A stretch of 32,000 nucleotides of DNA from Candidatus Baldrarchaeota archaeon (GTDB lineage: Archaea > Asgardarchaeota > Baldrarchaeia > Baldrarchaeales > DXJG01). Under the pieces are notes generated by a model. The model was not told where the DNA came from and made no database searches. It worked only from the letters and a program-made list of their open reading frames with translations. How positions within the stretch are numbered: position 1 is the stretch's first letter; every line of letters starts with the position of its first letter. Below are positions 1-32,000 of this stretch, one piece after another. The position numbers and the translations under genes are program-made. The stretch lies in the NCBI GenBank assembly GCA_019056805.1, contig DXJG01000004.1, positions 210,001-242,000 of the forward strand, given 5' to 3'.

Positions 1-10
1 TCTTAACCAT
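1..10 (-). CDS. 5' end of a gene running off the left edge (ATG GTT AAG...)
   Basis: ATG at 10..8 on the minus strand, preceded by a strong RBS (GGAGGAG, + strand ctcctcc around 18-24). Only three codons are visible. Confidence 0.4.
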
Positions 11-198
11 CTTAATACTCCTCCATCCACTATTACATCTAACCAATTTATACAACTTACTTAAAATATTATTCCCATTTCACAGAAGGTTTAATGATAC
101 CAATGATCCTATTATTTGATTCGAAAAATAAGTTTTAAGATTAATAAACAAATAAAATTAAGGGTCATGTGTTGATATAAAGATTAAAAATAGTTTGT

Positions 199-900
199 TT
201 AGCCTTCAAATGTTATATAGAAGTGACAAGCATCGTCTCCTCTTATAATCGTTGATGCAAGATTAACAACTACATCCTTTTCAGGTTTAAATTTACTAAA
301 AATATATGAAAAACTTAATTCGTGAATTTTACACGGAATTTCTTTGAGTTCTCCTTTTAAAGCATGGCTAATTTCCTGAAATATACAATTTCTTATGACA
401 ATAAATATTTCTTTTCCATCTAATTTTTTAAGTTCACAATACATGCCCATATCATTGAGCTCATCTCTAAGAACATTCCAGAATCTATCAGTTGCTAATA
501 CATCCTCACCATGTTTTCTCTTTAAACATTTAATTACGTCTTCGCCTAAAATATTTCCAACTTCCATAACCCAAGCATCTATTTCTTTATTACCATATTT
601 TCGAGCGAATGCTTTGATAAGAGCTTGTGTAAGTAAGGGATAGTTTCTTGGTGGGTATATAAACATGAAGGGTTTTCTAAGCTTGTAAACCGTTGCTGGT
701 CTACCTACACTTTCCTTTAAAAGACTTGTTTCAACATATCCATTTGACGAAAGTTCATCTAAAATATTTTTAATAGACGTATAGCTTAAACCTGTATTTT
801 GAGAAATTTCAAGGATTGTAGCTGAGGGGTTAACTGTTAGATATTCTAGGACCATTTGCATTCTCTTAAACTTATCACGTGGCTCCATAATTGTTCCCAT
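199..900 (-). CDS. SufR-like / ArsR-type winged-HTH regulator with a C-terminal Cys-containing (V4R-like) metal-binding domain
   Basis: N-terminal wHTH (ATILEISQNTGLSYTSIKNILDELSSNGYVE...VGRPATVYKL). C-terminal NCIF...IPCKIH...RGDDACHF cysteine pattern, typical of COG2345/SufR-like proteins. Lies near Fe-S assembly genes. Confidence 0.7.
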   Translation of the reverse strand: MGTIMEPRDKFKRMQMVLEYLTVNPSATILEISQNTGLSYTSIKNILDELSSNGYVETSLLKESVGRPATVYKLRKPFMFIYPPRNYPLLTQALIKAFARKYGNKEIDAWVMEVGNILGEDVIKCLKRKHGEDVLATDRFWNVLRDELNDMGMYCELKKLDGKEIFIVIRNCIFQEISHALKGELKEIPCKIHELSFSYIFSKFKPEKDVVVNLASTIIRGDDACHFYITFEG

Positions 901-1150
901 TTTAACTCACACATATAAACTTTAAATCATGATATTTAAGCATTTTCTCATCAATTTTAGAACAATGCAATGAAAACAACAAAAAACAAGTACATCTACT
1001 ACTAACAATATGAAATATATTCAAAATTAACTTCGATTTCCAGCAACTTTATTTTCAAATATAATGCGACAAATGAGCTTTTTTATAGTTTTATTTCGTT
1101 AAAAGCGATATATAAAGATATAATTTAAAGATAAGAGAGGAGGTATGCAT

Positions 1151-1582
1151 TTATGTAGCTAAGTATTTTTGAAGAGCATTTTCCAAAGGTCCTTGACCAA
1201 CTGCTCCTACAATTTTCTCCACTGGTTTCCCATTTTTGAATATAATAAACGTTGGAATACCCATGATATAATATCTCTGAGCAACATCTGGATTTTCATC
1301 AACATTCAACTTAGCAACAATAACTTTCCCAGCATATTTCTTTGCAAGAGCTTCCACAACAGGAGCCATCATACGACAAGGCGCACACCATTCAGCCCAA
1401 AAATCTACAAGCACTGGCAACTTTGCATTATTTATAACTTCATCGAAATTTTTTGAAGTCAGCTTTATAACTTTCCCTTCCGAGCCAAAATTTGGTTCTG
1501 ATTTCTCCTTAGTTGACATCATCAGTTCCCTAGCTTTTTTCGCCAGTATTTTTTCTAATTCCGGGTCTTTTTCTTCACTCAT
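1151..1582 (-). CDS. trxA: Thioredoxin with archaeal N-terminal extension
   Basis: VDFWAEWCAPCRMMAP active site, cis-Pro motif GIPT, KIVGA; RBS GGTGA upstream. Confidence 0.93.
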   Translation of the reverse strand: MSEEKDPELEKILAKKARELMMSTKEKSEPNFGSEGKVIKLTSKNFDEVINNAKLPVLVDFWAEWCAPCRMMAPVVEALAKKYAGKVIVAKLNVDENPDVAQRYYIMGIPTFIIFKNGKPVEKIVGAVGQGPLENALQKYLAT

Positions 1583-1698
1583 GATGTAATCACCTTCACT
1601 AAATTATGTATTTTTTGTACATTAAAAGCAAAATATTGATAAGGATATTCGTATATAAACTTATTGCTAATCAAAGCAAAGATTATGGGGAATAACAT

Positions 1699-2070
1699 AT
1701 GAGTAAAATTAGTACTTTTCTACCTTCCAAAAGTCCTCTTTGCATAAGAACAATAAATCTACAAAATATTCTAAGGTGTTGCTACGGATTAAGTGAGGTA
1801 GAGATCAACATTTTCATGTATCTTTTTAAGAGTGGTGAAAAAGATATCAAAGAATTATCTAAGAAGTTTAATAGAGATCCTAGCGTAATTTACAGGATGT
1901 TACAAAATCTTATAGAATGTGGGTTAGTAACTAAAAAACTCGCAAAATCTAAGATAGGAAGATCCTATTATGTTTATAACAGTATAACTCGTGAAGAACT
2001 AAAAAATTATCTTTCCGAGATAATTGAAAGATGGTATAAAACCGTTAAAAACTTCATTTCGACTCTATAA
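1699..2070 (+). CDS. TrmB-like HTH transcriptional regulator (COG3355-like)
   Basis: CCYGLSEVEINIF, HTH DIKELSKKFNRDPSVIYRMLQNLIECGLV, wing GRSYYVY. Confidence 0.75.
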   Translation: MSKISTFLPSKSPLCIRTINLQNILRCCYGLSEVEINIFMYLFKSGEKDIKELSKKFNRDPSVIYRMLQNLIECGLVTKKLAKSKIGRSYYVYNSITREELKNYLSEIIERWYKTVKNFISTL

Positions 2071-2089
2071 CCTGGAAAGGTGAATATGC

Positions 2090-2509
2090 ATGGATCCTGA
2101 AATAATTAAAGGATTTCTAAAAAGAAGTAATGTTTTCGCAGTTGTTGGAGTTTCCAGTAATCCTGAAAAATGGGGATACAAAGTTTACAAGAATCTGAAA
2201 GGGGCAGGATATAAAGTCTATCCAATAAACCCCAAGCTTGAAAAAATCAACGGTGACAAATGTTATCCTAATCTCCACCAATTACCAGAAAAACCAAGTG
2301 TGGTAGTAACAGTTGTTCCGCCTAAAATAACTGAGAAAATTGTAGAAGAAGCAGCTGAACTTGGAGTAAAAATGATTTGGATGCAGCCTGGAAGCGAAAA
2401 CGAGGAAATCATAAAGAAAAGTGAAAAACTAGGCCTTACAATAATGCATGGAGTCTGCATTCTGGAAACCACCATTCAACTACAGTTAAGAAGAGGTGAA
2501 TCAATGTGA
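2090..2509 (+). CDS. CoA-binding protein (YccU/COG1832-like)
   Basis: AVVGVSSNPEKWGYKVY, YPINPK, IWMQPG and GVCI motifs. Confidence 0.88.
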   Translation: MDPEIIKGFLKRSNVFAVVGVSSNPEKWGYKVYKNLKGAGYKVYPINPKLEKINGDKCYPNLHQLPEKPSVVVTVVPPKITEKIVEEAAELGVKMIWMQPGSENEEIIKKSEKLGLTIMHGVCILETTIQLQLRRGESM

Positions 2510-2949
2510 ATATGCTTGAAGAGACTTTTGAGAAGGGAATAACTATCAGTAAATATATTGAAAGCATAGAGGATCCTCTTCACCGTGAAGAGTTTAAAAC
2601 CAGATATGAGAACTACGAACCCCCAGATAATATTATAGAAGAAATTAGAAAAATAAATGAAAAAAGACTAATTGTATGCTTTTCAGGTTCGTGGTGTAAA
2701 GACTGCAAAATGTACGTTCCAATTTTAATAAAATTATTGAAAAAAGCCGATAATTTCAATTTATGCGCTGTAATTATAGACGTAAAGAAAAATATGGAAT
2801 TAGCTAAGAAATTTAATGTAATGCGTATACCAACTATAATTGTATTTGATGAAAAACATGTAGAACTAGGTAGAATTATTGAAAGTCCATCAAAATTTAA
2901 TACGCTTGAAGAAGAATTAATTCATGTACTTAAACGAGAATTTCCGTAA
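2506..2949 (+). CDS. Thioredoxin-family protein (WCKDC active site)
   Basis: SGSWCKDCK CxxC, RIPTIIVFD cis-Pro strand, ELGRIIE; 4-bp overlap with the upstream gene. Confidence 0.8.
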   Translation: MNMLEETFEKGITISKYIESIEDPLHREEFKTRYENYEPPDNIIEEIRKINEKRLIVCFSGSWCKDCKMYVPILIKLLKKADNFNLCAVIIDVKKNMELAKKFNVMRIPTIIVFDEKHVELGRIIESPSKFNTLEEELIHVLKREFP

Positions 2950-3065
2950 ACGTGTAAACTTCAATAAGGATTTAACGATAAAGAGATACAAAATAAAATA
3001 GCGTCGCTAAACTTAGATTTGCTAGGGTTTTTATTAAAACGAGCTGATAGAGCCTTTATTTTAGA

Positions 3066-4289
3066 TTACGTTAGTTCTTTTATTACTTTTTCAAGAGTAT
3101 CGCAGAAAATATCTATTTCCTCTTTCGTGTTATAAATGTATACCGAAGCTCTTGCAGAGGATGGTATTCCTAATTTCATGTGAAGTGGTTCTGCACAATG
3201 CACCCCTGATCTGATTGCTATATTTTCAAGCTCATCAAGATACATAGCTACTTCATGAGAATCTAAACCTTCAACTGTGAAAGCAACTACGCCTCCACGT
3301 TTTTCAACGTCTTCAGGTCCATAAACTGTGATCTTAGGAATCTCATGTAACCTTTCCAGCAAATATTTTGTTAGTTCCTTTTCGTGATTCCTAACCCACT
3401 CCATACCCAACTTTTCCAAGTATTCTACAGCAGCTCCAAAACCTATACCACCAGCGATATTAGGTGTTCCAGCTTCAAACTTCCAAGGCATAACATTCCA
3501 CTCACTCTTCTCCAAAGTAACCCTTCTAATCATATCTCCCCCGCCAAAAGTTGGACACATTTCCTCTCCTAACCCTTCCCTAATATATAAGGCACCTACG
3601 CCCGTTGGACCTAGCATTTTATGTGCTGAGAATGCTAAAAAATCGCATTTAATTTTTTTGACGTCTACAGGGAGATGTGGGACAGCTTGCGCTCCGTCAA
3701 TTAAAATGGGAATTTCATGTTCATGAGCGATTTTACATATTTCTTCGACTGGATTTATTGTGCCTAGCACATTTGAGACGTGTACGACAGCAATTAATTT
3801 TGTTTTTTCAGTTATTAAATCTTCTAATTGCTCTAAGTTGAGATACCATTTATCTTTTAAGTCCAAGAATTTTATTTTTACACCGAATCTATCTCTAATT
3901 AATTGCCATGGTACAATGTTACTGTGATGTTCCATGACTGTTGTTATAATTTCGTCTCCTGGCTTCCAATTTAATCCATAAGCTACGTAATTTATTGCTT
4001 CGGTAGTATTCTTTACGAAAACTATTTCTTCACGGTTTTTTGCACCAATGAACTTAGCAACTTTATCATGAGCTTCTTCATAAAGTTGAGATGCTTCTTG
4101 AGAAAGTGTATGGACTCCTCTATGAATATTTGCACAATGTTTTTCATAATAATTCACAACTGCTTCAATAACTTGAATTGGCTTTAGACTTGTGGCGGCG
4201 TTATCGAGGTATATGAAGGGTTTTCCATCATCTTCTCTTCTCCTCTTAAGAATTGGAAAATCTTCTCTTATCTTATTTATATCTGGCAT
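3066..4289 (-). CDS. sufS: Cysteine desulfurase, SufS (group II) type
   Basis: YLDNAATS, MEHHSN, DGAQ, SAHKMLGPTG (PLP Lys), RSGVHCA (catalytic Cys). Start moved to the ATG at 4289, which follows a GGAGGT RBS. Confidence 0.93.
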   Translation of the reverse strand: MPDINKIREDFPILKRRREDDGKPFIYLDNAATSLKPIQVIEAVVNYYEKHCANIHRGVHTLSQEASQLYEEAHDKVAKFIGAKNREEIVFVKNTTEAINYVAYGLNWKPGDEIITTVMEHHSNIVPWQLIRDRFGVKIKFLDLKDKWYLNLEQLEDLITEKTKLIAVVHVSNVLGTINPVEEICKIAHEHEIPILIDGAQAVPHLPVDVKKIKCDFLAFSAHKMLGPTGVGALYIREGLGEEMCPTFGGGDMIRRVTLEKSEWNVMPWKFEAGTPNIAGGIGFGAAVEYLEKLGMEWVRNHEKELTKYLLERLHEIPKITVYGPEDVEKRGGVVAFTVEGLDSHEVAMYLDELENIAIRSGVHCAEPLHMKLGIPSSARASVYIYNTKEEIDIFCDTLEKVIKELT

Positions 4290-5404
4290 TGAAATACCTC
4301 CACGCCTAAAATATTTAAAATTCTCAGACCAGCTAAACAAATTTCATTAGCATATTTGACTAATCTTAAGATAAAGCTTTTAAATTCACCAGACATATTA
4401 TTTATCCCTTTTTCTAACTCTTTTATCTTTTCTAATATTTTCCCAATTTTTTTAACGTTTTCATGAACATTACTGTCTGTAGAAATAGTTTGAGGAATGA
4501 GTTCATAAAGACTTTTAGTTTCTTGAAATATGCCTGAAAGACAATCTTTTGCATTGGTATTAAACCGTATTAATATGTCTAGATTTTGGTTAATTTCTTT
4601 TATCAAACTATTAATTATAAGAAGAACGTGTTTTAAGTTAAGGGTTATTCCGAGAGGTATAAATCCAAGAACAGCCTGTTTTATATCAGGTGTTTGTAAC
4701 ATAAAATCTAAAACAACAATATTTATCCTGTTAAGCTTCCTTTCAAAGTTTCCAACCTTTATTTCAGAAATTTTTGTTCCATTAATCCCATTTAAGATAT
4801 TCGAGAACACGGTGTCTAGCATCGGAAAAATATTTGTTAGATCAATTAAAGCGTTAGATAACATTATACCCGTGGGTAGATCTTCTAAATTAACATGATT
4901 CTTTTCACCATTTTTCTCTTGGCATTTATTACACAACCCAGCAGCGCAGCATATTGCTGGCTTTCCACACACTTCACATATAAAGCTGCCCCATATTAAT
5001 CTTAGAAAATCCTGAAACGATTTCAATGCATCTTCTTTATTTAAGGCTTCTCTAATCTTTATTTTTCCTTTCTTAAAAATAGAAACAGTCTTTCCTCTCC
5101 ATCTTATCTTACTGACACCTAGAGCAAGACTGCAACGAAATTCAGAAAATCTAATTTTATAGGCATTTAAAAGATCACAAAGAACATTAAAATCGATAAT
5201 TTGGTCAGAAACAGGTTTTATTAATTTTGTTAAATCACTTTCCAACATAACTTTCCCTACTTCTGCTGCACATGGTTGTACATATGCGAGGCCTTTCTCT
5301 TCCGAAATCTCTAGGTTGATTCCTACAGTCATGTTTTTCCGTAAAATACAGTGCTCTACGAATTTAGGGCAATGTATAACTTGCGTTGCTGAATGGATAG
5401 TCAT
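4277..5404 (-). CDS. Uncharacterised Cys-rich protein within the Fe-S operon
   Basis: Long ORF whose end overlaps the sufS start; CEVC-x5-CC-x4-CNKC cluster and a helical C-terminal half. The ATG at 5404 is preferred over the AT-rich extension to 5500. Confidence 0.75.
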   Translation of the reverse strand: MTIHSATQVIHCPKFVEHCILRKNMTVGINLEISEEKGLAYVQPCAAEVGKVMLESDLTKLIKPVSDQIIDFNVLCDLLNAYKIRFSEFRCSLALGVSKIRWRGKTVSIFKKGKIKIREALNKEDALKSFQDFLRLIWGSFICEVCGKPAICCAAGLCNKCQEKNGEKNHVNLEDLPTGIMLSNALIDLTNIFPMLDTVFSNILNGINGTKISEIKVGNFERKLNRINIVVLDFMLQTPDIKQAVLGFIPLGITLNLKHVLLIINSLIKEINQNLDILIRFNTNAKDCLSGIFQETKSLYELIPQTISTDSNVHENVKKIGKILEKIKELEKGINNMSGEFKSFILRLVKYANEICLAGLRILNILGVEVFQCQI

Positions 5405-5555
5405 CGTAGATAACCCTTCCTTTCGAACTTTTATGAAGTACTTGTAAGTGTAAATAACATTGTTATATTTTAAATATATTACCTTTAAACTGAGTTTCAA
5501 GACACATCAATTATATCCAAAATTAAGCTGTGCAAGTAAGATTATTACTCAAATG

Positions 5556-5957
5556 TTATTTTGGTTTAGCATAATTATTTTTTACTTTACTTTTTTCGTA
5601 TTCTTCTATCGCTTTATGTAATGCTTTTGCCGCTAATATTGCACAGTGCATTTTTATCGGCGGTAATCCTTCCAACTTCTCTGCAATATCTTTCATAGTT
5701 ACCTTTTTCGCTTCTTCAAGAGTTTTACCTTTAACCATTTCCGTTAAGATTGATCCAGTCGCAATATTTGCCGCACAACCAAAAGACAAAAACTTTATGT
5801 CTTCTATTCTTCCATCTCTGACTTTCAGATACATTCTAAGCATATCTCCACAAACAGGATTACCCTCTTCAACAACTACATCTGGATTCTCCATTTCTCC
5901 GATATTTTTAGGATTCATAAAGTATTCCAAAACTTTTTTTGAATATTTTATAGGCAT
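5556..5957 (-). CDS. iscU: Fe-S cluster scaffold IscU/NifU
   Basis: NPVCGD, FGCAA and LPPIKMHC: all three scaffold cysteines plus the LPPxK motif. Confidence 0.93.
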   Translation of the reverse strand: MPIKYSKKVLEYFMNPKNIGEMENPDVVVEEGNPVCGDMLRMYLKVRDGRIEDIKFLSFGCAANIATGSILTEMVKGKTLEEAKKVTMKDIAEKLEGLPPIKMHCAILAAKALHKAIEEYEKSKVKNNYAKPK

Positions 5958-5959
5958 TT

Positions 5960-7153
5960 TCAGCCACCACTTTTCTTGAGACTTTCAGGGGTAAGAGGAC
6001 TAATACTTCTCAATTTCTCGATAACTTTGGGAAGTACATCAAGCACGTAGTTAATTTCTTCCTCCGTATTGTATCTGCTGAGACTAAACATAATTGATCC
6101 ATGAGCAATTTCAGGTGGTACACCTATGGCAGTTAACACATGGCTAGGTTCTAATTTCCTTGAGGCGCATGCTGAGCCTGTTGATACACAAATACCGTAC
6201 ATATTTAAATGCAATGTTATAGATTCCCCCTCGATATATTTAAAGGAAAAGTTCACATTACTTGGACTTCTTTTATCTCCTCTAGGTCCGTGCAGTAAGA
6301 CTTCTGGAATGTTATCTTCTATTCCCTTGATAAGCTTGTCCCTTAAATTTCTCATATGAGATACGTATTTTTCAAAATTTGCAAAAGCTATTTCAGCAGC
6401 TTTGGCAAATCCAACTATTCCAGGAACATTTTCTGTTCCAGGTCTCAATCTTTGAACAGATATGTATCCTTTAAGTATCGGTTCTATTTTTGTTCCCTGT
6501 CTAATATATAGAGCTCCTACGCCCTTTGGTCCATGAATCTTATGTGAACTTAAGGTTAAAAGATCAATATTAAAATCTTGAACATCTATTGGAATCTTCG
6601 TGTAAGAGGATTGAGCATCAACATGAAAATAGATTTTCTGCTTTCTTTCCCTTAACAATTTGCCAACTTCTTTTATTGGTTCAATGGTTCCAATTTCATG
6701 ATTAACATGCATAACACTAACTAGTATTGTTTCATCAGTCAACAAATTTTCAAGCTGTTCCACGTTAATGAACCCTTCTTTATCAACTTCAAGATAATCT
6801 ATTTTGAATCCTTGTTTAGCGAGTTCTTCCGTTATTCTCATAATAGATGGATGCTCAATCTTTGTAGTAATTATATGGTTTCCTCGGCTTCTATTTGCAT
6901 AAGCAACTCCTCTAATGGCAAAATCGTTTGCTTCTGTCCCACATGAGGTGAATACTATTTCGTCAGGTTTTGCATTTATCGTTTCCGCTATTGTTTCAGC
7001 GCTTTGCTCAATTGCCTCATATGCTTGTTGCCCTAACATGTGTAGTGATGCTGGATGACCATAATACTCATTCATATAAGGTAACATAGCTTCTATTACT
7101 TCTTTCGCAACTATGGTTGTTCTTTCGTTATCAAGATACACCGTCCTCTTCAT
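5960..7153 (-). CDS. iscS: Cysteine desulfurase, IscS/NifS (group I) type, with an atypical substrate pocket
   Basis: FTSCGTEAND, EHPS, SSHKIHGPKG (PLP Lys), GTENVPG, STGSACAS (catalytic Cys); 2 bp from iscU. Confidence 0.88.
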   Translation of the reverse strand: MKRTVYLDNERTTIVAKEVIEAMLPYMNEYYGHPASLHMLGQQAYEAIEQSAETIAETINAKPDEIVFTSCGTEANDFAIRGVAYANRSRGNHIITTKIEHPSIMRITEELAKQGFKIDYLEVDKEGFINVEQLENLLTDETILVSVMHVNHEIGTIEPIKEVGKLLRERKQKIYFHVDAQSSYTKIPIDVQDFNIDLLTLSSHKIHGPKGVGALYIRQGTKIEPILKGYISVQRLRPGTENVPGIVGFAKAAEIAFANFEKYVSHMRNLRDKLIKGIEDNIPEVLLHGPRGDKRSPSNVNFSFKYIEGESITLHLNMYGICVSTGSACASRKLEPSHVLTAIGVPPEIAHGSIMFSLSRYNTEEEINYVLDVLPKVIEKLRSISPLTPESLKKSGG

Positions 7154-7170
7154 ATTTTATCCCTCGGGGA

Positions 7171-7202
7171 GTTATGAAAAAATCATAACATTGTTATATA
7201 AA
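7171..7202 (-). promoter_or_regulatory. TATA box and palindromic operator candidate for the iscS operon
   Basis: TTTATATA on the minus strand at 7202-7195. GTTATGA-N5-TCATAAC at 7171-7189 overlaps ATAACA-T-TGTTAT at 7185-7197, between the TATA box and the start codon. Confidence 0.5.
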
Positions 7203-7528
7203 TCTATCTACAACCACCCTCTCTAACTTTAAGAGATGACAATCGACAAGAAATCTATCTCCATAGTGACATTTAAAAATACCTACTTACTCTACATTTC
7301 CTCTCTCAAAAAAGACCCTTATAAAATATAAAATCTAATCGCCATTTCTAAAACATCTTGTCCTAACACGGAGCAAAAACATAATATTAAGTTTAGACAC
7401 TTATAATGATTTAATATGAAATGTAATGCAAAATTCTACACTGCTAGACAGGAAATAAATTTTTGTTAGGAAAGATACTATGAAACATATATGTATAGTT
7501 GCAAATTAGCTGTGTGGTGTCCTTTTTG

Positions 7529-8215
7529 GTGATTATTGAAAACTCAACACTAAGAGATAGAATCTCCATATTTAGAGACCGAGAACACGCCGGTTACATC
7601 CTTTCAAATTTTCTAAAAGAAAAATTAGATGAAAAGAAAGATTTAGTTGTTTTAGCAATACCAAGAGGAGGAATCCCAATAGGTTGCATCGTTGCTAAAG
7701 AGCTTAAAGCAGAATTTGACCTAGTAATTGTAAGGAAAATCCCAATACCATGGAACCCAGAAGCAGGATTTGGAGCTGTTACACCAGATGGAAATTTTCT
7801 TTTAGATGAAAACATAGTAAAATATCTTGGATTAAAACCAAACGAGATAGAGAAACTGGTTAAGAAGGTTTTAGATGAAATAAAAAGAAGAGAACAAATG
7901 TTTCTAGGAGATAGAAGAAAGGTGGACGTAACTAATAAAAATATTATTTTGGTGGATGATGGATTAGCTACTGGTTTTACTATGCTCGCCGCTGTGAAAT
8001 TTCTAGGGAATAAACCAAGAAAAATCATGATTGCGGTTCCTACAGCATCCCATAGGGCTATATCGTTGTTATCAAAGCATGTACATGCTATATATTGTTT
8101 AAACATCAGAAGTGAAGTGCCCTACTTTGCCGTAGCAGATGCATATGTACATTGGAGAGATCTAACAGATAGTGATGTAATCGAATACCTGAAAAAATAT
8201 AACTATACTATTTAA
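7529..8215 (+). CDS. Phosphoribosyltransferase (COG1926-like)
   Basis: FRDREHAG, VLAIPRGG, PRPP loop ILVDDGLATGFTM, IAVPT. GTG at 7529 is the likely start. Confidence 0.88.
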   Translation: MIIENSTLRDRISIFRDREHAGYILSNFLKEKLDEKKDLVVLAIPRGGIPIGCIVAKELKAEFDLVIVRKIPIPWNPEAGFGAVTPDGNFLLDENIVKYLGLKPNEIEKLVKKVLDEIKRREQMFLGDRRKVDVTNKNIILVDDGLATGFTMLAAVKFLGNKPRKIMIAVPTASHRAISLLSKHVHAIYCLNIRSEVPYFAVADAYVHWRDLTDSDVIEYLKKYNYTI

Positions 8216-8304
8216 TAAAAAAGAGATTTCAAAATTAAGAAAGTTCAATAAATTCAAATCACTTGGTTAGGAAATAAAACAGATGATTTTTGATTGTGAA
8301 GATT

Positions 8305-9249
8305 TTACTGTTTTGATTCTTGCTGATTTTCGCTAGGTTCTATGTGAATTGTCACGTCTTTTATCTGAGGTATTTCTTGCATTATCTTTTTTTCAACTTG
8401 ATGTGCAATTTTATGTGCCTCTTCTATATTTATATCAGGTGAAACCAGTACATGAAGTTCTACAAGGTATCTTCCACGTATTCTCCGTGATCTAATTTTA
8501 TGTACATCTCCAACACCTTCAACACCCATTGCTACATGTTGAATCTTTTCCGGTCTTAACGAGGAATAGTCTAAGAGCTCCTTACTCGCTTCACGAAGAA
8601 CATCAACACCAAACTTTAACAATACACCATTAATAACAAAGGCAAAAATAACATCAAAGACGTGAAGACCGCTTAAAGACAAAAATACGCCAAATATAAC
8701 TAGAGAGGTATTAAAAATATCCGTCGCAGTATGCTTTGCATCAGCTATCAAAAGATTACTACCAAGTTCTTTCCCCCGTTTATTCTCCCATATAGCGGTT
8801 ACTAAATTAATTAAAATTGTTACGATGAGAATGTAGATTAATTCTGGTGAAACGTTAGGTTGGAATCCTTTAATTAAACGTGTTACAGCTTCACGTACTA
8901 TTTCAAAACATGCAAAAAATATGAAAGAAGCAATGAAAACCATTGCAAAAGCTTCGTATTTTTCGTGACCATAAGGATGATCCATATCTCTTGGCTTCTC
9001 CATCATTTTAAAAGCCCATAGCCCAACAATATTAGAAACACTATCAAAAAAGGAATGTATAGCGTCTACAATTAAGGCAAGAGAAAGAGATATGAAACCA
9101 AAAATACCCTTAATTATAGCCACTGCTACATTACTTAAATACGTAAGCAAAAGTGTAGATTTTTCGCCCCTAAAATCATATTTCTCTTCAACTAACATTG
9201 TGAGCAGCTTCCAATCTAATTTGAAATATGATATTATAGTTATCTTCAT
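8305..9249 (-). CDS. Cation diffusion facilitator (FieF-like) transporter
   Basis: DAIHSFFD, HPYGHEKYE, DAKHTATD, C-terminal HKIRSR...VELHV...AHKIAH...TIHIEP. The start may be the ATG at 9198. Confidence 0.92.
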   Translation of the reverse strand: MKITIISYFKLDWKLLTMLVEEKYDFRGEKSTLLLTYLSNVAVAIIKGIFGFISLSLALIVDAIHSFFDSVSNIVGLWAFKMMEKPRDMDHPYGHEKYEAFAMVFIASFIFFACFEIVREAVTRLIKGFQPNVSPELIYILIVTILINLVTAIWENKRGKELGSNLLIADAKHTATDIFNTSLVIFGVFLSLSGLHVFDVIFAFVINGVLLKFGVDVLREASKELLDYSSLRPEKIQHVAMGVEGVGDVHKIRSRRIRGRYLVELHVLVSPDINIEEAHKIAHQVEKKIMQEIPQIKDVTIHIEPSENQQESKQ

Positions 9250-9435
9250 AAATTAACCGGTTCTGTTCATTAATTATTTGTTCATTAACCTCTTTAATTT
9301 CTATAATTAAAGATGAGTGATACCAGATAACTTAAACACAATCTTAAGCTAGTAATTATGTGATTTTTATGCAATACAAGTCATTTCCTGATTTAATAGC
9401 TTAGCAAGAATCTAAATGTAAAAAAGATAGACGAT

Positions 9436-10362
9436 TTATTTATCGCTTGAACCTATCTTATATAAGCTGTATACTCCAGCTAACATTAATATTCCTGAAA
9501 AAATTTGTGTTAATATAATTTTTTCTTGGAGAATTATCACAGCGAAAATTGTGCCAAAAATTGCAGATGTTGCGTATATTGTACTCGTTCTACCCGCTCC
9601 TATATAATGCAACGCTGAAATATAAAACACTAGCGATACCCCTATACTAAACAAGCCGATAAACGCTAAAAATATTATCTGGGTTAAGTTAAGATTGAAT
9701 GGAATACCTAACAATATACATAAAATCGTAACCAAACACCCGCCGATAAGAGACTTGAAACCCGCAACTTCTATGACATCGCCCTCAATGCTTAGCACTC
9801 TACTTAACGTATTATCTACACTCCACAAAAAACAACCAATTAATACAAGTAAGTTTCCAAGCAGTTTCTCTGCCAGTTTCAATGAAGTAAATTCTAAGTT
9901 CGTAGCCAAAAATACAGCTCCAGATAGCGTTGCAATCACCGGTAAAATCTCCTTTTTCCTTAACCTTTCTCCTAACAGAAGACAAGCAAGCATTATCGTG
10001 AAAATATTTTCCGTTATAGATAGAAAAGAAGCATTAATAACTGTAGTCAGCTGTAATCCGTAAAGAAATATGAAAGGTGCCAAGACAGATCCAAATAAAA
10101 CCATACCCAATAGTATCTTAAGATCCTTTAGGCTAAGAGTAGGAAATGCCCTATGTTTTAACCCTAGAAAACCGTAAAGCGGCTTAAGTTTAAATGAGGA
10201 TTGTACCCTAATGGTTACAAGAAATACTCCTGAAACTAGATAGATAAGGCCAGCAACAAGCAAAGGATGAAGATCATTCAACAAAATCTTACTTAAAACA
10301 CTACCAACACCAAATAACAACGCTGCAAGTAAAGCAGACATATAACCCCAATGATGAGCCAT
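9436..10362 (-). CDS. DMT/EamA family transporter
   Basis: About 10 hydrophobic segments in two repeats; LYGLQLTT...ASFLS...LGERL and ALHYIGAGRTS...ILQEKI. Confidence 0.88.
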   Translation of the reverse strand: MAHHWGYMSALLAALLFGVGSVLSKILLNDLHPLLVAGLIYLVSGVFLVTIRVQSSFKLKPLYGFLGLKHRAFPTLSLKDLKILLGMVLFGSVLAPFIFLYGLQLTTVINASFLSITENIFTIMLACLLLGERLRKKEILPVIATLSGAVFLATNLEFTSLKLAEKLLGNLLVLIGCFLWSVDNTLSRVLSIEGDVIEVAGFKSLIGGCLVTILCILLGIPFNLNLTQIIFLAFIGLFSIGVSLVFYISALHYIGAGRTSTIYATSAIFGTIFAVIILQEKIILTQIFSGILMLAGVYSLYKIGSSDK

Positions 10363-10477
10363 TTCTATACCCCTTTATTACTCAATTTACTCATAATTAT
10401 ACTATTATTTACGATTAACGATCATTTTATCCGGTTAACACTTTAAACAATTTCCAGACTATCCTTAAATAGTAAGC

Positions 10478-10888
10478 TTATAATTCCTTGTATACCCGCG
10501 CTATCGACTCTCCCCCGACATGTAACTTGAATTCTAAAAAGTAACCGAAAGGAGTAGTAAAGACAGGTATACCTCTCTTAGTAATCTTGTTTTTTAACCA
10601 TTTGATTGCCTCACATGCAAATTCTGGTGAAGATTTACTAGACGACAAATGAGCAAAAGAATGAAGTACTATTTTATCTGCACCACATTTCCTTGCGTGC
10701 CACAAAATGTTTTTCAAAGCTTTTCTAAGAACTTTATCCTTTTCTAGTTCATCTTTCTCCTCGGTGTGAATAAAAATCAAAGATGCATTTGAAAAACTTT
10801 CTTCTAAATCTACGTCTTTGACCGTGGGAATGTTCTTTTGAGCAGTTTTGTACCAAAACTCTTTTACATGAAACATTAAAAGCCTCAA
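10478..10888 (-). CDS. Free-standing archaeal-type threonyl-tRNA synthetase editing domain (DTD-like fold)
   Basis: MRLLMFH, LHSFAHLSSSKSSP and TPFGYFLEFKLHVGG match the ThrRS editing-domain motifs; no catalytic domain is attached. Confidence 0.82.
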   Translation of the reverse strand: MRLLMFHVKEFWYKTAQKNIPTVKDVDLEESFSNASLIFIHTEEKDELEKDKVLRKALKNILWHARKCGADKIVLHSFAHLSSSKSSPEFACEAIKWLKNKITKRGIPVFTTPFGYFLEFKLHVGGESIARVYKEL

Positions 10889-10941
10889 AATAAATCCCTC
10901 AATTATTGATGAGCTAAAAAGGATAAAGTAAAGTTAAGAGG

Positions 10942-11647
10942 TTATTCCACAGTGTAATATATTCTTTTTCTGCCTTTTCCCACGTTTTTAGCTTTAAGAA
11001 ACTTTATTGTACCTATTTCTTTGGTGTTAGCTACATGAGGCCCTCCATCTGCTTGAATATCAATGTTCTCAATTTCCACTATTCTTAGAACGTCTATCTT
11101 TGGCGGTAGTTTTTCAGCTAACTTAACTAAGCCAGGAGTTTTTAAAACATCTTCTCTCTTCATATAATATATTTTAACGGGATGTCCTTCTTTAGCTAGC
11201 TTATCAGCATCAGCAACAATTTGCTCAAAAAGTTCTCTATCCATTTTTTCAAAACTGAAATCTAAATGACCCTTTTCTAATGTTATATTTCCTCCTGTTA
11301 TTAAAACACCGAAATTACTGTAAGCAACGCCAACAATTACGTGAGCCGCTGTATGCAACTTCATAATCCTGTATCGTTTTTCCCAATCAATTTTACCCGT
11401 TACAGTTACGCCTATCGGAATATCACCTTGAACTTCATGAACAACTACGTCTCCTTCTGAATAGACAAAATTTACTGGAAACTCTCTATTTTCATAAACA
11501 ATAACTCCAGTATCTGAAGGTAAACCACCACCACGAGGATAAAAAGCCGTTCTATCAAGAACAATACCATTTTCCCTTTTATCAATGACCTTCGCTTCAA
11601 AGACCTTTTAAATAAGAATCATCAAGATAAAGTTTCTCAGTCTTCAT
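10942..11647 (-). pseudogene. alaX: Alanyl-tRNA editing protein AlaX-M, frameshifted by +1 near the 5' end (pseudogene or sequence error)
   Basis: ATG at 11647 after a GGAGGT RBS gives MKTEKLYLDDSYLK and then stops. Removing one base from the T4 run at 11606-11609 gives VFEAKVID...LDRTAFYPRGGGLPSDTG...DWEKRYRIMKLHTAAH, which joins the 10942..11364 ORF (HTAAH, DGGPHV). Confidence 0.88.
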
Positions 11648-11796
11648 AATAGTACCTCCCAATCAACAACTAAAATTTAGTATACCGAATATGTTAATAT
11701 AATTATCCTTCTTTCCATGCATAAAAAGATAATTTAACAAATTTAAATCACAAAGCCTAACATATTATCAATAATCATTATCCATATGAAGTTAAG

Positions 11797-12528
11797 TTAT
11801 TCCTTAAACACTTCTTGAAGTTTGACAATTATTTTATTTTTTACAATATTTATCGAAATTTTGCTTTGAAACTTTAATTCATATAAGTTCAAGAAAACTG
11901 GACCGCCCAATATAGAAGACGCGATGAAACCTCTATAGTAATGGTAATATAGTAGTTTTAGAGAAGCTGGAAAGATCCATGGGGAAACTATTGAAAGAAC
12001 AAATAGTATCGTTAAAACAGTGTAGACTAAGCTTGTAAAATTCTTAAATAGGTTTCTAATACCAACATTAAGCTCATTGTATCTGTCAAGTTTCTCAAAA
12101 GTCTTGTACATGATTTGTTGAATGATCAACATTCCAAGGATAATTCCAAAGACTTCAGAAAAAATGTTTAAAACTTTTAAGCTTGAGAAACTCTGTTCAA
12201 CTCTAATTGTATAATAGAGATTTAAACCAACGAAAAGAGTATAGAAAAAGAAAATAATTTTACAAATAGCTCCTAGAACACCCATTGTAGTCCTATAAGG
12301 GAATATAAAGAAAAATAATCTGAGTGATTTAAATATGCTGGATCCCTTAATAAAGGCTACAGCGACTTTTCTCTCCTTAGTTAATACATACAGTTTTTTA
12401 TTTTTAGATATTAGGTTACCAAACTTTTTAAGGTGAAATGCAAGGGTACCGGGTTCCTTTATACCTGTAAGCTTTATAATTTCACTATATGACAATTCAT
12501 CTTTTTGATCAAGAAGCAAAAATATCAA
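11797..12528 (-). CDS. Winged-HTH protein fused to transmembrane segments
   Basis: ELSYSEIIKLTGIKEPGTLAFHLKKFGNLISK HTH followed by 4-5 hydrophobic helices; the start is uncertain (TTG). Confidence 0.6.
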   Translation of the reverse strand: MIFLLLDQKDELSYSEIIKLTGIKEPGTLAFHLKKFGNLISKNKKLYVLTKERKVAVAFIKGSSIFKSLRLFFFIFPYRTTMGVLGAICKIIFFFYTLFVGLNLYYTIRVEQSFSSLKVLNIFSEVFGIILGMLIIQQIMYKTFEKLDRYNELNVGIRNLFKNFTSLVYTVLTILFVLSIVSPWIFPASLKLLYYHYYRGFIASSILGGPVFLNLYELKFQSKISINIVKNKIIVKLQEVFKE

Positions 12529-12690
12529 CCTCCTTTTAGTATTTTTAACGCCACATAAACATTGTTACTAAGACAATAATTACACCTTGATCTTACATTG
12601 CAAATATTTCTTTGATGACTTTAAATTAGCTTTAACAACTTAAATAAAATAAAATTATGGTTTAAGACAATGACTAAAATAAAAGGGAGA

Positions 12691-13218
12691 TTAGATGAGT
12701 GTGATCTGTTTTTCACCAGATGGAATAGTGAAGGTAACTGTTATTGTTCTTGTTAGTTCAACTACTGTTACTCCACCAGGAGTCGTTACTTTCAGATGGA
12801 ATTCTATGACCAATGTAAAGTTTCCACTTCCCTGAAGCCCTTCATTGGGCCCTATTATTAATTCAAAATTATGTTTTCCTCCTTCACCGATTTTTAACGG
12901 TTCAAAACTCAATTCTGTACCAGTTGGTGTTTTTAATGTAAACTTTATTGTAAGATCAACGACATTCGTCATTGCAGTAGGTTCAGAAGACGTTACTCTC
13001 GGTTTCCCTCTTTTCATCAACATATAATCGAGTTGAGAAACATTTTCCACCGATATATCTACTTGTGGGACCAAGGGCCCAATTTTTACCATGGTAGGAG
13101 AAGATATTGTTGCTGAACCACTTACAATTGCTATGGTTACATTTTGTGTATTTAAATAGAAAAATCCACCCCCAAAAATCAAGATAAGCACTATTAAGGC
13201 GATCGCATTTTTCTTCAT
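12691..13218 (-). CDS. Secreted or membrane-anchored beta-rich hypothetical protein
   Basis: MKK plus a hydrophobic stretch (signal peptide or anchor), followed by alternating beta-strand pattern; GGTGA RBS. Confidence 0.7.
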   Translation of the reverse strand: MKKNAIALIVLILIFGGGFFYLNTQNVTIAIVSGSATISSPTMVKIGPLVPQVDISVENVSQLDYMLMKRGKPRVTSSEPTAMTNVVDLTIKFTLKTPTGTELSFEPLKIGEGGKHNFELIIGPNEGLQGSGNFTLVIEFHLKVTTPGGVTVVELTRTITVTFTIPSGEKQITLI

Positions 13219-13667
13219 AAAATACTCACCACAGGTTATTTTATCCTATTCATTCTTGACGTAAACTTCTAATATTCTTTTCGTCTAACGTAAAACACAA
13301 AAATTACTATACTTTTTATTACTAATTTTAAGATGAAAATCGGTTTTGTTCGTAATAAACTATTCGGAAACTTTCGGAAAAGTAAAATTATTCGCTTTAA
13401 GCTATTTGCTGAGAAGCAAAGGACATATAAACATGTCTAAATTCCTAATATGTTAGAAATGAGACTCAAATGTAAAAGTTATCTGGTTTAGTGGCTGTTT
13501 TTTGATTCATGAAACTTGTATAAGGTGTTTTGTAAAGAAAGGTATCAAAATGTCTATAATTTCTAGAAAGTTTAATAAATAATCTTATGTTATAAATAGG
13601 ATAACCTAGTTTGAAAATCTAGCCTTCCATTTTGAAATAGACCACTACAATAGTGGAGTGATAAGTT

Positions 13668-14525
13668 ATGGTAGAAATATCAGAATCTCCTCTTCAAGAA
13701 GTTAAGAAATTCACAGAAAGAGCAACAGTTGCCATAGCAAAAATAGAAGACGTACTTGCAGGAATCGTTTCAGCCATAGTTGCAATAGCAGGACTTGTCG
13801 CAGCAAACATCCTACAAATAACCGCACAACCAGAACAGTTCAAAGGTTTAATGAATGCCATAATGCTTGGAGCTGTAGCAATATGGGCATTCGTAAGATT
13901 CATAAGCATGTACAGTGCCCGTTTCATGGAAAAATCAGTCCTACGTGCAGCGTACTTCACATTTGTAATGAACTCAGCCATCCTCATATACTCCTACAAA
14001 CTATACCTTACTAATAATCCAATATGGCCCTACATGCTTGCATTATCCTCAGCAATAGTTGCAACAGCCTTTGTCCTCAGCCTTCTTGGATACGGATTAT
14101 TTAAAGCTTTACGACGCCGAGAACTATTAGAGGAAACCATAAAATCCCAAGAAGAATTATTCAAAGAAATTTTAGAATCACCCAAAGTTCCATCCGAAGT
14201 TAAAGATAAAATCGTAGAATTAAGATTAAGAAACCTTAGACTCATAGATACATTAATAATTTCAACACAAAAATATGCCAGTCTCTCAAGAGGCTCAAAT
14301 GTTTTAGCTCAAGCTATTTTGATAGCAGCAATAGCAACGGGTACATCAGCCATTGTTGGAGGCATAGCAGCAGCAACCATTTCGGGGGAGACATTTCTAT
14401 GGGCTGGAATAACCGAAACAGTCGCCATAATTATAGTAGGACTTCTAGTATGGTACCTTACTCGCATTCAAGAAAGAGTAATTAGCGAGGAATTCGCAAC
14501 ACTTTTAAGCATAGCAAGAGCCTAA
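13668..14525 (+). CDS. Hypothetical membrane protein with about 6 TM helices and a central charged coiled-coil
   Basis: GGAGTGA RBS; four hydrophobic helices, a charged helical linker (RRRELLEETIKSQEELFKEIL...), then two more helices. Confidence 0.75.
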   Translation: MVEISESPLQEVKKFTERATVAIAKIEDVLAGIVSAIVAIAGLVAANILQITAQPEQFKGLMNAIMLGAVAIWAFVRFISMYSARFMEKSVLRAAYFTFVMNSAILIYSYKLYLTNNPIWPYMLALSSAIVATAFVLSLLGYGLFKALRRRELLEETIKSQEELFKEILESPKVPSEVKDKIVELRLRNLRLIDTLIISTQKYASLSRGSNVLAQAILIAAIATGTSAIVGGIAAATISGETFLWAGITETVAIIIVGLLVWYLTRIQERVISEEFATLLSIARA

Positions 14526-14626
14526 ACACTCCAAACTCCGTTATCTCTCAACCCGCAGCAAACATATAACACGAAATTATCCACCCATTTTTATTATTTT
14601 ACAATTTTCAGGATCGTGATTAAACA

Positions 14627-17600
14627 ATGACAAAAAAATTTTATATCGGAATTCTAATGGAAAATGGAAAAGAAAGAATGCTAATTAAATCAAAAGACTT
14701 AGTAACACATGCTTTTGTCTGTGGCGCAAGCGGTAGTGGCAAAACAGTAACATGTAAAGCTATTCTCGAAGAAGCAGTTCTTAATGATATTCCAGTTGTA
14801 GCTATTGATCCTAAGGGAGACATTGGCGGAGTGGCTTTCGCCGTTAAAGAACCCAAGCCGGAGGAGTTTGTTAAATGGTGTAAGCCAGAAGCAGAGGCAA
14901 CAGGAAAACCCGTAGAGGAACTGGCAAAAGAATTTGCTGAACTATATAAACGTAAATTCGAAGAATATGGTATTGATGGAGGAAGAACTAAGAAATTTCA
15001 TGACAAAATAATGGCGTTCATTTTTACTCCTGGTAGCGGATTAGGTTTACGTTTAAAAATTGAACCAGAACTTGAGCCACCAAAAGATTATGATAGACTT
15101 TTAATAGAAGATCCAGAAGCAATTGAAAATACAATACAATTTGAATTACTTCCACTATTAAAAATGGCAGGCTACAAAAATATTGAATCAACAAGCAAAG
15201 AATATGTTTTCCTTTCAGAAATAGTCAAAGATGCATGGTCTAAAGGGAAAAAGGTAGATTTAAAATATTTAATTAATGCAACATACAACCCGCCAATCAT
15301 TAAAATCGGCGTTATTCCCGTTGATGAATTCATACGTAAAAAAGAACGAAAAAGGCTTGCGGAAAGACTTAACACAGTAGCATTGTCAGCAGCCGGTGGC
15401 ATACCCTTCGACCTAGATATGCTGATTGAAAAGGCGAGAGAACAAAATAAAACACCCGTAATAATTTTCGATTTAAGATGGACCTTAGATCAAGCTGAAA
15501 AAGAAGCGCTTATAGCAAAAGTCACCAATCACATTTATCAATGGATGCTCAAAAAGGGAGGAGCAAGCGACCTCCGTCTCCTATTCTACTTCGATGAAGT
15601 ATACGGATTTCTACCACCATATCCAAGAAATCCTTTAAGTAAACGATACATCATGCTTCTCATAAAACAGGGAAGAGCCTTCGGCGTTGGATGTGTTCTT
15701 GCCACTCAAAATCCTGGCGACGTAGATTATAAAATTCTTACAAATGTAAGCACATGGATAATAGGAAGACTTCTTACAAAAAGAGATAGAGACAAAATAG
15801 GAGAAGGACTAAGAAGCTTCCTCGATGCACAAGGAGGGAAAGTTGAACATTACAAATACTTAATGACATCTTTAAGCAGACTAAAAACAGGAGAATTTCT
15901 ATTTTACAACCCTAATCTAGGACCACCAAGATTGATGAAAACAAGATGGCTAATGACCTTCCACCGTGGACCTTTAGTTGAAGAAGAAATCAAAGAAATC
16001 ATTGGCAAAATAGCCATAATGCCGCCTAAAGAGATGGAAGCAAAAGAAATTGCAGAACTTGAATATGAAATTTCCCCTGCAAAACCAGAAATCGTGCAAC
16101 TTAAAGAACAATTTTTAAAATCAAAAGTTTCTCCCAAGAAAGTCAAAGACCTTGTAAAAGAACTTGTAAAAGGGAACTACGATTTAAAAATCGAAGAACA
16201 ACATTTCTTCTATGTTCCTCTACTAATGTTAAAAGCCAAGGTTTCGATGAAAAAGAGGTTTCCAGCTGTAAGAGGAAGTATAGAAATAGGCAATTTCATT
16301 TTTGAAAGGGTTATACCATTAACTCAGAAAAATATAGACTGGGATGCAGAAAGCTTCATGGGACTATCTCTCAAAAATTTAAAACATGACGATTTTACAT
16401 CAAAGCCACATAAAGCTGAGTATGCCATACCAGTTCACAAAGATCCCTCAAAACTCCTAGACTATTTCCTAAGTGTATATCTCAGTAAAAACACATCACT
16501 CTACATAGATAAAGTCTCAAAAACAGTAGAAGAATTCTACAACAAGATATTAAAACAAAAGATTTCGGAATTGGAAGAAAAATACGGCAAAAAGATCTCA
16601 AAACTGGAAGTTAAAATAAAACAGACAGAAGCAGAACTTAGATCAATGGAAATTCAAGAAGGAGTTGAAGAAGAAAAGAAAACACAGTTGCTTGAGGAAT
16701 TTGAAAGAACAGGTGACCAGAAAATACAGCTTAAAATTAAAAGTGTAGAGTCAAGTTTAGCGCGAATACGGGGTAAAATAGAAAAATTAAAACTGCAACT
16801 TGAACAACTACAAAAAGAACTAAAGGAATTAAAAGAAGATAAGCAGGAAAAAATAGAAGAGATCAGAAATGAAATAATTACAGCGAAAGAAATGGAAATC
16901 ACCGATGAATGGGTACTCCCCAAATCTAATGAAATAACTCTACTTGAATCCATGGTTCTCTGGGTACCCTACATATATGCAATTGTAAAAATCAAAAACA
17001 AAAACACAAGTAAAACCTTAAAAATTAAAATCAGAACTTTCGATATAACAGGAGAAATAGGAAACTGCGAAGTATGCGGAAAAACGCTCACCAGAGGATA
17101 CGTCTGTGACTACTGCCTAACACTCCTATGCGAAGAAGACTTAAAACAATGCAATGTATGTCGAACAATAATTTGTCCAGAACATGCCCAAAAATGCGAA
17201 TATTGCAACGCTGCACTTTGCAATAAACACGCATTCAAATGCGACACCTGTAATGGTATCTACTGTCCTAAACATGCTAAACACGAAGTACATGCACCAA
17301 AACCCAAACCAAAAATAAAACCAATAACTGAAATCAAAATACAGCTAGAAGGAATTGAAATCCCAGGAGCAGAGCTCATCGTCAGACACGCAATAAACCT
17401 AATAAGCAGATTAACACCCCTAGAAAGAGAAATACTACGAATTGTAAAACGGTTCGGCAGAATAAGCGTTGCGGCTTTGATAGACAAGTATCCAGTTGAA
17501 GAATTTGACAAAAGCATTCGCAATTTAACACGGTTAGGCTTAATTAAAAAAGAAAAAGGAAAACTAATCTACACCTTCCCAAACCTAATCAAAAGACTTA

Positions 17601-17668
17601 TACTCGTCAAAGCACGAGAAGACGCCATAAACGAATTAACTAAAAGAATAGAGAAAGCCCTGCTTTAA
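14627..17668 (+). CDS. HerA/FtsK-superfamily ATPase (DUF87/DUF853-like) with coiled-coil, Cys/His zinc-finger repeats and a C-terminal wHTH
   Basis: Walker A GASGSGKT, AIDPKGD, Walker B YFDEVYG, KQGRAFGVGCVLATQNP; long E/K/Q coiled-coil; CxxC-x4-C-x2-H repeats. Confidence 0.85.
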   Translation: MTKKFYIGILMENGKERMLIKSKDLVTHAFVCGASGSGKTVTCKAILEEAVLNDIPVVAIDPKGDIGGVAFAVKEPKPEEFVKWCKPEAEATGKPVEELAKEFAELYKRKFEEYGIDGGRTKKFHDKIMAFIFTPGSGLGLRLKIEPELEPPKDYDRLLIEDPEAIENTIQFELLPLLKMAGYKNIESTSKEYVFLSEIVKDAWSKGKKVDLKYLINATYNPPIIKIGVIPVDEFIRKKERKRLAERLNTVALSAAGGIPFDLDMLIEKAREQNKTPVIIFDLRWTLDQAEKEALIAKVTNHIYQWMLKKGGASDLRLLFYFDEVYGFLPPYPRNPLSKRYIMLLIKQGRAFGVGCVLATQNPGDVDYKILTNVSTWIIGRLLTKRDRDKIGEGLRSFLDAQGGKVEHYKYLMTSLSRLKTGEFLFYNPNLGPPRLMKTRWLMTFHRGPLVEEEIKEIIGKIAIMPPKEMEAKEIAELEYEISPAKPEIVQLKEQFLKSKVSPKKVKDLVKELVKGNYDLKIEEQHFFYVPLLMLKAKVSMKKRFPAVRGSIEIGNFIFERVIPLTQKNIDWDAESFMGLSLKNLKHDDFTSKPHKAEYAIPVHKDPSKLLDYFLSVYLSKNTSLYIDKVSKTVEEFYNKILKQKISELEEKYGKKISKLEVKIKQTEAELRSMEIQEGVEEEKKTQLLEEFERTGDQKIQLKIKSVESSLARIRGKIEKLKLQLEQLQKELKELKEDKQEKIEEIRNEIITAKEMEITDEWVLPKSNEITLLESMVLWVPYIYAIVKIKNKNTSKTLKIKIRTFDITGEIGNCEVCGKTLTRGYVCDYCLTLLCEEDLKQCNVCRTIICPEHAQKCEYCNAALCNKHAFKCDTCNGIYCPKHAKHEVHAPKPKPKIKPITEIKIQLEGIEIPGAELIVRHAINLISRLTPLEREILRIVKRFGRISVAALIDKYPVEEFDKSIRNLTRLGLIKKEKGKLIYTFPNLIKRLILVKAREDAINELTKRIEKALL

Positions 17669-17873
17669 ATAATACCATGAAAACCATATTTATTTTTAAT
17701 ATTAGACAATTATTAAGGTGAAATTCTTTTGCTGATTATGTTACTAAATTATTTATAATGATGCTAAACAGTACTGCATCACAGTACTTTAACCGTAACA
17801 TATTTATAGTGTACAAAGTGGTTACGAGGTAAATTTTAGACTTGCCACACTTGATTTTTTAGGGGATACAACA

Positions 17874-19069
17874 TTGGAAGAGATAGATACTTCCATCGAA
17901 GGTAGTTCGAAGAAGAAAAATGTTCAAGTGTTGTTTGCTCAGTCTGTAATAGATGGTTTTGGAGCCAATATGTTTCACATAGTGTGGCAACCCTTTGTAT
18001 TAACGTTAAATCCTTCAATGGCATTTTTGGGAGGAATTTCAAGTATTTATTCGTTGACAGCAACTCTTGTGCAACCCATAGCTGGTAAAATGGCTGACAT
18101 ATCTGGAAGAAAAAGACACTTAATACTTGGAAGCATACTCCTCTCCTTAGCACTTCTACTCTATGCTGTAGCAACCTCATGGGTCCTCTTGGTCCCGGGA
18201 GTAATTTTAATGGGATTATCAATGGCATTTTCTAGTCCATCATGGACAGCTCTAACAGCAGAATCAGTTGGAAAGAAAGAGGAATGACGTTTGGAGTTCT
18301 CATAGCTTCATCTGTATTAACTGGAATTGTCGCAGCTACAATAACATGGCTACTGGTAGGTTGGAAAGGCTTAAGAATAATATTTTGGACATACTTCGCA
18401 GCAACACTAACAAACTTAATCTTGACTGCACTGTTTTTAGAAGAAACACTAAATACAGCAATCCAAACGGAATACCATAGGCATCTTAACATTAGAACAC
18501 TATTTAAAGAAACATTTAAACCGGAAAGAAAGCTGAAAGGCTTTTATCTTATCGTGTCTCTTGATGCTTTTGCTTGGGGTCTTGGAATGCAAATTCTATA
18601 TGGAATGCTTTCAGATCAATTGGGAGTTACGATAGGGCAGTTATCAATACTTACAGCAGTATTTGCAGCGTCAATGGGCTTATCCCAAGTGCCCATAGGA
18701 AAACTTGTAGATAAACATGGAAGAAAACCCTACATAATGATTTCAGAACTAATAGGAATCATAGTAATAGCAGGATTCGCCTTCACAGCAAATTTCACAA
18801 TATTCATAGTATTACAAGTTTTATTGGGTTTATGTGTAGCAACATGGGTACCAGCAGTACTAGCGTACATATCAGATCAAGTAGAAGAAGCTAGAAGAGC
18901 AGAGGCAATTGGAAAATATTCAGCTTTCAGAGGATTAATATCGTTTCCAGCACCAACAATAGGAGGTATACTATACGATTTCTGGGGAATGCAAGCCCCA
19001 CTATTAGTCAACCTAATCCTAGTAATCATATGTGTCCCGTTAATCAACAAGCTAATACATGAAACCTAA
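17874..19069 (+). pseudogene. MFS transporter split by a one-base deletion (pseudogene or sequence error)
   Basis: MFS motif A appears in both halves (GKMADISGRK; GKLVDKHGRK). Adding one A to the run at 18272-18274 fuses 17874..18287 and 18242..19069 as ...AESVGKERGMTFG.... Confidence 0.85.
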
Positions 19070-19145
19070 CTTTACTTTCTATTGATTCCATTTGGTTCAA
19101 AATTTGTGTGGATGAGTTTGTTACCAATTAAAAGAATTAAGGATT

Positions 19146-20597
19146 TTATGTTATAGGTGTGAAATACATTTTTGGATGTGGCAAGGAAGTGTCAGCATTA
19201 ATGTTGCAAATTGCCAATGGAGGGTGAACACCGTATGCAAATACGATACCTTTTTTGCTGAAAATTCTGAAAACCATGTCTGCCATTTCTCTTAGCTTAG
19301 GAGTTATTTTCGTGTTTGGAAAAGTAACTCCAATGCATAAGTCTTCTTCAAACTTTATTCTAGAAATAATTTCTATAGCTATTTTTTCGGTATCTTCAGG
19401 GCCGAAATCAGCTTCTAATTTGTCAAAAGACAAATAAACCAGGACATTTTCATTTAATTTTTCTTTAAAGCGGTCAATTTCTTCATTTATAGCTTCTAGA
19501 ATTTTGTTCATAGAATAGTCCGTGTGAATTAGCCAAGAAGCCGTTTTTTTATGATTACCTCTGATGGGAGCAATGATCTTACAGTATTTTTCAACGATTT
19601 CCTTACCTACTAAGTTGGAGTAGAGGTTAATGAAATAGCGAGGACTAATGCTTTTGCAAGGTACTACAACTATACCTCTACCTTGAAGCATGAAATTCTC
19701 TACAATTGGTGATGTGATGTCAATAAGATGTTCGAAGGGAAATTCTCCTACAACTTCAATAAGTATAAAGCTTCCCCTTCTAACTCCGCCCATTTTTTTA
19801 TCTAATTCTCGATTGCCGGTGCTAAATATACCGTTTTCATAAAACTTAGTTCCTTTTCCATCTTTTATTACGGGATGTGGTTCATAAGTACGTTTACGTC
19901 GTTCTACTGGCGAAAATCTATCAAAATATTTGAATTGTCCTTTGTGTAGCGTGAAATAATAGAACGGATTTAATATTTCAACTCCCCTAAGTTTTTCTAT
20001 AATTAATTCTCTAAATATTCTTCCATCAATAAACGTTTTCTTAAAAGTTACAACTCCGTCACAAATATAATCTAAAGCTGTTTTCTCAGCTCTTTCAGTT
20101 ATGATAATAGTCTTAATCTCAGCCCCCCTAACAGCGTCAATAATCCTATCGCATGTTTCTTCTACAGATAATCCTATTGTGGCAGCTACTGCATCAATAC
20201 TATCCACAACAACTAAAGGTGAGCCTGAAGGCTTTTTTTCTTCAATAACCATGTATAGTCCTTTTAGGAATTCTGGGAGAGATGAAAATCTTATTAGTTG
20301 TGGTACTTCCATTCTCTTTGGCACAATATTTTGTGTCGCATCAACAATATTTTCAGGTGGTATGCTTTCTCTTATCCAAGGAAACTGACCGTAGAGTGAT
20401 TTTGCATCAACTCTCGTAGAAAAGTATATTCCACAGCCCTTTTCAGCTTGACTGGCAACATAGTGCAAGCTGAAAATAGTTTTTCCGGTTCCAGGATCTC
20501 CTTTCACCAGTAAAGCAACATTTCCAGTAATATCAAAAAAATCTATAATTTCAGACGGTATTGTTTTACTCATATTCTGTGTTTTAAGCATACGCAT
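19146..20597 (-). CDS. GvpD/RAD55/KaiC-like two-domain P-loop ATPase, paralog 1
   Basis: LLVKGDPGTGKT, YFSTRV, VVVDSID, DYICDGVV, RELIIEKLRG. The second domain has a degenerate Walker A. The start may be a downstream ATG. Confidence 0.82.
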   Translation of the reverse strand: MRMLKTQNMSKTIPSEIIDFFDITGNVALLVKGDPGTGKTIFSLHYVASQAEKGCGIYFSTRVDAKSLYGQFPWIRESIPPENIVDATQNIVPKRMEVPQLIRFSSLPEFLKGLYMVIEEKKPSGSPLVVVDSIDAVAATIGLSVEETCDRIIDAVRGAEIKTIIITERAEKTALDYICDGVVTFKKTFIDGRIFRELIIEKLRGVEILNPFYYFTLHKGQFKYFDRFSPVERRKRTYEPHPVIKDGKGTKFYENGIFSTGNRELDKKMGGVRRGSFILIEVVGEFPFEHLIDITSPIVENFMLQGRGIVVVPCKSISPRYFINLYSNLVGKEIVEKYCKIIAPIRGNHKKTASWLIHTDYSMNKILEAINEEIDRFKEKLNENVLVYLSFDKLEADFGPEDTEKIAIEIISRIKFEEDLCIGVTFPNTKITPKLREMADMVFRIFSKKGIVFAYGVHPPLAICNINADTSLPHPKMYFTPIT

Positions 20598-20729
20598 CCA
20601 ACACGTTTATGGGGGGTCGTAAGTATAACGATTAACATAGCTAAGCAATATAAACATTTTGTCATCAAAATCTTGGAAAACCCAAACAGATTAAATAGAA
20701 AAATGTAAATTAAATTACAATTTTTGTTA

Positions 20730-20749
20730 ATTTGTTAATATTAACAAAT
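20730..20749. promoter_or_regulatory. 20-bp perfect palindrome in a divergent promoter region
   Basis: ATTTGTTAATATTAACAAAT equals its own reverse complement; an extra TTTGTTAA half-site lies directly upstream. Confidence 0.5.
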
Positions 20750-20959
20750 AAGCTGAATATGACTGGCTGTAATATCTCAAAATGCATACGGATTTTTAAC
20801 AAAATGACTCCATAACACTTATATTCCCATTTTGTGAAATTTTTAGTTACATTGAAAGTTTTTAGCATTCTAATAGTCTGAAAATAAGATATTAATAAAT
20901 TTATGAGAAAAAATCAACCACTATACTAGAAATGAGATCAAACATTCTGGTGTTTGCAA

Positions 20960-22306
20960 ATGCTTCTAAGTGTTATGCTATATGGCGTTGCATTTTTGGT
21001 TACATTGGTTCTTTTTGTAAAAGTGTTAAAAACCTATTTTTCATATCGATTTAAAGTAATTCTATCCTATGTATGTTTAATAGGCTTCATGGCAATAATA
21101 ACCTTAATGATGCTACTAAACTTAACATACGAGTTTGATGTTACTATTGGACCGCTGAAAATCGAACTCATAGATTTTATTTTAACTTCTGCAATAATTG
21201 CAGCGACACTTTCATGGTATTTTGCCATAGTTTTAAGCCATAGTTCTGCACTGCCTCAACGTAGCTATTTTATAGTTTTTATTGCAGGAATGGTTTTTAT
21301 GGGAGAATTACTTGAAAAATCCACCATATTCGTGATCAATGCCTTTCTTGAAACAGTTGGAATTCTATTTGTTGTAATAGAAACCTTTAATTATCTACGC
21401 GATGCATACAGGGAGATCATAGACCCTTTTGAAAAAAGATACATCAAATTGTACACCCTTGGTTTTGTCGTAATTTTAAGTTCAGGTTTAATGCCTGTTC
21501 TGGGAGATATTGCTGTAAAATACTACAATTTTCCTCGTGAAGTTTTTGAGCCTGGATGGTCCATCATCTACTCTATAGGGGTACTGCTTATATTCTATGC
21601 AGTTTCCAAGAAACCATTAGTTTTCATTATCAGCAAAGCTTACCCCATATTTCTGGTTTTACTAAATTCTAATGGAACTCCTTGCTTTACGCAGAAATTT
21701 CAACCAATGAGAAGTGATGGCAGGTCTGAATTCTCGGAGATAAATGTATCTGAGATATTTAATTCAGCTAAAGAATTAATAATGAGTGGTAAAAGAACGG
21801 GTTCCATTGATCAAGGTAGAAGAAAAATACTCGTAGGCACATATGAAGGTTTAACGGGGATGCTAGTTACTAATGTTGAGACACGGTATTTAAGAGAAGC
21901 ATTACAAAAAGCTACAAGACTCTTCTGGGAACGTTACCACGACGTTTTACCAACATGGACTGGCGAAACAAGTCAGTTTACTGAATTTAAAAATGATGTT
22001 GAACATTTATTTTCATTATTCACCTTGTTTGATGAAGTTGAAGCCACGATAGATTTAAAAGCCAAGGAATTTGATCCGCTTAGCAAAGACAGTCGAATCC
22101 TAGCACTTTTAACAGATTATACATCCAATGTAGGTGAATGCCCCTATTATTCAGAAAATGTCCCTTCAAAATGCCTCTTAGACCCAACCAGTAGAAGACC
22201 ATGGGATTGCGAAGGGAAAGCCTTCATCAATGGCTTTGTTTGCCAATATATATTAGACTACCTCGAAAAGAAAAAAGTCGATCAAAAGGATAATTTTTCA
22301 AAATAA
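20960..22306 (+). CDS. 7TM receptor-like protein with a cytoplasmic longin-like domain and a C-terminal Cys4 motif
   Basis: Seven hydrophobic helices in the first ~220 aa; then LVLLNSNGTPCF...GSIDQGRRKILV...LREAL...FWERY...WTGETSQF; C-terminal CPYY-x7-C-x11-C-x10-C. The ATG at 20960 follows GGTG (the track starts at TTG 20954). Confidence 0.7.
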   Translation: MLLSVMLYGVAFLVTLVLFVKVLKTYFSYRFKVILSYVCLIGFMAIITLMMLLNLTYEFDVTIGPLKIELIDFILTSAIIAATLSWYFAIVLSHSSALPQRSYFIVFIAGMVFMGELLEKSTIFVINAFLETVGILFVVIETFNYLRDAYREIIDPFEKRYIKLYTLGFVVILSSGLMPVLGDIAVKYYNFPREVFEPGWSIIYSIGVLLIFYAVSKKPLVFIISKAYPIFLVLLNSNGTPCFTQKFQPMRSDGRSEFSEINVSEIFNSAKELIMSGKRTGSIDQGRRKILVGTYEGLTGMLVTNVETRYLREALQKATRLFWERYHDVLPTWTGETSQFTEFKNDVEHLFSLFTLFDEVEATIDLKAKEFDPLSKDSRILALLTDYTSNVGECPYYSENVPSKCLLDPTSRRPWDCEGKAFINGFVCQYILDYLEKKKVDQKDNFSK

Positions 22307-22477
22307 AGAGACAAAAAATAATGTAGACTTTACCATGAAATATACATTTTCTTGTTGTTACTTAAAACCTTAATTAAAGCAAAAAACAATTTTAACGCAT
22401 ATTTAGCTTTTATTATCTAAAAGCCAACAGTCACTAATTTAAATCTCACAGTAACTGCAAAATACGCTGAATACTTT

Positions 22478-23917
22478 CTACACTACTGGAATGAAGAAAG
22501 TACGTGGATGAGGCACTTTAAAATCGATATTAATATTATGTATTTCTGTTGGCGGATGCACACCGTATCCAAACAGAACATCCTTCTCACTAAAGATTCT
22601 ATAAAAGTATTCAGCCATATCTCTAAGCTTCGCAGAAGAAGCCAAACTTGAGAAACTCAAACCAAAGAGTAGGTCTTTTTCAAACTTTATTCTAGAAGTT
22701 ATCTCCGAAGTTATCATTTCTGTTTGTTCTGGTCCGAACAAAGACTCTAAAAGATCAAAAGATAAAATTACAAGGACATTTTCACCTGTTACATCTTTAA
22801 AGTAATCAATTACCTTGTTAAGGCTTTCTAAAAATTTATCCATAGACCTACTGGCTTTGACTAGCCAGGGAAACTGTCTCTCATTTTTTATTCTTGAAAA
22901 ATCAATAACCCTGCAGTATTTTTCAAAAACTTTCTTACCTAAGAATTTTGAGAAAACATCGTAGACGTATAGTGGATTTATACCTTTACACGGAACAATA
23001 ATTACACCTCTACCTTGAAGAGCAAAGTTCTCAATAGGAGAACCTATCAACTCGAAAGCAAATTCGCATGGAACTTTTCCTAGAGCCTCGATGAGAAAAA
23101 AGCTTCCTCTCCTAATTCCACCGATTATTTCATCTAACTGTTCGTAACTGGAGCTGTAAAGGCCTTTTTCGTAGAATATAGTTCCTTTACCATCATTGAC
23201 GACTGGATGCGGAGGATAACCTTCTTTTTCGTAAGGCCTTAAAACAGGGAAAGGCTCGAAATACTGGAAACGGCCTTCATAAAGTGTGTAGTAGTATATT
23301 GGATTATGTATTTCAACACCTCTAAGCTTTTCTATAATCATTTCCCTAAAAATTCTTCCCTCTATAAGTTTTCTTTTAAGTGTTACAACTCCATCGCAAA
23401 TATAGTCTAAGGCTGTTTTTTCAGCTTTTTCAGTTATAATAATAGTTTTTATATTAATGCTTCTAATCGTATCAACGATCCTAGAACATGTTTCTTCTAC
23501 AGATAATCCCACGACGTTCGCCACTGCATCAATACTATCAACTACAACAATAGGTAATCCAGTAGTTTTTCTGTTTTCGAGAACCGTATAAAGCCCCCTA
23601 AGAAAATCGGGAAGAGAGGAATATCTTATTAGTTGTGGTACCTCCATTTTTTTCGGAATTATGCTTTGAGTTGCATCCACAATGTTTTCAGGAGGTATTT
23701 TATCTCTTATCCAAGGAAACTGTTCATAAATCGAATTAGTATCAACCCTAGTAGAAAAATAAACGCCAGTACCTTTCTTACACTTACTAGCAATGTACTG
23801 TAAGCTGAAAATAGTTTTTCCAGCACCAGGATCACCCTTAATCAGCAAAGCAGTGTTTCCAGAATTTTCAAGGAACTTAACTATCTCTAAAGGAACTGTT
23901 ATATTCACGTCTATCAC
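22478..23917 (-). CDS. GvpD/RAD55/KaiC-like two-domain P-loop ATPase, paralog 2
   Basis: LLIKGDPGAGKT, YFSTRV, VVVDSID, DYICDGVV; clearly paralogous to 19146..20597 (MEVPQLIR[FY]SSLP[ED]FL). Confidence 0.82.
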   Translation of the reverse strand: MIDVNITVPLEIVKFLENSGNTALLIKGDPGAGKTIFSLQYIASKCKKGTGVYFSTRVDTNSIYEQFPWIRDKIPPENIVDATQSIIPKKMEVPQLIRYSSLPDFLRGLYTVLENRKTTGLPIVVVDSIDAVANVVGLSVEETCSRIVDTIRSINIKTIIITEKAEKTALDYICDGVVTLKRKLIEGRIFREMIIEKLRGVEIHNPIYYYTLYEGRFQYFEPFPVLRPYEKEGYPPHPVVNDGKGTIFYEKGLYSSSYEQLDEIIGGIRRGSFFLIEALGKVPCEFAFELIGSPIENFALQGRGVIIVPCKGINPLYVYDVFSKFLGKKVFEKYCRVIDFSRIKNERQFPWLVKASRSMDKFLESLNKVIDYFKDVTGENVLVILSFDLLESLFGPEQTEMITSEITSRIKFEKDLLFGLSFSSLASSAKLRDMAEYFYRIFSEKDVLFGYGVHPPTEIHNINIDFKVPHPRTFFIPVV

Positions 23918-24156
23918 CGACTTCGTACCTTATTCTTGTAGTAATGGCTATTACAATATATGCACTAATTGAAGTAGTGGTTCTCTTTTGAATATAAGCT
24001 TTACTGTAACAAAAGTAAAAGAGGTTATATTAAAAGAATAAGAAACTGACCACATATAATGTTACATTTAACAAAATTTTTTCAAAAATATCTAACACAA
24101 TTTGAATAAAGGATATATGATAAATATTAGAATATTCCAAAGTAGGGATAAAATTT

Positions 24157-25383
24157 TTAGATAATTTTAATTTTCAAAAACTCTGCTAATCTTTCTAATT
24201 CTTTTTCAAAGTTTCCTGCAACTACGCAAAGATGTCTATTAACAGCTTTCTCAACAAAATCTATGAAAGACCTTCTAAGTTTAAGCTGGACTTGTGTTCT
24301 GCAGAATTCTTCTGAAACAGGAAATCCTTTCACTATTTTCCCAGTTGTAAAGAAAATCTCCTCCAAGTCTGGTGAAAAGTTGGCAACCGTAACTTCTTCT
24401 TTTTCTTTGAAAACCCCAGCAATACTTACGCCATATCCAGTTTCAAAATGACTTCTAATCTCACATTTTGAAACAATGGTAGAAGCAACGGTGCAATGCG
24501 CCAACAAAATTAAATCCTCTTGGAAATCCTCTACATTACCCATAAACACAGCTTTTCCTGAAAGTAAACGTAAAATCTCAAGCATAACCAATGATGAAAG
24601 ATCTCCTTCACAAGCAGAACTTATTCCCTTATCTAAAAGATGTGAAATAGCAAGACATGGAGTTATTTTTGCTTTCACAAGAAATGGAAAGCATCGAATT
24701 GTACAAATATTAGCACCACTTTTCTCCAAATAATCTTGTATGACAGTTAAAACACGTGATGCTCTGGCAATATCCTCAATAGTTATCTCTCTGCAAGGAA
24801 ACTTACTATATTTCTCAACAACTTCTCTGTGATCTCCCATTTTTTCAAAGTCTTTTAAAAAATCTTCAAGATCAACAAAATTTATATTCATTCCAAGTTT
24901 CTTTTCTAAAAACTCTAAATTATACGTCTTTTTTGCCCAATCTTTGGAGGCACAAAATAACATAATTTTTGTTCCTTTAAGCTGTGAAACCACCTCAGAC
25001 ACCAAGGACATATATTTAATTTCTTTTAATGATGAAGGGGATAACCCATGAATTATCTTTACATATTTTCCGTTCTTTTTTAATTTGAATGTAGCATTAA
25101 GAGCAGATGCCAACGAATTTTGCTTTCCATGTGTCAACAAAACGACTCTACTATACTTAGCAACTTCAATTATTAGATCAGAAGTTCCACCCGTTGCCAC
25201 AACCACAAAAATCAACGGATATTTCCCAATTTTTTCTCTTAAATTTCTAATATCATCAATCGAAGTTAGAACAGAAAATACTTCAGAGTAGAATCCTTTA
25301 AGACAATTAGCATATTTAACATGAATTTTTTCTGCCCCTCTTTCTTGGGGAGCTGATGAAACAGTAAGAATTGCAGGTTTCAT
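24157..25383 (-). CDS. L-fucose/L-arabinose isomerase-like protein (COG2407-like)
   Basis: TIRCF...TPCLA, SACEGD, FMGN, LAHCT, RSHFETG, CRTQV. ATG at 25383 follows a GAGGTGAGGAG RBS. Confidence 0.78.
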   Translation of the reverse strand: MKPAILTVSSAPQERGAEKIHVKYANCLKGFYSEVFSVLTSIDDIRNLREKIGKYPLIFVVVATGGTSDLIIEVAKYSRVVLLTHGKQNSLASALNATFKLKKNGKYVKIIHGLSPSSLKEIKYMSLVSEVVSQLKGTKIMLFCASKDWAKKTYNLEFLEKKLGMNINFVDLEDFLKDFEKMGDHREVVEKYSKFPCREITIEDIARASRVLTVIQDYLEKSGANICTIRCFPFLVKAKITPCLAISHLLDKGISSACEGDLSSLVMLEILRLLSGKAVFMGNVEDFQEDLILLAHCTVASTIVSKCEIRSHFETGYGVSIAGVFKEKEEVTVANFSPDLEEIFFTTGKIVKGFPVSEEFCRTQVQLKLRRSFIDFVEKAVNRHLCVVAGNFEKELERLAEFLKIKII

Positions 25384-25417
25384 ACTCCTCACCTCTTTTA
25401 ATCAGATATTTTACCTG

Positions 25418-27277
25418 TTACTTTAGGGATTTTGTAAGTTCCTTTAATTTTGATATTTCGGAAACTTTAACTTTTACCATTGTTTTTTGAATATAGTCTG
25501 GGAGTAAATGAAAATATTTAGAATTACCATACCGTTTATCGCCGCAAACAAAGATTCCTTTGTTTTCTTTTGATCTTATAACTCTTCCAAGGGCTTGTGA
25601 AGCTCTTCTAAAAGCAGGAACAATATAAGCATAAAATCGACCTTTTTCCTTTCCATAAAGTTTAGAATAATAATTCACATAAAGTTTGGTTCTCATAGTT
25701 ATTTTGTCAAAAGGAATACCGACGAGAAAGACTCCTTCTAATTCTTTACCGGGAAAATCAGCACCTTCAGCAAACCTACCAGTCATAGTTGCACAAAGGA
25801 CCCCTGCCTTCTTCGTCCTTCCAACACTCTTAAAGTCATCGAGAATTTTTCTAGCTTCATCACCGCTCATACCTTGTTTCTCCACAAAAAGTTCCTTGTC
25901 GAGATCACAGCAAATATCAGATAAACCCGGAAGTATATCTTCTTGAATTCTATAACTAGCACAGAAAACAGCAACATTAGAATCTATACACTCCAAAAAG
26001 AGGCTAATTGCCTCTAAATACTTATTTAACATTTTTTCTTCAAGTTCTTCTCCCTTAGTGGTTAACTCAATTGGAACTAGTGTTAAGATTTTTGAAGGAT
26101 CAGCAAAAGAAGGCACAACTTTCCCTTCGTAGTGCGTAAGACCTATAGTTTCACTAAAAGCTTTTATAGGTCTCAAAGTTCCAGAACAAAAGATACAAAC
26201 CCTAAATTTGTCCCATTTATCTCTTAATAATTCTTCAGCTCTCATATCCCAAATTTCAAAAACAAACTTTCCATTCTCTCTAAATTTTAGAAAAACAATT
26301 CCATCGATATTTAGAGAGTTTAAAGCTGCAAGCCAAAAATGTCCCAGATGAAATAAAGAAGATCTAGGTGACTTCCCTTCTTTTATCTGTCTAGAATGAA
26401 TAAGACTGCCATATCTAACCAGTAAACTAAGATCTTCAACATTTAAATCCGAAGCTTCTAATACCACCTTGGGTTCAAAAATATCATCTTCCCCGCGAAT
26501 CTTCCTACCTTCCTCCTCCAATATTTTCATTAAATCCTTAAGTTTTATTCTTAAAGCTTCAGCTTTATCAGATTTAAAGCTATCAATTTCGTTTAACGCT
26601 CTTTTAACAGAGCCAATAGTTATTCTATCAGAGTTGATCGTTGAAGCAGCATATTGAAGATTATGAGCCTCATCAACTACAAGAAAAGAGTTTCTAAAAG
26701 ATACTAACCTGTTTATAGTCCAGCCAAGATCACTAATAATATAATTGTAGCTGAGAGAAACAACCTTAGCATATTTTAAAAGTTCTAACTGTAAAAAGTA
26801 GGGGCACATGTCAGTTTCCTTAGCAAATTCGTATATTTCGGAGAAAAGAAGGGGTTGTTTCAATAAAAATCCAACTAAGTGGACGTTATGATAGTAAGGA
26901 CAGTTCTTTCTTTTCTTTTTGCATAAAACTGAAACACCGGTATAATCTTGAATGTTAAGCTCCCTGGCAAGCAGACACATGTCTCTTTTACCTCTAAAGG
27001 ACAAGCCAAAAATTTTAATATTTTTTCGTTCAACAATTTCCTTTAATTCTTCAATAGGCCTATCAGTCTCGTTCCCGGTTCTAACGGCCCAAATGATATG
27101 TCGTCCTTCGTTTAAAACATAGGGTAAAAGAGCAGCAAGAATAACGGGGGTTTTACCAAAACCAGTAGCAGCATGAATACAGACATTAGTCCTCTTTCTA
27201 ACCATTTCTTCAATAAACTCGATAACTTCACTCTGATACTCCCGCAAAGAGTAAGGAAAATATCTAAGATTCACCAT
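25418..27277 (-). CDS. xpd: XPD/Rad3 (DinG-family) Fe-S DNA helicase
   Basis: Q motif REYQ, Walker A AATGFGKT, Fe-S cysteines (DMC, LCK, NCPYY, MCPYF), VVDEAHNL, SGTL, EGADF, QALGRVIRS. ATG at 27277 is preferred. Confidence 0.9.
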   Translation of the reverse strand: MVNLRYFPYSLREYQSEVIEFIEEMVRKRTNVCIHAATGFGKTPVILAALLPYVLNEGRHIIWAVRTGNETDRPIEELKEIVERKNIKIFGLSFRGKRDMCLLARELNIQDYTGVSVLCKKKRKNCPYYHNVHLVGFLLKQPLLFSEIYEFAKETDMCPYFLQLELLKYAKVVSLSYNYIISDLGWTINRLVSFRNSFLVVDEAHNLQYAASTINSDRITIGSVKRALNEIDSFKSDKAEALRIKLKDLMKILEEEGRKIRGEDDIFEPKVVLEASDLNVEDLSLLVRYGSLIHSRQIKEGKSPRSSLFHLGHFWLAALNSLNIDGIVFLKFRENGKFVFEIWDMRAEELLRDKWDKFRVCIFCSGTLRPIKAFSETIGLTHYEGKVVPSFADPSKILTLVPIELTTKGEELEEKMLNKYLEAISLFLECIDSNVAVFCASYRIQEDILPGLSDICCDLDKELFVEKQGMSGDEARKILDDFKSVGRTKKAGVLCATMTGRFAEGADFPGKELEGVFLVGIPFDKITMRTKLYVNYYSKLYGKEKGRFYAYIVPAFRRASQALGRVIRSKENKGIFVCGDKRYGNSKYFHLLPDYIQKTMVKVKVSEISKLKELTKSLK

Positions 27278-27444
27278 AATGGACACCATATTAACATAAA
27301 TGAAAAAGCAACATAAACTTCTAAATTTTCCCATCAATTCACTAAATATACTAACTGAAATTAGCTACGAATTCATTCAAGAATAATTCCATTACAGTGA
27401 AGTGGAACGAAAATATAGTTTTAATGTTAAAAGGGAAGAGAACA

Positions 27445-28539
27445 TTAGTCTTCGTAGCCGATTAGTTCTGTAATTAAGTCCTGATATCTGAAACCCTCCA
27501 ATGTAATTTTTCGTTCAATAGCTAAATGTATAGCTAAAAAATGCAAAGGAATAATATTTATTACCGGAACTAAAGCTTCATACACCTCAGGTATCTTAAT
27601 CTGATAATCTGAAAGTTCTCTTAACCCCTTGTTTTCAATATTGCTAACTACATAGGTTAATACGCCAATTTTCTTTAAAACATTTAAAACTTGTATTGCC
27701 CGGTTGAAACTTTTACCTGAATGAGCAAAGACAATTACTGGTGTGTCTTTTTCGATGGGAAACATTTGAACGTGGCAAAATTCCTCGAGTTCAACAGCCT
27801 CGCTATGTATCCAAGCTAACTCTTTCATCTTAGCCATTCCAAAAAGAGCAGAAGCATAACATGGTCCTCCACCAGCCAAATGTACATGTTCACTCACAGA
27901 AAACTTTTCTGCAGCTTCCATATTTTGTCTCATATTTCTGGTGCTCATAACTTCCTTAGCTTTCATCGGTAAAGAGAAAATTTCTTCTTTAAATTTTTCA
28001 AATTCCTCATCTGAAAGAAAGCCATTCTTACCACCTAACCATAATGCTAAAGTGGCGCAAGCTGCCATAGCTGTTGTCGAAGTAGCTGTAGGTGAACCAA
28101 AAGCCTCCTCAACCTTTGTTAAAATCGTGTAATCTGAAATCCTAGCAATAGGCGAAGCACCTTCATTAGTAATTGCTACAACTTGTGCACCATCACCTTT
28201 AGCTTTTCTTACAGCTTCGAGAGTTCTTGCTGTTCTGCCAGATGCTGAAAAAGCAACAACCACAGTTTTTTCTGTACATTTTGTGTATTTAGCAAGTTCT
28301 AAAGACTCCTCAACAAAAACAGTGAAATCGGAAAACGCTCTAAACATGTATTTACCAGCTATCCCCGCAAAGAAGCTATCTCCACAACCAGTAAGTAAAA
28401 CTTGACTTATGTTTCTTTTTAACAATGATTCTGAAATTTCCTCCGAAACGTTCCAGGAGCTTTCAATGGTTTTTTCAAGATATTCAGGTTGCTTAACAAC
28501 AACAGATTTAATTCTTTCAAGAAAATTCGACATCTCCAT
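27445..28539 (-). CDS. SIS-domain sugar-phosphate isomerase/deaminase (GlmS C-terminal / FrlB-like)
   Basis: LTGCGDSFFAG, FSASGRT, AITNEGASP, AKMKE, EEFCH; no glutaminase domain. ATG at 28539 follows AGGAGT. Confidence 0.85.
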   Translation of the reverse strand: MEMSNFLERIKSVVVKQPEYLEKTIESSWNVSEEISESLLKRNISQVLLTGCGDSFFAGIAGKYMFRAFSDFTVFVEESLELAKYTKCTEKTVVVAFSASGRTARTLEAVRKAKGDGAQVVAITNEGASPIARISDYTILTKVEEAFGSPTATSTTAMAACATLALWLGGKNGFLSDEEFEKFKEEIFSLPMKAKEVMSTRNMRQNMEAAEKFSVSEHVHLAGGGPCYASALFGMAKMKELAWIHSEAVELEEFCHVQMFPIEKDTPVIVFAHSGKSFNRAIQVLNVLKKIGVLTYVVSNIENKGLRELSDYQIKIPEVYEALVPVINIIPLHFLAIHLAIERKITLEGFRYQDLITELIGYED

Positions 28540-28623
28540 AACATTTCTACTCCTAGTAATCATGTTTATAATATTAGTTTTGCACCTTATATTGTAAAAT
28601 GACAATATAAGCCTTAAAATGGT

Positions 28624-29551
28624 GTGTTTCTGGTGATCACTTCATCAAAATCTATATGTATAAGGTTATTGAAGAAGGAAGATGCTAATGACCTAGTTAA
28701 GTTATATGAATTAATTGGCTGGAAACTTACAAAGAAACAAGTAATAAAATGGGTAGAATATTCAAGACGTGGCAAATACACTAGAATTTTTGTAGCAGAA
28801 CTTAAGGGAAAAGTCATAGGCAAAATTACACTTGACACAGCATTTCCACCTTACGCGGAGATAGTAAATGTTATTGTACACCCTGATTACCAGAAACTAG
28901 GCATAGGTTCCAAACTAATTAAAGAATGCATTAAAATTGCAACCAACGATGGATACAACATAATTTATTTGATGTGTGACCCGGTAAATAAGAAAATTCA
29001 TCGTTTTTACGCTAAGCTAGGATTTATACCCGGAATTCTTGGAGATCCTAAAGATGCAAGAAGAGATACGTGGCTATACTATTTCTCCGAAGAATCTTTT
29101 GTCCGAAGATTCTTGGAAGATCATCCTTTCTCAGAGTTTCATGTATCTCGAAGAAAGATGAACTTTCACGGATTAACATTTTAACTCAATGAAATGGATT
29201 GACCCCATTACAGGTGACACTTTAGAGATTCTGATTAAAGGTCGGCCTGGCCAGCCTGAAAGCGGTGGAACTATGCCTAGAATCAGCGGTGTAAGATGCA
29301 AATTAAAAGAAAAGAAATTTAGCTGCTGGATACAGGAAGAAAACAACAAGGTATCTCGCAACATTCTTGGAAAATTTAAATTAAACATTATAAATGAAGG
29401 AAGAAAAGAAATCTCCGTTTACATGAAACCCCTACTTCCAAATGGAGTTGAATTAACCAACGAAGTACCTGTCTATTTCCAAGCATATAATGGTGAACAT
29501 AAAGTATTGACCTTTAAACTAAAATTATTGAAAGTTTTGACATACCATTAG
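28624..29551 (+). pseudogene. GNAT acetyltransferase with a C-terminal extension, probably one gene split by a +1 base (pseudogene or sequence error)
   Basis: GNAT motif VHPDYQKLGIGSKL...FYAKLGF in 28624..29184. Removing one A at 29183-29184 reads ...FHGLTFYSMKWIDP... into 29189..29551. Confidence 0.6.
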
Positions 29552-29719
29552 AATATTTAACATTTCCCACCATAACCGCTTCACTAATGCTGAAAGTCGA
29601 TGATAATATGGAGATAATCGTATCAGCAGGATTCAAATAATATTTCAAATTTCATTTTGATTTCAAAATATAAAATAAATTCTCCTAACACCATTAAGCT
29701 CAAAAAATACATAAACACC

Positions 29720-30016
29720 CTATTAAAATCAATTCGTGAGGGATTCAGCCTAGTTGTATCAGAAGCCTTATGGAAAGGAGTTCCCGTTGTGGGCAGCCCA
29801 GTCGGAGGAATCCCTCTACAAATAATAGATGGCTTCAACGGTTTTCTCGGAAATAACGTCAAGGAAGCAGCCGAAAAAATAATATATCTACTTAAACACC
29901 CAGAGGAAGCAAAACGCATGGGTCTAAATGGGATTAATCACGTTAAAAGGAACTTCTTAATAACTAGACATCTCAAAGATTACCTAAAACTATTCATCGA
30001 ACTCAAAAACACTTAA
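29720..30016 (+). pseudogene. C-terminal remnant of a GT4 glycosyltransferase resembling trehalose synthase TreT
   Basis: KSIREGFSLVVSEALWKGVPVVGSPVGGIPLQI...HVKRNFLITRHLKDY matches the TreT C-terminus; the N-terminal ~300 aa are absent. Confidence 0.78.
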
Positions 30017-30197
30017 ACTTGTTTTAACACAATTTATCTGAAATACGTATTTTAAACAAACTGTAAAACGAAAAGTAGTAGAGGCCCTCCCCAAATCTAT
30101 TACAATCTAACTAACCCTAAATTAAAATAAGACACGGCTTAAGTATCTAATAAATATCATCCCTTAAGCCTCAGATAAAACCAATTCATATTTTAGG

Positions 30198-30482
30198 TTA
30201 AGGAAGAATGTTTTGGCTTCTCTGTATCTGCTTTACTTTCACGATATCAACACTGAAGAGCTTCATAGGTAAACCTTTGATATCAAGTACGTCTTCGAGC
30301 TTAACTTGAGTACTAGCTTCATACTCAACCAGTACGGGGACATTATTAATAATACATGGGAAAGCATACCTTACCTTACCATTATCCTCCTTTATGGAAA
30401 AGACACATTTCTTACCATCCACATAGTTCCTTATAAGCTCCTTAAACTGTTCCAATTTTTCAACAGTCACTCTTAACACCAC
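30198..30482 (-). CDS. Small hypothetical protein (94 aa), third gene of the small operon
   Basis: GTG start after GGGGTGA, 3 bp downstream of the previous stop codon. Confidence 0.7.
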   Translation of the reverse strand: MVLRVTVEKLEQFKELIRNYVDGKKCVFSIKEDNGKVRYAFPCIINNVPVLVEYEASTQVKLEDVLDIKGLPMKLFSVDIVKVKQIQRSQNILP

Positions 30483-30485
30483 ATT

Positions 30486-30680
30486 TCACCCCCGTAAAAC
30501 CTCTACACCAACACCATTCTTCCTCAATACCATTCTTCCATCCCTATCCCTAGCAACAACATAAACGTTATCAACATTCAAAACCACTTTCAACCTCTCC
30601 GTCAAAATCTCTACAAGCGCTGCAATCTCCCTGAGAAGCGGATCATCCGTCTCAGGAGTAATAAAAAATTTAGCAGCCAA
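30486..30680 (-). CDS. 64-aa protein resembling the N-terminal domain of the divergent regulator
   Basis: TTG start after GGGTGATGAGGGGGGAG; shares PETDDP.L with the ORF starting at 31076. Confidence 0.72.
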   Translation of the reverse strand: MAAKFFITPETDDPLLREIAALVEILTERLKVVLNVDNVYVVARDRDGRMVLRKNGVGVEVLRG

Positions 30681-30696
30681 TAGATCTCCCCCCTCA

Positions 30697-30819
30697 TCAC
30701 CCTGTTGGCCACGGATCTTGTGGATCTGCTAAAACAACGGCTGATATAATACTTACTAGTAAGAATATTAACCATAGATTTGCAAGCAACCAAATCTTCA
30801 ACCTACCAAATTTAACCAT
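30697..30819 (-). CDS. 40-aa signal-peptide-type precursor (MVKFGRLKIWLLANLWLIFLLVSIISAVVLA-DPQDPWPTG); absent from the ORF track
   Basis: Translated by hand: ATG at 30819 after GGAGGTG (30835-30829), TGA at 30699-30697 followed by a second TGA. Basic n-region, 23-residue h-region and a V-L-A cleavage motif. Confidence 0.75.
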   Translation of the reverse strand: MVKFGRLKIWLLANLWLIFLLVSIISAVVLADPQDPWPTG

Positions 30820-30870
30820 TACCTAAACACCTCCAACTTTATTTTGCTGAAATAGGTGGTCATGGGAGGG

Positions 30871-31037
30871 TATATAAATCACGGAAAATCCGGAAAAATA
30901 AAGGGACATAAATCCGAATTCGATAAATTTTACTGAAAAGTGTTTGAAAAATAGTAAAACGATGTATAGAGGGTTTATAGATCTTATGGATAAATTTTTA
31001 TAAGTTTTAAATTTTCCGTGATACGGGAAATTTTAAA
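30871..31037. promoter_or_regulatory. Divergent promoter with inverted 12-bp sites
   Basis: TTTATATA on the minus strand at 30878-30871; ATCACGGAAAAT at 30878-30889 and its exact reverse complement at 31011-31022. Confidence 0.55.
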
Positions 31038-31075
31038 AAATATGTGTTATACTTTAAATTTTGAAAGTGATAATA

Positions 31076-32000
31076 ATGGTAACAACAAATAGATACGATG
31101 ACCTCTTCCCCGAAACCGATGACCCGAAATTAAAAACTCTATTTGAAAAAATAAGGATCTATTTAGCACGCTGCGATGGTTTAATTAAAGATTCTAATCC
31201 AGGTATATTGGTTAAAAGAGACGATATGGGAACTTTTGATCCCTATCTTACTCCCAAAAGTAAAAAAGTATATGATACTATTATTTATAGGCTCAAAATG
31301 ATTAAGAAATATAGGATAAGCGATTTTGAACAAATACAGCGTCTACTTTCTCTAGATTTAGTTAGGGAAAAAAAGCTTAAGAGAAACGAGAGAAAGTTTT
31401 TGGAGGCTTTTATTGCATATCCTGATAAAAATTATACAGAAATTGCAAGGTTATTAGGCGTTACCCCGGCGGCAGTGTTATATAACTTAAAAAAATTCAA
31501 GGAAAAGCTTGGTTTGAGATTTGTTTCTCTCTTTGACTATACAAAATTTAAATTAAGAAAGTACGTGATATTTGTAAAATTTAAACATCCCTATGATAAG
31601 CGAACTGTTTTTAAGGTTTTTGAGAATCCTTCCCTTACAAGTTTCAATTTTGATACATTTTCCTCTGAGGGGAAACGATGGGGATGGTTGGGGTTTGTTG
31701 TACCTGATCAAAGAAGGGTACTAAAGGATTTTAGGGATTCCATTGCTGAGCTTGAAGGTGTATTGTTTGATGAAGTTAAGGTTTATGAAGAAAAGGGTAT
31801 AAGTCATGGTTGGAATTTGGATCGTTTTGATAATAGACGTTGGTTTTTTCAAGAGGATATGTGGATATATGGGCTCCTGAATTTCGTCGAAAAATATGAG
31901 GATATATTACCGCAACCTGATATTTTTTGTTTTTCTTATGAAACAATACCTTTTGATAATATAGACTTTCTCATATTTCTTTTTAAAAGAGTAGACTACA
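31076..32000 (+). CDS. Large multi-domain HTH (Lrp/AsnC-like wHTH) transcriptional regulator, truncated by the window edge; absent from the ORF track
   Basis: Hand translation is open from ATG 31076 to the end (308 codons). It contains LKRNERKFLEAFIAYPDKNYTEIARLLGVTPAAVLYNLKKFKEK (HTH), followed by FDYTKFKLRKYVIFVKF as in Lrp-type linkers. Confidence 0.8.
   Translation, partial: MVTTNRYDDLFPETDDPKLKTLFEKIRIYLARCDGLIKDSNPGILVKRDDMGTFDPYLTPKSKKVYDTIIYRLKMIKKYRISDFEQIQRLLSLDLVREKKLKRNERKFLEAFIAYPDKNYTEIARLLGVTPAAVLYNLKKFKEKLGLRFVSLFDYTKFKLRKYVIFVKFKHPYDKRTVFKVFENPSLTSFNFDTFSSEGKRWGWLGFVVPDQRRVLKDFRDSIAELEGVLFDEVKVYEEKGISHGWNLDRFDNRRWFFQEDMWIYGLLNFVEKYEDILPQPDIFCFSYETIPFDNIDFLIFLFKRVDY

Follow-up and report, generated by a model that had tools for sequence, protein, structure and literature searches.

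The p40-p64-p94 operon and its divergent regulator

The window, i.e., the whole 32,000-nucleotide stretch of DNA analysed here (contig DXJG01000004.1 of a Candidatus Baldrarchaeota archaeon), carries towards its end three minus-strand genes that form a single operon divergent from a regulator gene. The first gene, found by ORF calling and conservation, encodes a protein of 40 amino acids (p40; 30697-30819), closes with a double TGA stop and is preceded by a Shine-Dalgarno (SD)-like sequence, GGAGGTG (30828-30834, minus strand), read from the sequence 8 nt before its ATG. There are two further ORF calls, p64 (30486-30680; 64 amino acids), which is the partner gene of the micro-ORF, and p94 (30198-30482; 94 amino acids). 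The gap between the p40 stop and the p64 start is 16 nt, with a G-rich SD-like run (GGGGGGAG) between the double stop and the TTG start codon of p64, and p94 starts 3 nt past the p64 stop. The regulator gene, on the plus strand, starts with an ATG at 31076, runs to the window end at 32000 and finishes outside it at approximately 32476; the complete protein has 467 amino acids. The original prediction, made from the sequence alone, had described three coupled genes of 40, 64, and 94 codons divergent from a regulator of >308 amino acids, and the ORF coordinates agree with this layout.

The 12-bp inverted repeat that had been noticed between the operon and the regulator is exact (30878-30889 and 31011-31022). 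One arm (I3) is part of a palindromic candidate operator, ATTTTCCGT-gat-ACGG(G)AAAT (31011-31033), located between a TATA-like box (30995-31002) and the regulator start. This palindrome is kept in four relatives of the genus, while its flanks are variable. The second arm, ATCACGGAAAAT (30878-30889), abuts the TATA-like box of the p40 operon (30871-30878, minus strand), and this half-site is partly conserved in the genus. The cassette with its palindromic candidate operator at the regulator start is conserved in the genus.

The structural model of the regulator (pLDDT 87) shows the fold of a tandem Lrp/AsnC protein and not that of a TPR receptor. The model contains N-terminal helices followed by two wHTH plus RAM-like units, the first one comprising helices 103-145 and strands 148-246, and the second one helices 295-340 and strands 344-431. 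Its best PDB match is the fused Lrp-like NirDL (4ch7; E 2e-8), followed by many Lrp/AsnC regulators, and the Foldseek probability was 1.00 against many Lrp/AsnC structures. Pfam scores were below the cut-offs (HTH_24, 20.5 bits versus 21.9; HTH_AsnC-type, 15 bits versus 27), and neither a RAM-domain family nor a TPR family was found by Pfam in this protein, in agreement with the earlier remark that no TPR was visible in it. The genome of the window contains a single module and one distant paralog of the regulator on contig 9, which has no p64-like partner. Among five close regulator homologs, variable positions were weakly enriched in RAM-like unit 1 (0.48) relative to unit 2 (0.27). Co-folding of the regulator, p64, and p40 gave a median score of 0.04 versus a mark of 0.32, which we read as neither for nor against an interaction.

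The p40 protein has a basic N-end (K3, R6, and K8) followed by 22 uncharged residues, the triplet V-L-A, and the tail DPQDPWPTG, whose codons occupy positions 30700-30726. It had been interpreted as a signal peptide plus a 9-residue tail; the basic end, the hydrophobic segment and the tail are indeed present, but the 22-residue hydrophobic stretch appears as compatible with a signal anchor as with a cleaved signal peptide. The frame is open in six variants of the genus with a pN/pS of 0.32, and by this comparison of sequences p40 is a real gene under purifying selection. Its hydrophobic N-part (30 residues) is more constrained than its tail among the genus variants (pN/pS 0.27 versus 0.43), and gene callers have annotated a 40- or 42-amino-acid gene at this position in some related contigs. 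The residues at -3/-1 just before the tail are small in all the genus variants, as well as in both TM-like versions of genome G008 (see below), which fits cutting by a signal peptidase. The tail matches the family motif P-[DEN]-P-x-P-[WF], and five different tails exist among relatives of the genus whose regulators are about 80% identical. No Pfam family and no NCBIfam match were found for p40.

The p64 model (pLDDT 93) shows a strand, a helix and three strands, a fold that resembles a minimal Roadblock/LC7-like domain lacking the flanking helices of Roadblock/LC7. Its best structural matches, with two aligners and over all 64 residues, were all Roadblock/LC7/LAMTOR/MglB proteins, e.g., an Odinarchaeota Roadblock (Z 6.9, rmsd 2.7, 64 aligned residues), and the Foldseek matches had probabilities >0.9 with E-values of 0.06-0.2. 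Pfam Robl_LC7 did not match p64 or seven of its homologs, Pfam gave nothing meaningful on these seven proteins, and the DUF7156 score on p64 was 16.8 bits (cut-off 27), restricted to residues 1-23; we found no literature on DUF7156. The p64 gene is nearly invariant in the genus (pN/pS 0.16), and its family has 27 cluster representatives among 1.84 billion proteins. The original prediction had considered p64 a mimic of the N-terminal domain of the regulator. A short motif plus a helix can certainly be aligned (BLASTP E 6e-4, 11/39 identities), but the profile-profile comparison, which aligned the same segments, was not significant (E 0.43). The mimic reading is thus not supported, since it depends on a statistically weak motif; by fold, p64 appears Roadblock/LC7-like.

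The p94 gene, with a pN/pS of 0.15, is conserved only in this genus and in one genome of the same order, and in other lineages its place is empty or taken by another gene. Thus, p94 is outside the conserved core of the module. For p94, we found no Pfam family, a single weak NCBIfam row far below the cut-off, and no usable match in the ESM Atlas.

Distribution of the module and of its micro-ORF in Asgard lineages

Profile searches detected a p64-like gene in 101 of the 400 genomes of the phylum and the regulator family in 167 of them. Of the 74 regulator gene clusters, 52 include a divergent p64-like gene and 57 contain a micro-ORF whose tail is rich in Pro. Judging from these searches, the micro-gene, the double-Lrp regulator and the Roadblock-like protein would be found together in about a hundred Asgard genomes. 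Among the 400 genomes, only a few families of the phylum have the module, and a search with the p64 profile did not detect it in the members of families f9, f21, and f28 that were covered. It is usually a single-copy, core-like module in the two best-sampled families, and genome G008 has three complete modules with a different peptide in each. The genomic context is chromosomal and the flanks are syntenic in relatives; an aminotransferase (by Pfam) and other chromosomal-looking ORFs are encoded downstream, and no integrase or viral genes were found there. These observations make a mobile-element decision switch, which had been offered as one of the options, unlikely, and this reading was rejected.

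A micro-ORF with a Pro-rich tail precedes the p64-like gene in 44 of the 53 non-redundant loci. It is always encoded on the same strand, usually 10-80 nt upstream, overlaps the start of the p64-like gene in one family, and is preceded in the relatives by its own GGAGG site. Two more representatives of the p64 family, located on contigs of about 0.5 kb, also show a Pro-rich micro-ORF just upstream, and one further representative is a near copy of a G008 module. By consensus, the tails end in P-[D/E/N]-P-x-P-[W/F]-stop, and conservation is strongest over the last six residues before the stop. In the 32 unique tails that end in W, F, or Y, Pro is found at -2 in all of them (32/32) and at -4 in 28. 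The enrichment of the PxP[WFY] ending over the background is very large, since it occurs in 26 of the 100 small ORFs just upstream of p64-like genes (53 loci), versus 29 of 6093 elsewhere in these loci and 4 of 24688 in the genome of the window, although the loci are related and the counts are not independent. Therefore, the expectation that a micro-gene with a recognizable tail would be conserved beside the regulator homologs was borne out.

The expectation that this gene generally encodes a signal peptide was not. The whole family spans 9-55 codons, and in most lineages the micro-ORF has only 9-16 codons, with neither a signal peptide nor a hydrophobic segment, suggesting that export is a lineage-specific addition and not the ancestral logic of the system. 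The ancestral peptide would thus be cytoplasmic at synthesis or dependent on an unknown exporter. N-terminal extensions appear in three forms, i.e., TM-like in this genus, TM-like in two of the three paralogous modules of G008, and soluble (33-48 amino acids) in family f7, so that a hydrophobic N-terminus is restricted to this genus and one other lineage. An ESM Atlas search for look-alikes of the 48-amino-acid protein of f7 gave no usable match.

Function of the micro-gene product

The explanation that we tentatively favour, with somewhat less than even confidence, is that the micro-gene encodes a trans-acting effector peptide of the Lrp-Roadblock module, which in this genus is exported. The regulator would probably bind the palindrome over its own start as well as the related half-site beside the TATA-like box of the operon. 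The functional product of the micro-gene would be a short peptidase-resistant peptide, typically ending in P-[D/E/N]-P-x-P-[W/F], that acts as an effector in trans and is made together with the mini-Roadblock p64. Alternating X-Pro is the pattern that a peptide needs to resist peptidases, and the tails, which alternate in this way, are presumably resistant. The peptide might modulate the regulator either by acting on its RAM-like domains or by way of p64 as an adaptor. In this genus, the 40-amino-acid precursor has a putative N-in signal anchor or signal peptide, which would place the tail outside the cell, where it would probably be cut after V-L-A and become a candidate extracellular signal that must be sensed again. 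Several observations argue for the effector. The micro-ORF with its Pro-rich tail is conserved upstream of the p64-like genes and strongly enriched over the background, and it has its own GGAGG sites as well as N-terminal extensions of three forms. G008 encodes a different peptide in each of its three modules, some f7 loci have tandem copies of the tiny gene, and the tails differ among genus relatives with similar regulators. The RAM-type fold of the regulator is of a ligand-sensing type, and peptide-bound structures are known for Roadblock proteins (e.g., 3l7h). In addition, the hydrophobic N-part of p40 is under stronger constraint than the tail, which is more than a purely cis-acting leader would need. 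Against it, in most lineages the peptide has only 9-16 residues and no export signal, no conserved peptide transporter or processing gene is found in the neighbourhood of the module, and the known ligands of Lrp/AsnC proteins are amino acids and not peptides. A single-copy, core-like module is also unlike the polymorphic multi-copy cassettes of Firmicutes, the 22-residue stretch may be a permanent membrane anchor instead of a cleaved signal, and the co-variation of tails with regulators that the original prediction called for was not seen by eye in a small sample, either with the N-terminal motifs of the regulator or with those of p64.

The main rival to this explanation, which we consider rather unlikely, is that the micro-ORF is a cis-acting leader or arrest peptide, whose nascent Pro-rich C-terminus slows elongation or termination and in this way sets the translation of p64 or the fate of the mRNA. 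This control might respond to the status of aIF5A, polyamines or amino acids, and the peptide, once released, would have no function. The size and position of the ORF, mostly 9-16 codons directly upstream of the p64-like gene, agree with such a role, and so does the concentration of conservation in the last six residues with the invariant Pro at -2, as in known termination-arrest peptides. Motifs that depend on eIF5A or EF-P include Asp/Asn-Pro and Pro-x-Pro contexts, and PPW-stop is the ending of the upstream element of eukaryotic AZIN1. Given the gap of 16 nt in the window, the ribosome-binding site of p64 would lie beneath a ribosome that is terminating on p40. Tiny leaders of bacteria can arrest termination, and PepNL, with 14 residues, is comparable in size (PMC11890864). 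Nevertheless, the N-terminal 30 residues of p40 are more constrained than its tail and look like a membrane segment, which a motif acting in the tunnel does not need, and a force-sensing mechanism of the SecM/MifM type should be impossible because the hydrophobic segment, followed by just 9 residues, would still be inside the ribosomal tunnel at the stop, given the length of the tunnel. In addition, the stop codon varies (TAA 27, TAG 10, and TGA 7), the p64-like genes possess their own SD, and the spacers of f7 (30-55 nt) are A-rich and unstructured. Classic bacterial leaders link the stall to the downstream ribosome-binding site by an alternative RNA structure. The transcript of the region 30660-30850 does not fold better than shuffled sequences (z -0.56), and the window transcript has no Rfam match. 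Finally, f7 has a second ORF of 33-48 amino acids with the same tail located 200-400 nt upstream, and some f7 loci have tandem copies of the tiny gene, which also argues against a leader.

Somewhat less likely still, p40 could be a structural micro-protein, i.e., a permanent single-pass (tail-anchored-like) membrane protein displaying a Pro-rich docking motif, whose partner would be the Roadblock- or longin-like protein in lineages with a cytoplasmic peptide, and a surface component in this genus. The product would then neither diffuse as a signal nor act as a ligand of the regulator, which would merely control the operon. The hydrophobic stretches have TM length (22-24 residues) and basic N-ends in all three TM-bearing versions, and the micro-ORF is always accompanied by a Roadblock-like gene or, in the second loci of f12, by a longin-like gene. 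Roadblock dimers have been solved with partner peptides, e.g., the dynein intermediate chain entry 3l7h, and the near invariance of p64 in the genus points in the same direction. However, with an N-in topology the tail of p40 would face outward and p64 has no export signal, so that they could not meet in this genus; moreover, the small residues at -3/-1 fit a cleaved precursor, and the tail differs between close relatives while p64 does not. As for a true member of the RRNPP/arbitrium families, acquired or descended from Firmicutes or phage systems, we regard it as extremely improbable. The only match is in gene logic, in that the product of a small gene beside a regulator combines a hydrophobic N-terminus with a short tail. 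The fold of the regulator contradicts this reading, and the restriction to a few archaeal families among the 400 genomes, the rarity of the p64 family and the chromosomal, syntenic context also speak against it. The analogy with RRNPP systems drawn in the original prediction is only partly supported, by the existence of a conserved peptide-regulator cassette but not by export as an ancestral feature.

The trans-acting effector can be extended to a more specific proposal that we consider unlikely as a whole: an Asgard peptide circuit, shared by Baldr-, Thor-like and other lineages and made of parts unrelated to the bacterial ones, in which a peptide of about 10 residues ending in P-D/E-P-x-P-W/F would be the ligand of the mini-Roadblock and the double-Lrp protein, and in this genus also an exported cell-to-cell signal.

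Novelty and comparison with known systems

The original prediction knew of no description of such a system, and the literature that we searched (Asgard small ORFs, Lrp and Roadblock proteins, archaeal RRNPP, and arrest peptides) likewise contains none of this module. Within that literature, the Asgard proline-peptide regulator cassette is an undescribed circuit: an unannotated micro-gene family with a sharply conserved C-terminal motif that is tied to a Roadblock-like protein and a double-Lrp regulator. Eukaryotes have no closer known relatives than the Asgard archaea, and Roadblock is a eukaryote-signature fold. We know of no peptide-based regulatory or communication system in archaea, and neither such a system nor an archaeal termination-arrest leader peptide was described in the literature searched. 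If the peptide is a trans-acting effector, it would represent an independent invention of the peptide-regulator logic; if it is a nascent-peptide translational switch, it would be, to our knowledge, the first one in archaea; and if it is exported as a cell-to-cell signal, it would be the first archaeal system of the peptide quorum-sensing type. The peptides are short enough to be synthesised and a candidate operator is defined, and thus the hypothesis can be tested in vitro without a cultured host.

The RRNPP systems with Sec-exported pro-peptides (PlcR-PapR, Rap-Phr, and NprR-NprX) and phage arbitrium (AimR-AimP) likewise have a small gene adjoining the regulator, encoding a product with a hydrophobic N-terminus (as in this genus) and a short tail with a conserved core and variable positions. 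The active heptapeptide of PapR, ADLPFEF, also contains Pro and aromatic residues. The mature peptide of those systems is taken back into the cell and, on binding, alters the activity of a cytoplasmic TPR-type receptor. In contrast, the putative receptor described here is a tandem Lrp/AsnC protein and not a TPR protein, the mini-Roadblock has no counterpart in those systems, the host is an archaeon, most lineages lack a signal peptide, and as a rule the module is a single-copy, core-like one. The Rgg-SHP and ComR-ComS (XIP) systems of streptococci are similar in that their cytoplasmic regulators are encoded next to leaderless peptide genes of very small size, and aromatic residues matter in their mature peptides. 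Nevertheless, their peptides, of 17-35 residues, leave the cell through a dedicated ABC transporter and are then processed, whereas the micro-ORFs have 9-16 codons in most lineages and no linked transporter, and the fold of the putative receptor is unrelated.

Termination-arrest leaders such as TnaC, PepNL, and eukaryotic uORF peptides share with the micro-ORFs a tiny ORF directly upstream of the controlled gene and conservation before the stop. They differ in that there is no sequence similarity, the stop is varied and no RNA switch was detected here, and three lineages carry conserved N-terminal extensions. The fused Lrp-like proteins NirDL/AhbAB have two wHTH plus RAM-type units per chain, like the regulator. 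Unlike Lrp/AsnC and NirDL, the regulator has about 100 additional residues at its N-terminal end, and its gene context indicates no enzyme role, in contrast to NirDL. The known ligands of these proteins are amino acids (Lrp) and siroheme (NirDL), not peptides. The core of p64 superposes over 64 residues on Roadblock/LC7/LAMTOR/MglB domains (Z 6.9 to 4.7), which include the solved Asgard Roadblock proteins 7f8f, 7f8m, and 7yh1. It differs from Roadblock/LC7 in the lack of flanking helices and of a Pfam Robl_LC7 match, and in its genetic association: no small GTPase gene is linked to p64, whose partners are instead a micro-ORF and the gene of a DNA-binding regulator.

Organization of the p40 operon and its control region

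The minus strand encodes three genes, p40 (30697-30819), p64 (30486-30680) and p94 (30198-30482), of 40, 64 and 94 aa, while the plus strand encodes a divergent regulator of 467 aa that starts with an ATG at 31076 and is contained in full in the contig. Both the list of ORFs and the sequence itself bear out the tight coupling proposed for the three genes, with gaps of 16 nt (p40-p64) and 3 nt (p64-p94), and also the ribosome-binding sites of two of them, GGAGGTG before p40 and a G-rich SD-like run before the p64 start. A double TGA closes p40. Its product has a basic N-end followed by 22 uncharged residues, V-L-A and the tail DPQDPWPTG; judging by its length, the hydrophobic stretch would fit a signal anchor equally well as a cleaved signal.

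Relatives of the regulator with 79-83% identity were found on metagenome contigs, and all those with upstream DNA carry the three genes in identical order; on some of these contigs, gene callers had annotated, in the place of p40, a gene of 40 or 42 aa. In the six distinct p40 variants the first 30 residues are strongly conserved and the junction retains small residues at -3 and -1, the tails being of five kinds (DPQDPWPTG, TPTQ/EDPWPTKGG, TPTENPWPFG, SPQNPYPWG and TPTEDPSPWG). Pairwise Nei-Gojobori counts yielded pN/pS values of 0.32 for the whole p40 (0.27 for its N-part and 0.43 for its tail), 0.16 for p64 and 0.15 for p94, indicating that all three are real genes on which purifying selection acts. 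The conservation of p94 is restricted to the genus and one genome of the same order; the third gene of other lineages is a different one, or is absent.

The predicted 12-bp intergenic inverted repeat is present and exact (30878-30889 and 31011-31022). The arm at 31011-31022 sits in the palindrome ATTTTCCGT-gat-ACGG(G)AAAT, located after a TATA-like box and before the regulator start, which is kept in four genus relatives while its flanks drift. The other arm, partly conserved, directly adjoins the p40 operon's TATA-like box. From this arrangement we infer that the palindrome and the second arm may mediate autoregulation and control of the operon. No Rfam match was found, and the RNA structure of the p40-p64 transcript was no stronger than that of shuffles.

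Downstream of the regulator there are an aminotransferase gene and other chromosomal-looking ORFs, with no integrase or viral gene, and the flanks of the locus are syntenic in relatives. Thus, the mobile-element decision switch contemplated in the original prediction is unlikely. About 3.9-5.2 kb past the window end (L001:5914-7176) we observed a 420-aa protein composed of many short repeats of the K-V-G-G-S/T-h-E type. Directly 3' of p94, the region 29717-30013 retains no more than the C-terminal 99 residues (336-434) of a TreT-like family-1 glycosyltransferase that is full length in relatives, where its order with respect to a GNAT acetyltransferase gene also differs. This GNAT gene (28624-29640), a single 337-aa ORF in relatives, is broken here into three pieces by frame shifts near 29180 and near 29521-29533, owing either to decay of the gene or to errors of assembly.

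Folds and distribution of the regulator and p64

In the confident model of the regulator (pLDDT 87), helices at the N-terminus and a linker of low confidence precede two winged HTH plus beta-alpha-beta units. Its top Foldseek match is the fused Lrp-like NirDL (4ch7, E 2e-8), and numerous Lrp/AsnC regulators rank next. Pfam gave only sub-threshold HTH matches and no TPR, in agreement with what had been noticed earlier, and the fold excludes membership of the RRNPP family.

The p64 model (pLDDT 93) shows a strand-helix-three strands topology, and two independent aligners gave Roadblock, LC7, LAMTOR and MglB as top structural matches over all 64 residues, with solved Asgard Roadblocks among the matches. 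Because the scores are moderate (best Z 6.9; Foldseek E 0.06-0.2, probability above 0.9), we name p64 Roadblock-like and not a proven member. The resemblance proposed between p64 and the regulator N-terminus consists of a P-x-T-D-D-P motif with an amphipathic helix after it, common to both and appearing in both family consensuses, but the similarity is not significant.

Searching the 400 genomes of the phylum with the regulator profile at E <= 1e-10 gave matches in 167; the strong ones (E below about 1e-100) cluster in six families, where a genome often has several paralogs. With a profile of p64 homologs, the small protein divergent from the regulator was located at 53 non-redundant loci. The p64 family is present in 101 of the 400 genomes, in the same families and mostly as one copy in the two best-sampled ones, and among 1.84 billion proteins its cluster representatives number only 27. 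In family f7 the large regulator always has in front of it a paralog of about 360 aa in the same orientation (e.g., L037:2848-5422), and therefore the peptide operon faces a regulator pair.

A family of micro-ORFs with proline-rich tails

A micro-ORF, i.e., a tiny gene with a Pro-rich C-terminal tail of which p40 is the version of the window, was found upstream and on the same strand in 44 of the 53 non-redundant p64-like loci, counting ORFs with P-x-P within the last few residues that end at most 500 nt upstream of the p64-like gene. The proximal micro-ORF lies within about 170 nt in about 40 of these 44, and several of the loci not among the 44 are explained by variants outside the search pattern, such as MDPGNGGGSPW. 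Most micro-ORFs have 9-16 codons, e.g., MRMYPQDPFPV in a same-order genome, MDPVPGGPDPTPW in f7 and MCPGTNPFPF in family f12; they are accompanied by their own GGAGG sites, and their stop codon is variable (TAA 27, TAG 10, TGA 7). The 32 unique tails with an aromatic last residue (W 18, F 12, Y 2) all have Pro at -2, and Pro also occupies -4 in 28 and -6 in 17, while -5 is D, E or N in 23.

Small ORFs ending PxP[WFY] amount to 26/100 in the zone just upstream of p64-like genes, 29/6093 elsewhere in the same loci (a class that contains further module ORFs) and 4/24688 in the genome of the window, figures that express enrichment and not probability because the loci are related. Of the regulator gene clusters, 74 have upstream DNA that extends to at least 900 nt; in 52 of these a divergent p64-like gene occurs, and in 57 a divergent Pro-tail micro-ORF. 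On this comparative basis the micro-ORF is a conserved element of the cassette; the signal-peptide micro-gene originally predicted beside the regulator is thus retained as an adjacent gene, but most versions have no hydrophobic segment.

An N-terminus that resembles a TM segment is encoded not only in the genus of the window but also by two of the three modules that genome G008 holds as paralogs (tails ADPPNGDIPVPIDG and ADEGCPPNPEPISG), the third one encoding the leaderless MRDDADPIDPTPF. Beside the tiny ORF, f7 has a conserved ORF of 33-48 aa ending QPPCEDPSPF, which occupies the space between the regulator pair and the tiny ORF at a distance of 200-400 nt from the p64-like gene, on its upstream side (L062:5411-5557, with counterparts at the corresponding positions of about 30 f7 loci). 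In its middle it is amphipathic and not TM-like, no look-alike was found in the ESM Atlas, and its invariant Cys suggests a possible modification site. In some f7 loci the tiny ORF and its ribosome-binding site are tandemly duplicated about 181-186 nt apart (L054:5760-6033, L061:5759-5983; also L051 and L053). The second regulator loci of f12 (L082:2198-2317, L083:6356-6418, L084 and L086) carry a micro-ORF with the same tail, in one case ending NPTEDPYPW; what comes after it is not a p64-like gene but an ORF encoding about 190 aa, whose product looks longin-like by eye.

Possible modes of action of the peptide

The component folds, Lrp-like and Roadblock-like, are already known; no description of the module was found in the literature searched, and to our knowledge neither the micro-gene family nor the arrangement in three parts corresponds to a known system. 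The best reading, which we hold tentatively, is that the peptide would act in trans as an effector on the Lrp-Roadblock module and would be exported in the genus of the window. We favor it because the N-terminal extension of p40 is more constrained than the tail, the extensions come in three different forms, paralogous modules with different peptides coexist in one genome, some loci have tandem copies of the tiny gene, tails differ between close relatives, the X-Pro pattern would resist peptidases, and the regulator fold is a ligand-sensing one. However, the export signal is absent in most lineages, there is no linked transporter gene, the module tends to be core-like and present in one copy, and Lrp ligands are normally amino acids.

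The main rival, to which we assign a clearly smaller chance, is a cis-acting leader or arrest peptide, as the small size of the ORF, its constant position and a conservation that falls on the last residues before the stop would suggest; a bacterial arrest peptide of 14 residues provides a precedent (PMC11890864). Conserved N-terminal extensions, varying stop codons, independent SD sites and unstructured spacers argue against a cis action, and a force-sensing mechanism would need more than the 9 residues that follow the hydrophobic segment. Somewhat less probable still, the product could be a structural micro-protein or a docking peptide for the Roadblock-like partner.

Finally, paralogous regulators of other genomes have a 45-53 aa ORF convergent with their 3' end (L026:3863-4000, L027:3768-3929 and L039:3746-3901), which encodes a hydrophobic segment with a tail rich in Pro, Gly and Ala, e.g., ending APFGGSDPNPSPA. 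This ORF, conserved in two genomes from the same family, may be either a peptide gene of another type or a chance occurrence.

Follow-up and report, generated by a model that had tools for sequence, protein, structure and literature searches.

On the evidence of comparison across Asgard genomes, the last nine codons of a 40-codon ORF from a Baldrarchaeia genus are that genus's copy of an old, Pro-rich mini-ORF that heads the same gene cassette elsewhere among these archaea, and its first 31 codons are an addition found only in this genus. The ORF lies in a 32,000-nucleotide stretch of the genome of a Candidatus Baldrarchaeota archaeon (the window), and the original prediction proposed it as the precursor of a secreted nonapeptide, DPQDPWPTG. 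What is new here is that, judged by its relatives, the nonapeptide is not just a tail: a conserved family of Pro-rich mini-ORFs heads an Asgard cassette made up of a regulator and roadblock-like genes. The gene itself falls into an established class, that of leader or small-peptide genes; the unusual part is its export-like extension. The alignments support the peptide core and its boundary, and secretion as a signal peptide is one among several possible roles. Peptide genes of 8–40 codons are nearly invisible to annotation, and very few are known in archaea; in this case, a mini-peptide gene under selection heads a conserved regulator/roadblock-like cassette in the archaeal group closest to eukaryotes. 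We found no description of the mini-ORF family or of the cassette in the literature on Baldrarchaeia and on archaeal small proteins, which was searched without targeting the cassette as such.

The ORF occupies positions 30697..30819 of the minus strand (stop included) and is the first cistron of an operon that encodes, in order, proteins of 40, 64 and 94 aa; a wHTH regulator of ~465 aa faces this operon. As read from the sequence, its ATG (30819-30817) is preceded at a distance of 8 nt by a Shine-Dalgarno-like GGAGGTG (30828..30834, minus strand), and a TATA-like box, TTTATATA (30871..30878, minus strand), which may serve as the operon's promoter, lies 51 nt upstream of the ATG. Codons 1–31 (30727..30819) form the leader, an n-region followed by a hydrophobic stretch that ends in V-L-A, and codons 32–40 (30700..30726) encode the Pro-rich core, DPQDPWPTG. 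The n-region (residues 1–8) is charged at K3, R6 and K8, the 23 residues from 9 to 31 are uncharged, and V and A occupy positions -3 and -1 of the predicted cleavage site. The TGA stop (30699-30697) is directly followed by a second TGA, and GGGGGGAG, directly after this double stop, is the ribosome-binding site of the 64-aa gene. The original prediction had read these local features correctly: the GGAGGTG at 30834-30828, the basic n-region (of which R6 and K8 are invariant in the ten orthologs described below), the small residues at -3 and -1, and the tail that runs into a double TGA adjoining the next ribosome-binding site all stand. It had also called the ORF unannotated, which is true of the ORF track available to that earlier reader; in several metagenome assemblies, however, the protein has been called, without a name. 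The host genome comprises 1.92 Mb in 18 contigs.

The pattern of substitution among orthologs indicates that the 40-codon ORF is a real, conserved gene, as the original prediction had claimed. Ten distinct versions of it were recovered, all within one Baldrarchaeia genus, and all ten keep the frame, the start and a GGAGG located 7–9 nt upstream. The codon changes among them are mainly synonymous (AAA/AAG, AGG/AGA, TTG/TTA/CTG, CCA/CCG/CCC/CCT), and the tail codons for Pro, Asp/Asn and Gln likewise vary synonymously. The dN/dS comparison that had been proposed as a check gave a pooled value of 0.23 (Nei-Gojobori); this indicates purifying selection, and the tail (0.24) is included in it. By region, the values are 0.12 for residues 2–8, 0.10 for residues 9–20, and 0.38 for residues 21–31. 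The ORF is short, and hydrophobic peptides are easily encoded by AT-rich DNA; it might thus have arisen by chance, or reflect conservation of a non-coding element (an operator or a 5'UTR, for instance). We consider this scarcely credible, given that the frame, start, stop and ribosome-binding site persist in ten orthologs, that variation falls on the third positions of Pro, Leu, Lys and Arg codons, and that a search for RNA structure gave nothing significant.

Synteny is also kept: the regulator, the small ORF, the 64-aa gene and a gene of 94–96 aa are followed by convergent GNAT and TreT-type genes. Two further genomes of the genus, both incomplete (82–84% complete), yielded no such cassette. 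Among named relatives, Candidatus Baldrarchaeota archaeon Yap30.bin4.67 belongs to the same genus and Candidatus Baldrarchaeum yapensis to the same order. Metagenome copies of the locus include contigs from a sample labeled GBSed, presumably Guaymas Basin sediment. The runs that contain DNA of the locus are labeled as subsurface, marine, sediment and hydrothermal-vent metagenomes; there were no RNA runs among those listed.

The family beyond the genus was reached via the 64-aa neighbor. Searches with the 40-aa sequence or its profile gave its own clade only, apart from one spurious repeat protein in the profile search of 1.8 billion cluster representatives; nothing above chance was obtained from the ESM Atlas, and there was no match in Pfam. 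By way of the neighbor, loci from no fewer than six further Asgard genus-level groups were seen to carry stand-alone mini-ORFs of 8–14 codons in the corresponding place of the operon. Their form is M-x-P...[D/N]-P-x-P-x-stop, examples being MYPQDPFPV, MRDDADPIDPTPF and MEPHATNPFPF, and not one of the mini-ORFs read outside the window's genus has a hydrophobic leader. In the loci read, the mini-ORF separates the regulator from the following gene, which, where identifiable, is a roadblock-like small gene.

The sister family provided two diverged Baldrarchaeum-like loci (G004/L064 and the metagenome locus L063), each with the regulator and with homologs of the 64-aa protein (47–50% identical) and the 94-aa protein. 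These loci contain a 9-codon ORF that has its own GGTG site and a stop 16 nt before the 64-aa homolog; TATA-like boxes lie ~35 nt upstream of it in both L063 and L064. Its two versions, MYPQDPFPV and MTPQDPVPF, differ synonymously at Pro and Asp codons, and the DNA upstream of them is unalignable. Residues P3-Q-D-P-x-P8 of the 9-codon ORF align codon for codon with residues 33–38 of the window's ORF. Residue 32, directly behind the predicted [V/A]-L-[A/G] cleavage site, is precisely where homology with the leaderless mini-ORFs sets in. The D-P-x-D-P-W-P pattern that had been singled out in the nonapeptide is thus borne out as a unit conserved at the peptide level, with its boundary exactly at that site. 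Upstream of the sister-family mini-ORFs, no remnant of a leader was found: an in-frame 26-codon ORF that precedes the 9-codon ORF in Baldrarchaeum yapensis was considered as a decayed leader and rejected, as its DNA is only 29% identical to the leader of the window's ORF, a level equal to that of shuffled sequence.

Other families have their own variants. The same cassette in another Asgard family begins with the mini-ORF MRDDADPIDPTPF. One genus of a further family has a 10–14-codon ORF, behind a conserved leader box, in 11 of the 11 loci checked; [D/N]-P-x-P is present in seven of them, and all 11 ORFs close with Pro and one to three mostly hydrophobic residues (the ends include NPFPF, NPFPY, NPYPF, DVWPF and NPAPIV). 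Its sister genus contributes MNPPPLDPKPDPW, MAPRIPPKPEPW and MDPRLPPQPDPA. Another family encodes MDGPNGGIVPW and MDPGNGGGSPW, which end in PW and in which the stop and the start codon of the roadblock-like gene overlap (CCATGGTAG), and two loci of yet another family encode M(I)LGPSP[T/M]F. As a control, we counted ORFs of 8–15 codons that have a ribosome-binding site, scoring those with at least three Pro. Within these intergenic regions (12.7 kb), 6 of 15 ORFs qualified on the sense strand and 0 of 3 on the antisense strand; over the other 150 kb, 2 of 74 did. Loci of the same family are kin, so the counts of mini-ORFs overstate their independence, with several separate lineages being involved. 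Because the relatives in the sister family and in other families have no leader, the function conserved in the peptide does not depend on Sec export, and these leaderless forms weaken the reading as a secreted signal. The two natural forms, leaderless and leader-bearing, constitute a built-in experiment on the role of the peptide.

Is the added leader a cleavable signal peptide or a membrane anchor? In all ten orthologs, position -3 is V or A, position -1 is A or G, and position +1 is D, T or S, but never Pro. Position 23 is Lys in one ortholog, which fits the c-region of a signal peptide better than the core of a transmembrane segment. For comparison, a genuine signal peptide of the genome, on an SBP_bac_5 protein, is 31 residues long and has the c-region NFSPPATA; the other SBP_bac_5 protein of the genome starts with an uncleaved-looking anchor whose apolar run is 23 residues. 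In the window's ORF, there are 14 apolar residues up to Ser23, and residues 23–31 (SIISAVVLA) stay apolar, with neither Pro nor Gly; the apolar run is thus 23 residues here too, and no helix breaker occurs before D32-P33. The N-terminus carries a charge of +3 and the tail a charge of -2. A rough Hessa-scale sum over residues 9–31, made by hand, comes to about -2.8 kcal/mol, which suggests a stable transmembrane helix. Residues R6–W16 are invariant in a seven-sequence alignment, and two of three later orthologs change one residue each in this segment; Asn14 is among these nearly invariant helix residues (6–16). The leader (residues 2–20) is more constrained than the tail (dN/dS 0.10–0.12 vs. 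0.24), a relation that is unusual for a throw-away signal peptide. Signals of the class III (pilin-type), Tat and lipobox kinds were rejected on reading the sequence, which has no [KR]-[GA] motif, RR motif or Cys; since F-G precedes R6, there is no charged residue at -2.

The 40-aa product shows the size and charge pattern of a single-pass membrane microprotein (at least 19 hydrophobic residues, positive-inside). Base rates favor such an identity, as most bacterial proteins of <50 aa with a hydrophobic stretch are membrane microproteins, and the nearly invariant helix with its polar Asn and the length of the apolar run are consistent with it. If this were the whole of its function, the tail would be a short spacer of no importance. 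Yet the tail is under purifying selection, and it is the sole part of the protein with homologs outside the genus; we regard a plain microprotein as improbable. It also fails by the criterion that the original prediction had set, under which an unconserved tail with hydrophobicity alone kept would have pointed to a plain membrane anchor. As for the route to the membrane, a 40-residue chain finishes translation before its hydrophobic segment exits the ribosome, which makes co-translational targeting impossible. With that segment still in the ribosome at termination, targeting must therefore be post-translational.

The genes next to the ORF bear on what the peptide might act upon. The 64-aa gene (30486..30680, minus strand) begins with a TTG 16 nt after the first stop of the small ORF and is under purifying selection of its own (dN/dS of 0.11). 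Its product was modeled with AlphaFold2 at a pLDDT of 88 as a beta-alpha-beta-beta-beta arrangement resembling a truncated roadblock/LC7 fold. The best 50 Foldseek matches in the PDB were all to roadblock/LC7/LAMTOR proteins, Asgard roadblocks included, with E values of only 0.1–0.6. From the model, we conclude that the fold is roadblock-like. The homologous domain forms the C-terminal part of 110–129-aa proteins in other Asgard families, and the 64-aa protein is weakly similar to the N-terminal ~50 residues of the regulator (E of 8e-4 in BLASTP). A second copy of the roadblock-like gene is present in G004 (L067); among ORFs of at least 20 aa, no mini-ORF was seen there. The 94-aa gene (30198..30482, minus strand; GTG start) encodes a small alpha/beta protein of unknown family (pLDDT 69; dN/dS of 0.07). 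It is weakly similar to chains of large-subunit ribosome structures (E of 0.0075 and weaker), which we take to be eL38 from the chain labels and size. A complex prediction for the 64-aa, 94-aa and 40-aa proteins, run without controls, returned a score of 0.00, which counts neither for nor against their interaction.

The divergent regulator (31076..32000, plus strand) runs off the window; its full-length ortholog, of 465 aa, matches Pfam HTH_24 with an E of 1.4e-7. Only HTH-type families were matched in Pfam, a TPR-type peptide receptor domain not being among them. Members of the regulator family were found in 120 of 400 Asgard genomes, frequently as multiple copies. The mini-peptide always accompanies the regulator and, in most lineages, a roadblock-like small protein as well. 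This association, together with the resemblance of the 64-aa protein to the regulator's N-terminus and with conservation at the peptide level, would be consistent with a ligand that acts in trans inside the cell, bound by the roadblock-like proteins or by the regulator's roadblock-like N-terminal module; in the window's genus, it would be tethered to, or delivered through, the membrane. We find this rather doubtful. Free peptides of 8–14 residues that are directly encoded and act in trans are rare, whereas leader peptides are common; moreover, by the positive-inside rule, the tail of the 40-aa form would face the exterior, where cytoplasmic partners are out of reach, and conservation next to the stop with a variable upstream length fits an effect of the nascent chain better.

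On a reading that follows the original prediction, the 40-aa protein would be a Sec-type pre-peptide: signal peptidase I would cut after residue 31 and release a Pro-rich extracellular signal of 9–12 residues, which might be sensed via the facing regulator. Much in the leader agrees with this. The layout of n-, h- and c-regions is present, with [V/A]-L-[A/G] at -3/-1 and no Pro at +1 in any ortholog, Ser23 and Ser26 (as well as the Lys23 of one ortholog) resemble a c-region, and the genuine signal peptide of the genome is equally long. As the homology begins at residue 32, cleavage there would free the very unit that other lineages encode as a peptide of its own. Among close strains, one position of the tail is free to vary (W/Y/A/S) in the manner of a pherotype, and the size and layout equal those of Phr/AimP pro-peptides. 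Elsewhere in the genome, two SBP_bac_5 genes represent the binding component of an Opp/Dpp-type peptide importer, with no link to the locus shown. Against these points stand the wholly leaderless relatives in the sister and other Asgard families, a leader more conserved than the supposedly mature part, a 23-residue apolar helix with no breaker in the c-region, the impossibility of co-translational targeting for so short a chain, and a regulator whose Pfam matches are of the wHTH type and include no TPR-like domain for peptide binding; the locus encodes no exporter and no processing protease. On balance, we judge secretion of this kind unlikely. A version that takes the relatives into account, in which the window's genus made an intracellular or cis-acting Asgard mini-peptide exported by adding a Sec-type leader, and in which the DP-x-DP-W-P signal is read via the regulator or a roadblock-like module, would have no more than a minor share of the probability. 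If the leader-bearing form were secreted, it would be the first described case of peptide signaling in Archaea, and the released peptide would be the first archaeal peptide signal known to be both ribosomally made and exported via Sec.

Our preferred reading, held tentatively and at somewhat less than even confidence, is that the 40-codon gene would belong to a conserved family of leader mini-ORFs and be extended at its N-terminus, combining action in cis with a membrane-inserted product. The ancestral and shared job of the Pro-rich codons would be performed in cis: slow translation of Asp/Asn-Pro-x-Pro just before the stop would set the number of ribosomes that terminate beside, and re-initiate at, the roadblock-like gene. 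In the window's genus, the finished 40-residue chain would also enter the membrane post-translationally, with its N-terminus inside and its C-terminus outside. The nonapeptide would thereby come to lie outside the cell, where it might stay tethered or be clipped at [V/A]-L-[A/G].

A motif beside the stop, an N-terminus that varies in sequence and length, and conservation at the amino-acid level together fit a nascent-peptide leader ORF, as far as sequences can tell. Motifs whose prolines are not consecutive induce weaker pauses than PP(X). The next gene starts 13–38 nt after the stop of the mini-ORF in the window's genus, and its start codon is TTG or GTG in 8 of 10 orthologs. This distance is 16 nt in the sister family; the two genes overlap in one family and are ~70–165 nt apart in two others. 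Given the latter spacing, simple occlusion or re-initiation is not general. Folding of the sequence around the tail and the following ribosome-binding site revealed no RNA switch, with MFE z-scores near 0 in 10 of 12 loci; in one genus, an invariant CTGAG/CTCAG hairpin follows the mini-ORF, with no covariation according to RNAalifold. A purely cis-acting role leaves unexplained the strong purifying selection on the added leader, the small -3/-1 residues of all ten orthologs, and the ortholog with Lys23.

In yeast, pausing that depends on eIF5A occurs at motifs that contain Pro and where Asp precedes Pro or Gly (PMC5499558). The upstream conserved coding region (uCC) of AZIN1 acts as a polyamine sensor through a C-terminal PPW motif, and the pause at PPW depends on eIF5A and polyamines (reviewed in PMC8705083). 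Across the Asgard archaea, the leaderless family could serve as nascent-peptide sensors of the aIF5A/polyamine type, through which roadblock-like proteins are controlled. Should the motif indeed pause ribosomes, the family would be an archaeal counterpart of the eIF5A-dependent, conserved-peptide upstream ORFs of eukaryotes. Whether the peptide acts in cis or is secreted, its 64-aa and 94-aa partners can now be put to the test, as can the multi-copy regulator family.

How do the two forms compare with known systems? By analogy of layout, the 40-aa form is most like a Phr/AimP-type pro-peptide. The Phr, AimP, PapR and NprX peptides of RRNPP systems (Bacillus and SPbeta-like phages) also arise from pre-peptides of ~40 aa, in which a basic N-terminus precedes a hydrophobic core and positions -3/-1 are occupied by small residues; the short C-terminal peptide is the active part there, and the gene adjoins that of a transcription regulator. 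There are clear differences, however. RRNPP receptors belong to the TPR proteins, and their genes are followed by the peptide gene in the same orientation, whereas the regulator here is divergent and has only a wHTH in Pfam; the export signal is integral to RRNPP peptides, whereas the Asgard relatives have no signal sequence of any kind. Thus, two marks of RRNPP systems, a TPR receptor and a family-wide export signal, are absent. We know of no archaeal example of an RRNPP-type pro-peptide.

The leaderless forms, by contrast, resemble SHP/ComS-type genes or, more likely, upstream ORFs that encode conserved peptides, such as TnaC and AZIN1; both comparisons are analogies. In the SHP/Rgg and ComS/ComR systems of streptococci, a very short peptide gene is likewise divergent from its regulator, a canonical Sec signal is absent, and the C-terminal 7–9 residues are active. 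SHP-type peptides, though, are hydrophobic, exported by PptAB and cut by Eep, whereas the Asgard core is rich in Pro and Asp; the Asgard operon adds two roadblock-like or small proteins, and it is known from genes alone, whereas an exporter and a receptor are known for the streptococcal systems. The AZIN1 uCC (PPW), TnaC (W12, D16, P24-stop) and CMV UL4 uORF2 (PP-stop) share with the Asgard mini-ORFs a short first ORF directly upstream of the regulated gene, a variable N-terminus, conservation at the amino-acid level, and a motif of Pro, aromatic or Asp residues at or near the stop. They differ in that the Asgard prolines are non-consecutive, the 31-residue hydrophobic extension has no counterpart among them, and stalling is known for them, whereas the Asgard case is drawn from sequence.

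Two further classes match the leader-bearing form in part. MifM, SecM and VemP combine an N-terminal signal or transmembrane segment with a C-terminal arrest motif and are encoded directly upstream of the regulated gene. They are, however, 95–170 aa long, so that the signal is out of the ribosome while the arrest motif is at the peptidyl-transferase center, and the genes downstream of the Asgard ORF do not encode parts of the translocon. The hydrophobic segment of a 40-residue chain would still be in the exit tunnel at termination, and therefore force-sensing release of the MifM/SecM type would be impossible. AcrZ, KdpF, CydX and MgrB resemble the 40-aa protein in size, in their positive-inside N-terminus, in having one helix with conserved polar residues, and in being encoded by a small operon cistron. 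Their membrane-complex partners are encoded nearby, whereas the operon partners here are small and soluble-looking, and the conserved, homologous part of the Asgard protein is the extramembrane tail rather than the helix.

Of the weak tblastn matches to the 40-aa sequence in relatives, the one inspected, in a 420-aa open frame of L009 (with a like match in G001), was rejected: it corresponds to a transmembrane helix of a multi-pass protein and was taken as chance. The 420-aa multi-pass membrane protein of L009 looks transporter-like by eye.

The ortholog of the 40-codon ORF found at locus L051 (positions 2453–2575 of that locus) is a variant: it starts with GTG, and its residue 23, in the numbering of the window's 40-aa protein, is Lys rather than Ser. 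It also carries TGA in place of the GGA of its close relatives, and its tail therefore stops at P-T-K, without the final G-G. Judging from where this tail ends, the residues that lie beyond the P-x-P-T core look dispensable.

In another Asgard family, two loci (L071 and L073) have 11-codon mini-ORFs, leaderless and Pro-rich, with the 3′ end CCATGGTAG. There, the Pro-Trp-stop codons of the mini-ORF contain the ATG of the next, roadblock-like gene, an overlapping layout that is compatible with termination–reinitiation. The mini-ORF's surroundings were also compared within one genus of another Asgard family (L076, L078–L080, L083–L085, L089, L091, L094 and L095). Upstream of the mini-ORF, these loci share a strongly conserved box, ACACACTCGC-AAGGGAAAA...GGATGTGAAAACCGAACA; on the 3′ side, a CTGAG/CTCAG hairpin begins at most about 20 nt from the mini-ORF stop in most of them. 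The stem is invariant, and thus the hairpin cannot be judged by covariation.

The family of wHTH regulators (~470–520 aa) was detected in 120 of 400 Asgard genomes. In some families almost every genome sampled has it, and in others it is missing (e.g., 0 of 135 in the largest). There are often 2–5 copies per genome, at times in tandem. In the window, the 64-aa roadblock-like protein (30486–30680, − strand) is similar to the regulator's N-terminus (31076–31225, + strand): the motif PETDDP-x-L is common to both, and their 39-residue alignment is ~28% identical (E = 8e-4); on the basis of this similarity, the regulator may bear a related module. A second copy of the roadblock-like protein, a 95-aa paralog, is encoded elsewhere in the genome of Baldrarchaeum yapensis (G004; locus L067, 919–1206, − strand). 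No regulator was seen beside it, and no mini-ORF was seen at this locus among ORFs of at least 20 aa, a size limit above the 9–14 codons of such ORFs.

Elsewhere in the window, a GNAT acetyltransferase gene (28624–29551, + strand) is broken into ORFs of 186 and 120 aa, separated by an apparent +1 frameshift near 29185–29188; the 120-aa second piece also stops early. The gene is unbroken in relatives, being a single ORF of ~337 aa (L002 in the relative's genome G001, and L041). A TreT-type GT1 glycosyltransferase is represented in the window by a 119-aa C-terminal fragment alone (29657–30016, + strand; Glycos_transf_1, E = 2e-14), whereas the gene at the corresponding place in relatives encodes 414–434 aa. 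What lies between the GNAT gene and the 94-aa gene (30198–30482, − strand) looks degraded or deleted in the window's genome.
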